A stretch of DNA of 63,989 nt, counting the filler, from Olpidium bornovanus S191 (lineage: Eukaryota; Fungi; Olpidiomycota), in the NCBI GenBank assembly GCA_017911155.1. It is 27 parts of 27 records of this genome, joined end to end, with 100 filler letters (N's around TTAATTAATTAA, not from the genome) between each part and the next. Parts side by side here need not be neighbours in the genome. Positions count along the whole stretch, not along the records: positions 30,950 to 32,356 come from JAEFCI010001998.1; 26 more parts are not named here. One strand, 5' to 3'. A program made the position numbers and the translations under genes. Each line of letters opens with the position of its first letter. The stretch's first letter is position 1. Positions 1 to 63,989 of this stretch are shown piece by piece. The notes under the pieces are model-generated. The model had not been told where the DNA came from. It worked only from the letters and a program-made list of their open reading frames with translations, and did not search any database.

Positions 1-146
1 CATGCTTTCACTGCTTCATCTTTACTTTCGCTTTTTTTGTTGGCCAGTTCATTTGCTCGCAGTTGTATGTCCGGGCTGGCGGGGTAAAATGGACTAATTT
101 TTCACATTTCATCTAATAGGGCAACCAATCAGGGTCAGATTTCACG

Positions 147-947
147 TTGGTGGATGCTGCAAATGGAAAGGTATGTCATCGTTTTAACCCAAGTCGATGC
201 AGTCGGGATGCTGTTTCACCGGATATCCTGTTTCCCGTTCGAGCTGGACGTAACGTTATCTCTTTCCGACTTTCGCGTTTTTACTCTTATTTCAATTCTT
301 TTTATGACTCGACTCAGGAGGTTGTTTCCGGGGTCACGCAAAGCCAGGAAGCGTCGACGACAAACCTCGACGGCTGTCGGCCAGGTTTTCGTTCTCCCCA
401 AGAGCATCTCTCTCCGCAATCGCTGACACCTCCGACTGGGGCCCTGCTTACGGATGTGGACCGCCTCCGTTCTTCGGACGACCCGGCCGACGCAAAAGCT
501 CAATTCGAACTGGCAGAGCGGTGCGCAGCGAGGTCGCTGCCTGGCGGCCGCGACTTCGCCGAAGCCGTCCGGCTGTACGACCGCGCTGCTCGTGCTGGTC
601 ACCCAGCGGCCCGAAACTCGCTGGCCGTGTGCTACGAGCTCGGGTGGGGAGTCGAGAGGGACATAGACAAGGCCATAAAGCTTTACCGGGAAGGAGCGGA
701 GAACGGAGACAAGGCTGCGCAGCGGTGAGGGCAGATTCTCCGTTGCGCATTTGCAGGTGGCTCGCGAGAACACTAACATTTCTACGCGGTATTTGCCTGC
801 CAAATTCCCCCTCCTTTTTGGCTTGACTGAAGGTACCTAGGCGATTGCTATAAAAACGGCAAGGGTGTCAAGCGCGACATGGCCACGGCCATGGAGTGGT
901 ACGCCCAGGCAGGTGACGCGGGGTCTGCCTTCCAGTTCGCTGCCTGA
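147..947 (+). CDS. Sel1-like repeat (SLR) protein, 3' part, multi-exon
   Basis: Repeated Sel1 motifs: AQFELAERC...EAVRLYDRAARAGHPAARNSLAVCYELGWGVERDIDKAIKLYREGAENGDKAAQ. After a GT-AG intron (ends 832) the frame continues YLGDCYKNGKGVKRDMATAMEWYAQAGDAGSAFQFAA to TGA at 945-947. A probable earlier intron lies at 171-317. Confidence 0.85.
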
Positions 948-2486
948 TCCGAGTCGCAACCTGCTTTTTTCCCGTTTCCCGCAATTGCTGCAACTGCGTT
1001 CCCGGCAGCAAACCGTGCGCTTTTCGCGAATCTCGACTCTCGGCGGCCGCCTTCGGCGCTGTCTGCACACCTTCCCCCCGTCAAAACTCTGTACCTCCTT
1101 CTCTTCTGTCCGCATTTGCATCGTAGATCACATGTCTGTTTATCTACATCGCAACCATTCACCGATCGATTTTCTAACAACCGCCGCGGCGCTGGCGGTT
1201 TTTTGGGGGGTTTTTTTTTCCCGCCCTTCTTCGCAATTTTCAGCGGGAGTTTAAGGGGGCCGTTTGGCTTTCTACCGCATGTGAATCGTGCGCGGCCTGT
1301 TTGTTGCCTTCGCGTTCCGCGGCGCATTCCAATCACGATCGGGATCTGCGTTTTTTCATTGCCCTGTGAGAGTGCCGCAAAGGGTGCCAAAGGACCTGGG
1401 GATCGATTTATCAGCGTTTGCGACCCACATCCTCGTTAGTGCAAATAAAAAAAGAAAAAGTCACCCGTTTGGAGACGTGGAGCCTTCGTCGTATTCTGTT
1501 CTTTTTCTCTCTGGGTGACGTGGCGCGCCCTGCGAGCCAATTTTGGCAACGCACATTTAGGCGGGAAGTCTTGGAAAAACCTGCGGTTTTCTCGTCGAGG
1601 CGGGGCGACGGGAATTCATTTCACGTGCCCGGAACAGTATCGGTCTGTACTGTACAAGATATTAATAGCAATTAACATGCGGATACTACTAGATTGCAAC
1701 CGGCGCACAGGGGGGGGTTTTTTTTTTTTTTTTTGCGCAGAACTTTTATCCAGCGGGCGTTGGTGGGGGCGGGGTAAACCCCACAGGACGTGCGATTTAA
1801 TTTTTACCGTTTCTCTAATGATTGCCACATGCCACCATACCCCTCTTTCACCATTTTTTATCCAGCGCCTTATCTGTTGCACATGTCTCGTTTTCGTTTA
1901 TGATCTTTTTAATTAATCCATCGCTTTGCCATCCCCTTCCTACAGTGCCGATCTCCCATTTTATTTCGCGCGCATTTCACTTTTTTTCTTCTGCTGTTTA
2001 CCATAGTGGTAACAAAAGTACAATTTTCGATATTCTCTCCACGTTGGTGCAGGGTAGCCATGCTAACACCGCCGAAGCGAGGCCAGGGGAGCAAATCTCT
2101 CCTACTGGGCTTCAATAGCTGCGATCTGGAAAAATCAAAAAGAAAATTAAAGAAAAATTTCAGATCAGACACCAGATGGATCGAGGATCCTTGCTGGGTT
2201 TAAAGCTAGGATTCGGCTGTTTTGCAACGTTTGCTCGTTGTTTGCTCGTTGACATTACCCTGCCATGCACACGACGACACGAAACCGCATCAATGGGCTT
2301 GGTAAGGGGGACAAGTGCAGCACTCCAGTGGAAGTCCGCGGTCGTCTCTCCGACGAATTACTGGCCTAAACGCCGTGGGGTCTGGGTGGAAATCACACAA
2401 ATACGCAAATCCTCGACAGATCGAGGAAGAGGGGAGAAACGAAATAGAAAAAGTGAAGGGCGTCGGAACTGAACGCCGAAAAGGAT

Positions 2487-3044
2487 TTAGGGAACGCGGG
2501 CCAGAATCGCATCCCAAACAGATTCGACCTTCTTCACCAGCTCGAGAAATCGACGGTCGCCAAGCGCGCGGATGATCAGGGCTTCCAAGTCGAGGGGCGT
2601 GAGGTCGTCGATGCTGCGCGAAAATGGCCCTTGCGTTACCGGAACTACAGCACCGGATGTGGCGTCGTGAAAAGCGGGCAGGGGGATCGCAGTTATTGTC
2701 GGCGGGGTACGAGCGCCAGGCGGAGGCGATGGCAGGCGATTGTCCAACGGAAAGGGTGCGGTCGCACCAGCGCCGGTCGTCCCCGTGGTCGACCGGTGCG
2801 GAGACCACAGTAGGCCTGCGGGTGGTAGTGTGTTGCCGTCTAAAAGACCCCGCAGACTGGGCGTTCCGGAGGGGGGAACTACCTTGGATGGCACCCCATA
2901 TCCGCGTGCCGGTGATGCCTGCATGTGACCGCCAGCAGTCGAACCGACATGCTTCCAGGTCAGATTTGAGAAGCCGGGATCTTCCGCGCCGTGCAATCCT
3001 CGACCTTCTGCAATGGAGTCCGTCTCGACGGCGGAAGCATACAA
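2487..3044 (-). CDS. Hypothetical protein, 3' terminal exon (Pro/Gly-rich, ending in an amphipathic helical segment)
   Basis: ORF ends with protein-like DLTPLDLEALIIRALGDRRFLELVKKVESVWDAILARVP-stop; no family recognised; 5' end cut by spacer. Confidence 0.45.
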   Translation of the reverse strand: MYASAVETDSIAEGRGLHGAEDPGFSNLTWKHVGSTAGGHMQASPARGYGVPSKVVPPSGTPSLRGLLDGNTLPPAGLLWSPHRSTTGTTGAGATAPFPLDNRLPSPPPGARTPPTITAIPLPAFHDATSGAVVPVTQGPFSRSIDDLTPLDLEALIIRALGDRRFLELVKKVESVWDAILARVP

Positions 3045-3068
3045 AGGAGCAGATTGACAGTTGCTGCC

Positions 3069-3168
3069 NNNNNNNNNNNNNNNNNNNNNNNNNNNNNNNN
3101 NNNNNNNNNNNNTTAATTAATTAANNNNNNNNNNNNNNNNNNNNNNNNNNNNNNNNNNNNNNNNNNNN
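3069..3168. other. Artificial contig spacer (44 N + TTAATTAATTAA + 44 N); first of 26
   Basis: Identical 100-nt units start at 3069, 5526, 7288, 8913, 10438, 13129, 14628, 18645, 20116, 24007, 25272, 27202, 29427, 30850, 32357, 36216, 38843, 41318, 46778, 48847, 51684, 53640, 55061, 57124, 61708 and 62873. The 12-mer gives stop codons in all six frames. Confidence 0.99.
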
Positions 3169-3281
3169 CGATCGCCCGCTCCCACCCCCCCTCCCATACA
3201 TTACTTTAAAGTCGGAGCTCCTTTCAATTCCCCCACCCCTCCCCTACCCCCCTTCCCCCCCCCCCCCCTTAAACCCCCCAA

Positions 3282-3289
3282 TCACGTGA
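3282..3289. promoter_or_regulatory. TCACGTGA (Cbf1/bHLH E-box-type) site upstream of the homocysteine methyltransferase gene
   Basis: ATCACGTGAC at 3281-3290, about 90 nt before ATG 3377; matches the RTCACRTG Cbf1 consensus. Confidence 0.45.
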
Positions 3290-3376
3290 CCGTAACCCGG
3301 TCGCACCGAGATCCCTCCCTTTCCAGGGCGACCCGTTTTTCGCAAGAAAAACGAAAAGGGGGAAAAAAATAAAGAA

Positions 3377-4787
3377 ATGTCAAACCCGCGGTCGCTGCTC
3401 CATCCCGCCGCGGGATCGTCCCGCCTGTTTCTAGACGGCGGGTTCTCCACCGAGCTGGAGAGGACCTACCAGTGCCACCTGTCCGCCGGGTCGCTGTGGT
3501 CCGCCGTGCTGCTGAAAGACCCCGGCAGGGGCTGGGACTGCATACGGAACGTGCACCTGGACTTCCTCAGGGCGGGCGCCGACGTCATCGCGACGTCAAG
3601 GTGTGTGAAACGCGGGCTCGGCAGAGAGCGAGAGCAGGAAGGGGACGAGAGAAGGAGGGAGAGCGTGGCAGGGGAGAAAAGAAGGAGATAGGGAGCGAGG
3701 GAGAAAACCCGCCGGAAAAAAAAAGCGCGCGCGCGCGCACAGAGTTGCGACGCCCGGGATTATCCACCGCCTCCCTCCTAGGGGACATCAGGCTCGTTAC
3801 TTCCGGGAATTTCTTACCTTTTTCCAAACTTTCGTTTTCTTCCGCCCCGTTCCACCCTCGGTTTTCTTGCTGCGCTCCAAAAAACTAAAAAGCTACCAAG
3901 CAACGGTGCAGGGCTTTGTAAAGAGCGGGTGCACGGAAGCGGAGGCTGAGGAGCTGCTGTGCCAGAGCGTGCGGCTCGCGTGCGACGCGCGGGACGAATT
4001 CGTCTCGTCGCGGGGGGCTCCTGCTCCGGCTCCGGCTGCCGGCGGCGGACGCCGTCAGCCCCCTTACGTCGCGGTGTCGCTCGGCTCCTACGGGGCCTTC
4101 CTCGCTGACGGCAGCGAGTTCACCGGGCGGTACCCGGCGGAGGCGACGGAGTCGTTCCTGGTCGCGTTTCACAGGGCCCGCCTCGAGGCGTACCGCCGCG
4201 GCGGGGCGCTGGACCGCGCGGACGCGCTCGCGTTCGAGACGGTCCCGTGTGCTCCGGAGGCGCGCGCCGTCGCGAGGCTGATGCGGGAGGAGGCGGCCGC
4301 GGGGCGCGTGATGCCGTTCTGGGTGTCGTTCAGCGCCACAAGCGGGGCCGAGTGCAGTTCCGGCGAGACCGTGTCCGAGTGCTTCGCGCCCTTCGTCGTC
4401 ACCGCGGCCGCCGAAAGCGGAGGCGCCGACGCCGTCGTCCCGGGCCTAGTCGCCCTGGGGTTCAACTGCACGAACCCGACGCTGTTCCCGTCCCTCCTCC
4501 GTGCCGCCGCGGAGTGCCTCCGGGAGAACGGCGCGGCCGGAAAAGTCTCGCTCGCCGCCTACCCGAACCTCGGCGAAGAGTGGGACCCGGTCGCCAAAGC
4601 GTGGAGGAAGGAAACCGGCCTGACGGCGGAGAGCTTCGGCCCCACCGTCGCGGGCTGGGTCGCGGACCTGGAGGCCGCCATGGAAGGCGTGACGGTCGGA
4701 CTGGTGGGCGGCTGCTGCAGGACCACGCCGGAGATGATCGCGAGCCTGAAGGCGTGCTCGAACTCCGTCGACGGCACGGGGCGCTGA
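3377..4787 (+). CDS. Homocysteine S-methyltransferase (MmuM/SAM4/MHT1 family), complete, two exons (3377-3600, 3893-4787)
   Basis: Motifs LDGGFSTELE, LWSAVLL, HLDFLRAGADVIATSSYQA, SLGSYGAFLADGSEFTG, LAFETVP, GFNCT, YPNLGEEWD, VGGCCRTTPE; GT-AG intron 3601-3892 preserves the frame. Confidence 0.95.
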
Positions 4788-5625
4788 AGAAAGAAAAAAA
4801 ATAATCACACAACATAACCTGTGTGAGCACGTGCTCTATGTCCCACTTTCCTCCCAATTCCCCGGGTCCCCACCCCTCCTCTTATTTCCGCATCCCGTCT
4901 GCCTTCTCACGGTAGAAATAAACCACGCAGACACCTCGCTAAAATTTCCCAGCTGAGCATTAGACGCCGATATACATAAAGAGAAGCCTAAATAAAATGA
5001 AATAAAACAATTAAAAAAATTTCTTTTGGGAAAGCCTTTGTCGCGAAACCCGGAACGATTCGACGATCTCGGGATTTCTGTCAACCACTCCTCTCCCCTC
5101 CCCTCCCCCGCTTCGCCCACTCTCACTAAAATAAAACTCTCCGCTCCAGGTCGGTTTTTGTTTTTTCTTATTCTTTTTTCCGTTTTTTTTTTATCTCGGT
5201 GTTTCTTCGGGGCGCAAAAAAAAAAACCAATAAAGTGCAGGCGCGGAGGTGAGGAGACGGGGTCGCGCGCGATAAGAGGGCGCGGGAGAGGAAACTGGGT
5301 GTGTGTGTGTGGGGAGGGGGAAGGAGGCTTACTGTACACAAATAATGAACAAAAAAATATGTACCAATGGGGTGTGAGGGGAAAGGGGGGGGAGGTGGGA
5401 TGGAGAAGAGGTGGGGGGGGAGGGAAGGAAGCTTTTCAACCGCCAAAGGCTTTTCTTTTTTTTCTTTTTGCATGTTTATTTTTTTGCCAGGGTGATTCGC
5501 GACGGAAAACCGCTGAAGAAAAAAANNNNNNNNNNNNNNNNNNNNNNNNNNNNNNNNNNNNNNNNNNNNTTAATTAATTAANNNNNNNNNNNNNNNNNNN
5601 NNNNNNNNNNNNNNNNNNNNNNNNN

Positions 5626-6963
5626 CATGATTTTTACCGTGGTATACCGAACGCTCCATACAGAACCCTTTCTCCCAGCTGAACCTACCAGCTTCCCAGA
5701 ATCAGATCCGGCTTTAGCGGCTGCGGCGAGCGCTGTGAGCTTCTGAAGGATGGCCTCCGCGTCGGTTTTTTTTTCTGCTTTGAAGTCGAATTTGGCTGGC
5801 TTCGTGCCGCCGAATTCTATGTGCACGTGACTCTTGTTCGCGGAGAACGTAAGCACGTCTAACGCCTGCCACTTCTGGACAGGGACCTTGTCTGCGTGGC
5901 TGGCAAAGAAGACGGCCCCGTTCCCCGCACCAAACGACGCCTTCTTCTTTTTTTTTTTCTTGTCCATCTCCTGAATTGGGCCCACAAACCAATAGACCCG
6001 CCGCGGTGCAATTAGTTGTTCGTGTCGCCGCATGTACAAACCAATATGCTCATCAACGCGGATCGTACCATCACTTGCCAGGTCTGGATGGTGTCCGCGA
6101 TGTTACCGTCGGAGTCTTTGGCCCCTGCCGACGCAGAGGCTTGCTGCGCATATTGGCTCAGCGGATCCACGTATTCCGAAGCCATCTAATCCGAAGAAGC
6201 AGAACGTCAGGCAAGATGCGCTTGCGCGCAGCCAATTAAATTTGCCGCTCGCAGCGCCTACGCACGCCTACGACAGCGGCCAGAGCGCTGAGATCCTTCG
6301 AAGCAGAAGCTTGCTGAATATCGTTTGCCACGGCTTGTGAATGCTGGTCATGGACGTTATGCGGTGCGGAGGACCCTGACTATCCGACGCAAAATTTGAG
6401 AAGCCAGGTGGATAAGAATTTCTCGAAAAAGCGCGTCCAAAGTCGCCGGACGAAATTTGAACCTTGAAAGCACGGACTCACAAGCTCAACGTAACTCGAT
6501 GGCACGAGTCCGAACTCGGAACCGTTCCGGCGGACGAGAAGCCAGTCCGGGTCGTCGTCCGCGTAAACTTCAAGATGATCGTCCTCTTTCATAGTAAGTT
6601 CCTCCTCCGTCCTGGCCTCGTAGTCATACACGGCCACGACGGTGGCAAGCGCTTCCATCTGAGGACATCAAATATTTTTTTTTTGCGTCATCGGCCCGGT
6701 GGCATCCGAACTCCCGACGACGTTATAGACTCCCGCCCACCCAGTGCAACCGGAGATACCTCCTCAACGTAGTTGCTGGGGATCAACCCGATCTTTCCGT
6801 CTTCCTGCAAGCCCTGCCCGAACGGAATCTTCTCCTGCGCACTCCACCACTCCGGGTCCGAATTGTCCAATATGTACAAGATGGCATCCTCATCGAAAGA
6901 CAGCTCCTCCTCGGACTGACCGGCATAGTTGTAGAGGGCACGGTAGACCCCATGTATGCGCAT
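5626..6963 (-). CDS. SLA1: Sla1-like actin/endocytosis adaptor, N-terminal part (two SH3 domains plus following PH-like region)
   Basis: SH3-1 YRALYNYAGQSEEELSFDEDAILYILDNSDPEWW...GLIPSNYVE (6688-6963); SH3-2 AVYDYEARTEEELTMKEDD...DDPDWLLV...FGLVPSSYVE (about 6480-6658); then Sla1-type segment EMDKKKKKKKASFGAGNGAVFF...QKW...KSHVHIEF...AEAILQKL. Confidence 0.88.
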
Positions 6964-7190
6964 CGCGTTTGGCTGGCGTCGGGCGTTTTCGCACGTCTGA
7001 GAAGTGCGTGCCGGTTGGTCCCCGGCAAAGTCTTCGCACAGCAGACGTGCGCGGGGAATCCCGCCGCGGGTCAGTTGCCTGCCGCTCCCGTTTTCTTCGT
7101 TCGAATTAGCTCCTCGGGCCCTGCAAGCCGCTCGCCGTCCGTTCCTTGTTGCAGACGCGCGAGCGGCCCGACGCTGGTGCGATCGAGGAT

Positions 7191-7201
7191 GGGGGGGGGG
7201 G

Positions 7202-7278
<77 letters not shown>
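7191..7278. repeat. Poly-G tract (about 88 nt) at contig end
   Basis: Almost uninterrupted G run; similar G/C runs at about 13961-14070, 29085-29130, 29570-29635, 36367-36407 and 44036-44070. Confidence 0.9.
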
Positions 7279-7509
7279 CGCGTCGGCNNNNNNNNNNNNN
7301 NNNNNNNNNNNNNNNNNNNNNNNNNNNNNNNTTAATTAATTAANNNNNNNNNNNNNNNNNNNNNNNNNNNNNNNNNNNNNNNNNNNNCATGGAAACGGCA
7401 AAAACTGAGCAAAAACCCGAAGCCGGAGCTAGGGAGCACACGCAGCGCGATGACCACGCGCGCAGCAACGATAATTTCGCACAGGTCGGGCAGGGGCTAA
7501 CACGGGCAG

Positions 7510-7599
7510 GTGCACTCTGACAGTCATTGGATTGGTGACTTCGTGATGCGAGTCGTATCATTGAACCCGTCAGGCAACTCCATTGGCCAGGCGATTGAG
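7510..7599 (+). CDS. Probable 90-nt internal exon, weak resemblance to Mediator subunit Med20
   Basis: Branch point GCTAAC and CAG acceptor before it, GT after it, phase 0-0; VHSDSHWIGDFVMRVVSLNPSGNSIGQAIE recalls the Med20 GDFxIRVG...GxxxE motif. Family call is weak. Confidence 0.3.
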
Positions 7600-9540
7600 G
7601 TGCTGCAACTGCTGGTGGCGGGCGGCGTCGCATAATGGCGCTAACAGCCTGCGCACAAACGAGGGGCGGCTGTGTCAAAAATTGTCCATAGCACATATAA
7701 TTCAGATGACATCTCACACGCTCCCATATAAGTCCGACACGGACGTCCTCTCAGGGGCCCAGCAGAAGATGTAAACAAGGCCAGCTCTCCTCCTTCCCCC
7801 CCCTCCCCGCCCTCGTCTTTCCCCTGTCTCTTCGCAACTTACTACTATCAACAAAAAAAAAACGACGGGGTCAGAAATTATTACAGGTTTATGAGCCCAA
7901 TCCAGCGCTCCCGTCCAACCCGCCCGCAGTGCCGACCATCCTCTGCTGCGCAGCAAGCAAAAAAAGCGGAGCCCCGCGGTGCTACAGCGTGCGGACACAG
8001 TGCGCAGGGCTTCGCGGGGAGGAAGGTACAGATGAGCAGACGTGACGCGCGTGAAAGCGAGGAAATGTTGCTGCGGTGGGATACGGCGCTAGGGTAGCGG
8101 GCAGCCAACTGGGAAAACGCGGGCGATTGCGAGGAATGAACTGTGTTCGTCTGCCCCGAGAGCGAGACCTGCGGGGGTACGAGGAGTGCGCAGGCGCCGT
8201 GGTGTCGGACGGGATAATTAGGATAAGGTTTAGGATAATCGAAAACAGGCACAAGACTTTGGATTTGGGCACCAGGAGTACCCCTCAGGAGGCCCACAGG
8301 CAAGGATGCTCCGTGGGAGCCTTTTTTTTCGAGTGAAAAACTCTCGTGGGATCCGAGTGCTGAATACCGAATTGGAAGATTTGGAAGTGGCGTGGAGCGC
8401 CAACGACGTTACGGCGGAAGAGTGCGTGACGACGGGACGCACAAGGTACTGCACCTTTTACCGCCGCTGACTGTCGTCGACCGAAGAGATCATGGATCTC
8501 CCGTATCCCCAAGACGACGTGTTCGTCATAGACGGCATCGAAAGGGCAATAGTGTCTGTGGACGTGTTTTTTCCTTCGGCGACCAGCGCCCTGAGACCTG
8601 TAGGGAGTCACAACAAAAAGACATGTCGCTGACATGGCTGACATGGGTAGACTCCATAGTCTTCAACAGGCGAGACCCGGCTTCGTCGCTCCACTAGAGA
8701 ATACCCGAGACCTCTGTGCCGTCGGAGTTGTGAGGACAGCGACACTGCTGACGCCGTACGCATTCTACGACCAACCGCCAAGGCCACTCCTGGCTGGTGC
8801 GATGTCGGTGCGGGCAGTGTGCATGCCAAGGTGCGAGATATCTTCAACGATCGCGCCTGTGAAGTCCTGCTTACCAGTTGTGCGGACGCCCCTGATGCAC
8901 AAAGTCGCCATGNNNNNNNNNNNNNNNNNNNNNNNNNNNNNNNNNNNNNNNNNNNNTTAATTAATTAANNNNNNNNNNNNNNNNNNNNNNNNNNNNNNNN
9001 NNNNNNNNNNNNGCTTTCCCCCCCCCCCCCCTTTTTTTTTTCCTTTTTTTCCCCCCCCCCCCCCCCCCCCCCCCCCTTCTTCGCTCGCGCGCGTCGTCGT
9101 CGTTCGGCAACACTGGGCGCGCCGGGTTCTTTTTTTATTTTCCGCTGATCACCCGGGACCGGGCGGCCGCGGCGAAGCGCGCGCAACACGCGCCGCGGCG
9201 GCGCCGGGCCGGCGGCACGATCTCGCCGTGACGGGCGGAAAAAAAAAGACAAGTGCTCCTGTTCACGCCGGCGTCTTCCCGGCAGGTGGGGGGAAAGCGC
9301 GGGCGCGGACCACCTCCGCAGTCCGGAGAGCGCCCCCCCCCCCCCCCCCCCCCCCCACCCCTCCCCGGGAGAACACGCGTTCCCCAGGAGGGAACGACCC
9401 CGGGGAACGCGTTCCTCGAACACCGGCCGCAACGTAAAGAAAGGGGGGGAAAAAAAAACAAAAAAAGAAAAAGAAAGAGAACCCCCGCACGGCCCTCCCT
9501 CACCCCGCGGAGTTCGCGTTTTTTTGTGACATCGCCGCGC

Positions 9541-9740
9541 GCGAGGAACACGTTGTGGCGCGGAGTGGCGGACATGCCGGCGAGGCCCAGATCGCACGGG
9601 GGCGGGATGGGGGCCCCGCGCGTCAGTCCGAACGGACTTTGCGAGGAACACGTTGTAGCGCGGAGTGGCGGACATGCCGGCGAGGCTTAGATTGCACGAG
9701 GGCGGGATGAGGGCCCCGCGCGTCAGTCCGAACGGACTTT
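9541..9740. repeat. Tandem duplication of a 100-bp unit (94% identity), each copy ending in a small hairpin
   Basis: 9541-9640 vs 9641-9740 differ at 6 positions; AGTCCG-AA-CGGACT hairpin at 9625-9638 and 9725-9738. Confidence 0.95.
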
Positions 9741-10000
9741 GGCCTGCCCACAAGCGGGCGTTTATATACAGCAGCGGCGACGCAGCCGTCCGCGCGCAGC
9801 CTGTACAAATAGTAGTTCTATCTATATATAGGGAGAGCGTGGAGAGGGAGGGCGGGGAAAGAGGGGGCGAAGTGGTGGGGCGCCGCCAGTCGACGCGTCC
9901 CGTCCGCACGTGTGCTGCGCGCATGAGCTCGTCCGGATACGTGCGCGTGCGGAGAGGAGGGGAGGAGGAGAGGAGAGGAGTCCTAGAGGCAGCGCGCTTT

Positions 10001-10334
10001 TCACGCGGCGGCGAAACGCTTCTCGGGAATTTCGGGGGGAAAGCACTCGCGGCTTTTGGCGATCAGGCCGCCGGCCGCTTCCTTTTCGTCGGCCTCGCGC
10101 TCGCGGCGGCTGTAGGCGGCGGCCTGGAAAAAGATGGTGCAGTCGAAAACGACAGTGCCCATGCTGCCGAGGAGGAACGGGAACTTGTCCGACCAGAAGG
10201 CGGCGTCGATTTCCGGAGCGCGCAGGATGATCGAAAGCCCGTACGCCGTGTTTCCCAGGAGCGCGAGGCCGATCATTCTCAAGCTGAGGCCTTTCACGGA
10301 GCGGCGGTTGAAGTTCTCGATAATCTGCGGTATG
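10001..10334 (-). CDS. PQ-loop repeat transporter (Ypq1/PQLC2-like), last exon
   Basis: After a CAG acceptor: IPQIIENFNRRSVKGLSLRMIGLALLGNTAYGLSIIL...FPFLLGSMGTVVFDCTIFFQ, the second PQ-loop and final TM helices. Confidence 0.9.
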
Positions 10335-10639
10335 CTGGTTTCCGCGAAAAAGAGAGCAAAAAAAACAAAAAAAAAGCAAAAAAAAAAACAAAAAACACAA
10401 AAAAAAACACAAAAAACACAAAAAAAAACAAAAAAAANNNNNNNNNNNNNNNNNNNNNNNNNNNNNNNNNNNNNNNNNNNNTTAATTAATTAANNNNNNN
10501 NNNNNNNNNNNNNNNNNNNNNNNNNNNNNNNNNNNNNCATCTGTTTCCCGCCTCGCCTTTCAGCTCCGTGCGGCAACCTTTCCCTTTTTACCTCCGCTTT
10601 CCATTCAAGCCCGCGTCCACGACCCACCTGCTGCCTCGA

Positions 10640-11250
10640 TATGGAAGGTGTACATGTCGCAAAAAAAGAAAATTCGCACGTCGCAAAAAAAGAAAATCGC
10701 ACGTCGCAAAAAAAGAAAATTCGCACGTCGCAAAAAAAAAGGAATTGTCGCCCGTCGCAAGAAAAGAAGATGCGCCCGTCAAAATAAGATGCACCGGTCG
10801 CAAAAAGAAGAAGATTCGCACGTCGCAAAAAAAAAGGAATTGTCGCCCGTCGCAAAAAAAAAGAAGATTTGCCCGTCGCAAAAAAAGGAAGATTCGCACG
10901 TCGCAAAAAAAAAGAAGATTCGCCCATCGCAAAATAAAAGATGCACCCCGTCACAAAAAAGAAGATGCGCCCGTCAAAAGAAGATGCACCCATCTCAAAA
11001 AAATGAAGATTCGCAAGTCGCAAAAAAAAGAAGATTCGCACGTCGCTGAAAAAAAGAAGATCTGGCCGTCGCAAATAAAAGATGCGCCCGTCACACGCCC
11101 GTCAAAAGAAGATGCACCGTCGCAAAAAAAGAAGATTCGCTCGTCGCAAAAAAAAAGAAGATGCACACGTCGCAAAAAAAAGAAGATGCGCACGTCGCGA
11201 AAAAAAAAGAAGAGGCGCCCGTCGCAAAAAAAAAGAAGAAGGCGCGTGCC
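10640..11250. repeat. Degenerate A-tract minisatellite, unit about 22-26 nt (GTCGCAAAAAAAGAAGATTCGCAC and variants)
   Basis: More than 20 head-to-tail variants of GTCGC-A(n)-GAAGAT-(TCGCAC/GCGCCC/GCACC). Confidence 0.92.
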
Positions 11251-11609
11251 ATCAGCGTGAAGCTCAAAGAACATTTTTAGGATGATGTGTGTGACGATAC
11301 TTATCTGAGCGGCTAGAATGTTTACATGTCACCATCTAAACAACAGTTCGAGTCCCAGCTGCTTTTTCGCACTTTTTGCATCGATTTCGGAACCCGGGGC
11401 GGCGGGGGCCCCCCCCCAGCACCCGGGGGGGGGGGGGGGGGGGGGGGGGGTTAGGGGGGAACGTTCTGATTGGCTGAGCTCGATGCCGGACGGACAGACG
11501 GACGTTTTTCACGCCAGACACTGGATTTCACCCTACCGGGCTCACCCAGCACTCGTTCGTCTGCTGCCACTTGCTGCGACCGTGACCCTTCGCACGGGGA
11601 GCGGACATC

Positions 11610-12865
11610 ATGAGCCCTGTGGACGAAAATAGGCCGTCGGGCGGCTCCTCTCCGGTGTTGGCCGTGCCTGTGGTTCTGGAGAGCAAGGACTCTGAGGTCA
11701 CGCGGACCTTGACCATCTCCCTCGGCACTACGATCGGCAAGCTGTGGGAGGAAGGTGGCTTTGGAACCGCCGCCGGTCTCGGGGCGCACCGAGCTTGGTT
11801 GTGCCTGGGCCCGGCTCCAGTGTACGTACCGCTTCTGCCGGAGTTGGACGTCTTCGATATAGCCCAGTGTTTCCGACGAGCACGTACGCCGAATCACGCT
11901 CTTCCGTGCGTCGGAAGACCCATCGTCGGCGAGCGCGCCGGAGCTTTCCCGAGCGAAGCTCCCTGCGACTCCAGCTGTGTCGTCCCCGCGCCTGGCTCGT
12001 GCGCGAAATGCCGCCAATTCCGAAAGTGAAGATGCGGGCGGCACGGCGAAAGCCGTGGTTAACGACGTTGAACCCTTCACGCAAGAGAAGGTCTCGGACT
12101 TGGACCTTTATTCTCTCGTTGAGCTTCCCGTCGACGACGGAATGGTGGTCGCTGTCCACCTGGAAAGCATGAAGGAGTTCGTTCACGTGGAGCAGCGGAA
12201 GGGGACATCACTGTTCGATATAAGCCTCCGTGTCGTAGATAACTTCGGCCGTTCACTGTCGATCGCGCTGTGCCTAAACGTCTGGGTGTCACACCTCCTG
12301 CGTGCCAACGTTCTTGGAGAGAGAATTTGGCCTATGTTTCTTGGCCGTCGAAGCTGAAAACAGGTACCACAAGGCACTTCTAGACCTTCACGGCGATCCG
12401 CTGACCTTAAAAGGCGTCAAGTTCCTTTACTTTGACGCTGCCAAGACCGGCGCGGACCCCAAGCTCCGCAAGGACCGCCACGACCGGGCGCAGACCGCCG
12501 TCGCGTTTGTCAGCCCGATATATTTCCCGCAAAAGCGCTCGCGGGATTTTTTGTTAAATTTCCCGACTGCCGCCGGGGTTGCGTACCCCGCGCTCTTCGG
12601 CGAAGCATTCGAAGCGCGTGTTAAGGAACGCTCGGCTTGTACCGGCCACGAGCTGGCTCCTATGCTCAAGGCGCTGTTCAAACTGGACTATGTTCGCGTT
12701 GACGAGGATTACGAATTGTTCAATACATACTGGAAGTCGCTGTCACCCGAGGAACGGGCGGACATGCAATCAGCGCCCAGCGACTACACCCCGCCGCGGC
12801 TGGGTAAAGGAAAGGGCCGATCAGGAGTCTGGCCGTTTGGTTCCTACCAAATGTGCACTTCGTGA
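11610..12865 (+). pseudogene. Frameshifted ORF of unknown function (possible ubiquitin-like N-terminal header plus globular C-terminal domain)
   Basis: Three overlapping protein-like frames (11610-about 11875, about 11876-12300, about 12300-12865). Removing one C at about 11872 joins AQCF to DEHVRRITLF; a second frameshift is needed at about 12280-12350. No obvious splice signals. Confidence 0.45.
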
Positions 12866-13228
12866 CATGTATTGTTTTTTTAAACAAATCAGTGCAGACG
12901 GTTTTTTAATTTATATCACTGCATTTGAGTCAGCGGAAATTCAGGGCCTTCTGTACGTTGCTTTGTCCACTGTGTCCAGTGCATTCATCGCCTGATGTGC
13001 AAACTGCGGCTGTCAACCATACCCCTTTTTATCAAGGAAGGCATTGTGGGTAAAATTGACGGAGCGCAAGCTTTAATAGTATACACCCTTGCTCTGGGGT
13101 TGAATAAATTGTGTTTGTTCAGGTCATGNNNNNNNNNNNNNNNNNNNNNNNNNNNNNNNNNNNNNNNNNNNNTTAATTAATTAANNNNNNNNNNNNNNNN
13201 NNNNNNNNNNNNNNNNNNNNNNNNNNNN

Positions 13229-13939
13229 CCATGCCGGCTGCCAGTATTCTGGATGGAACCCGGTAATGCTGAGACATATTTTCTTGTTGAGGGAGAAGCG
13301 GCCGTTCGGCTGTGAAAAATGCGCTCGGCCCGACCGTCAGACTTCGCTGAATCCCACCACCGAGGATTACGGGCACCGCTCTGTCCGTCTGCAAGGTCGG
13401 GTTTTCGCGGGCGTGCGCACCCACCGTCAGCAGAATAATGGACGGCGGTTTGAATGGGTACTCTTGCGGAAGGATGATTTTCCCGTGGTACCTGGTGCGA
13501 GCCGAGTTACGGTGGGCGGCGTACCCGGATTTCAGCGGTCCCTTTTTCTTTTCTCTTCCCGACGACAGCCGAACCTTATCTCCCACCACCCACACCCCAC
13601 ACCCCACAGCCGCCGACGCCGGTCAGGCACAGGCACACGCACTTGCCGCCTTCGAACTCCGTCCCGCGCGGCCCTCGGACGGTAAAGTGCCACTCGAAAA
13701 GGTTATCCTGCGTCCGATTTAGCCCCGCCGCAGAGTTCTAGTTAGCACCGAATTCCTCCCAACACCCCGCTCCCACCTTCCCCATCACACACCAGCTAGA
13801 CGTTGACGAGACAAGTAGAAAAAAAAAGCGTCGACGGCGAGTACCTCGAGCGGCGCGGCGTCGTAGTCCCTGAAAGCGCCGGTTTCGGCGTTCTTCTCCC
13901 GCTCCAGCTGCAGGATCTCCTTCGCAAGCCGCTTCACAG
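13229..13939 (-). CDS. UBC6: Ubiquitin-conjugating enzyme E2, Ubc6/UBE2J family, partial, at least 4 exons
   Basis: Spliced: KRLAKEILQLERE...YDAAPLE | DNLFEWHFTVRGPRGTEFEGGK | YHGKIILPQEYPFKPPSIILLT | ...RFSLNKKICLSITGFHPEYWQPA, including the UBE2J-type catalytic KICLS motif. Confidence 0.93.
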
Positions 13940-13961
13940 CTGAGGGAACGCGGACGCCCGT

Positions 13962-13992
<31 letters not shown>

Positions 13993-14548
13993 GGGGGGGG
14001 GGGGGGGGGGGGGGGGGGCGGGGGGGGGGGGGGGGGCGGGGGGGAAGGGGGGGGGAATGGGGGGGGGGGAAGGGCGGTGAGGCGCCGAGCTGCGGAGTTT
14101 CGGGGAGAGGGAGAGAAGGGTAGAGAAGAGGCCGCGACTCGACGGGCGCGCCCGCGACGCCGCCCGCGTTTTTCCGCGGGAAACGTTTTTTTTCTTTTTT
14201 CTTTCCCTGTTCAGACTTTACTGACCGGTGCTTGCTTTGATCACCATCGCGGAAAACGTACGTCGTCGTCTTCCCTTGGCAGCGCCGCCGAAGGGGAAGG
14301 GGAAAAGGGGGGGGGGGCACGGGGGGGGACCGACCCGCCCGCCCGCTCGGTCGCTGGGGAGGGGAGGGATCCCGGAGTTATCGGGGTGGGGTTCGGGGCG
14401 TGCGTGCCAGGGCGGGCGAAGGGGAGGCGGCGTCGGCGTAGGCGGAGGCGGAGAGCGGCGGAGGCCGGAGACGGCGGCGGAGAGCGGCGGGCCGCCGGGG
14501 CGGGCGGAAAAAAAGCCGGGGTGAGAAAAACGATTTCCGGAGGATTTC

Positions 14549-14624
<76 letters not shown>

Positions 14625-14740
14625 GGGNNNNNNNNNNNNNNNNNNNNNNNNNNNNNNNNNNNNNNNNNNNNTTAATTAATTAANNNNNNNNNNNNNNNNN
14701 NNNNNNNNNNNNNNNNNNNNNNNNNNNTGACCATATACGG

Positions 14741-14750
14741 GTCACGTGAC
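14741..14750. promoter_or_regulatory. Palindrome GTCACGTGAC (extended E-box); also at 16274, 44958, 45771, 58701 and 58796
   Basis: Six exact copies in the window, all outside recognised exons. Confidence 0.6.
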
Positions 14751-17394
14751 AAAAATTATGCGCACGAACCACAAACGCTCTCCAACCACCCGCATTGGGT
14801 GCCCATCTGATCTCCGCCGGGTCGTGGTGTTGAGCCATTTCTGCATGCGCCGCCCCTCCGCATTTCCCTGCATGCACAATTCCTCCCACGAGTGTCCGGC
14901 GTCTTTACTCCTGAGCCTTTTCTGGCTACATGTTCAGCCGTCGTCGGCACTCGTTTCCGTTTTCCTGTTCTATCTCGGCTCTCCCCTCATGCTTTCCAAC
15001 GAAAAGAACAAACCATGTCTTCTACCTCAATGTCACCACCACCAGCAGCAGGCCCCACACCGTCGCCACCAAGCCCCTGGCGGCAGATCGCTCGAACCAT
15101 CTGCAAACTCCGGTAGAAACGAGAGCCACATGGTGGCCCAGAAGGCGAACCAAACGATTGGTTTTTGCCCTTTTTCACCTCAAGCACAGGCTGCTGCGAC
15201 CGACTGCTTTGCTGTCCCAGAGAGCAAATGGCGTTTGTGCATTGTTTGAGCCACGGGCTGTAGGGTCGTTTCTGTTCGTTTGAATTGGAATTGCTGACCA
15301 ACTGCAGTTTGCTGGAGCACTTGGATGTCATGAAAGTTTTGACGTTCATTGTCATCCGTCCCCTTATGACAGCCGGTACGGCTATCCGCTCCAAGTTTTA
15401 TGGTTCTTGAACCGGGACTTTTAACTTCCCCTATATAAGACTTACGGTAAACGCGTTGAAAACGGAGAAACATTGAGAATTTAGAATCTGATTGTCTGCG
15501 TCCATCCATGAATCATCCCTCTGATTGCCTTGGTGAGTATTCTTGATGAAGGTTGGAACAGACACGATGCCCATGGCTGCGTGGTGCTTGGTGAATTTGG
15601 CAGTTCAAAGTCCCTTCGTCAAGACGTAGACGTTTTTAGCGAAAGCTGCTGCTAGCTCCATGCATACCCCAAGATGTCAGAATCTCAATGTGTTTGCTTC
15701 TGCCGATTTGATCAGTGTCCTTCGTAATTTCAATGGCACCGCAACTAACGCTATGGAGAATGGTCGGGGCAAGGCCGGCTGTCAAAGATGCCAGCAACGA
15801 TCTGCCGGAGGTGGGCGATCTGCCGGCCGCACTCGCTTGCGGCGATCATTCTGATTCTGTGGGACGTGGGCTGCTTCCAAGAGCACTCAGTTGACGGCAG
15901 AGAGCCCTAACGAGCGAGGTAGCCAGTAATTAATGCGCTTTCCCTTGCGGCCGGCGGCTTCCATCGAGCGGGAATAAAGAACCAATAGGCCAACAAACGG
16001 TGACCAACGAATTTTTATTCCCTACAAACGAAGCTTGTCGGAAGGCCTCCAGCGCGACTTTCGTGTGCCAGGGTTACCCTAGTATTTTCCGTGAAAAGCA
16101 TAATTGAGTTCTCTGTACCGAGATTCTCATCGGTTGTTTAGGCGAGTCGCAAACAGGTTGTTTTTGGTTCGGCAAAACATTTGGTGAGAACCTCTCTGGG
16201 TCTTATCTAGACCAGACAAAAAGAGGCTCGTGGGAGGGCGGGACCGCCGCCACCGGCACCCTTGCGGACCAGGGTCACGTGACCCGGACCCAACCCCCCG
16301 CAATAAACCCCCGAGCCCTCCCGGAAACCCCGCGTGTGCAACCCGCCCGCCAACGCACTCCGCGATGGGACCCGCGCAGAGACAAGCGAGACGGAGGGGC
16401 CAACCAGCAACCATGGGAGCCGACCGCGGGACGGCCCGCGCGGTGTCGGCGATAGATTCGCGCCGCCCCGCTTCGATTCGTAGACCCCTCACCCGCTGTC
16501 GATTCAGGTCGCGTTCTTCTCGATAGCGCACGTGACCCGGTGTGCCCTCTAAAAGACGCGCGCTGCGCGAACCGATTCCAAACCCCCTCGCTCGACGAAA
16601 CAAAAGAAGAAAGAAAAAAAACAAACGAAATAAGCTCGCCGTCCTCGTCGCGGCCGTCGGGCCCGTTCACTGCGTTTTTTTTTACCCCCGTCGGGGGGTT
16701 TCCGTCCGAGCAGGGGGGGCGTCGGCTGCCTGCTCGGATCCAGCGGCGTCGGCTGCTGCAGGCGGGGATCGGTGTGCGGGATCGGCGGGGGACGCGCTCC
16801 GCGACAGATCGATCGCTGCTCACGGGCACGGCGCGCCTCGTGAACTAACGGAATCTCCCAGACCCCCTGCGAGCCCGGAGCCGGCTTTGCCTAACTCTCG
16901 TCGCACCGGACCGGTCCGCTAGTCCGGCAGGTCGGATCGGTGCCGAGAGCGGTGCGCCCCAAAGAAGATGATAGCAGGATGGAACCCGCGTGGACGCCTG
17001 CCAAGACCAGCGCGGACGACCGCTAGGATCCGCGCGGACGCCTGTGAAGCACTGCGTAACGCAGCGTGGCGCTCAGCGCGCGCCGTCGCATAAATTGCGC
17101 CCATCCCTTCCCTTCTCCGTTGTACCTAGCTCGTTCCTCGGCTTGCCCGCTCACCCGTACTTTACTTCCGCTCGTGTACCTTACACGTAGTCAACTCGAA
17201 ACTTGAATACAACGTCTCTTATTCCGCGACCTCCTTCGGCAAAAGGACCTGACAACGACATAAGAAGTGCAACCCCACAGTACACGATGACTGCACCCTT
17301 ATTCTCTGCTCACCCTTGCCCCCTTCCCCCCTTTACACAAGCCACGTGCAGTACCCGAAAAAAAAAAGCGAAAATAGTACTAGTTAAAATTTGT

Positions 17395-17600
17395 ATTAAC
17401 TTCACTCCAAACCTGATCATTTGCCACCAGCAAAGGGATCAAAGTAAAATATTGTGAAACTCCGAGTTTCAAACTCGGCAGCACTTGGCAAGGGCTTTCC
17501 AACAAGCCAAAGCGCTGCCAGATCTGATCACAGGATGCTGAAAACGCAGTACCCGGGAAAAAGCGTGAAAATAATACTTAATTCTTAAAAGTTTTGAGGT
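17395..17600. repeat. Single unit of the ~184-bp satellite family
   Basis: CCAAACCTGATCATTTGCCACCAGC...GCTGCCAGATCTGATCACAGGATGCTG matches the units at 18330-18644 and 48947-49720. Confidence 0.8.
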
Positions 17601-18329
17601 AATCCAAAATAGACCGCCTCAATTGACAATGGGTATGATGCAGCATGAAGCTACGCCAAACTACCACCCTCTATCGAGTGCTCCGGTTAAGGCTGGATCC
17701 AGCCGTCAGGATGCTCTAATCACCAATGTGATCCAAGCTTCCAACCACCAATATGATCCAAGTCCAATAAACGACCTAATCGCCACGCGTCCGCTTAAGC
17801 ACCTTAAAAGCTCCTTATTAAAAACGATCAGAGATCGAGGAACAGGCGTCGGTAATGGGAATTCTATGTTGTGGGATTGTGGATTCTCGTGCTATTTATA
17901 CCCGTGGGCTCCCCCTTTATTTTATGTTGCCTGCCGGTGATTATTCCCTCTATTTTATGGGTTTCGATCCCCTTCTATCCTCGCTCCATCTCCCCCTTTT
18001 GTTCCATCTAGGGGCGACATCCTGAATCCAATCCCAGGTGCTTTGGTTGCAGTTTTCCCCCTTTGCCCTCCTTTTGGAGGATTTTCCCGTCTACGGAAGA
18101 TTTTCTATCTATGGGCCCGAGCGTCACCCACCCCTTTAATTGTGCGTCTAGGTGGCGCCCGCCCCCCCTTGATTCTGCCTTGGAATCCTGCATCCTGGTG
18201 GCAGCATTGGCGATCCGCAATCCGCCATTCAGTCCCCAAGTGGCGCGCTTTCCTTGCCGCCTTTCTCGCTGGTGTATCTGACGGCGGTCATGTGATGCGC
18301 TGGCGAAACTTTTTAACACTAAAAGTATT

Positions 18330-18644
18330 CACTTCACCCCAAACCTGATCACTTGCCATCAGCAAAATGGACATATGTGGAAAATTTTGAAACTCGACAC
18401 GTTTATAGTACTCCGCGAGGACTTTTCAAAGCCAGACCGCTGCCAGATCCGACCACAGGATGTTGAGAACACAGCACATGAAGAAAAGACGCGATAGTAG
18501 TACTAATAGTATTCACTCTACCCCATGCCTGATCACTTGCCACCAGCAAAAGAGACCAAAGTGGAAAATTTTGAAACTTGGCACGCTTATAGTATTCAAC
18601 GAGTACTATCAAAACAAGCTAAACCAGAGCCAGACCTGATTACA
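18330..18644. repeat. ~184-bp satellite, about 1.7 units, running into the contig end
   Basis: Anchor CCTGATCACTTGCC at 18344 and 18528 (spacing 184). Confidence 0.88.
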
Positions 18645-18744
18645 NNNNNNNNNNNNNNNNNNNNNNNNNNNNNNNNNNNNNNNNNNNNTTAATTAATTAA
18701 NNNNNNNNNNNNNNNNNNNNNNNNNNNNNNNNNNNNNNNNNNNN

Positions 18745-20115
18745 CATGCCATCAACTTTTCTCAGCGCGCGGCGCAACGCGTCGGCGGACAGTTGCTGTC
18801 GGGGAGAAGGCCCGCCTCGGTTTAGACAGCGCGCGGGCTCCGCAACGACAGCACCGGCCTGACCGCGCCACTCAGAAACAATCTCTGCGCCATCAAGGAG
18901 CAACCTTTGGGTCCTTAAACAGATCTTCGGGGTCCAGGCCGTGGAAGATCCAACTGAAGATTTCAAGCACAAGGACGTTGTACTGCGCGTACTGCTCCTC
19001 GTCGGAGGACGAAGCGAAGGTGAGAACGAGGTCGAGAACGGACTCGCGCTCCATGCGGACGACCAGTTCCTCTTGGAGAAACGATTGGCGAAGCTGCTCG
19101 CCGGAAACGGCAGCCGAGGCTTCCGGGGCCGGAATGGCCAGGAGGTTGCGGACAAGGCTCAGGCCCAGGCGAATTATCCCGTCGCTCCGCGCCGTCCTCG
19201 CACTGACAAGCGTGGTAAACAAACGTGGCGTGAGAGGAGAAAGATTCAGTTTTGCGCGTTGTCCCTGGCACTGCTACCGCGTCACCGCTTCCGCCGTTCC
19301 ATTTCGTCCTACTGGCTGGGAAGCGAGAGGGCCACCAGCATGGTCTGCACCACGCTGCTGAGGACACCATTTTCCTGCAGAACCTCCTTGTAGTCTCTTA
19401 AAATGTCGAGCTGTCCTTCCGGGTTGTCCGTGCTTTTGTCTACCGGCCATGTGAGAGGTACGAGCAGTTCCACTGTTGTTTGGTTCGAGACAAAGCGGAA
19501 CGTCAGTTGGAACGACCCTGCGCACTCCGTAACTCGAAACAAAGAGACCCTTTTCCGCCTCCCGTGCGAGAAACTGCCGGGCTATACGTACCCACCGCCT
19601 GGGCAGTCCTCTCCGCTCGCTCGTTCCGCTTCCCCATCGCTTCCGCCTCTTTGGCCAGCCTGGTATTGAGCAGCAGGATCGGGACCAGATCCTTGCGAAG
19701 AATTCCCCATTTTCCGAGGGCGAAGAAGAGTAACCGCCGCGGCGACTTGCTGTCGAAGCGCAGATACCGCTTCAGATCCCTTAAACATTCTTCCGGGACG
19801 CGCAGGGATGAGCATTGCGTAAAGTCGTTTTTTTTTTTTTTCGTTTCCGCGCCTCGTTTCGAACCCGGACCCACGGCGAACTTTATGGGCGGGCGTGCGT
19901 GCGGAGCAGCAAGTCGAATCGACGGCAAAGTCTCTCTCACCGAGACACTCGTCCCCCATGACGTATCGGAGCACCTTCCTCTTCTTCCGCGCCGCGGCCG
20001 GGGATCCTCCTTCCCCGTCCGCGACCGGCGGCGACGGTTGCGGATGCTCCGCCTCCTCCTCGAACCCGCCCAGGGCCGAGCACACGGACAGCACGTGCGG
20101 CACGACCTCCTCGTC
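18745..20115 (-). CDS. TOF1: Tof1/Swi1/Timeless replication fork protection factor, N-terminal exons
   Basis: HVLSVCSALGG...YVMGDECL | ECLRDLKRYLRFD...RRLLFFALGKWGILRKDLVPILL | VELLVPLTWP...DYKEVL | DGIIRLGLSLVRNLLAIP...VLVLEIF match Timeless N-terminal domain motifs. Confidence 0.92.
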
Positions 20116-20215
20116 NNNNNNNNNNNNNNNNNNNNNNNNNNNNNNNNNNNNNNNNNNNNTTAATTAATTAANNNNNNNNNNNNNNNNNNNNNNNNNNNNN
20201 NNNNNNNNNNNNNNN

Positions 20216-22800
20216 AGTTCTGCTTTGGACTGATGGTAGATCAATAACGGTTTCGGTTCAGTGTCGGACGTTAAGGTTATCTCGTGTTCAGCGGTCGAAG
20301 AAAGATTTGAAATGGCAGGCAACTTGTCGGGCATGACGCCGGGAAATCTGAGTAAAAGGGCTTTGTAATGTTGTCGGAGCTGGTCCAACATGCCGGCGAG
20401 TTTGTGTCCCAACCGCTCGACGAGTGTTCCTTGAGGGGGCTCTAACTCGAGCGGGTTCTGTGCTTGTCCCTTGGTATGAAATTCAGCAATTTCAGTCTCC
20501 AAGTCCGTACAGATTGCCAAAGCGGCCAAGGTCTCGGATGGAAATACAAAAAAGCTTCCTGGCCTGCCTTTCGTAAAGCCCGTCCGGCTTCCCGTTTGGA
20601 CATGGTCGAGGCTTCTGGAAGGGATTGTGATTGTCGTACGGCTTCCGGGGGCAGTGCAGCAAAGCGGCGTCCATCAGCGGGCGTGAAAGAAAGGTTTGTC
20701 CACTTGATGCGCGGGTTGTATTTCCGCAACCACGGCATGCCACAGATCGTGTCGTATGCAATCTCTTTGCTGATTAAAAATGTTGTGTCGAATTGCCAGG
20801 GATGCCCATCAACATCCTGTAAGCGGGCTGTGACGGTGGCAGTACTCGTCGGTCCACTGGCGGGTCCGTCTGCAAAGCGTAAGCAAGTCTTGGTGGGGGT
20901 CGACGTCAGCCCGTTGGCAAATCGGGAGTGGAGAAGGTTGCCCGCGGAACCACAGTCCAGTAAGACGGTGGCGTTGCGGTTGTTGACCTTTCTGGGTCTA
21001 ATCATTAAAGGACTTTCGAGTGTATGCGAGTAAGGTGCAATTGAACTTGTGATAGCATTACGGCTGACAACAAGGCATTCTGTCTCGCCTGTTTCCTGCG
21101 GTGATTCGGTCAAAGAGGTGTTCAAAAGCTCGGTAACGGTAGTTGGAGTTCCAGTGGGGTGGGAAGGCGCCGAGGCCGAGGTCGGCGTCGCTATCAGTTT
21201 TTTGAAAGCGCATGATGGCCATCTTGACATTCCTTCTTGCGAGGGCACTCGCGGGACATGCGGTCAGCGTCCAATTCACGACAATACAGACACCCTTTAT
21301 GCTCCAGCAAGAACGCGTGTAGGGGGCCTGTCAGGCGCCGAAACAGTTTAAAGTCATCACAATTCTCCTTCGTAATCCTGGGTTTCGGGTTTGTCTTTCT
21401 GTCCTCATTATTTTTTGGAGTTCGTTTCCGGAGGGAAACGTGTCGCTTGGTGTTAACGGCGCCAATCTCCATGGGCGTCGGCCCGTCATGCGACTTCAAG
21501 GTGTGCCATCTGTCTTTTCCTTGATGACACTGGCGATCAATCTCGCCTTTACCTCGTTGACGTTGACGGTCAATCTGGTCAAGCTCCTCCGCGGTGGAAA
21601 CGGCTTCAGCAAAGGACGAGATCTTCATGACGCGGAGGTCCCGCTTGTGCTGTGGCACGGCCTTAGCCCCGACCGTCGCCCTACGCCAAGGAGGAAGCCA
21701 CGGAGGGCGGTGGCGGGCGGGAAGCGGAGGAGGGGACAAGACGGCCCGGGCCCCGACCAATGGGATAATTCCCCCCCTCTGAGCCCACCAATAGAAGAGC
21801 CCCCCCTCCCACAATATCGCCACACGTGGGAACCCACCGCCAACCACACCACCCCCCCTGGTACTGCCCCGCACGCAACGGCGCGCGCGTACGGAGCCCC
21901 GCGTGGGGACCACAACCGCGTGGAAGCAACCGCGTCAGCGGGCGAGCAAAGACCGACTCGAATGACGTCCTGTCCCGCTCGGCCTCGCCGAGCATAAATA
22001 GCGCTCGTCTCGCTCCGTAGCTCCGTCCCCTCACCGACTCGACCCAAAAGCTCCGGCAGACCCGCAACCCCTAGTTCACAGTTCTTCTTTCTTACCTGTG
22101 AGCGCGTCACCATACCCGTAGTATACGAACCTGATGTAGTAAATAAAAGAGACTTGAACCTTGCCGCAGTACACAGCTGCAGAGTCTCGCTCAGCCCACG
22201 CTTGTATGTGTAGTATGTGTAGTATTTGTCTGTCTCAGACAAGTCGGGGATCAGTTGCGTGAGGTGCCAGAACTTTTCTGTGTAGCGCTTTACAGATCCT
22301 TTCTGCTCAAGCTTGGCTAGCGCTCTCCGGGCGTTCTCTTCTTCGAGTGGGTCTCCCCATCTGTGTGTAAAGATCTGTTCAAATTCAGCATATGTGGCAA
22401 TCGGAGGAAGGCTTTGAAACCACGCCGCAGCATCGTCCGCGAGTAAGGCGCTCATGGCTACCACTTGGGCAGCAGTGTCGAGCCTCATGTATGGCGAGTA
22501 TTGCCTGAACTGCGTAAGAAAGTTGCGAACGTGGTGCGGGCGGCGGTCCCTGCCAGTAAACGGCTTGAGCGTATCCTGGATCAGCTTGGCTACGGTACGA
22601 TCCGAATCCGAAGGGAGGGCATCGCGTAATGCTTGTTGCGCAGTGTGCGCCGAGGCTCTGGCTAGAAGCAGTTCCCGTTTTTTCTGGAGGTTGGCCAGCT
22701 GTCCTTGAAGCTGTTGAACGTATGCTTGGTAATCTGCTAACGCTTGGGGAACACGTGTACTGGTCAGGTGGCCATCGTCTCCGGGAGGGGGCATTGTCAA
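20216..22800 (-). mobile_element. Degenerate Ty3/gypsy LTR retrotransposon: gag, Zn-knuckle-like motif, aspartic protease, start of RT
   Basis: Gag: LKPFTGRD...RNFLTQF...LLADDAAAWFQSL...YAEFEQIFTHRWGD...ARRALAKLEQKGSVKRYTEKF...YKRGL, resumed by SFAEAVSTAEELD...GPTPMEIGAV...GCLYCRE. Protease NATVLLDCGSAGNLL...ICGMPWLRKYNPRIKW. Pre-RT HEITL...P...Y. Several frameshifts. Confidence 0.93.
21670..22193 (+). mobile_element. Solo LTR (about 524 bp) inserted antisense into the gypsy gag
   Basis: Flanked by direct repeat AGCCC (21665-21669 and 22193-22197), read either as a 5-bp TSD or a 4-bp TSD plus terminal CA. Ends CGA...TCA; contains two CCAAT motifs, CATAAATA (about 21992) and AATAAA (22142). 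Gag homology stops and resumes at these boundaries. Confidence 0.8.
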
Positions 22801-22859
22801 ACATCACCTGTTCCGAAGACTCGACAGCTGTGTTCCGAGGTGATGGTTCCGCGGCGAGC

Positions 22860-23590
22860 AGAATGGTCTCGGATGGCGGCGGGGGGCGGCGGCGGCAGTG
22901 AGCGGCCTTGCTTTTTCTTCCGCGGTCAGCGGAAGGTGGGTCCTCCGCGGTCAGCGGAAGGTGGGTCCTCCGCGGTCAGCGGAAGGTGGGTCCTCCGCGG
23001 TCAGCGGATGGTGGCGGCGGCGGCGGTGCGCGGCCGGTAAGCGGCGGCGGCGGTGCGCGGCCGGTAAGCGGCGGCCGCGGCGGCGGCGGCGGTAAGCGGC
23101 CGGTGAGCGGCCTGTGAGCGGTGGCAATGCGCCGCCGGTGGCGATGGCGGCGGCGGCGGCGCTGAGCACCCGGTGAGCGGCGGCGGCGGCGGCGCTGAGC
23201 AGCCGGTGACCGGCGGCAGCGGCGGCGGTGAGCGGCCGGTGAGGGTCCGGTGAGGGGCCGGTGAGCGGCGGCGATGAGCGGCCTTTTCTTCTGCGGTCAG
23301 CGGATGGCGGTGGCGGCGGCGGTGAGTGGCCGGTGAGCGGCGGTGGCGGCGGCGGTGAGCGGCCAGTGAGGGGCCAGTGAGGGGCCGGTGAGCAGCGGCG
23401 ATGAGCGGCCTTTTCTTCCGCGGTCAGCGGAAGGTGGGTCTTCCGCAGTCAGCAGATGGCGGGGGTGAGTGGCCGGTGAGGGGCCGGTGAGGGGCCGGTG
23501 AGCCGCGGCGATGAGCGGCATTTTCTTCCGCGGTCAGCGGAATGTGGGTTTTCCGCGGTCAGCGGATGGCGGCGGCGGCGAGCGGCGGCT
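22860..23590. repeat. GC-rich degenerate tandem repeats upstream of gag (CCGCGGTCAGCGGAAGGTGGGTCCT x3, GCGGCCGGTGAG units)
   Basis: Exact 25-nt unit repeated at about 22920-23000, with many variant GGCCGGTGAG/GGCGGCGG units downstream. Confidence 0.85.
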
Positions 23591-23699
23591 GTGGAAGGTC
23601 TTTTTACGCGTTATGTGGGGTATGTGTAAGGGTACAGGTATGGGTACAGGTATGGGTACAGGAAGGGGGGGGTGGGGGGTGGAAGTGGGGAGTAGGAGA

Positions 23700-24006
23700 T
23701 ACGCGTTTGGCTACAGCACAGCACACCTTTAATCGTGGTATCGCACCCCTCTCCGCTTTGAACAACACATGCAACATTCGAGACGACGTCGCCTTGGATT
23801 TACGTGATCTACACACTCTGGGATGTACTGCCATTATCCATCTGCCAAAAGACGAGTGTGAGCATAAACTCGCCTCCGCAGGTCGCATGGTCGTCTACTT
23901 GGGCCCTGCTGGCGTCTCCAAAGGATTTCGTTTTTGGGACCTGCTCGACAACATTGTCCTCAAACGTCGAGATGCCATTTTCCACGAAGACGCGTCATAC
24001 TCTCCA
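23700..24006 (+). mobile_element. Ty1/copia retrotransposon fragment (integrase C-terminus and retroviral SH3-like segment)
   Basis: ATAQHTFNR...LHTLGCTAIIHLPKDECEHKL...VYLGPAGVSKGFRFWD...RRDAIFHED matches copia TAxYLxNR...FGCxAYVHIP...KL...KGYR...SRDVxFDE. Confidence 0.85.
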
Positions 24007-24106
24007 NNNNNNNNNNNNNNNNNNNNNNNNNNNNNNNNNNNNNNNNNNNNTTAATTAATTAANNNNNNNNNNNNNNNNNNNNNNNNNNNNNNNNNNNNNN
24101 NNNNNN

Positions 24107-25216
24107 CACTGGGCATCGGACAAACGCCACCTGGTGTCCGCGTCACAGGACGGCAAACTCATCGTGTGGGACGCGTACACGATGAACAAGGTGCACGCCA
24201 TCCCGCTGCGGTCTTCCTGGGTCATGACGTGCGCGTACGCGCCGTCAGGGGGGTTCGTGGCGTGCGGCGGTCTCGACAACATCTGCTCCATTTACAACCT
24301 CAAGACCAAGGAGGGCACCGTTAAGGTGGCCAGGGAGCTCAATGCGCACACGGGTTACCTCTCCTGCTGCCGGTTCATTTCCGACCGGCAGATCCTTACT
24401 TCCTCTGGAGACATGAGTTGCATGCTGTGGGACATCGACGCGGGAATGAAGACTCTCGAATTCACCGATCACACCGGTGACGTGATGAGGTAAGCGAGTT
24501 CCAGGGGTCGATCGACGCCGAATCTCACAGCGTTTTCGCCGGTGCATTTTGTTCGGGGATGCATTTGACCATTGAATCATGCTACGTATTCTGAACTGCA
24601 TCTTATTTTCGCACCACCCAGCCTTTCTCTTTCGCCGGACAAGAACATCTTCGTTTCCGGGGCGTGTGACGCCACGGCCAAGATGTGGGACATCCGCACC
24701 GGCCGCTGCGTGCAGACGTTTACGGGCCACGAGTCGGACATCAATGCAGTGCAGTTCTTCCCGGATGGCAACGCGTTCGGCACCGGTTCCGATGACGCCA
24801 GCTGCCGCCTGTTTGATCTGCGGGCGGACCGCGAGCTCAACCAGTACACGCATGACAACATTCTGTGCGGCATCACCTCGGTCGCGTTCTCCATTTCCGG
24901 CCGGTTGTTGTTTGCTGGCTACGACGATTTCAACTGCAACGTTTGGGACACCCTCAAGGGCGAGCGGGTGGGCGTGCTCGCGGCCCACGAGAACCGCGTG
25001 TCCTGCCTCGGCGTCAGCGGCGACGGAATGGCCCTCTGCACAGGAAGTTGGGACAGTTTACTGAAGGTCGGGTTCAGCTCGCCCGGTTCACTTATCCGTT
25101 TCCAGGTTTTTGCGAACTGTCAGGGTCTCTACACACACTTTACTTCTCTCACCATGATCATATCCCCCCCAAAAAATCACTAATATGTTCTCTCCGAACG
25201 CCAGGTTTGGGCCTAG
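24107..25216 (+). CDS. GPB1: Heterotrimeric G-protein beta subunit, 5'-truncated (exons 24107-24489, 24622-25066, 25205-25216)
   Basis: [15 protein letters not shown]...[19 protein letters not shown]...[13 protein letters not shown]...[10 protein letters not shown]...[10 protein letters not shown]...[15 protein letters not shown]...[12 protein letters not shown]...TGSWDSLLK|VWA-stop, with canonical introns. Confidence 0.98.
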
Positions 25217-25372
25217 GAGGCCAAAAGATAGCGAGAGCTCCGCCGTCAAGAGACACTGTTCAATTGTGGAANNNNNNNNNNNNNNNNNNNNNNNNNNNNN
25301 NNNNNNNNNNNNNNNTTAATTAATTAANNNNNNNNNNNNNNNNNNNNNNNNNNNNNNNNNNNNNNNNNNNNA

Positions 25373-25705
25373 GACAGCGCCATTGTTGCCGAACTTGGAA
25401 AGGCGGGACACATCGCAGAGTTCTATCCAAAATTCCACTGTGAATGCAACTTCATTGAGCGGTTTTGGGGAGCTGCCAAGAGACATGCTCGGAAGGAATG
25501 CGACTACAACTTTCTCTCTCTCTGCGAGCAGCTTCCGACCATCTTGGATGGCGTCAAGTTAAAAGAGATCAGAAAGCATGCACATACATCGTGGAGATAC
25601 ATGCACATGTACGCGGAAGGCAAAGATGGTGTGTCAGCAGCAAAAGCTGAACGAGACAGGAGAAAATTTAAATCTCACAGGCGTTTGGTACAAAAGGAAG
25701 ATTGA
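25373..25705 (+). mobile_element. IS630/Tc1/mariner-type DDE transposase, C-terminal fragment (absent from the ORF track)
   Basis: Open from the contig start: GHIAEFYPKFHCECNFIERFWGAAKRHARKECDYNFLSL...IRKHAHTSWRYMHMY...KFKSHRRL-stop; PKFHCExNFIExxW carries the catalytic E. Confidence 0.85.
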
Positions 25706-25890
25706 AGTCTTACCATACATGCAGTAGATATGGAGAAGAATACTAGTAAAATATGTCAGTATAAAAAAAACAGTATAAATAAATTGCGTTTGAAGGTCAA
25801 CGTCTGTTTCAAAATCCGTCGTGCCCAGCCAAACGTGACAAACTTCGACAAGTTATAGCTCCGTCAGTTTTCAATATTTTTGAAATACGC

Positions 25891-25935
25891 TTAATGGGAA
25901 TTGAAGAGCACACCCAGAAGCTTCAATTCCATTAA
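25891..25935. repeat. Inverted repeat bounded by TTAA, downstream of the transposase
   Basis: TTAATGGGAATTGAAG - 14-nt loop - CTTCAATTCCATTAA (perfect apart from one bulged G). Confidence 0.85.
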
Positions 25936-26419
25936 TCAAATTCCAGGTATTGTGTTTGGGTGGATGTCCATAAGTCCTCAAAGTTGGGTGACGATCGTGT
26001 TGGCTCTAAGTCGACGGCACCATATAACCTGAAAAATAAAAAAAGGATATCACGAGAATGGAAACGGGAGCAAAGTAGCCACATGTGCACAACGGTTGCG
26101 CTGGCTTGCGAGTTGCCTGAGTGCATGAAGTTCGGGAATAAGAAACAAGTGTCGGCAGCACGAAAGGACGAAGAAGGCAGGGTTCCATGGGAGACGGGGA
26201 AAGAGGGGATGTCCTGGCTGGTTGGCGGCGTTTTTTGCGAGGCCCCTGCCCGCCTTCCCCTCCCCTTCCCACTTCCCCCCTTTCCCAAAAAAAAAAAAAA
26301 AAAAAAGGGGGTCAGTCGGCTTCCTTTGGCGCGCGTGTGAAACGCGCGCTCCGCCGGAAAGCGGAGCGAAAGGGAAAGGTGGACAACTGCCGGGAGGAAG
26401 GAGAAAGAGCGCCGCGGCA

Positions 26420-27132
26420 ATGCCGTCCCTGATTGATAGGCTTTTCCGTGGCGGGCTCCTCCGCGGGAGCGGAGTGCACGGGACGAGGCGCCTGGAATGC
26501 TTCTTCTGCGGCGGCTTGCAGGAGGTCTTGGACGCAGACATACAACGCGTCAAAATCAGGCTACGGGGCAAGCAGCACGGAGCGGGCCGGGGAGTTGACG
26601 AACGGGAGAGAGGGATGGAGGACCCCTCCTCTGCCGGGTGCACGCTCTGCACTCGCTGGACGTGTCCCGCATGTGACGGCGTGAACATAAGAGACGAGGT
26701 CTGTTGCGGCGGGGTACGGGCGGGCGTCGTCCCTGACGCATCAAAGAACGCTATCGCGCAGCTCAGTAACGTCCGTTTCCGGCGCCCTTGCGTTCGCAGA
26801 ACGGCGAAGTCGTGGACTCCGTCCCGGACATGTATGACCCTGCGCTGAACAGTGTGACGGGAGTTGCGAGAGGTGTGTACAGGAATACCCGGCTTCGGGT
26901 TGACCCTGTGCACACAGCGACCGCCGCAGGCGGGCATTCACCCTTTCCGACGAACAACCAGGTGGACAACTCTACCGGAATTCGACCTGACTTGACTCGC
27001 CGAATATCCACCCCCCGCATAGCTCGCTTTCCAATACAAGCACGCTCAGATGAACCAATTTTCTGTCGGGATTGCCAAGTGAACCAGAAGCTTGTAACGC
27101 AAATGCTTTCGGAATACATTCCGGACGTCGAC
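26420..27132 (+). CDS. IMA1: Ima1/Samp1(TMEM201)-like inner nuclear membrane protein, N-terminal zinc-binding domain (exons 26420-26698, 26800-27132)
   Basis: CFFC...WTCPACDGVN | NGEVVDSVPDMYDPALN...IFCRDCQVNQKLVTQMLSEYIPD matches the Ima1_N pattern; GT-AG introns. Confidence 0.85.
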
Positions 27133-27356
27133 GTAAGGCCTGCATACGCTGGCTACAGAGGGAAGAATTGTCTTATGTGCAGGAGAACGGTTCTGACCAT
27201 GNNNNNNNNNNNNNNNNNNNNNNNNNNNNNNNNNNNNNNNNNNNNTTAATTAATTAANNNNNNNNNNNNNNNNNNNNNNNNNNNNNNNNNNNNNNNNNNN
27301 NCATGCGTCGAACCGTTCGGACCCGGCCAAACGCTGAAACTTCCGTCAACTCTCGA

Positions 27357-27384
<28 letters not shown>
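27357..27384. repeat. (CA)n microsatellite
   Basis: About 14 CA units. Confidence 0.95.
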
Positions 27385-27387
<3 letters not shown>

Positions 27388-28033
27388 TAGAGAAAGAGTA
27401 GACCCCCGCCCGTCTGGCCGCAGTTTTTAAGTACCACCACACGCACGAGACCCAACGGCGTGCCGCTATCGGACGGCCGCCCGGCCGCCGTCATTTCCGC
27501 AGCCGGCCGGGAGGGCCATGTGCGCATTTGTTTTCCTGCTCCCAGACCGGCCGCCGCTCACAGCCCCAAAACCGTGCAGCGTTGGTGGCCAATACATGGC
27601 GCGAAATGCCCCTTCTACGCGCAGCAAGAAAAACAAAAAAAAAAATACTTGCGTTTTATTATGGCAAAATATAATATGAAACGGTCTCCGGAGGCGGGCG
27701 GGTGCGCGCGACCCGAGGCGGGAAGTGGAGGAGAAGGTTGCTTTACGGGGCCCCCCCGCCCCACCTCCCTTCCGTCTCGCCTTCCGCCAACTATTGAACG
27801 GGTGCCAAAGAAAAGAAAAACAGCTCAGGGGAAAAAAAGGTTTCACCTCCTCTGGTGGTGGCTACGGGAGTTTGTTTATTTTTTCGGTAAAAACGGAAGG
27901 AAAACGAACAATCAGCATTTATTTTGTCGGGCGCGGAGTATCCCCCCCCCTTTTTTTCCATCGGAACAGCCCGCGACAACGAAGAAGAAAAAAGAAAAAA
28001 AAGGAGAAAAAAGATATGAAAAAATAACTTAGT

Positions 28034-28690
28034 TCACCTGTCGATTACGGCAGCAGACGTGGTCTCGTCGTCCCACCAGTCCCGCTTGGCCCGCCGCACC
28101 TTGTACCAGACGAACAAGCACGCGGCGAGCACCGCCGCGATGGCGGCGCAGAGCAGGGCAAGCGTCGTGGAGAAGGCGGTGCTGCCGGGCTGTTCCTCGG
28201 ACGAGTCATCCTCGGGCGGTGGCGCGGACCCAGCCACCGTCCGCGCCGGTACCACCGGCCTCGGGGCGTCTGACCCAACCGTCGCGGGCCGGGACAGGGC
28301 CGGGGTCCGCGTGGGCGCCGGGGCCGGCGGCGCGGCTCCGGGAGGGACGGCGGCGCCGGGCGGTGAGGCGGCGGCGCCGGGCGGCGGGGCGGGGACGACC
28401 GCGACCGGATCCGACGCGGGCGGGACGACGTCGTCGGGGCCTGTCGGGGGCGGTAGCGGCAGAGGTGCTGCTTCCCGTGGCCGGTCGGCAGGAAGAGGGG
28501 ATGCCGGGTCGGCGCGCGGGGGTGTGTCATCGCCGCCGAGCGAAAGCGCGTGCTGCTCCTGCTGCTGCTGGGCGAACGACGTCCGGAGGAACGGGAGCAG
28601 AACGAAAAGATGCAGCAGCAGAGCGCAGGCCAGGAAGCCGGGGCGGCGGCGGCTGAGGCGGCATCGCAGACCCGACGGTGGCGCGTCCAT
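28034..28690 (-). CDS. Hypothetical type I membrane protein (signal peptide, Pro/Ala-rich ectodomain, one TM helix); first exon
   Basis: Hydrophobic FLACALLLHLFVLLPFL signal, P/A-rich stalk, TM TTLALLCAAIAAVLAACLFVWY followed by basic KVRRAKR; splice donor GTGAAC after ...VID(R). Confidence 0.7.
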   Translation of the reverse strand: MDAPPSGLRCRLSRRRPGFLACALLLHLFVLLPFLRTSFAQQQQEQHALSLGGDDTPPRADPASPLPADRPREAAPLPLPPPTGPDDVVPPASDPVAVVPAPPPGAAASPPGAAVPPGAAPPAPAPTRTPALSRPATVGSDAPRPVVPARTVAGSAPPPEDDSSEEQPGSTAFSTTLALLCAAIAAVLAACLFVWYKVRRAKRDWWDDETTSAAVIDR

Positions 28691-29083
28691 TTTCGCTGGA
28701 ACAACTTCGGCGTCCCGGGTGGACGGTTGCCGGAGGACGGCGGAGACGGCAGCAGCAGCACCCGATCCCATTCAAAACGCGGGAAAACGTGGGGGCGGCC
28801 GGAAACGATGGGCGGAGGGTGGGTCGCACCCCCCCCCCCCTCTCCTTCCCCCCCCCGTTTCTCTCAACGGGCCTCACTGCGGGGGACGAACCATTCCAAC
28901 GGCTTCGCGTTGCGTTCGCGAGTTTCAGATCGGAGAATTTTAGGAGGGGGTTGGCGCTGCCCCTGGGACGCGGGGAGGGGGCAGGGGGGCCGCGGAAGGC
29001 GGGAAGTGAACGCGCACCAATCGCCAATTCAGGGGCGCGTAAAAACGGATCCCACATGGAGAGAGGCACACGGGGGGGAATCG

Positions 29084-29131
<48 letters not shown>

Positions 29132-29678
29132 AGGGGGGAAGCGGATGGAGGGGGGAGCGGGAAAAGGAAGCGCGCGGAAACAAAAAAAAAAAAACGTTTA
29201 GCACCCCGCGTACCTCCACGCCCCAGGCATCTTTCGACGAGCCTTCGACCCACTCGCGCAGTCAGGCGAAACAGCAACAAAAATGCAAACCGGGCCCTAC
29301 GCCCGCATGCCATCCGCCAGTTAATTCTTCTACAAATTCAACCCCAAGTAATTGTATATGCCCAAGGAGCAGCAAAAGAACCGGCCGACGCCCGACGAGC
29401 GGGTGTCAGCGCAGACACCGACAAAANNNNNNNNNNNNNNNNNNNNNNNNNNNNNNNNNNNNNNNNNNNNTTAATTAATTAANNNNNNNNNNNNNNNNNN
29501 NNNNNNNNNNNNNNNNNNNNNNNNNNCCGATCGTTTCCTCATTTTCTCAACTGGCCCCGCCCCCCCCTCCCCCTCCCCCCCCCCCCCCCCCCCCCCCCCT
29601 CCCTTTCCCCCCCCCCCCCCCCCCCCCCCCCCCCGCGAACGTTTTCCAAACTGCTAACCAAAGACGACGCCGCCAGCC

Positions 29679-30849
29679 GTGAAGGTCAACCCGGACGGCA
29701 ACTATCTGGGACACCGGCCGTACGACCCGGTGAGACGGCGCCACGGCCCCTACGCGTGGCAGACGTACCGCCAGGTCGACAAGCGCGTCACGTTTTTCGG
29801 CTCCGGCCTCGTCCGGCTGGAGGAGCGCTTTGTCAAGAAAGGCGCCCAGCGCGGTTTGGCCCTTTATTCCGTGAACCGCCCCGAGTGGACCATAAGCGAG
29901 CAGGCCGCCAACGCGTACAGCCTGTGGGTTTCGGCTCTTTACGACACGCTGGTGAGAACCGTCCTGGAAGGTTTGATTTTTTTTTTCCTCTTTTTTTTCC
30001 TCGAGTTTCTTTTTTTTCCCGCCACGCAGGCCTGACGTTACGGGAAAAACGCGTCGTTTGGATCCCAGGGCTCTTCTGCGCTCGAGTTCATCCTCAACCA
30101 TGCCGAAATGCCGATCTGCGTCACGTCCAGCGACAAGATACCCGGTCTCCTGAAACTGGCCGGGAAGCTCCCCCACCTGAAGGTCATCATCTCGATGGAC
30201 TCGCTTGCTCCCGAGGCCGACGGCGGACGGGGCCCACCGGGCGCCACGGCCCAGCCGCCCGCCCCCGGGGCGGGTGCGACATCTGCCGGCACCGTGCTCC
30301 GCGAGTGGGGCGCCGCCGTCGGCATCCAGGTCTTTGACTTCAACGAGGTCGAAGCCATGGGCGCCGCGGACACTCGGCCGCACGTGCCCCCGAAACCGTC
30401 CGACGTCGCCTGCATCTGTTACACCTCGGGGACGACGGGCGAACCAAAGGGCGCCATCCTGACGCACCAGAACTACGTTGCGGCCGCCGGCGCCATCCTC
30501 CGCGCCGGGGCAGAGCTGAACAGGGACGACGTGCTCATCTCCTACCTCCCGCTCGCCCACGTCTTCGAGAGGCTGACCGAGGTCATAATGGTCACCGTCG
30601 CCGGCTCCATCGGCTTCTACCGCGGCGACGTCCTGCAGCTGGTCGACGACATGGCAGTCCTCAGGCCGACCTTCTTCCCCTCCGTTCCGCGGCTACTTGT
30701 AGGCGGCGTTTTTGACGTCCCGGCTCGAACTGTCGGCACGGATGCCCCGCATTGCTGAAATCCCGTCGTCGGCTTTTCACCGAATCCGCAGAACCGCATC
30801 TACGCCAAGCTGCGAGTTCAAACAATTGACGCTCCCGGGCTCGTCGGCG
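29679..30849 (+). CDS. Long-chain fatty acyl-CoA synthetase (FAA/ACSL family), internal exons
   Basis: YLGHR...YAWQTY...NRPEW...LYDTL | FILNHAE...ICYTSGTTGEPKGAILTHQN (AMP-binding motif)...ISYLPLAHVFER...LRPTFFPSVPRLL | NRIY. Confidence 0.96.
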
Positions 30850-31045
30850 NNNNNNNNNNNNNNNNNNNNNNNNNNNNNNNNNNNNNNNNNNNNTTAATTA
30901 ATTAANNNNNNNNNNNNNNNNNNNNNNNNNNNNNNNNNNNNNNNNNNNNGGGCGCGGGAGGGAACCACCAGCGGCGCCGCCGCAATTTTGCCTGAAGCGA
31001 GCCCGGTACACACGCATTTTTCCCCCTTTCATTTTTTGCCCGCAG

Positions 31046-31417
31046 GCAAAACTCTTTTCTCCAAGTCGGACTCGTACAACTTCGGCAGCTTCGGCATAGC
31101 CGCCTGGACGCTGTTCCAGCTCGCCACGCTGGACAACTGGAGCGAGGTCTACAGCGGCGTCAAGCACAGCGAGGTGCTGATTTTCCCGTTCGTCTTCGTC
31201 TACATCATACTCGTGTCCTTTGTTTTCATAAAGTGAGAGTTTGTAGGAGCGAAGGGGGAGAGATGGGAGAGAAAGAGGAAAAAACGAGGAGCGGCCGCGC
31301 GCGCACCCGCCCGAAAAGAAAAAAAAAATATAAAGAAAAAGGAAGACGGACGACGGGGAAGGGGGACGGTGAGCGAACGAGGAGGAGAGGAGCCGGACAC
31401 TAACATTTTGGAATCCC

Positions 31418-31458
<41 letters not shown>

Positions 31459-31511
31459 TTTTTTCCCCCTTTTTTCGAAAAAAAAGAGCGGAGGGGGGGG
31501 CAAAAAAAGGG

Positions 31512-31547
<36 letters not shown>

Positions 31548-32240
31548 AAACAAACGTCGGTTTCTTTTTTCCCGCGCCCCCAGTCCACCCGTCTCCGACC
31601 TGGTTTTTCCGCATACGATCTCGGGGTTTTTTTTATGTTTTCGGGTTTCGCCAAAAACCTTGTGCTTGTTTTATTTTGTTTGTCTAATTCCTTACCCCTT
31701 CCTCCCCCCCCCCCCGGCATTCGCCCGCCCCAGAAAGCGAAACAGGCTGTCGAAGACGAACCCTACAGCGGCGAACGGTCCTCCCGGGGGTCCCTTTTGC
31801 CGGACGAGCCGGTCGCGCCGGAAGAGGACGGGGTCGGGGCCTGCCTGCGGGAGGAGCTGGGTATGGACAACTACTACAGCCACAACATGCCGCCAAACGC
31901 AAAGGCCGACATCGGGCGCTACCTTTCGTTGCTGGCAAGGTGAGAAAGCGGCGAGAAAAAAAAAGGCAAAAAAAGAAAAACTAGACAAAAAAACAGAAAG
32001 AAAACAAGAAAAAAACCAGAACGAGAAAAAAAAAAACGGGAAAAGAACGAGAAAAATAATGAACGAGATAAAGCGAACGAGAAAAATAAAAGAAAACGAA
32101 AAAGCAGCAAAACAAAAAGGAAAAAGAAGAGGATGGCAGACCTTGCTTACTCGTCGTTTCTTGTCTTTTTTTTTGTAAACAAAAAAAAATTCGAAGCACG
32201 GAGCACCTCATAGCGGTCTACGAGAAGCAGCAGGCCATGG
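31046..32240 (+). CDS. CatSper1-like single-domain cation channel subunit: pore loop, S6 and C-terminal exons (31046-31232, about 31734-31939, 32197 onward)
   Basis: FGSFGIAAWTLFQLATLDNWSEVY...VLIFPFVFVYIILVSFVFIN, later IGRYLSLLAS|TEHLIAVYEKQQAM. The TxDxW filter and the YII...FxFxN and YLxLxAS segments resemble CatSper1. One small exon seems lost in a homopolymer-rich stretch. Confidence 0.72.
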
Positions 32241-32842
32241 GTCACAGCGGCAGTTCTGGTCCCCACCTCCGGTTTCGACGTGGCTGCGTCAAGCGCAAAG
32301 TGCGGCAACAGAGGGGGAAGGAGGAGGGGGGGAAGTGGACCGTTGTTCGGGAAAACNNNNNNNNNNNNNNNNNNNNNNNNNNNNNNNNNNNNNNNNNNNN
32401 TTAATTAATTAANNNNNNNNNNNNNNNNNNNNNNNNNNNNNNNNNNNNNNNNNNNNCATGGGTCAGACGCAGCCGGCGACCGTGGGCCGGTCGGCAAAGC
32501 AGACGGACCGTTTCCGGACCACGAGGCTGCAAATCGGGAGCCGAACAAGGACCAGGGGTGCGCGGATGACTCGGGATCCCCTCGTGCTTCAAGGCCGAAA
32601 AATGCTGGCGGCAAGTGCACTCGGCTGAGGCCCGGCCGAACGGCTTTTCAAGGATGGATGCGCGAGGTTGACAGCGCGTCCTCGAAGCCGCAGCCGTTTA
32701 AGCGGGATATTTACAGCGACGACGAAGCGCCGAAGACGCGCGAACTTGATCCGGAACGTAAGCAATAATTGCGACCTTCGAGGGAACCACTTTCTCTGAC
32801 CGCAATAACCGCGCGCGGCCGGCCGGCGCTAACTGCCGTGAC

Positions 32843-35800
32843 GTGTCAGCCGTTCGTCCCACAAGCCCAACTCCGTCGCCGACGTCCTCGCACTCTGAGG
32901 CGAAGCCGTTAGCCAAAATTTCTCTGCAGGCGTTCCGCCGGCCGGACGCGCAGATCTCAGTATCCCCGGGGAAGGAGATAAGGGTCGCGAGTACAGAAGT
33001 GACATTTCGTTCCCCTTCCGCGACGCCGGTCGAGCGCCGGGCGCAAACCGGGGGCCAGATCGCGTGCTCGACTGGTGTCGACGAGCAGGGTACGCTAGGC
33101 GCGGATCCCACGAGCCCTGCTCCCTTGATTGTACACCCGCCCTCTTCCGACGCTTACCTGACGAGCGAGGATGCCGACTTCGCGCTTAGTCCGCTGTACG
33201 ACGCCGCGGCGCCCACGGACGAGGACGAGGACCTCTGCAAATTCATTCAACAGTACTCTCCTCTTGATCTGAGCTGCGAAGACTTCGCGGCGTGCAGCAG
33301 CCCGTACTCGGGACCGGAAAACGCGTGGGAGTCGTGTCCCCGTTTGGACAGGGACGTGTGGGATGTGTTGGCGGTCGTCTCTTGGCCGCGCGCGGATTCG
33401 GACCCCTCGAGTGAGTTAAAGTCCGCTTGGCCCCCTCGCCGCCTGAGAAGCCTCTGAAACAAAGGAAAAAAAAAATCAGTTGAGTTTGCTCACCGTAGTG
33501 CAGCTCCGCTGTTCCACTTCACGGAAACAGATTTGCGTGAATTTCCATCACACCCGCTGCTCGACGTCGAGGCTCCGGTAGCCAAGGCGGCCTTTGGCCC
33601 TGTGGCGCGCGATGATGCCGCAATTTCGGCAGCGGTCGGCCAATTCAATTATCCGCTGAAAGTTTGCGGCGGTATTCACGCGGAGGGGACGGATCAGCCG
33701 CGCCCTCCCTGCGAAATTCTCAGAGACCGCGGAGTCGCAGGGGACGGAGCGGCAGCGGAGAAGTCAAATTGGCCAGCAGAACAGCCAACGGAGCAGGCGT
33801 CCGCCGCGGGGCCGTCGTCGTTTGTTCCTGGGTTCCGACACGACGACTCTGTCCGCAACGCGGAAGTCAGCACAGCGGCGGAGGCAAACAGCTTTTGTGA
33901 CGAGTTGCGGCTGTGGTCGCGGCGGACACGGGCCGCTGGACCATTGCCCTGTCTCCGGAACGGTCGCGTTGCTTTCGACTTTGATGCCGCGGAGGCCGGC
34001 GAGAAGGCCGGCACGTCTTCCCGACCAACGCCGCGGCAGGCTTCGTCGGCGGCTGCCCTTTCGTCCGGATTCAAAATTTTGCGTCACAGAAACGCCGCCG
34101 CCGGCGACGACTCCGAAATGCCGTCGGCTGGCGCGAACGCCGACGAGGCCGACGTGCGCCAGGCGGAAGGGTCTCGACCGCGGCTGCCCGTCGCCGAACC
34201 GCCCTCGTCGCCCGCAGCGCGCTGGTACAGCAGCAACCGTGCTCGCCTCCCCCAAGTTGTGAACGCCGATGGGGGCGCGGACGGTTCCGGTAGGAGCCCG
34301 GCTGAACGGCGGCACGAACCCGTGGGGGAAACCGGGCTGTCGTCCGCGTCCCGGCAAAGCAATGCCGTTGTCGACGCCGGAGTCGCTGATGCCGTGGGGG
34401 GTCTGTCCGAGAAGTTGTGCAGGCCGGCCGAAGGTCAGCCGCATCACCCGATCTCGACCGCCGGACCGCCCTCCTCACTCGCCGTGGTCCGGCCCGCATC
34501 CGGCCGCGTCCCAACCTTGTCGCCATCGCCCTCGGGCGGCTCGGACCCATCGGATGACGAAGAGAAACGCGGTGCGGGCGGTCTCGGCCGCCGGGCCGTT
34601 TGGGATACGGAGGCGAAGAGGAAGAAGAGAGTTCGGAAAGGCAACGCCGGAGGCCCACGGAAACACGATAGTCCTCACGGCAGCAGCGAAGACCAGGCCG
34701 ACCACGGGCGGGCGGCGAAAGTCTCGGCGGCTGGCGGCGGCTGCAAAAGGCAGAAAACCGTCACGTCAAGCGGCGACGCCGGCGCGAGGCGCGGGGACAA
34801 GGCGGACGACGCCGGCGGTCCCGGGCAGCACGTCCCCGACGAGACGTTCGAGACCGCGAAGACCGCGGTGGCCGGCGTCGAAAAAATCCCGGGAAATGTT
34901 TGCGAGGCGTCCCTCCGCGGGATCCCCGCGAGAACCGGCTCCTCGGCTGCGGCGAAGGCCGAGCCGTCGGCCGCGAACGGGACCGTGGCAATTCTGCGGA
35001 CGGCCGGCGCCATAACCGGAACGCCGGCCTGCCCGCCCGTGTACATGACCGTGATCGATTTGGTTTCCGTGTACGCGGCTCACGTGACTGTCAAAGCTCC
35101 CGGTTCCTCGTCCCCCGGCGACGGCGACGGCGGCGGAATGCGCCGCGGGAAAGTCGTCCCGCACGGCAAGACCGCTGCGGCCGCCGAATCCAAACGTTCG
35201 TGGCCTGCACCGGCAGCTGGGCGCTCCCCGGCCGCAGGCGAGTTTGTGACCTGCAAATTGCTTCGGATGGTCGATTCCGGGTTCGTCAACGGCACCGCGC
35301 TCTTGCAGGCCGGTCATTTGGGCGAGTGCGAACGGAGCGCTGTGCTGAGTTTGGAAGTCGCGCGAATTTACGTCCGGAAAGAGGACAGCGAGCTTAACGG
35401 GACCTGGTCGGTAATCCGGTCCCGTTTTATTCGTTTTTTGCGCGATCTCGGATTTAAAGAAAATAAGATGAATTTCCCCCCATTATTTTTTTTTCTCGCG
35501 CGTTTTTGTCCAGGATACCTCTGGAAAGGGCGCGAGAGCTCGCCGCGACGTTCTCGCTGCTCGGCAAGGTCGGCGCGTTCCTGGACGACGACCTTCCAAT
35601 CTATTTCTCGTCGGCCCCGCCGCCGTCACCGCCGGCCGTTTTTGTCTCGAGGGTACCCGGCCGCCGACGCCGCCTCCCGTTGCCGAAAGACGAGGCACCC
35701 GAACCCGCTCCTCCGGGCGGCGGCGGCCGCGAAGACGCCGAGATCGTTGGCGCCGCGGAGGAATTCGTTCGCGGCGGTCGCGAGAGCAGGCTCTTTCGAC

Positions 35801-35856
35801 CAGATTGGCCGGCGAGCAGCCACGGAAGAATTGCGACGGAAGCCGGAAGCTCGTAG
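32843..35856 (+). CDS. Large low-complexity protein with a C-terminal APSES/KilA-N DNA-binding domain
   Basis: LLRMVDSGFVNGTALLQAG...ERSAVLSLE...ELNGTW | IPLERARELAATFSLLGKVGAFLDD across a GT-AG intron (about 35409-35513). The long upstream ORFs (32843-33457, 33533 onward) are Ser/Ala/Pro-rich; their exon structure is uncertain. Confidence 0.75.
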
Positions 35857-36041
35857 CGGGCCGGGAGTGGGGGGGGAAGGGGGGGGGGGGGGTGGAAAGG
35901 GGGGGGGGGGGGGGGAAGGGGGGGAAAGAGGAAGATCAATCAAATTAAAAAAATGTTAGACGCGACATTAGCATCGTCAAAATTTAAAAAAAGATGTCTG
36001 ATCAGAAATGCACAGCGACGCCCTTTTCGCCTGACACTCAC

Positions 36042-36215
36042 GGCATGGGCTTGCGCTCGGCCAGCTTCTTGGGTGGCATGAAAGATGCGTACAGCATGCT
36101 GACACCCCAAGAAAGCATCGTGACCTGAAGCTTATGTTGCTTCAGGAAAATGTCTAGCAGCTCCTCGAGGGTGACGTCTCCGTCGATCTCAAACCGGTCC
36201 CAGAGAGTCCAATCA
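36042..36215 (-). CDS. UBA1: Ubiquitin-activating enzyme E1, exon of the C-terminal ubiquitin-fold domain (absent from the ORF track)
   Basis: [54 protein letters not shown] followed by donor GTGAGT. Confidence 0.92.
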
Positions 36216-36324
36216 NNNNNNNNNNNNNNNNNNNNNNNNNNNNNNNNNNNNNNNNNNNNTTAATTAATTAANNNNNNNNNNNNNNNNNNNNNNNNNNNNN
36301 NNNNNNNNNNNNNNNCTCGTCTGC

Positions 36325-36359
<35 letters not shown>

Positions 36360-36365
36360 TGTTGC

Positions 36366-36409
<44 letters not shown>

Positions 36410-36459
36410 TCCTCTCACTCTCTCCCCTCTTTGTTTCCGTTTTCGTTCTGTGTCTCTGT

Positions 36460-36835
36460 GAGAGAAAGAGAAAGAGAGAAACAGAGAGAAAGAGAGAGAG
36501 AAAAAAAGAGAAAACGAGAAAAAAGAGAAAGAGAGAAAAAGAGAAAGAGAGAAAAGAGAAAAAGAAAAAGAGAAAGAGAAAAAGAGAAAAAGAGAACGAG
36601 AAAAAAGAGAGAGAAAGAGAGTTCCTTTCGCTGCCCGAGGGAGCGGAATGATATCGCGCGCCGCGCGCGTGAAAAAGAAAAAGAAAAAAAAGAGAAAGAG
36701 AAAAAAAGAGAAAGAGAAAAAGAAAAAAGAAAAAGAGAAAAAAAGAGAAAGAGAAAGAAAGAAAAAAAAGAACAAGCAAAAAAAAAAAAAAGAAAAAGAA
36801 AAACAAAAAAAAGAATAAAAGAAAAAAAGAAAAAG
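36460..36835. repeat. Purine-rich (GA/AAAAG) low-complexity tract
   Basis: About 370 nt consisting almost only of A and G. Confidence 0.9.
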
Positions 36836-36973
36836 GCCCCCACCTTATCCGTATCCGTCGTGGGGCCCCTCAGGGCCCTCCGCCCGCCCCGCTCCCAGAC
36901 CCGGACCGGGCGGCGAAACGCCAAAAAGGTGCTCCGCCCCGCCGCCCTGGGCGGGTGGAGGGCGGGCCGCAGT

Positions 36974-36980
36974 GTATAAA
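36974..36980 (+). promoter_or_regulatory. Candidate TATA box of the CreA-like gene
   Basis: GTATAAA in otherwise very GC-rich DNA, about 240 nt upstream of ATG 37219. Confidence 0.45.
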
Positions 36981-37218
36981 GGACGCGCCCGGGCCGCCCG
37001 GCTGGTTCGGTCGTCCGGCGCTCCGCCTCCCCGCCTCCGCCTCCGCCTCTCCCCCTCCTGGGCTCCCCCGCCCGCCCCGCCGCACCAACGCCGCCTCGCC
37101 TCGCCCCGCACCCCCCTCCCCCCCTTCCCCCCAGTCGGGTCCCTGCTCCGCCGCGGGATTTGCTCTCTTTCATTTGCGCCCGCTTCCCGCCGGCGCGCGT
37201 TTTGGACAACGTCGATCC

Positions 37219-38124
37219 ATGTCGCTGTTTCGCGTCGAGCGGCCGCCGCCGTCACCCGCCGCCGCCGCCGCCGCAGCCGCGGGCGGCCCCGGCGGCGGTA
37301 CGGCGCGGCCGTACGAGTGCCGCCTCTGCCGCCGCACGTTCCACCGGCTGGCGCACCTGACGCGCCACGCGAAGACGCACACCGGGGAGCGCCCGCACCG
37401 CTGCACGTTCGCCGGCTGCGACAGGCGCTTCAGCAGGTCCGACGAGCTCGTCCGCCACACCCGCATCCACACGAACCCCTGCCGGAGGGGCGGGTGGAGG
37501 GACGGCGGCGGCGGCGGCGGCGGTAGCGGCGGCGTGGGCCCGCCCGGCCGCTGCCCCGGCCCGAACATGTACCTGTCGTCGCCCGTCGCCCTGCATCCGC
37601 CACGCGCGCCGTCCGCCACGCCGCTCTCGCCTCCCTCGCCGCTGCCGCAGCCGCCGCCGCTGCAGAGCGCCTGCGTCTGCTGCCGGACCCCGCCGCCGCC
37701 GGAGAGCGCCTGCGTCTGCTGCCGGACCCCGCCGCCGTCGCCCCCCGAGCTCAAGTTCGTCGCCGTCAGGTTCCCTCCGCGCGCGGCGCGCGCCGCCGCC
37801 GCCGCCGCCGCCCGGTCCTCCCCGCCGCCGCCGCCCTCCCGTCCGCCCGCCGACGCCCCCGTCCGCAGCAGGCCGCTGCGCATCGCCGACATGCTGAACG
37901 CGGACGACGGCGCGGGCGATCTTCACGTTCCTCACCACGGCAGCGGCGCCCTGCGCTTCGGGCGGTGCTCCGAGGTCCCGGGACCGCCGCCGCCGCCGCC
38001 GCCGCCGAACCAGACGGCGTCGAGGGCGACCTCGCCGCCCGCGCCGCCCGCCTCGCCGCCGGGAGAACGATGGACGCTCCCTCCAATCACGTCGCTGCTG
38101 CAGCAGGCGTTTCTCGTCTGCTGA
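37219..38124 (+). CDS. creA: CreA/Mig1-family C2H2 carbon catabolite repressor, complete, single exon
   Basis: [58 protein letters not shown]; C-terminal LRIADMLN and TLPPITSLL motifs typical of CreA/Mig1. Confidence 0.85.
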
Positions 38125-38128
38125 GCGG

Positions 38129-38130
<2 letters not shown>

Positions 38131-38160
<30 letters not shown>
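38131..38160. repeat. (CT)n microsatellite just after the creA stop
   Basis: About 15 CT units. Confidence 0.95.
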
Positions 38161-38167
<7 letters not shown>

Positions 38168-38792
38168 CCCTCCCTGCGCATGCCTCTGCATACACACCCC
38201 ACACCACTGCCCATCTGCACCCCGTCCCTCCAGGGACCCCCGCATCGTCCCCCTTTCCACGGCAGAAATTCCACCCCATTTCCCCACTTTTTTTACATAC
38301 ATTGCCCTCACGCATACCCGCCCTCTACCCGGCAGCGGCACTCAACCAAAGAGCAATTCCGCCGCCGACGCCGCCGCTCACTATGCATCCTCCCCAAGGC
38401 GCGTCACGCTGAAATGATCTTCCGGCGTCCCAGCGCCGGGAGGGTTTTTCTTTTTTTTTTTGTTCCTGTTTAGTTTCTCAGCGGATCGCCGGTTTTTATA
38501 CCTTTTTTTATTTTTGTTCTTTTTTTGTTTGGAATAAACGGAATAAACGAGCAGACAGGGGGGTGGGGGGGGGAAGACAACGTGTCGTTTCGGAAGCACG
38601 CGCCGGGGAAAGGGGAGGTGGGGGGGGGGGGGGGGGGGGGGGGGGGGAAGGGCGGCTCTTTTCCGACCTGCTTTTCGGGGGAATTCCGTGGTTTTTTCCT
38701 TTTTTTTTTTTTTTTTTTTTGGTTTTCGTTTTTTTGTTTCTTTCTTTGGTTTCCTCCGGGGGGGGAAAGGGGAGGAAATTGGCAGAGGGGGG

Positions 38793-38824
<32 letters not shown>

Positions 38825-39704
38825 CCCCCCCCCCCGGAAACCNNNNNNNNNNNNNNNNNNNNNNNNNNNNNNNNNNNNNNNNNNNNTTAATTAATTAANN
38901 NNNNNNNNNNNNNNNNNNNNNNNNNNNNNNNNNNNNNNNNNNGGGGTGCCGGATTTTTTTTTTTTTCTTTTTCCGTCCTCGGCGAACCGAGGTGAGAAGA
39001 ATGCGAGGCAGAACCGCATCCTGCCCTTTCCCTTCCCGACCTTCCTCCCCGCCCGCCGGACGATCGTTTCGAACATGTCGCCCCCGCAGAGAGCCGGCTC
39101 CCCTCGTTCCCCTCTTTCCCGCGTTCGAGGTGCCCTCCTTCTCCTCCTCCTCCGCCTGGGCGGGCTGGCGCCCCTCTCCCCCCCCCACCCCCGCCGGGCT
39201 TCCCTTACTCTCGTCCTAACGCGTTCCGGCTTCTTGTTCCCAGAGCCCGCCCGGCCACGGATCATACCGTCGAAGCGGCCACCGCCACCCCGCTGACCCG
39301 GGGAACCGTCGGCGGGGACGCTGCGGACGCCGGCTGGTCGAAGGTGGCCGATGACGATGTCACACCTGGCGCAGCTCCGCGAGGTCCTCCCGCGAGTGGA
39401 CAGCCAGTCGCCGGCGCCCTGTCCGGTCTACTACCACCGCCACGTTGGGCAGGAAATGACCGGCGCTCTGGTTCAGGTGAGTGTGCGGAACCGAACCCGC
39501 GGTATTAAGATCGCCGGGGAGGTGGGGAGGGGGGAATGGCAGAAAGCCGTCGCCAATGGTTTGGACTGACGCGCGAACCCCTCTTTTTTTTTCTTTTCCT
39601 TTTCTTCCTTTTTCTTTTTTTTCTTATTTTTAATTTTCGCCCGACACGCCCACCCCCAGCCTCCAATTTACCAATCCTCGCCGACCGCATGCCCGCCGAT
39701 CGCC

Positions 39705-40932
39705 ATGGCTCCCGCGCCCCTGATGCCTATGGTTGCGATGGGCGTCGGCGCGCCGGGAAGGAGCGCGCAGGCCCCGGGGCGAGTCCGCAAGGAGCGCAAG
39801 AAGTACGCGCCGAACGCGTGCACCAACTGCCGCGCCCTCCACCTGTCGTGCGACGTGGTCCGCCCGTGCCCGCGGTGCGTCGCCAGCGGGAAGGGCGACT
39901 CGTGCGTGACCGTGTACAAGAAGCGCGGGCGCCCCACCAAGTCTTCGCAGGCCGACGCCGCGGGCGGCGTCGTCCGCGGCGGGCGCCCGGCGGCCGTGGA
40001 CGCGGGCGGGCCGGGAGCCGGCGTCGATCAGCAGCAGAGCGCGAGCGCCGGGGTTTCCGAGCAGCGGCCGCTGGCGTTTTTCGGGATCCCGGCCCCCGCC
40101 GCGTCGAACACGGACCGTCCGGGCTCGAAGCGCTCCGCCGCCGGCCCGCAGCAGCAGCAGCAGCAGCGGCGGCACGCGGCGGCGTCCCCCGGGGTGCAAT
40201 TCCCTTGGGACCCGGCGGCGGCGGCGCCGGGGATGCCGGCTCAAGTCGTCTGCAACCCCGCGGGCACCGCGTACCCCGTGATGCCGGGCGTGGAACCATC
40301 CGTGCCCGCTCTGTATCCGCCGCACGTCCGCACGGCGTACGCCGGCCACGTGCAGCCCATCTACTTCCCGGCAGGCGCGGGCTACGTTCCGCCGAGCACT
40401 TACCCGTCGCCGTTGTTCCCGGCGGGCATCCCGGCGGTCGTGCCCCCCGCGGCCCAAGCGTCGCTCTCGAGCTCGCGCGCCAGCAAGAAGGCGCGCTTGG
40501 GGAAGCTCTCCTCCGAGGTGTCGGGCGGTTCGGTCGGAGGAGGATTCCCCCCGGAGTCCGCGGTCATGAGCCCCGTGCAGCACCGGGTCGACAACGGGTG
40601 GTCGTTGCCTTCCCCGACGTTCACATACACCGCCGGTCCGGTGAACCACGTGGCCTCCGCCGCCCCGTACCCGTACTGCACGCATCCCCAGCCCGAGTAC
40701 TACGCGATGAACACATTCCACGTCCTCCACCATTCCGGGCAGCCGCAGGCCGCTGCGCTCCCGGGGGCTCAGTATCTCCAGTTGGTCCAGACGCCGTCGC
40801 CGGCGATCCCGTCCGGCCAGCCGGCGCTGTTGCCGCGAACGCCGCAGTCCGCGCCCGTCTCAAATCTCGCGAACGTCCGGCCCGTTTCCGCTCCGCCCGC
40901 CGAGGCGAGCGTTCTGGCTCTGAAAACATCAA
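39705..40932 (+). CDS. Zn(II)2Cys6 binuclear cluster transcription factor, partial
   Basis: KKYAPNACTNCRALHLSCDVVRPCPRCVASGKGDSCVTVYKKRGRP (six-Cys pattern); Pro/Ala/Gln-rich region; donor GTAAGC at 40933. Confidence 0.92.
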
Positions 40933-41019
40933 GTAAGCCACCGGCGCACGTACTCCACCTCACCACGTTCCTTGGGTTCTCCGACTTTCCTTTTTTTTTT
41001 TTTTTTTGTTCGCCTTGCT

Positions 41020-41029
41020 TTTCGTTTTT

Positions 41030-41064
<35 letters not shown>

Positions 41065-41151
41065 TTTTTTTTTTTGTTCGCCTTGCTTTTCGTTTTTGTT
41101 TTCGTTTTCGTTTTTGTTTTCGTTTTCGTTTTCGTTTTCGTCTTCGTTTTC

Positions 41152-41155
<4 letters not shown>
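41020..41155. repeat. (TTTTCG)n microsatellite with a duplicated block, intronic
   Basis: Runs of TTTTCG; block TTGTTCGCCTTGCTTTTCGTTTTTG occurs twice (about 41005 and 41074). Confidence 0.9.
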
Positions 41156-41228
<73 letters not shown>

Positions 41229-42824
41229 GTTTTTCCTTTCCTTTCCCTTTTTATTTTTTGGTGTTTTGCGTCGGGGGTCCTTTGCCGCTTATCCTCCTTG
41301 AATCCTTACGGCGCCCANNNNNNNNNNNNNNNNNNNNNNNNNNNNNNNNNNNNNNNNNNNNTTAATTAATTAANNNNNNNNNNNNNNNNNNNNNNNNNNN
41401 NNNNNNNNNNNNNNNNNCATGGTTAGACCGTCGCAAAAATAGAAAAGCCAATTGACTGGGACTGCAGCTCCGCCTTGTTGTGGGAGGACTCAGGATCTTT
41501 GGAGCGGAACACAGATACAAACGGATCACCTTATCAGCACCAACTCGATTGAGGACCCGAAAACCCCCGTGTCTTGCTTTTTTGTCGGATTTGCTTCGCC
41601 GCTGCTCCGCGACCTGCTGCCGCGAACTTTTTCACCTGCTACGATGCTTCACTCGCAGTCGTTGTCATCAGAGAGCGTCCCAGGCAAAGACCTCCCTTGT
41701 GCAGGAGAAACGGCAGATTTCATTTGCGTTTCCACCCTCAAGTTACACGTTCTGCTCAAGCCTACGGCAATAACCACCTGACCTTGGCCAGCATAGATCT
41801 ACCTTTCACCGGCCCAAACGCGACGCCCCGACGATTCCAAATCAACGCTGCCTTCCGCCTTGCGCACAGCCCGTCGTCCCTTAGCAGCTCACCTAACAAC
41901 CCGGGGGCGCGCCCGTGCAATTTACGATCACGAACGCGCGAATTCTTGTGGTTCGCGTTGACGACTAACTGGAAGCGCGTCGTCTTTTTGCTTTTCCCCA
42001 TCGGGTAAGCAGTCCTCGCGGTCCTTTGCGGTCCATTGCTGTCCGTTGTTGTCGTTCCGTGGATGTGCTGTGCAAAGGGGTTGCCATGGGTATGATGTAT
42101 TTTCCGGTTACGTAAATACACATTTTCATTATATTTTTATTCTGAACTTTCATTGGTTCAAGGCCCTCGGGTCGTGGATCCACCGTGGCAGCTCTCTTGA
42201 CAATCAGATTGAGCGGGCCGGCAAAGGGAAGGTATCGTGCACGATAAGGTTTTTGCCAAGGATTGTGGGGGTATAGGTATCCTATCGTGCTGTAAAATTT
42301 CGGCAAGATTACCATCAGAATAAACGAATACTGTTTTGCATACTGTAGGATGCTCTTACCGATCATGTGATCAAACCTGCCTCTGGCCTCGGCGGGGACA
42401 GACGCAAACACCCCCAAATAGACAAAAAAAAAAAATAAGGGTCGTGGCGCGTCTCCTTGCGTCTTCCGCGCAGTTTCCTGGGCTGCTGCCTCGTCGCGAC
42501 ACGTTATCAGCACAACCGCTCGCTCTCCTTTCGCTCCCTCCTGAAGCTTTCCCCCGAAGCTTCCCTACGCCATTCCGCTCTTCTCGTTTGCTCGTTTCCC
42601 TCGCCTTTCCCCGTCGTGCTGCGGGCGTGACGTCAATGCATTTTTTTTTTTTCACTTTTCGCCTCGTCAAGCCGCGCTCCCGAAGACAAGAAGCACGTTG
42701 TTTTTTTTTTCCTCTACTTCCCTCGTCATGCTGTATGCAGCGACGTACACGTATTAGGGGGTGTCAAACCACAGGTGATACGGCCGTCAAAGAACTGGTG
42801 ATACGGAGGGTCAGCGATGGCCCC

Positions 42825-43097
42825 GTATCACCGGTGATAGATCCTATCGACCACCTCTGGATTTCACGAGCTGCGCCGACAGAAAATCGGGGCCCCTCCC
42901 AGCTCCTTGGGCCACTCCACCGCATGGGGTCCCTCCCAGCTCCTTGGGTCTATACACCGCATGGGGCACCTCCCATCTCCCTGGGCCACCGGCTCATCGA
43001 GTCCTCCTTCCGGGCAACGAGCAAACTTAATACTGTCCGAATGGCGAGGGATCCAACTTGGAGGAGGTGGATCGATGGGACCTATCACCGGTGATAC
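42825..43097. mobile_element. MITE-like unit bounded by ~33-bp imperfect inverted repeats, each containing the palindrome TATCACCGGTGATA
   Basis: Left GTATCACCGGTGATAGATCCTATCGA-CCACCTC vs reverse complement of right arm GTATCACCGGTGATAGGTCCCATCGATCCACCTC (2 mismatches, 1 gap); three ~36-bp internal direct repeats; no TSD found. Confidence 0.55.
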
Positions 43098-44034
43098 CGT
43101 GTGATGGCAGCTTCTGGGACTCAGTCTCGCCTTTGGAAGTCCAAAGCTAGCCCAGCAAGCCCAGCAAAAATCTGTGTTGGTGTTTGCTTTTCGGCACTGT
43201 GGGCACAGGTCCTCTTCCAAGTCCTTGAGACCGTCACGTTGCCGGAGGCCCTCGAGGTTCTGCTTGCTGATCAGGAGGGGCTGCAAGTGTGGGCCGAGGC
43301 ATTCATCAAGTGGCAGGCTGTGCGCGCTGTCTGGGCTGCTCTTGGGGTAATGCTGCTCCGCCACCGAGACCGCTTTCCAAAAGTGTGTGGTTCCTGGGGT
43401 TCGTGTGAGAAACCCGGCCGCCCAAATGCCACGGTTGCTCGACGTCACGGTGCTCTAGTTTGCCTTGTTCGTCCCTCCAACACGGCTCTGCGCTCCCGGT
43501 GCCTGGGGAAGTTTATGTTGAGCTTGCCGGGCACGCTGTCGTCGTCAAAGTGCCTCCCGTTGGCGTATCTGAGGGACCGGGATCCGGAGCGGCAGATCCG
43601 TCACGTGCTGGATCTTCGACGAGGAAACCATGGCCATCATCGGGGGCTTCAGCGGAGGCTTTGCATCGGCCACAATAGCCAACCGCTGGCTGCGCTGGTG
43701 CCAGGTCCTGCTTACGTCCCAGCTGGGAGTAAGCAGCAGCACCTGCCGGCAGCACCTCGCCGGGGGAAAAATGGCCGGGTTTGGAACCACAAGCATCCAA
43801 GGGGTGCGGGAACTCCAACAGTACTTGGCGAAGCCGGCCTGCGTAAAAAGCCTGAGGCGTTAACAATGCGTGCCAACTGTGCAGTGCAGCATGGGCTTGC
43901 CGCGAGCTCCTCGTACATGTGGAAGCCCATGACTTGGCCTGAGCGACGACCTGGCCGAGTTTTATCGGTCTTTTCCGAATGTGCCGCCGCCAATGAGGGC
44001 AGCCCATAACTACCAGGCGGGTCTTTGCTTTGCT

Positions 44035-44069
<35 letters not shown>

Positions 44070-44223
44070 GGAAAAGCTTGGCCAATTGTTATGACGCACA
44101 TTTTCCTTGACGTAATGATGGAACCCTCAGGCACGCTGAGCCTTCGGGCAATGATGACTCCGAAATCCCCAAGGTTGAGCCTGAAACCGATCGAGCCGCG
44201 CGGCTGCCTGAGACGACTGAGGT

Positions 44224-44610
44224 TTAAGCCCGGGTGAGTGTCGCTTCAAACGCCACGATTGCTTCACGCACGTTGTCTAAGTTACGCTCATCTTCCCATG
44301 TTGCTTCCGATTAGCCGTATCGAAGAAGAGGTATTGCTTTTTACCTTGCTGAACGTGCTTCCCAATGATTGCTTCAAACTCGTGCTCATCGTTCTCTCGG
44401 CACCTGGGTGGATGATCCTTCCTTGTCCTGGGTCGTTGCGCCTCCGCAGGAGCGAGACCGGGTGGATCTGAGCGAAACGGAAAGGGATCAGAGTGAAACA
44501 GGACAGAGGTTTAGAGTGTAATTGCTCCGCTGCTCCGCTTCCCAGCTGCTCATCTTTGTTGGTAATGAGAAGGGTGTATAAATGGCGCGACGTATTTGCG
44601 GGAGAGCAGG
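44224..44610 (-). mobile_element. Chromovirus (Ty3/gypsy) relic: integrase GPY/F module and chromodomain, frameshifted
   Basis: Across frames: LSRKYVAPFI, NYTLNL, IHPVSLLRR, DEHEFEAIIGKHVQQGKKQYL, EATWEDERNLDNVREAIVAFEATLTRA-stop. Confidence 0.85.
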
Positions 44611-45979
44611 TGGTGGCGGTTGAAGTTAGGTGGTGTACCTGAAGCCGAATAGTGTGCGTGTGCCAATGGGGAAAGGGAGAGAGAGAGAAAAAGTTCTGGG
44701 CCTGTGCAAAAAAAAAAAGATGCGCGCGCCCGCGATGCTGCCAATGAAGGGGAAAGAAAAAGAGAGGCGGCCGTGCGCGGTCAGCCCGTAAACGCCATAG
44801 TGCAAAAGCGGTCAGGTCCAGTTCAACGCCGCCTTCCGCTGCCACCCCTGCCTTCTGACGGCCGCATTCCTTCTGATGGTTGCAAAAAAAAAAAAAAAAC
44901 CCCCCTGGTGCGCGCCCTGGTGTCGGAGGGGAGCCTTGCCCCCCCATGCACGGCCGGGTCACGTGACCAGGTCCTTACGTAGCTATACCCCCACCAAAGC
45001 CTTGCACGAGGCCCCCCCCCGGCTCGATTTCCTTTCCGAACGAACATGCAAAAATGCAAACAAAGGAAAGAACCCACCTGCCTTCGGCTGCCTTGCGACC
45101 GTGATGCCTGCGTCGGCACGCTCCTTGGAACAAGGCAGAGTTGTCGACGGGGGACAAGGTAGAGAGAGAAGGCGCTTCGACCCGTCCTTCAAAGGGTCCG
45201 TCGGGAGGCCCAGTAAGGCATCGGCACTAGGGAACGCCGCGTGTTGCCCGAAAGAGGAAAGAACGTCCCGTGTCCCGCCCGCGCCCGTCCCTTCACAGCA
45301 AGGGCCCTAGCCATCCCGTCGCCCTGCCACCCCTCGAGAGAGGATTTATATTCCTCGACACCGGTACCAGGGCCGAAAGAAGCTCTTGAGACCCCAACCT
45401 AAGAGTTTGAAAGCCAAGCCTCTGTGCGCCACAACCACCCCAGTTGCGTACCCCAACAACGAAGAAGAAAAAAAACAGGCACCATGACGAAAGGATACGC
45501 GTTGACGGCCGTGCGTGCAGCCGCCAAGCTGCAGGCTGAACAGAAAAAAGCCTGATCCGAGATTCTGAAAACTGGAACGCTGGATGACATGCATGGGTTC
45601 GTCAAGAAAGAAGGGCTCGGAAAGTTCAAAGGCAAAACAAAGGGCGGCAAGTAATGAACGTGCTACTCCCAGCCAGCTGGAAGGGAGGCTGCAAGCTTAC
45701 CAACCGTTCATTGTTGTTCTTAGAGGCGGAGAAGCACTACCTTATTGTTGACGTAGATTACGCCCCGCCGGTCACGTGACCACGCACATAAGCGCCACGC
45801 ACACCGCACTCCTTCCCCTCCTCCCTCTCTTCTCCTCTCGTAACCAATAACAAACAATAGGAACGTGACCGCGTCAAAAGAGAGAGCTCTACGCTGTCCG
45901 CGTCAGGTTATGAGCCCAAGCTGGACGTGAGCCCTCCCCGAAGGCGACAAACCAAACCGGGCGTGTACTCCCCGGTCAT

Positions 45980-46285
45980 CCGCCCGCCACCGCCGCGCGC
46001 AACCGCCGCGCGCCCGCCGCCGCCGCCGCGCAACCGCCGCGCGCCACCGCCGCCGCCGCCGCTGCGGTCATCCTTCCGGTCATCCCTGCGTGCATCTTTG
46101 AGCGCAAGGACTTCCTTCCGCCGCCGCCGGCGCAACCGCGCGCATCCTTCCGCCGTCGCCGGCGCAACCGCACACTTTACGCCATCGCCGGCGCAACCGC
46201 GCGCATCCTTCCGCCGCCGCAGGTGCCACCGCGCGCGCATCCTACCGCGCGCATCCTTCCGCCGGGCGCCGGCGCAACCGCAGTC
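45980..46285. repeat. GC-rich degenerate repeat array (GCATCCTTCCGCCG...GGCGCAACCGC units)
   Basis: GCATCCTTCC at 46142, 46203 and 46251; GGCGCAACCGC repeated. Confidence 0.8.
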
Positions 46286-46878
46286 ATCCAGCCACAATGC
46301 AAAAGCAAAACAAGGTCCGCGCGTCGTCAGCAGCGCCAACCAGCAGGTCGGCATCTGTCGGCGGCCCGATACAGACACGCAGCAGGACGGCAAGAGCAGC
46401 AACTGCAGCTCACGCTTCTTCGTCAGCTGCGCCTACGCCCCGCACAGGGACAGTCGGAGTGACGTTCAACCCGAGCGCCATTGTCGACAACAGCAAGGAG
46501 AGCACCCTCGGATTTGGTTTCACTACGTCCGACACGCCGTGCCCTCCGCCTACACTCCCTGGTGGCTTCCCTTCAGGTCTGACCCCTGCGTCAACGGCTG
46601 CGCCACATTTTCTGGTTACCCTGCCACGCGGGTTCTTCCCAGGATGCCTGCAGTCACTTCCTGACGAGCTCGGGAACCGTCTGCACATCAAACCCACCAT
46701 CGCTGGACAGGCTGTTAGTGAGGAGCGCGTTGCAGAGCGAGTCCCTGGTGATGAACCGTCGCAAGACACCGCACATGNNNNNNNNNNNNNNNNNNNNNNN
46801 NNNNNNNNNNNNNNNNNNNNNTTAATTAATTAANNNNNNNNNNNNNNNNNNNNNNNNNNNNNNNNNNNNNNNNNNNNG

Positions 46879-46922
<44 letters not shown>

Positions 46923-47425
46923 AAACAAAAACGCGTCTTCCGAAAAGGCGAGGCGGGGGAAGGGCGAGGGAAGAGGGGGGGCCAGGGAGGTGATTTTGCC
47001 GCGTCTCGCCGCGCGTGTGCTGCGGCGGGCGGGCGCGGAGAAAGGGAAGAGGGCGAACCGGGGGGGGGGAAGGGAGGGAGGCGCGGGACGTGAGGAGCGA
47101 AAGGCGGGCGCGTTTAACAGCGTTAACGACGACGACAATCGACAACAAACAACAACAAACAACCAAAAAAAATAAAATGTCCCGGCGGCGCCGCGTCGGC
47201 CCCGCCGCCGCGACCCGCCGCCGCGCGCGCGCGGGCCCCCCTTAAGCTCTGCGCGGAAACCGCGTGGGGTTCGCACCTAACGATGAGACCTTGGTGAATT
47301 TCTTTTTCTCTCACGCCGGCGAACGGGGGGCGGCACTCGGTCAAACCCGTTCCGTAGATTCAGCGAGGGGCGTGTAGCCGGCAGTAAAAGCACAAATTTG
47401 AAACATGTCCGGGCGTCTGTTTCTG

Positions 47426-47426
47426 C

Positions 47427-47460
<34 letters not shown>
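47426..47460. repeat. (GA)n microsatellite
   Basis: About 17 GA units. Confidence 0.95.
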
Positions 47461-47466
<6 letters not shown>

Positions 47467-48069
47467 TCGCTTTTTCGGAACTTCCGGCGGTAAACTGGGG
47501 GGCGTGTCGTTCGCGCGCGAATTTTTGTCGGAGCTGATGGTATTCATAATCCGAGGAGATTAGCGATGAATAATTTCGCAGGGTTTGTCACGCGCGGAAT
47601 TCGATGACGTGAAAAACGCAGTCGGGTCGGAACGGGGTTGCTCTGCCCTGTGGTCCTGCGGGAAGAATTGATCGACACTTCGTCCAAACGGCCAACAGCC
47701 CGGAGCGCGTAGTCCTTGCGGCTTTGGCTTCCCGGATTGCAAAAGGCTGGTTTTGTGAGAGTCGTAGCATCACCGAACGAATTTTTTTTTGGGGGGGGAG
47801 GGGGGAGCAACAACCTTTCTCCGCCCTCGCCCTTCTTTCCCCTTCCTCTTTTCTCTTCCCGAAACCAAACCAAAAATAAAAAGGCAACGGCGAGCTCCCG
47901 TCAGAGAAGTCTTTCTTCCGTAGAGACTGTCCTCTGGCCCGGCATCCTTCCGCGCGCGCCATCCTTCTGCGCGCCGCAACCTTCTGCGCGCAGCCGCCTT
48001 CTTCACAAACCCTTGCCTCTCTATTTTCTGGAAAGTTCGGCTTGTCCCCTGAAGCTACGAAGGACCTGA

Positions 48070-48636
48070 AGAAAGTCCTCAACAATTGAAAAGAATGCCC
48101 TGAAGCTAAAGTACCACACAAAGGGCCCAGGAAATGAAGCTATGACGATGGTACTTCATTTTGATTCTTATTCCTTTTGGGACATTTTCTTAAATTTTAT
48201 CTTCTTTAATAATAGGATACCGGCCTCTATTATGACGTTGCGGTTCCTGCCTCTGGCAACACCTGCCTTGGCAACAAAAGTGTCCCACAGAAAATTCTTG
48301 AAATAAAAACCTTGGTGGATAATGAGGGAAAAAGCTTTGAAAGCAGTAAGTTCACGGACACATTTTTTTGATCAGTCAATTTGAGATGTGTCGTGTTATA
48401 CAACTCCTTTAACTTCCTTATATTATCCAGGGTTTTACCCCTGGAGCTGTATCTATGGAATCACAAAGTGTTGGATTTTAGTCAAGCTTTGCAACAAAGC
48501 GGCCTCTTCAGGCGATTTTGAGTTCAAGGAGAGGTGAGAACTGTTTTGAACCTACTTTTTCATTTCAGTTGCCTTCTCTTTTGTTGATACTTATTTTTCT
48601 TGTTTTAGACTTTCGACCACACTTGCGCGACAGTGA
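48070..48636 (+). CDS. Low-GC spliced gene 3' end, product unknown (exons ending 48150, 48216-48345, 48431-48533, 48609-48636)
   Basis: Three short AT-rich GT-AG introns (65, 85, 75 nt) keep one frame: ...NEAMTM|DTGLYYDVAVPASGNTCLGNKSVPQKILEIKTLVDNEGKSFES|RFYPWSCIYGITKCWILVKLCNKAASSGDFEFKE|RLSTTLARQ-stop. Confidence 0.65.
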
Positions 48637-48946
48637 CTTGATGGAGCTCCTTTTTCAGGCCTGCTCCTTTTTACGAGTTCAGAGTGATTAACTGGGGTGG
48701 GGCGAATAGAGCCCATTGTGATCCGCATGACTCACAGTGCTACTGATTCTCACGGATCAGCCCCCGCACCATCTGTGCCTACCGGAAATCGGCATCAAGA
48801 TCAAGACCAGTGATGGAGCCATTGTTGCCTTGACCACTTCCTAAAANNNNNNNNNNNNNNNNNNNNNNNNNNNNNNNNNNNNNNNNNNNNTTAATTAATT
48901 AANNNNNNNNNNNNNNNNNNNNNNNNNNNNNNNNNNNNNNNNNNNN

Positions 48947-49720
48947 CATGTCACCCCAAACCTGATCACTTGTGACCAGCAAAGGACATCAAAACATAAA
49001 ATTTTGAAACTCAGCACGCTAATGGTACTCAGTGAGGGTTTTCCAAGAAACCAAAGCGTTGCCAGATCCAATAACAGGATGCTGAGAGCGTAGCACCTGA
49101 AAAGAATGCAAAAATAGTTCTAATATTACTCACTTCAACCCAAACCTTTTCACTTGCCACCAACCAACGAGATCAAAGCGTAAAATCTGGAAACTTGGCA
49201 CCCTTATAGTACACCGCAAGGGCTTTCCAACAAGCAAATGCGCTGCCAGATCCAATCACAGGTTGTTGAGGTCGCAGCAACTCGACAAAAAATACAAAAT
49301 TGTACTTATATTATTCCCTTTAACCCAGACCTGATCACTTGCCACCAGCCGACGAGTTCAAAACGTAAAATTTTGAAACCCGGCATGTTTAAAATACTTG
49401 ATGAGGGCTTTCTAAACGTGCCAAAGTGCTGCCAGATCTGATCACAGGAAGCTGAAAACGCCGCACCCGAAAAAAATCGCGATAATAGTACTAATAGTAT
49501 TCACCTCACCCCAAACCTGATCACTTGCCACCAGCCAACGAGTTCAAAGCATAAAAATTTATGCTTATAATACTTGACAACGGCTTTCAAACAAGCCAAA
49601 GCGCTGCCAGATCCAATCACAGGATGCGGAGAACGCACCACCCAAAAAACGCGAAAATAGTACCAATAGTACTCTCTTCACCCCAAACCTGATTACTTGC
49701 CACCAGCAAACGAGTTTTAA
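48947..49720. repeat. ~184-bp satellite array, about 4.3 units, starting at the contig edge
   Basis: Anchor CCTGATCAC and variants at 48961, 49145, 49330, 49516 and 49688 (spacings 184, 185, 186, 172). Confidence 0.92.
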
Positions 49721-49917
49721 AAGTTAAAGGCCATCGTCTCACAACTGCTGTAGCGCACCGACGGCGACGGTGGCTTCGGCACCGGCGGGCCGGGAGCGGC
49801 GGCTCTTGCTTTTGGCCTTGCGCGTGGCTCAATCCGAAAAAATCGCACTAAGGAAAAACTGTACTCAGAAGAAATGAGTACAGGAAAAATAAAAAATTCT
49901 CCAGGATTAGTATCAGG

Positions 49918-50142
49918 TGTAACCCTGGCGCTATCTCTGAGGGAGCGGAACTCGCCGATGTGTAGCTATAGCTAATAAAGAAGACCACCAGTGGGAGATT
50001 TTACATACTTCGACCGGTCACGTGGCCAAAGGGCATCGAGGTCGATTAGGGATACAGGGCATCGAGATCGAGGGAGGGATGTGACATAGAAGGGAAGAGA
50101 TGATATCAGGGATTGAAAGAGAACAAGGAGGATCGCGTTACA
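49918..50142. mobile_element. 225-bp LTR-like or MITE-like unit with TGTAAC...GTTACA termini
   Basis: Perfect 6-bp terminal inverted repeat with TG...CA ends; internal AATAAA and GGTCACGTGG; no TSD, PBS or PPT evident. Confidence 0.45.
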
Positions 50143-50284
50143 TACAGTAGTAGTAGTTGTTGTACCTCCAGCAACTCGTCTCCCTCTCTCCCCCTTCACC
50201 GGGCGAAATAAACAACGGCGAAGGCAAACGCAAAGGGTTATGAGCCGAAAGCGACTTTTCTGAGTGCCCATCGTCAGAGTCCCG

Positions 50285-50790
50285 TTCGCCCGCGCCTTCC
50301 GCCGCCGCGCCACGCACGAGCCGCCGCGCTCGTTGCCGCGCCGTCCTCCGCCGTCGACCTCCTCGCGAACCGTTGCCGCGCATCTACGCTGCCCATTTCC
50401 GCGTCTTCCCGAGCCGCCATCCGCGCACTTCGCCGCATCTTCAGAGCGCCACCGCCGCGCGCACCGCCGTCACCAGTCCTTCCGCCGCACGCAAAGGGAC
50501 TCTGACGGCATCCTTCCGCCGCGCCACGCACGAGTCGCCGCGCTCGTTGCCGCGCCGCCTTCTGCCGTCGCGACCGCCCCGCCGCTTTCCGCGCGCGCGC
50601 CTTCCGCCCGCCAACACCGCGCGCCCGCCGCCCTCCGCCGCCCCGCCACGCACGAGCCGCGGCGCTCGTTGCCGCGCCGCCTACGCCGCTGCCGACGCAC
50701 CAAAGCAGCCGCTGCCGCTGCGCCCCCGCCACGCACGAGCCTCCGCGCTCGTTGCTGCGCCCTCTCAGCCGCCGCCGCCCGCAAGGAAGG
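50285..50790. repeat. GC-rich degenerate repeat (GCCGCGCCACGCACGAGCCGCCGCGCTCGTTGCCGCGCC, about 4 copies)
   Basis: CACGCACGAG...GCTCGTTG recurs at about 50310, 50525, 50647 and 50729. Confidence 0.85.
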
Positions 50791-51049
50791 CTCCGCGCAC
50801 CATCGCCGCGCAGTCCCAAGATCATTCGCCGCCAGCCCTGTGAGCCCAGGTTCGAGCGCGCCAGTGCGGTTCGGGGTCGTTTGCGAAGTCAGGTGCCGTC
50901 TTTTTGTTTTTTTTGGTGTAGTTTGCGTTTTTTACGCGTTCCGCCGAGGTCCCTGCGCAACCAAGAGGGGAAGATCGTGCAAACTCGGCGAGATTAACGG
51001 GATTAACGGCATGTGTTATCTGCCCCAGCCTGGTCTACGCAGGACGGAC

Positions 51050-51683
51050 ATGGACCGCACCGCTCAGGCGAACCCCCAGGAGGACGCGTCTGCGCGCCTT
51101 GCGCCGCCAGCCATAAACTTCAGAATACCGGCCTTGCCGAAGCGGGACGGCGAAGGTAAGGTTTTCACGCTGGGGAGGGAGGGAGAGGACCCAGAGGAGG
51201 CGGGGAGTGGAAGTTCCCGACGCCGGTTGGCCCCCATCATTGTTTCCCTCAAGCCGGCTCTTCGCTATCCGCAACAGATATTGACGGCGACAGCAACATC
51301 CAGGACAACGACCGTGTGCCCCCACCTTTCCCATCACTCGATGGCCCGCAGAGGGCGTCCGGCTCTGGGCTGGCGCAGCCACTGCTCACAGTCACTCAAA
51401 AGCCAGACGTGCCGGCGGGCGCGCCCCTCATCGACCGGGCAGCAAATCCACCTGCGCCGGGGAAGCGGCAGAAGGTGGTCCTTCAACCCGGCCACTCCGC
51501 TCTCGACTGGGCCAAAATGAAGGCTTCAGGCAAAGACTTGAGGGTGCGTAGATGGCGGTTTACATGTTGCCAGGGCATCGTGTGCAGCTCACATTAAGGT
51601 GTGCTGCTTTGATATTTCCAGGGCGTGGGCGCTTTAGGGCGCTATAAGCTGGAGGATATCAAGCTCCACAGTAAGAAGAGCGA
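51050..51683 (+). CDS. Irc21/CYB5R4-like cytochrome b5 domain protein, 5' part
   Basis: VPPPFPSLDGPQRA...RQKVVLQPGHSALDWAKMKASGKDLR | GVGALGRYKLEDIKLHSKKS, the conserved lead-in to the heme-binding domain; GT-AG introns. Confidence 0.8.
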
Positions 51684-51859
51684 NNNNNNNNNNNNNNNNN
51701 NNNNNNNNNNNNNNNNNNNNNNNNNNNTTAATTAATTAANNNNNNNNNNNNNNNNNNNNNNNNNNNNNNNNNNNNNNNNNNNNAATTCCCGCGGCGCCGT
51801 TTCGTGCGAGTTCTGGCTGCCATTTTTTGCCTTCGGTTTAACCCGGGCGAGGGGGGGGG

Positions 51860-51895
<36 letters not shown>

Positions 51896-51920
51896 AAACA
51901 CCGCGCACGTTCGCAGAATC

Positions 51921-52961
51921 AGTGAGAGAGGAAGAGACAGAGAGAGAGCGGGTGGCGCCGCGCGCGCGCCGACGCTGACCTCCCGTCGCGTCGAAAACGT
52001 TCCGCCCCGCCCGCAACGCCCCTTCCCCCGCCGCCGCCGCCGCACCAGTGCCGCCCAAGCTCGTCACCCTCCTCCGCCATGGGCAGGCTCTGCATAACGT
52101 GGCGATGCGCTACGATCTCGAGGATCCCGTGCTGACTCAGCTGGGGGACTGGCAGTGCAGGCAGTTCCAGAAGAACTACCGCGCCGATCCGCCTCCCGAC
52201 CTCCTCGTGTTCTCGCCGCTCACCCGCACCGTCCAGACCGGCATCCGCGCGTTCGCCGACCAGGTGCGCGCGGGCGTCCAGGTCGAGATCTGGCCGGAGC
52301 TGCAGGAGAACAGCGACAACCCCTGCGACACCGGCCGCGACAGGGAAGTGCTCGAGAATATCGGCGAGTTCAAGGGACTGGACTTTGGCAGACTCACCCC
52401 GGGTTGGAACACCAAGGTTGGGAAGGGGGGAGGGGGGGGGGGAAGAGGGAGGACCCGTCGGTCGCCGGGCTTCGCGCTCGCGCGCGTTTACGACCGCCGT
52501 CCCGGTTTCTGCTCTGAGCTGTTGTCCGAGTTGACGTTCGCTCGCGTCCAAATTCCCACCCTCTCCTCTCTGCGCCCTCTTAGAAAGGACAATGGGCAGA
52601 CACCGAAGTAGCCCTTGCGGAAAGAGCCCGCCGCTGCCGCCAGATGCTGAGGATGAAGAACCAGAACCACGTCGTCTGCGTGACTCACGGCGGTGTGCGT
52701 AAAGAGGAACTTCGCACCGGGTTTGCCGTCAGCGACCTTACTTTCCGTCGCCGCGCGTCTTTTTTCCTCCAGTTCCTCCATTTTCTGACAGAAGAACATG
52801 ACGACGGCTGGTACAACTGCGAATACCGCCAGTACACCTTCGCGGACGAGCTCGATCCTAACGCGTCGCTCCGCGAAACTACGGAAAGTAGAGGGCGCAG
52901 AAGGCCGCACCCTATCGGGCTGACGGAGAAGATGGAGCGCGAAAGTACGGTGAAGATATGA
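51921..52961 (+). CDS. Histidine phosphatase (phosphoglycerate mutase-like) family protein, multi-exon
   Basis: LLRHGQALHN (RHG motif), DPVLTQLG, SPLTRTVQT, WPELQENSDNPCDTG, CVTHGG, FLHFLTE...GWYNCEYRQYTF. Confidence 0.92.
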
Positions 52962-53120
52962 GCAGAATAATTCAACTCCAGCTTAAACCTCGCGAGAGGA
53001 ATCCCAGTGAAGAGTGAAACTGAGAATATTTTGCCTTCGGGCATAACGTGCGCCCCTTGTTTGCTGCCCCGAAATTGTAAAGGCTTTGCGGGGAACGCTG
53101 GAATACCCCGAAGAAGGAAA

Positions 53121-53503
53121 TTGCGTTTTGAAGACTGCTTTTGGACGACGGCCGGGTCGGGAGACTATGCCTCTGGCATTAATGCGCTTCACGCTCTGGT
53201 TCAAAAAGGAAGAGTTGAGCTTGGTGCGTGCGTTTTTCTCCTTTGTCTCAGGTAGCCAGAGAGCCGAATTGGAAAATAGCACAGGTTTTCCAAATACAGA
53301 CTCTTTTGCTTATTGTGCATTTACCCACGACCGCCGCTTTCTTCGCGACGCTGTTAGACGAGATCCTTGCGTTCTACAAACTTCGAATAGCTGCGGAAGA
53401 AAAATACGCGTTTACGTTAGCCGAAGCCGGTCGGAAGCTGTTGCGTGCGGACGGGTTTGCGAAGGCCTCGGCCGAAACCACGACTTCGAGCGGACTGCTG
53501 CAG
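53121..53503 (+). CDS. F-BAR (FCH) domain protein N-terminus, Rgd2/Rga8-like
   Basis: LRFEDCFW...DYASGINALHALVQKGRVEL|DEILAFYKLRIAAEEKYAFTLAE...DGF, joined across a GT-AG intron; fits the FxDxFW...GxxxL...RxxxEExY pattern. Confidence 0.7.
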
Positions 53504-53806
53504 GTTTGTCGCAAATGCCATGCGCCAGGCGGGGCGCCCTCCGGCGGCGGCGGCGGCGGCGGCGGCGGACGCCGGAAAAGTCGAAGTCACCGACCGGACC
53601 TACGTGCTCGTCTGGCTGGGGCTCGTCGGGCCGAGCGTCNNNNNNNNNNNNNNNNNNNNNNNNNNNNNNNNNNNNNNNNNNNNTTAATTAATTAANNNNN
53701 NNNNNNNNNNNNNNNNNNNNNNNNNNNNNNNNNNNNNNNCATGAGCAAAAGATATCACGACCAGCACCGGTAGTCATCTAGACAACACCTTGTCGTCACC
53801 GCTTAC

Positions 53807-54289
53807 CATCTCGCGAATAAATCCCTCCTTTCTGGTAGGGACGTTGGGCTCCGACAGCGTGCGAACGTCCTGGAACCACCTTCCGGCGGTGGACTTGAGG
53901 AAGCCAACAAGTTTCGGGTCCCAAACCTTGTCGTTTGGTATGGGACTCTTAAAAAGGGTGTTGTCAAAATCGATGATGTCGACGTGCCGCAGGTTTTCTA
54001 AGCGCCCGCCACGATTGGCGGCGATCCAGTCCAGTATGTCCTGCTCGTAGGAATAGGCGAAACTCCGCGGCCTACAGCGCGAGGGCAGGGGCGGGGCCCT
54101 GGGCGGGAGGCCGATTATCTTTCGGTGCGGCGGTCGCCGTCCGGAGCAGAGCCAAGGCGGAGTCACGCCCGAGTGCATAACCGTCCTCGTGGCCACGGCT
54201 TGCGTCGACTCCCTCTCAATCGTCGTCTGGACAACCGACGCTTTCCTGACGACGGTATCCGCTTTCTCTGACTCGAGTTGCTTCGCCAT
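53807..54289 (-). CDS. HAD-superfamily protein, Swiss Army Knife RNA-repair-like (HAD_SAK_1) type, partial
   Basis: DIIDFDNTLFKSPIPNDKVWDPKLVGFLKS...WFQDVRTL (DxDxT motif plus SPxPNxxxW); donor GTAAGC at 53806. Confidence 0.8.
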
Positions 54290-55004
54290 GCCGCGCCGAG
54301 AATACTGCCTGCGGTCAGACCCGCCGACCTTACGAGCGGCAGCGGGCTCCGAGCCAGCGGGGACGTCCCCACAATAGCGCCGGTCCCGGTAGCGCCGCCG
54401 TCCCTGACCGCCCCGCATGTCGGCGTCCTCGGCCGCGGGGGATTCGACCGCGGGGTACGAAGCCACGTGCGGGGCCAGGTCGTGTCGCCGACGGATTGCT
54501 TCTGCTGCGAGTTCCGCGGGCCAGACGTCGCCGGCACCGCCGCCGGGCTTCTCCTTGCTGGGAGGACCGGAAGGTCGTTCGGCCTGTCGCTCTTGCCGAC
54601 CACTCAAGAATTTGGAAAGCGGGAAAGCTGGGAGCGCGTACGCAGGGATTGACGGACGGGAGGCGGACTCCTCCGGCAGGGCAGGGAACGCGGGCGAGGA
54701 AGCTCTTTCCGCCCCTCGTCCTTCTCCCCCCGGTCCCTCTGCTGCAGCCGCTGCGCGCGCAACAGAGGCTGCTCCTGCGCGGGCGCGCGCGAGGAGGACG
54801 CGCGTCGGGCGCAGCCTGGGAAGCGCCTGGCAGCGAACCGCGCTGCGACCGGCGCGCAACGCGTGCGGCAAGGCAACTACCGGGCCGGGGGAAGGGAGCG
54901 AGCGCGGCGGCGCCCGGACAAGCAGCGAAGCGGGGCGCAGAGAATCAAAATTGTAAAAAACGTGAAAATCGAAGTGAAAAGCGAATCGTCAAACCGAAAT
55001 AAAA

Positions 55005-55052
<48 letters not shown>

Positions 55053-55276
55053 AGAGAGGGNNNNNNNNNNNNNNNNNNNNNNNNNNNNNNNNNNNNNNNN
55101 NNNNTTAATTAATTAANNNNNNNNNNNNNNNNNNNNNNNNNNNNNNNNNNNNNNNNNNNNCATGGCGTGTCTGTGCAGAGAGTACTATCCCACGATCAGA
55201 AGACAAGACTAAAGGCAAGGGGAGCCGTGTAGCTTGTTCGTTCCCTTCCGCTACCGCCATTCTGCAAGCTACGCAC

Positions 55277-56405
55277 TTCCAACGAGAAGGACGTATAGGA
55301 TTACACCCGCGGACCAGATGTCTATTGCTTCTCCGTCGTATCCTTGCGAATGGATCTGCAAACGTTGCAGCCGTTCGATTGACGCCAAAGTAACCGTGAG
55401 AATCCCCAAAGAGAAACAAAATGGCTTACCTCTGGTGCGACATATGGAGGAGACCCGCACGCGGTATGCAGCGGCCGGACGTGGCCGTTGTACCGGAACA
55501 CGGTGGACAGACCGAAATCGGTGATCTTCAAGTTCCCTGGTGCACTCGAAAAGAACGGTGAGAACCAGCAAATGGCGACTTACGCGGCCGCAGCCCGACG
55601 CGAGAAAAATCACGCACCGCATTCGTCGATCAAGATGTTCTCAGGCTTCAGGTCGCGGTGCGCTACGCCCTCGCCGTGACAATATCGCTGTTTCCCAAGT
55701 AGGGACCTGTTTTAGGCAGTGTGGCTGGGCGGCTTGCGACCAAGCCGTTCCTCCGTCACCACGACGAAACTTGCTGTACGCACCACACCCGCCACCAACT
55801 GAGTGAAGTAAAAGTGCGCGAGATCCTCTTCGATGCCTACGTCGGGGGCTTGGCACACACGTTCGCGTGAATCTTTATCAGAACCATGCGCGCGTGAACT
55901 CGGGCACAAAGCTCGAATTGCGGTGGTGCGCTGACCTATTTTGTCGAAAAGTTCTCCGCCTGCTGCGTACTCCAGCACGATGTACAAATACGTCTCGTCC
56001 GTGTCGCTGCCAAGAAGTCGAATGATGTTCTCGTGCCTCAGAGCGCTGTGGATGATAATCTCTTTATCCAGTTGTTTTCTGTCGATGGCGGACCGTGAGT
56101 CCTTGGACGCCCTCCTCTGAATGATCTTCACTGCGACCGACCGCTGGGATGTCGGATCTACAGCCAGCTTCACTCTTTTTCGATCGGGAAATCGCAAAGT
56201 CAGCGGCAACGGGAGACGCGCACTCCTGCGCGAGCGCGCGAACGCCCCGGCGCCGTGGCCGGCGAAAACAAAGAGGCGACGAAGACGCAGAAGAACGCAC
56301 ACACTTTCCGTAAGTGCCGACTCCTATCGTCTCCCGCAGAAGAAACTCCCCCGCGTTCGGCAAGCGCACGGAGGCCTTAAACTGCGGATGGACAGCGGTC
56401 AGCAT
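55277..56405 (-). CDS. CHK1: Chk1-like Ser/Thr checkpoint kinase, kinase-domain exons
   Basis: [10 protein letters not shown]|VKLA...VAVKII...[15 protein letters not shown]...[13 protein letters not shown]|[22 protein letters not shown]|...[16 protein letters not shown]...[12 protein letters not shown]|...[16 protein letters not shown]; PDVGxxEDxAHxYFxQL is Chk1-typical. Confidence 0.9.
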
Positions 56406-58965
56406 GGCGGCGGCGCGGCTGACGGGATCCGCTCGCGCGGACAAAGCGCGGGTCGTCGGCGGGGATCGCGAATTTTCCGCCGTTTTGGGGCCAAACGACG
56501 ACGCCAGTTTTCTGGAACACGAGTAAATAAATATTAAAAATAACAAATCGCCCGATCATGAACGCACGCGCGCACACACTGGCTGGACCGAGGCGAGTGT
56601 AAAGCGCTCATTCGTTTCAGGTTGCTGCCAGCCCACAACGCGCCATGCTACGCGACAGTGAATAGACTGCATCGGCAGGCATGCAAACACAAGCTGGAAA
56701 GATGCTGCGGTCACTGGCCGTGACCCATCATGGGGGTTAACCTGGGAAAGCTCGTCGTGGCAGCCGCATCATTTCCATCGCCAAGGGAGTCGTCGCCGAT
56801 GCCGGCAACCGCCTGTCCAAAAGCCGCAATATTCGGGATTGTTTCCATACACACGTTCCATGCGGGGTATGCCATGCTAGTCCAGCACCTGTTGTCCAGC
56901 CTCTCCGTTGATGTTCAGCGTTCACCGCTCCCGTTCCCTATCCACTGGCTTTCCCAACCGCGCAACGTGAGATGTATGCTCAGATGTGCGCAAAAGATGT
57001 TGCATGAGATTTCTTGCTGGCACGCAAGATTTCCAAACAAAATAAGAATAAAAAAAGGAATGGAACCGTGCAAGCAAGTCTAAACCGGAGGTGTGGAGAG
57101 TACGTCGGAGGCCCAAGTGCTGANNNNNNNNNNNNNNNNNNNNNNNNNNNNNNNNNNNNNNNNNNNNTTAATTAATTAANNNNNNNNNNNNNNNNNNNNN
57201 NNNNNNNNNNNNNNNNNNNNNNNCGGGGGGGTGTTGGGTATATAGCGTTGCGTTGCGATTAGCAGTACTGTCCCGCCTTCCCGCACTGCAAGTTGTGGTT
57301 ATCCAGTCTTTCTTCGAACACAAAAACGAAAACACGCCAACATGCCACCCCTAACCCGTCGTAAAAAGAAAAACAAAAATCTGAAGCGAACCACGGTGCT
57401 GCATTCTTCAAGAGCTTAACCCAATTCCAAAAAAACAACGGCACTGCATTCCTTCTGAAACCTATAACGAACGCTGACATTAACATTCGGCAAACCGTGC
57501 AAAAATCCTAGCACACAACAGCGTGTCAAGGCAGTTCAGTTTCGCTCCTTTCAAGCAATTGCACGAAAGGCTCTCTGCAGTAGAATAACCTGACATTCGA
57601 TGAGCCGGATAAAATATTGTAGGAGACTTAGAAACGATACCTACTGGAAGGGGGCCAAGGGATCAACTATCAATAACGTGCCAGTGACATCCGGCAATAA
57701 GGACACTTTCGCTGAATTGCAAGTCATATGTAGATTCCTTCGCTTATTATTTCCCAAAAAAGGACGCGGGGAGAAGCCGAGAATTAGGTAAGCATTGAAT
57801 ATTTTTCCATAAACAGCCGCAACGTTCTAATGCGTCTGTCAGAGAACCGCGTAACAGCACTGCCACCAAAGTGACTCTGCCGGCACTTCCTAATTTGCAT
57901 GGGTTGCTATCATCCGTCACATACGCAGCGTAAACCATTTAGAGAGCAAGCAGCAACAAGTACATACGTTTCATTGAGCACCGGAGCAAACGGACATGCG
58001 TATCTGAACGCACAGACGCGCTGGGCAAATCGCGGACTAAACGCACAGCGGGGAAAAGCACGACGGAGCCGGGCGCACGACGAAGCTGAATGGGCTTATG
58101 AAGCGCGGGTGAAAGAAGAATTGATGTTAGTGGGCTTCGCGGCGATCAAATGCAACTGAGACTGCACCACAAAAAAGTGCTCAGTCATCCAAGGAAGAAT
58201 TCAACCGTCACTAAGCAAAACCAAGTGCCGTCGCCATGGATCCGAAAGACGGGCAGTTTGGGTTCGCGCCGTCAAGCGGGGTCGGCGGCACAAAGTGTAT
58301 CGCCTTCGGGAGGAAACTGCGAATTGTGGGAAAAGGTTTCATCACCGCACGTGGGAGCCACCCATACGGGGACCACACTTACAAGTAGCGACGACGGATA
58401 AAGAGCGAGGTTGCGCCACGACCCGGACAACAAAACTCATGGAAGCCCAATGGCCATCAGGATGGCGCCGTCACATTTCCAGGCGTATCAACTGCGGGCG
58501 GATACAAGCGAGAGGCCAGCTCGCGGGTTGATTGCGAGTAGTCTAAGGACTTTCTGGAGCACTGCGGACCGGAGGCCAGGACGGATGCATGGACGCCAGA
58601 GGGAGCATGCGCACTCCAGCTCTTCCTAAAGACGGGGACTTCGGACACGGGGGCGGCCGGTGCCCCACGAGCGCTCGGGTTTATATAGATTGGAGGAGTC
58701 GTCACGTGACTTGGTCGGGCGTGTTTACATTTCTCCGGGAAGTTGCAAAATCTGCCAACCGGCCCCTGCCCTCCATCGCCAAGTTGGGGAAAAGTGTCAC
58801 GTGACCGGAGGAACCCCTTCCCGCCGCAGCATCGGAAATCCGCTCGTACGCAAGCCAGAGAGGGGGGCTGTTCGGTGCACGCCAGGCGCCTCCCACCCTC
58901 CATGTCCACCTTGCCTGGCTTCACTCCTCTGGTTTCCAGGCTTCTCTGGCTTGCGTCGTTTGTTT

Positions 58966-59130
58966 CGCCGCGGTTCGGCGGGGTTCGGCGGGGTTCGGCG
59001 GACTTCTGCGGGGCCCGGCCGGGCCTGCCGCATCACATAGGTTATTCTCCGCATAGACGTCGAGTTCGAACCGAGAAAGTGCCGAGCCGAACCGACGCCG
59101 CGAACCGCCGAACCGCCCCGAACCGCGGCG
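58966..59130. repeat. Fold-back unit with 13-bp perfect inverted ends and inverted GGTTCGGC arrays
   Basis: CGCCGCGGTTCGG (58966-58978) and CCGAACCGCGGCG (59118-59130); left arm has tandem GGTTCGGCG, right arm tandem CCGAACC. Confidence 0.75.
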
Positions 59131-59722
59131 CCGCACGAACGAAGGGAAAAGACCGAAACCAGGAAACAGAAAAGAGTAATTGGACTGCTGGACTCATTGG
59201 ACAAATTTGTTGGCTGATGATCAACATTATTTGGCGATCAATCTGACGAAACGCAGCGTAAACCGCCCGTCATGTGGGGAGAGCGGCGTGCTGTGACCGA
59301 AACGGCGTTTTGACTGATACAGCACGCGGTGACATTTGTCCTGCGTGCCAATCTGACGAGATTCGACAGCATTTCGCCCTTCCTCTGCGTGCCGCTTTTT
59401 CCTGCCGAATTCCGCGCAGGCCCGTCCGTTCGGGACCCTCTGAGCGGATAAAATCTACTTTCCGCCGAGGGGTTTTTTCGGCGGTTCTGTTTCGGGAGGA
59501 AGGGGTCGTCTGGGTTGTGTGCGTGCGTGTGTGTGTGTGTGTGAAAGTGAGTGCGTGAGTGTCCCGCAGAGCGGCACGCGGGGGGTTTCGGCGACAAGGC
59601 CCGGGCATGCCGGGCAACCGCGACGCGCCTGTGCCTCTCCCGCGCTTCGGCGACTCCACCGCCGCTGCCAGCGCGGAGAACTCCCGGGCCTGCCAGCCCC
59701 CGGCAAGAGTGCGTGGAGAGCG

Positions 59723-60785
59723 ATGGACGGCAAGCGGCAACCATCTTTTGCCTGCAGGCAGCCGGGGTGCGGTTGCACGTTCAACTCGCTGGACCGGCTG
59801 GTCAAGCATGCGTCCAAGGAGCACTTCCTGGCAAACGCCGCCAGGGGCGCCGCTCTGGCGGCCGAGGGCGCGGCCGAACGGAGGAGGAAACCGGGAGCAT
59901 CGATGCTCTCCGCCCTGTCCGACCGGGCTGCTGGTATGGCCACTCCCGTCGGCGCCGTAGCCACCTTCGGCGCCCTCGCCGCGGCGCATTTGATGCGCTA
60001 CAGCATTCAAACGCAGCTCCAGGAGGTCGCTGGCGACGCTGCGGCCGGCGGTTTCCTGGACATGCGGCCGTCAGGTTACGTGTCGGATGACGTCACGGCG
60101 TTCCTGGATGGTCTCGGACGGGAGGGGTCTTCGCTTTACCTCAAGCTGCAGGCAGCGCAGTGCTTGGTGAGTTGAATGTCCCCCCTGGCGTGTCCTCGTT
60201 TTCCTCTTGTTCCCCCCACCTCGCCAGCAGTTACCGACTCGCGGCCGGCGGGAAGAATTGTGCGCGGGCTAAATGCACCTTCCGCCGCGATGTTTCCCTT
60301 TTCAGGCGCTTGCACCCCTCAGCGCCATCGCGCTCTCGATCCTCTGCACGGTTTTCCTGAGCAGGCTCCCGGACTTGCGGCTGAGGAAGCTGAACCTCGT
60401 GCCTTTCCTCCTGCCCCTGAGCAAGTCCGTCGAGGCCACCCTGCTGATCTCCCTCATGTCCGACCACGCCTCCGGCGCAAAGCTCGCGCCGCAGAAGGTC
60501 GCCCTCGCGGCTTTGGCGACCGTGGTCAAAATGCGGGTGATATTCCCGATCGTCGTAGGCCTCACCCTGTCTTTGTGCGTGGCGGTCCCGGCGCGCTGGG
60601 TTTTGCGCTACAGCGAGCGCCAGTTCGAGAGGCAGGCCCAGGAATGGGGGGAGGAGCTGGCGGAGAGCGACGGAGACGCAGGCGAACCCGGAGCCGCCGG
60701 GGAGGGCATCGGCATGGATCCGGAGAACGGGGAGGAGGGGAGGGAAGAAATCCCAAAGAGCCCGCTGGCCAAGAAGACGGAGTAG
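59723..60785 (+). CDS. Protein with one N-terminal C2H2 zinc finger fused to a multipass membrane domain (exons 59723-60166, 60306-60785; about 307 aa)
   Basis: FACRQPGCGCTFNSLDRLVKHASKEH (C-x4-C-x12-H-x4-H) in frame with hydrophobic helices and FLDMRPSGY...FLDGLGREGSSLYL; intron GTGAGT...TTTTCAG in phase 0; acidic tail to TAG. Confidence 0.78.
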
Positions 60786-61807
60786 GAACCGGGTATGTGC
60801 TTTTGGAGTGAGAACACGTTTGTCGTTGTCTTTCTCGAGTTTCTTTTTCGGTCCCTTGAAACGCCTCAGTTATTTTACTTGCATTAGATCATATAGAACA
60901 TCCGTTATCTATCATTCTACTGCAATCCTCTGCTTTGAAGCAATTCTGTTTTGGTCGTTTTGCACTGGGTTTTTCCGGAGGTGATGCGTCAACTTCATGC
61001 GCAATCTATACGCCAGAGGGGAAGAAGGGGGGGGGGGGGGGGGGGGGAAGGGGTATTTTTGAATCGAATCCGATGATCACGCTGCTCCCAAAATTATGGT
61101 GAACGCGCCAAAACGTCGGAGCGAAATGCGGTGGATCACCTTGATTTCGGGAACACGGGGGCGTCACAACGGGAGCCGCCTGTTGTGGACGCTGCCAGCC
61201 GCGGGGGGTGTTTTTTGTAAAGTGCTGTGAGAATCTGCCTGTTGAAGTCGTCACTGTAAAAAGTGCGGGAAGTAAATAAAGCAACGACGGTTCCTCTGCG
61301 GAAACCCCGTAAAAATTGATCTTAAAATTCTGGTTCCCGTCTTGCTTCAAGCCTTGCGTCTGCATACTCCTTCCCCTCCTCCTGGCTTGGTTCCTCTGGC
61401 TTCGATCGACGATCGTTTATGGGAACCGGCCTGCGTGCGGTTTGATTCCGCTCGCAGAGCTGGGGGTGTCTGTTAGTTTCGACCGGCTCATGGCGCCGCT
61501 GAACTGATGGCTCCTGTACGTCTTTTTCCTGCTCGATCCCGATGTTTTGGTATCATCGGTCGCGTCCTAGGCTTCTGGCGGCCTTCGCGTCGACTCGTGG
61601 GGGACCCGAGTCCGTTCGAAGAGGAATGCATGACACGGTTTGAGCCCGTTTGTTCCTGGTAATGTTGCTGCCGGCTACTCGGTTGGGGAAACCGGTTGAG
61701 CCCAACANNNNNNNNNNNNNNNNNNNNNNNNNNNNNNNNNNNNNNNNNNNNTTAATTAATTAANNNNNNNNNNNNNNNNNNNNNNNNNNNNNNNNNNNNN
61801 NNNNNNN

Positions 61808-62359
61808 CGGCCCGCCGGCTCGCCCTGGCCCTCGCCCTTGTCCCGCCCGCCGCCGCCCCCTGGTCGTCTCTCGCCGGAATCGGAGGAACAGGAGGAGGTG
61901 GAGGAGGAGGAATAGGAAAGTGGCGGGGGGGGGGCGTCATCAACGGAATCTGCGGCCGCGGGGCCGAACGGGGTGTACGGGAGCGACAGGATCGTTTTGA
62001 ACCCCGCGCGCCGCAGCCGCTCCTGCGCTTCCATGGTGGCACTGTGCAGGACGCTGGCGACGAACGACCCGGCGAACTGGCGGAAGAATGTTTCGTTCCA
62101 GCCCCTGTAGGGGAGGGAAACGGGGGAGAGGGGAAGATGGGGGTCCCAACCGTTGGCAGTTTTTTTTTTTTTGGTTTTTTGGCGGGAGGGCGGGCAGGGA
62201 GGTTTCGACTGTGAACGGACTGAGCACTTTTTTTCCTTTTATTTGGTTTTTTTTTCCATTTGATTCGTTTCCCCCTCCGAATCGGGGTTTCGACGAACGC
62301 CCCGACCCAATCCTTCTTTCCTCTTCTTCTCCAGCCAAAAAATCACCCGCCTTGCCCCC

Positions 62360-62395
<36 letters not shown>

Positions 62396-62872
62396 AAAAA
62401 AAAAAATTCGGCCCCCTCTGCCCCCGCCAGCCCTCCCGCAAAAGCTTACAGCGCCGACTCGACGTCGCTGACGACATCCCGGGCCTCGGCGTGAGTGCAA
62501 CCCTCTGTCACGGCATGGATGAAGACGCCGCATACGTTCGCCGGCTCGTTCCGGAGGATGCCGGCGGCGACCTCAGCCATTTCCGCGGGGCCCCGGGACC
62601 CCAGGCCTTCGTACACCGTGCGCAGCAGGTGTCCGGCGACGTCGGGCAGCCACTCCTTCATCAGGACCCGCAGGAGGGCGACGGCGGCTTTGGGGGACCA
62701 CCCGGCGACGAGGCACCGCAGGCCGTGGGCGACGGGGGCGAGGCGCTGCTCCATGGCGGCGCGAGCGACGCCGCGGGACACCGACTGGGCGTTGCGCTCG
62801 TCCCGCACGTAGGCGGCGAACCGCGCGCGGTGGTGGTAGTCCATCTGCGAGAGCGCCTGCTCGGCCTCGTAC
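61808..62872 (-). CDS. Hypothetical alpha-helical protein, two internal exons
   Basis: ...GWSPKAAVALLRVLMKEWLPDVAGHLLRTVYEG...VESAL | GWNETFFRQFAGSFVASVL..., joined by a GTAAGC...CTACAG intron; no family recognised. Confidence 0.6.
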
Positions 62873-63699
62873 NNNNNNNNNNNNNNNNNNNNNNNNNNNN
62901 NNNNNNNNNNNNNNNNTTAATTAATTAANNNNNNNNNNNNNNNNNNNNNNNNNNNNNNNNNNNNNNNNNNNNCATGGAGGTTGACCTCCATCAGGTTGTA
63001 TCGGCTGAGATTGTCCCTGTCTGTTCATCAAGCCCCTCGACTTAGAAAGGCATCACAAATCTACGAAGGTAAATGGAATGAGACGTCTGGTCGAATTTGA
63101 TTAGGTCGACTGGGATCCATATTTCTCCGTGTTGCGAAGGAGCGCCAAGCTGATGGCAAACCGCGTCATCGGTCAGCCGATGACAGGGGATAGGGGGTTA
63201 TTTTCTTTGCCCCACCGCGACTTTCCCAGCAGGCGATCCTCTTGGTGGGAGCTGTTTTTATTTCACTAAACCGAGCCTTTTATCCCAATGGATTTTATCC
63301 GAGCGAGGTTTTGACGAGGTAGCTACCGGCAATCTCAAATGAAATCGCGATAAGTACTCGAGATTCAAAAGCAAAACACATAAAAAAAAACCTTCCGTAA
63401 AAGATTTGCAACAGTTTTTACATCTGAGGGGTGGGAGATTTGCTGTTGTTGGTTGATTTCCGGGTCAGCCCGGGCGAAGCACGGGGCAGGTGGGGCAAGA
63501 AATGCGAGAGCGGCGGAGGTAGACAGAGAGACAAGGTGGTTCGACCGAGTGAAAAGCCGCCCTGGGGGCTGGTCGACTCCCGGGAGGGCGTGTGTGCGGA
63601 ATTCTCCGGAGAAAGGGAGAGAGGTGGGAAAGGCGAAGGTCTTTATCCTCGTCCGCCCCCGTCTTCTGTCCTCGTCCTCCCCCGTCTTCCGTCCTCCTC

Positions 63700-63989
63700 C
63701 TCCTCCGTCCTTGGTCTCGGTCCTTCCCGTTTCCGGCCCTCGGTCCTTCCCGTTTTCGGCCCTCGGTCGTCCCCCGGTTTTCGGTCCTCGGTCGCCCTCC
63801 GGTCCTCGGTCCTTGGTCGCCCCCCGGTCTTCGGTCCTCGGTCCTTCCCGTTTTCGGCCCTCGGTCGTCCCCCGGTCCTCGGTCCTCGGTCGCCCCCCGG
63901 TCCTCGGTCCTCGGTCGCCCCCCGGTCCTCGGTCCTCGGTCGCCCCCCGGTCCTCGGTCCTCGGTCGCCCCCCGGTCCTCGGTCCTCGG
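63700..63989. repeat. GC-rich minisatellite built on CTCGGTC; 25-nt unit CCTCGGTCCTCGGTCGCCCCCCGGT at the window end
   Basis: Degenerate units from about 63700, near-perfect tandem copies from about 63875 to the end. Confidence 0.93.

What the first reader, a model, noticed from the sequence alone, without database searches (positions are those of the whole stretch)
31046..32240. CatSper1-like flagellar Ca2+ channel subunit in a fungal genome
Seen: exons encoding a single pore loop TLFQLATLDNWSEVY, an S6-like FVYIILVSFVFIN and a tail IGRYLSLLASTEH. Known: the TxDxW filter is the CatSper signature (CatSper1 TLDDW), unlike bacterial NaV TLESW, and CatSper is reported from some zoosporic fungi but not non-flagellated ones. 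Inference: this fungus, which also has CreA, APSES and Zn2Cys6 factors, may use CatSper-type Ca2+ signalling in zoospore swimming. Splice phases do not match across 31233-31733, so a short exon finishing S6 is probably lost in the homopolymer stretch after the CACTAAC branch point at about 31399.
Basis: partly seen in the sequence, partly recalled or inferred. Interest (0 to 1): 0.75.

Follow-up and report, generated by a model that had tools for sequence, protein, structure and literature searches.

The report
Partial CatSper1-type flagellar calcium channel gene
This piece holds the rear half of a gene for a CatSper1-type calcium channel subunit, a kind already known from swimming fungal spores, protists and animal sperm, so it is an ordinary though divergent new member, with one puzzling gap where the end of its pore-lining helix should be.

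Summary
Exons at 31046-31232, 31734-31939 and 32197-32240 encode the pore loop TLFQLATLDNWSEVY, the first half of S6, and a C-terminal tail.

The CatSper1 reading is supported, but not by the TxDxW filter, which other single-repeat channels also carry. Three other results support it:
- By best single domain, the closest of 1.84 billion proteins are single-repeat channels that their sources name CatSper1. They come from chytrids, blastoclads, Thecamonas and invertebrates.
- The tail matches the C-terminal motif of that family, and mouse CatSper1 has the same motif.
- The phase-2 intron inside the S6 Asn codon lies at the same place in three relatives.

"Fungal" cannot be shown from this piece. 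Identity to any known protein is 33% or less, and only the tail leans towards chytrids.

The S6 end that every relative has (NLFVAVIVxNL) is absent. Two candidate exons restore the frame:
- A 19-nt micro-exon (31584-31602, PPVSDL) with good codon usage but poor splice signals.
- A 100-nt homopolymer exon (31456-31555) with good branch-point spacing but non-coding codon usage.

Neither encodes a normal gate, so assembly damage or gene decay is as likely as either. CatSper in zoosporic fungi is already published. This is a new member of a known kind, of low interest.

The parts
30950..31045 (+). 3' end of the upstream intron: branch-point-like CTGAA at 30992-30996, pyrimidine tract, acceptor CAG. 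S1-S5 of the channel lie outside the piece.
   Evidence: No open S5-like frame joins exon A in phase. The branch point to AG distance is 50 nt, like the other introns.
31046..31232 (+). Exon A: end of the S5-P linker, pore helix, selectivity filter and first half of S6. It ends with AA of the conserved Asn codon (phase 2).
   Evidence: Pfam Ion_trans E = 2.2e-7. 73.6 bits on a CatSper1-like profile built without it. GC3 0.85.
31126..31140 (+). Selectivity filter T-L-D-N-W. The Asp is the residue expected to contribute to the Ca2+-selective ring.
   Evidence: T, L and W are invariant and D nearly invariant in the family alignment. Translation.
31174..31232 (+). First half of S6, VLIFPFVFVYIILVSFVFI(N).
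   Evidence: Aligned with S6 of CatSper1-like proteins, with F59 and N63 invariant.
31233..31455 (+). Intron sequence: donor GTGAGA, purine-rich low complexity, CACTAAC at 31398-31404, then A35 and an AG at 31454-31455.
   Evidence: The same phase-2 intron in the Asn codon is present in Quaeritorhiza L001, L002 and L003. CACTAAC position, spacing of 52 nt.
31456..31555 (+). Candidate exon B, version 2 (100 nt, almost all homopolymer runs): N-FFFPLFSKKKSGGGGKKREK(12)TN, donor GTCGGT.
   Evidence: For: it restores the phase, adds 24 bits on the family profile, and was equalled in 1 of 150 run-preserving shuffles. Branch-point spacing fits. Against: GC3 0.33 and about 12 consecutive AAA codons.
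31584..31602 (+). Candidate exon B, version 1 (19-nt micro-exon): N-PPVSDL. VSDL aligns with the family's V-S-N-L at the end of S6.
   Evidence: For: it restores the phase, has a pyrimidine tract plus CAG acceptor, and GC3 0.83. Against: donor GTTTTT, no branch-point motif, only +1 bit, and four residues short with two Pro.
31603..31733 (+). Intron sequence before exon C: CTAAT at 31684-31688, pyrimidine tract, acceptor CCCCAG.
31734..31939 (+). Exon C: acidic/Pro-rich cytoplasmic linker and the start of the conserved C-terminal motif (DNYY...IGRYLSLLA from 31866). It ends in phase 2 (AG|GTGAGA).
   Evidence: The tail scores 17.8 bits on the family profile, against a maximum of 2.2 for shuffles. 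23.6 bits against Quaeritorhiza CatSper1. GC3 0.81.
31940..32196 (+). Intron: donor GTGAGA, A-rich with degenerate 8-30 nt tandem repeats, CTTAC at 32146-32150, acceptor GAAG.
32197..32240 (+). Exon D (at least): S-TEHLIAVYEKQQAM, continuing the C-terminal motif. The 3' limit is unresolved.
   Evidence: Aligned with LA(S/A)LE......Y(E/Q)xQQ of the family. GC3 0.93.
32241..32356 (+). Unresolved: either an intron (weak donor GTCACA) or a diverged basic C-terminus. The family's closing LDDLVDL is not found in any frame.
   Evidence: GC3 0.69.

Best explanation
The piece is the 3' half of a nuclear, intron-containing gene for a CatSper1-type subunit, one of the four pore-forming subunits of the flagellar CatSper Ca2+ channel. 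It comes from a flagellated eukaryote whose genome is not in the protein collections searched.

Shown here: the piece encodes the pore helix, a TLDNW filter, the first half of S6, and the cytoplasmic tail motif typical of CatSper1 orthologues.

Inferred by homology: the subunit would assemble with CatSper2-4, each giving one acidic filter residue to a Ca2+-selective ring. The channel would then admit Ca2+ into the flagellum to change its beat during zoospore or gamete steering.

The exon that should finish S6 (NLFVAVIVxNL, the gate) is not recognisable in this assembly. It is not settled whether this copy makes a working channel.
For: - In a full HMMER scan of 1.84 billion representatives, ranked by best single domain, all top hits to exon A are single-repeat proteins.
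- Those that carry a source name are called 'cation channel sperm-associated protein 1'. They come from Quaeritorhiza, Coelomomyces, Oscarella, Lineus and Priapulus. Unnamed relatives come from Cladochytrium, Allomyces, Obelidium, Thecamonas, Chromosphaera and Nonionella.
- The chytrid member P0025 matches mouse CatSper1 in one domain of 165.7 bits. Its best single CaV repeat scores 70 bits or less, and CatSper2-4 are absent from its best 60 PDB hits.
- Exon A scores 73.6 bits on a profile of these proteins built without it, within the held-out member range of 65-99. Mouse CatSper1 scores 59.2, human CatSper3 41.3, and multi-repeat channels 13-36.
- The tail scores 17.8 bits, with a shuffle maximum of 2.2. 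The mouse CatSper1 C-terminal 29-mer aligns at overlapping profile positions with 12.8 bits, with a shuffle maximum of 3.9.
- The phase-2 intron in the S6 Asn codon (AA|GT...AG|T) is identical in place and phase in three relatives.
- Published work already places CatSper genes in Allomyces and other flagellated fungi (bioRxiv 10.1101/230292; PMC13358043).
Against: - Only about 150 residues are available, and S1-S5 lie outside the piece.
- Identity to every relative is 25-33% over 148 columns. A neighbour-joining tree puts the sequence on a long branch inside the eukaryotic cluster, not within the fungi.
- Against mammalian chains alone, exon A does not separate CatSper1 from CatSper3.
- I could not fetch CatSper2-4 from protists or fungi for a proper tree.
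- The S6 gate segment, invariant in relatives, is missing or replaced.
- Names given by annotation pipelines are not tested functions.
Confidence: 0.8

Rival explanations
1. The locus is a CatSper1-derived gene that is no longer functional, or the assembly has lost or garbled the S6-end exon in the homopolymer region. In either case the sequence as given does not encode a working pore.
For: - No frame of 31233-31733 encodes anything like LFVAVIVxNL.
- In three relatives that segment is the first thing after the shared intron.
- Both frame-restoring candidates give an abnormal gate (PP insertion and a 4-residue loss, or FFFPLFS followed by polylysine), and each fails one test.
- A35 and A43 runs flank the spot.
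Against: - Exons A, C and D are open, keep the family's invariant residues, and have coding-type GC3 of 0.81-0.93.
- Splice sites and branch-point spacing are intact.
- One candidate exon was equalled in only 1 of 150 run-preserving shuffles.
Confidence: 0.4
2. It is another single-repeat voltage-gated-type channel, not CatSper1: a CatSper3/4 paralogue, or a eukaryotic relative of bacterial NaV/CaV-like channels that also carry TLDxW.
For: - Against mammalian chains, CatSper3 (28.5 bits) equals CatSper1 (28.1), and a pore-only 'Ion transporter' (7pgf, TLDDW) scores 30.2.
- Unnamed single-repeat proteins from ENA metagenomes, P0087 and P0068, score 58 and 49 bits on the CatSper1-like profile.
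Against: - No protein named CatSper2-4 is among the 89 hits of the exhaustive scan, while many named CatSper1 are.
- The tail motif and the intron position are shared with the CatSper1 group.
- In the trimmed alignment, P0068 and P0087 are gapped across the DNYY part of the tail.
- Spliceosomal introns exclude a bacterial gene.
Confidence: 0.1
3. It is one repeat of a two- or four-repeat channel (TPC, Cch1/CaV, NaV, or the two-repeat EF-hand channels that topped the whole-sequence ranking).
For: The highest whole-sequence scores and in the PDB searches belong to multi-repeat channels (T-type CaV, P0001, P0002).
Against: - Those scores are sums over several repeats. Their best single domain gives only 22-32 bits, against 37-53 for the single-repeat group, and 13-36 on the family profile.
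- Many of them match only query residues 2-35.
- S6 here is followed by the CatSper1-type tail, not by another repeat.
Confidence: 0.03

Closest known systems
CatSper1 orthologues of zoosporic fungi: Quaeritorhiza haematococci KAJ3087752.1 (P0025), Obelidium mucronatum (P0097), Coelomomyces lativittatus KAJ1512115.1 (P0095), Allomyces macrogynus KNE67881.1 (P0073)
   Same: Single pore loop with a TLDxW filter, the S6 pattern up to the Asn, the intron inside that Asn codon (Quaeritorhiza), and the tail DNYY...L..LASLE...YEKQQ. The YEKQQ wording is shared only with the two chytrids.
   Different: Identity is only 26-33%. The S6 end LFVAVIVxNL is missing. The intron before the pore loop sits 7-8 residues further downstream than in relatives, and there is an extra intron in the tail (LLA|S). 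Introns are longer and rich in homopolymers.
Mammalian CatSper1 (mouse, PDB 7eeb chain A; PDB 9ubw chain A)
   Same: The TLDDW/TLDNW filter and the S6 pattern. The mouse 7eeb chain also shares the C-terminal motif ...L.LVAAVE......Q...IDELVD at overlapping profile positions.
   Different: About 26% identity over 92 columns. The His-rich N-terminus cannot be examined because it lies outside the piece. The S6 end is absent.
Bacterial-type single-repeat channels (NavAb and NaChBac family; PDB 7pgf 'Ion transporter')
   Same: Same Ion_trans pore fold at similar pairwise scores (22-30 bits). Some carry TLDDW.
   Different: These chains score only 22-30 bits against exon A, and the tail alone matches nothing in the PDB. 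From general knowledge of bacterial genes, they lack spliceosomal introns. They score lower on the CatSper1-like profile (37 bits for 7pgf).

Membership tests
CatSper1 orthogroup | Ion_trans pore module with an acidic [T/S]x[D/E]xW filter | tested here: met
   TLDNW at 31126-31140. Pfam Ion_trans E = 2.2e-7. The feature is necessary but not specific.
CatSper1 orthogroup | Closer to CatSper1 than to CatSper2-4, CaV, NaV or TPC | tested here: met
   Best per-domain hits are named CatSper1. The window scores 73.6 bits on the profile, against 41 for CatSper3 and 13-36 for multi-repeat channels. P0025 matches mouse CatSper1 at 165.7 bits. Caveat: there is no fungal or protist CatSper2-4 in the comparison.
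CatSper1 orthogroup | Conserved C-terminal cytoplasmic motif (xYY...L..LA.LE......QQ..LDDLVD) | tested here: met
   17.8 bits against a shuffle maximum of 2.2. Mouse CatSper1 aligns at overlapping positions. The closing LDDLVD lies beyond exon D or outside the piece.
CatSper1 orthogroup | Shared gene structure: phase-2 intron in the S6 Asn codon | tested here: met
   The window has TTC ATA AA|GTGAGA. Quaeritorhiza L001, L002 and L003 have AA|GT...AG|T followed by LFVAV.
CatSper1 orthogroup | Complete S6 with the gate segment NLF(V/I)AV(I/L)V | tested here: not met
   Absent from all frames of 31233-31733. Only PPVSDL or FFFPLFS+polyK can be spliced in. This may be an assembly fault.
CatSper1 orthogroup | Single six-helix repeat with a charged S4 voltage sensor | not testable with these tools
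   S1-S5 lie upstream of the piece. The tail directly after S6 argues against a following repeat.
CatSper channel complex | CatSper2-4 and auxiliary subunits in the same genome, with flagellar expression | not testable with these tools
   Only this 1.4-kb piece is available.
Bacterial NaV (NaChBac/NavAb) | Intron-less prokaryotic gene with best match to bacterial channels | tested here: not met
   At least three spliceosomal introns with GTGAGA donors. Lower profile scores.
Four-domain CaV/NaV/Cch1 or two-domain TPC | Pore repeat followed by further repeats, and best per-repeat similarity to those families | tested here: not met
   Per-domain scores of 22-32 bits against 37-53 for the single-repeat group. 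The CatSper1-type tail follows S6.

The most novel reading that the evidence does not exclude
The sequence is correct as assembled and the gene is expressed. It would then be a CatSper1 from an unsampled flagellate lineage whose S6 gate half has been naturally remodelled. The remodelling would be either a 19-nt micro-exon (N-PP-VSDL, four residues shorter) or an exon made of homopolymer runs that encodes FFFPLFS followed by a tract of about 16 Lys. Either would be an unusual activation gate for a voltage-gated-type channel.
Probability: 0.15. Interest if true: 0.45.

Novelty: new member of a known kind. Interest (0 to 1): 0.2.

Why it matters
CatSper genes in zoosporic fungi, apusomonads and other flagellates are already documented, so this adds a divergent sequence rather than a new idea. 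It is useful in three ways:
- as a marker that the source organism has, or recently had, flagellated cells;
- as a further data point on patchy CatSper retention among flagellated lineages;
- as a flag for a spot in the assembly or gene model (31400-31610) that needs transcript or read evidence.

Only if the odd S6 end proves real would it bear on how these channels gate.

Tried and rejected
- Word-indexed protein search with the joined exons found nothing.
- One search failed on a frame error of mine.
- A profile search meant to bring in named CatSper2-4 returned only 14 proteins and none of them, so no CatSper1-4 tree was possible.
- A metagenome scan for close relatives found none by tblastn.
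- The tail alone against the PDB found nothing.
- Adding the tail to the PDB query did not separate CatSper1 from CatSper3.
- I looked for the S6 end in all six frames with a family profile and found none.
- Direct A-to-C joins through alternative donors or acceptors all delete conserved residues.
- Both candidate exons cannot be used together, because the phases clash and the intron between them would be 28 nt.
- Other frames and the minus strand contain only low-complexity ORFs with no Pfam domain.
- An upstream S5 exon within 30950-31045 fits no frame or phase.
- A neighbour-joining tree on 148 columns was too weak to place the organism.

Full report
**What is in the piece.** The piece runs from 30950 to 32356 and is 49.6% G+C. 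G+C-rich blocks alternate with purine-rich, A-rich low-complexity stretches.

Three blocks are clear exons on the + strand.
- Exon A, 31046-31232, encodes (G)KTLFSKSDSYNFGSFGIAAWTLFQLATLDNWSEVYSGVKHSEVLIFPFVFVYIILVSFVFI. It ends with AA|GTGAGA, so the next codon is split in phase 2.
- Exon C, 31734-31939, encodes KAKQAVEDE...GMDNYYSHNMPPNAKADIGRYLSLLA and ends AG|GTGAGA.
- Exon D starts at 32197 (GAAG|C) and reads S-TEHLIAVYEKQQAM up to 32240.

Exon A matches Pfam Ion_trans (E = 2.2e-7, profile positions 166-223 of 241), which covers the pore loop and S6. No other frame or strand encodes a recognisable domain.

**Which channel family.** The filter motif alone does not decide the family. In the PDB search, exon A scores almost the same against several chains: a pore-only 'Ion transporter' with TLDDW (7pgf, 30.2 bits), CatSper3 (28.5) and CatSper1 (28.1). 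T-type CaV chains rank first only because several repeats add up.

The exhaustive HMMER scan of 1.84 billion representatives gave 89 hits, with a best E-value of 3e-9. Re-ranked by best single domain, the top 30 or so are all single-repeat proteins at 36-53 bits. The long multi-repeat proteins fall to 22-32 bits.

The single-repeat hits that carry source names are 'cation channel sperm-associated protein 1'. They come from Quaeritorhiza haematococci, Coelomomyces lativittatus, Oscarella, Lineus and Priapulus, plus JGI metagenome proteins. Unnamed relatives come from Cladochytrium, Allomyces macrogynus, Obelidium, Thecamonas trahens, Chromosphaera and Nonionella. None is named CatSper2, 3 or 4.

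The Quaeritorhiza protein (P0025) aligns to mouse CatSper1 in one domain of 165.7 bits. Its best CaV repeat gives 70 bits, and CatSper2-4 are not among its 60 best PDB hits.

I built a profile from 13 of these proteins without the window. Exon A scores 73.6 bits on it, inside the range of held-out members (65-99). Mouse CatSper1 scores 59.2 and human CatSper3 scores 41.3. The PDB 7pgf chain and the unnamed ENA proteins P0068 and P0087 score 37-58. Multi-repeat channels score 13-36.

**Two independent features agree.** The first is the tail. Exons C and D align to the family's C-terminal motif (xYY...L..LA(S/A)LE......Y.xQQ).
- The tail scores 17.8 bits on the profile, while shuffles average -3.1 with a maximum of 2.2.
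- It scores 23.6 bits against the Quaeritorhiza tail.
- The C-terminal 29-mer of mouse CatSper1 aligns at overlapping profile positions with 12.8 bits, with a shuffle maximum of 3.9.

The second is gene structure. The intron that splits the S6 Asn codon after its second base is found at exactly that place in three relatives. These are the Quaeritorhiza gene (TTC TTG AA|GTGAGT...AAAG|T TTG TTC GTC) and two environmental relatives, L002 and L003.

Together these place the gene in the CatSper1 group with good confidence, even though only about 150 residues are available.

**The gap in S6.** In all relatives the exon after that intron begins T + LFVAV(I/T)VNNLQ..., which is the inner, gate-lining half of S6 followed by a basic linker. 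In the window, no frame of 31233-31733 encodes such a segment. Exon A (phase 2) cannot join exon C (phase 0) directly without deleting conserved residues.

An exhaustive search over AG...GT segments found two solutions.

1. A 19-nt micro-exon at 31584-31602 (CCCCAG|T CCA CCC GTC TCC GAC CTG|GTTTTT) gives N-PPVSDL.
   - In its favour, VSDL aligns with the family's VSNL, the acceptor has a good pyrimidine tract, and GC3 is 0.83, like the sure exons.
   - Against it, the donor is poor, there is no branch-point motif, S6 would be four residues short with two prolines, and the profile gains only 1 bit.
2. A 100-nt exon at 31456-31555 begins at the first AG after CACTAAC.
   - In its favour, that AG is 52 nt from the branch-point A, against 46, 47 and 50 nt in the other three introns. 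The donor is GTCGGT. It encodes N-FFFPLFSKKKSGGGGKKREK(12)TN, hydrophobic then basic like the family. It adds 24 bits, a gain equalled in 1 of 150 shuffles that keep the homopolymer runs.
   - Against it, the stretch is made of T9, C5, T6, A8, G8, A7 and A37 runs. Its GC3 is 0.33, against 0.81-0.93 in the sure exons. About twelve consecutive AAA codons would be very unusual coding sequence.

My rough weights are 30% for the micro-exon, 20% for the homopolymer exon, and 50% for neither. In the last case the exon has been lost or garbled in assembly at the long A runs, or the copy is decaying.

**The 3' end.** The family motif should close with LDDLVDL. No frame of 32241-32356 has it. Either an intron starts at the weak GTCACA at 32241 and the last exon lies beyond the piece, or the end has diverged.

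**Source organism.** Nothing in the collections is close. The best identity is 33% over 148 aligned columns, and a metagenome scan found no close relative. A neighbour-joining tree places the window on a long branch inside the eukaryotic CatSper1-like cluster, but not inside the fungal sequences. Only the tail wording (DNYY, YEKQQ) is shared specifically with the chytrids Quaeritorhiza and Obelidium. 'Fungal' is therefore plausible but not shown.

**Likely function.** By homology (inference), the protein would be one of four different pore subunits of CatSper. Its filter Asp would contribute to the Ca2+-selective ring. The channel would let Ca2+ into the flagellum to alter the beat during steering of zoospores or gametes.

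CatSper genes in Allomyces, and their patchy presence across flagellated fungi, are already in the literature (bioRxiv 10.1101/230292, which cites Cai and Clapham 2012; PMC13358043; PMC5362262 methods). According to the same preprint, citing Syeda et al. 2016, the Allomyces pheromone sirenin activates human CatSper.

**Verdict.** The CatSper1 assignment is supported, though on better grounds than the filter. The fungal and zoospore context is untested. The gene is a new, divergent member of a known kind with an unresolved defect at the S6 gate. Interest is low unless transcripts show that the odd S6 end is real.

Noticed in passing
window 30992-31045, 31398-31455, 31684-31733, 32146-32196: Branch-point-like motifs (CTGAA, CACTAAC, CTAAT, CTTAC) each lie 46-52 nt before an AG. 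This regular spacing could help gene modelling in this genome.
   Followed up: partly
window 31420-31454 and 31512-31554: Two very long A runs (35, and 43 with interruptions) flank blocks of T9, C5, T6, A8, G8 and A7. This is a likely trouble spot for assembly and for any sequencing chemistry.
   Followed up: partly
window 31954-32128: The intron between exons C and D is almost pure purine (AT skew up to 0.97), with degenerate tandem units of 8-30 nt such as AGAACGAGAAAAATAA.
   Followed up: no
window 31369-32178: A 269-aa open frame (+ strand) runs through introns and exon C out of frame. It is a low-complexity artefact of stop-poor A/G-rich sequence, with no significant Pfam match, and could mislead ORF-based gene callers.
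   Followed up: yes
proteins P0002, P0006, P0010, P0008 (hits): The top whole-sequence hits are unnamed proteins of 800-1300 aa from Logan and ENA assemblies. They have two pore repeats, a Cys-rich insert (Y/FGCD...) between the pore helix and S6, and EF-hand-like C-termini. Their organism is unknown.
   Followed up: no
   Followed up: partly
L003 938-1207: The JGI metagenome ORF P0007, an obvious CatSper1-like pore exon, is named 'phosphatidylglycerophosphatase A' by its source, which looks like a mis-annotation.
   Followed up: no
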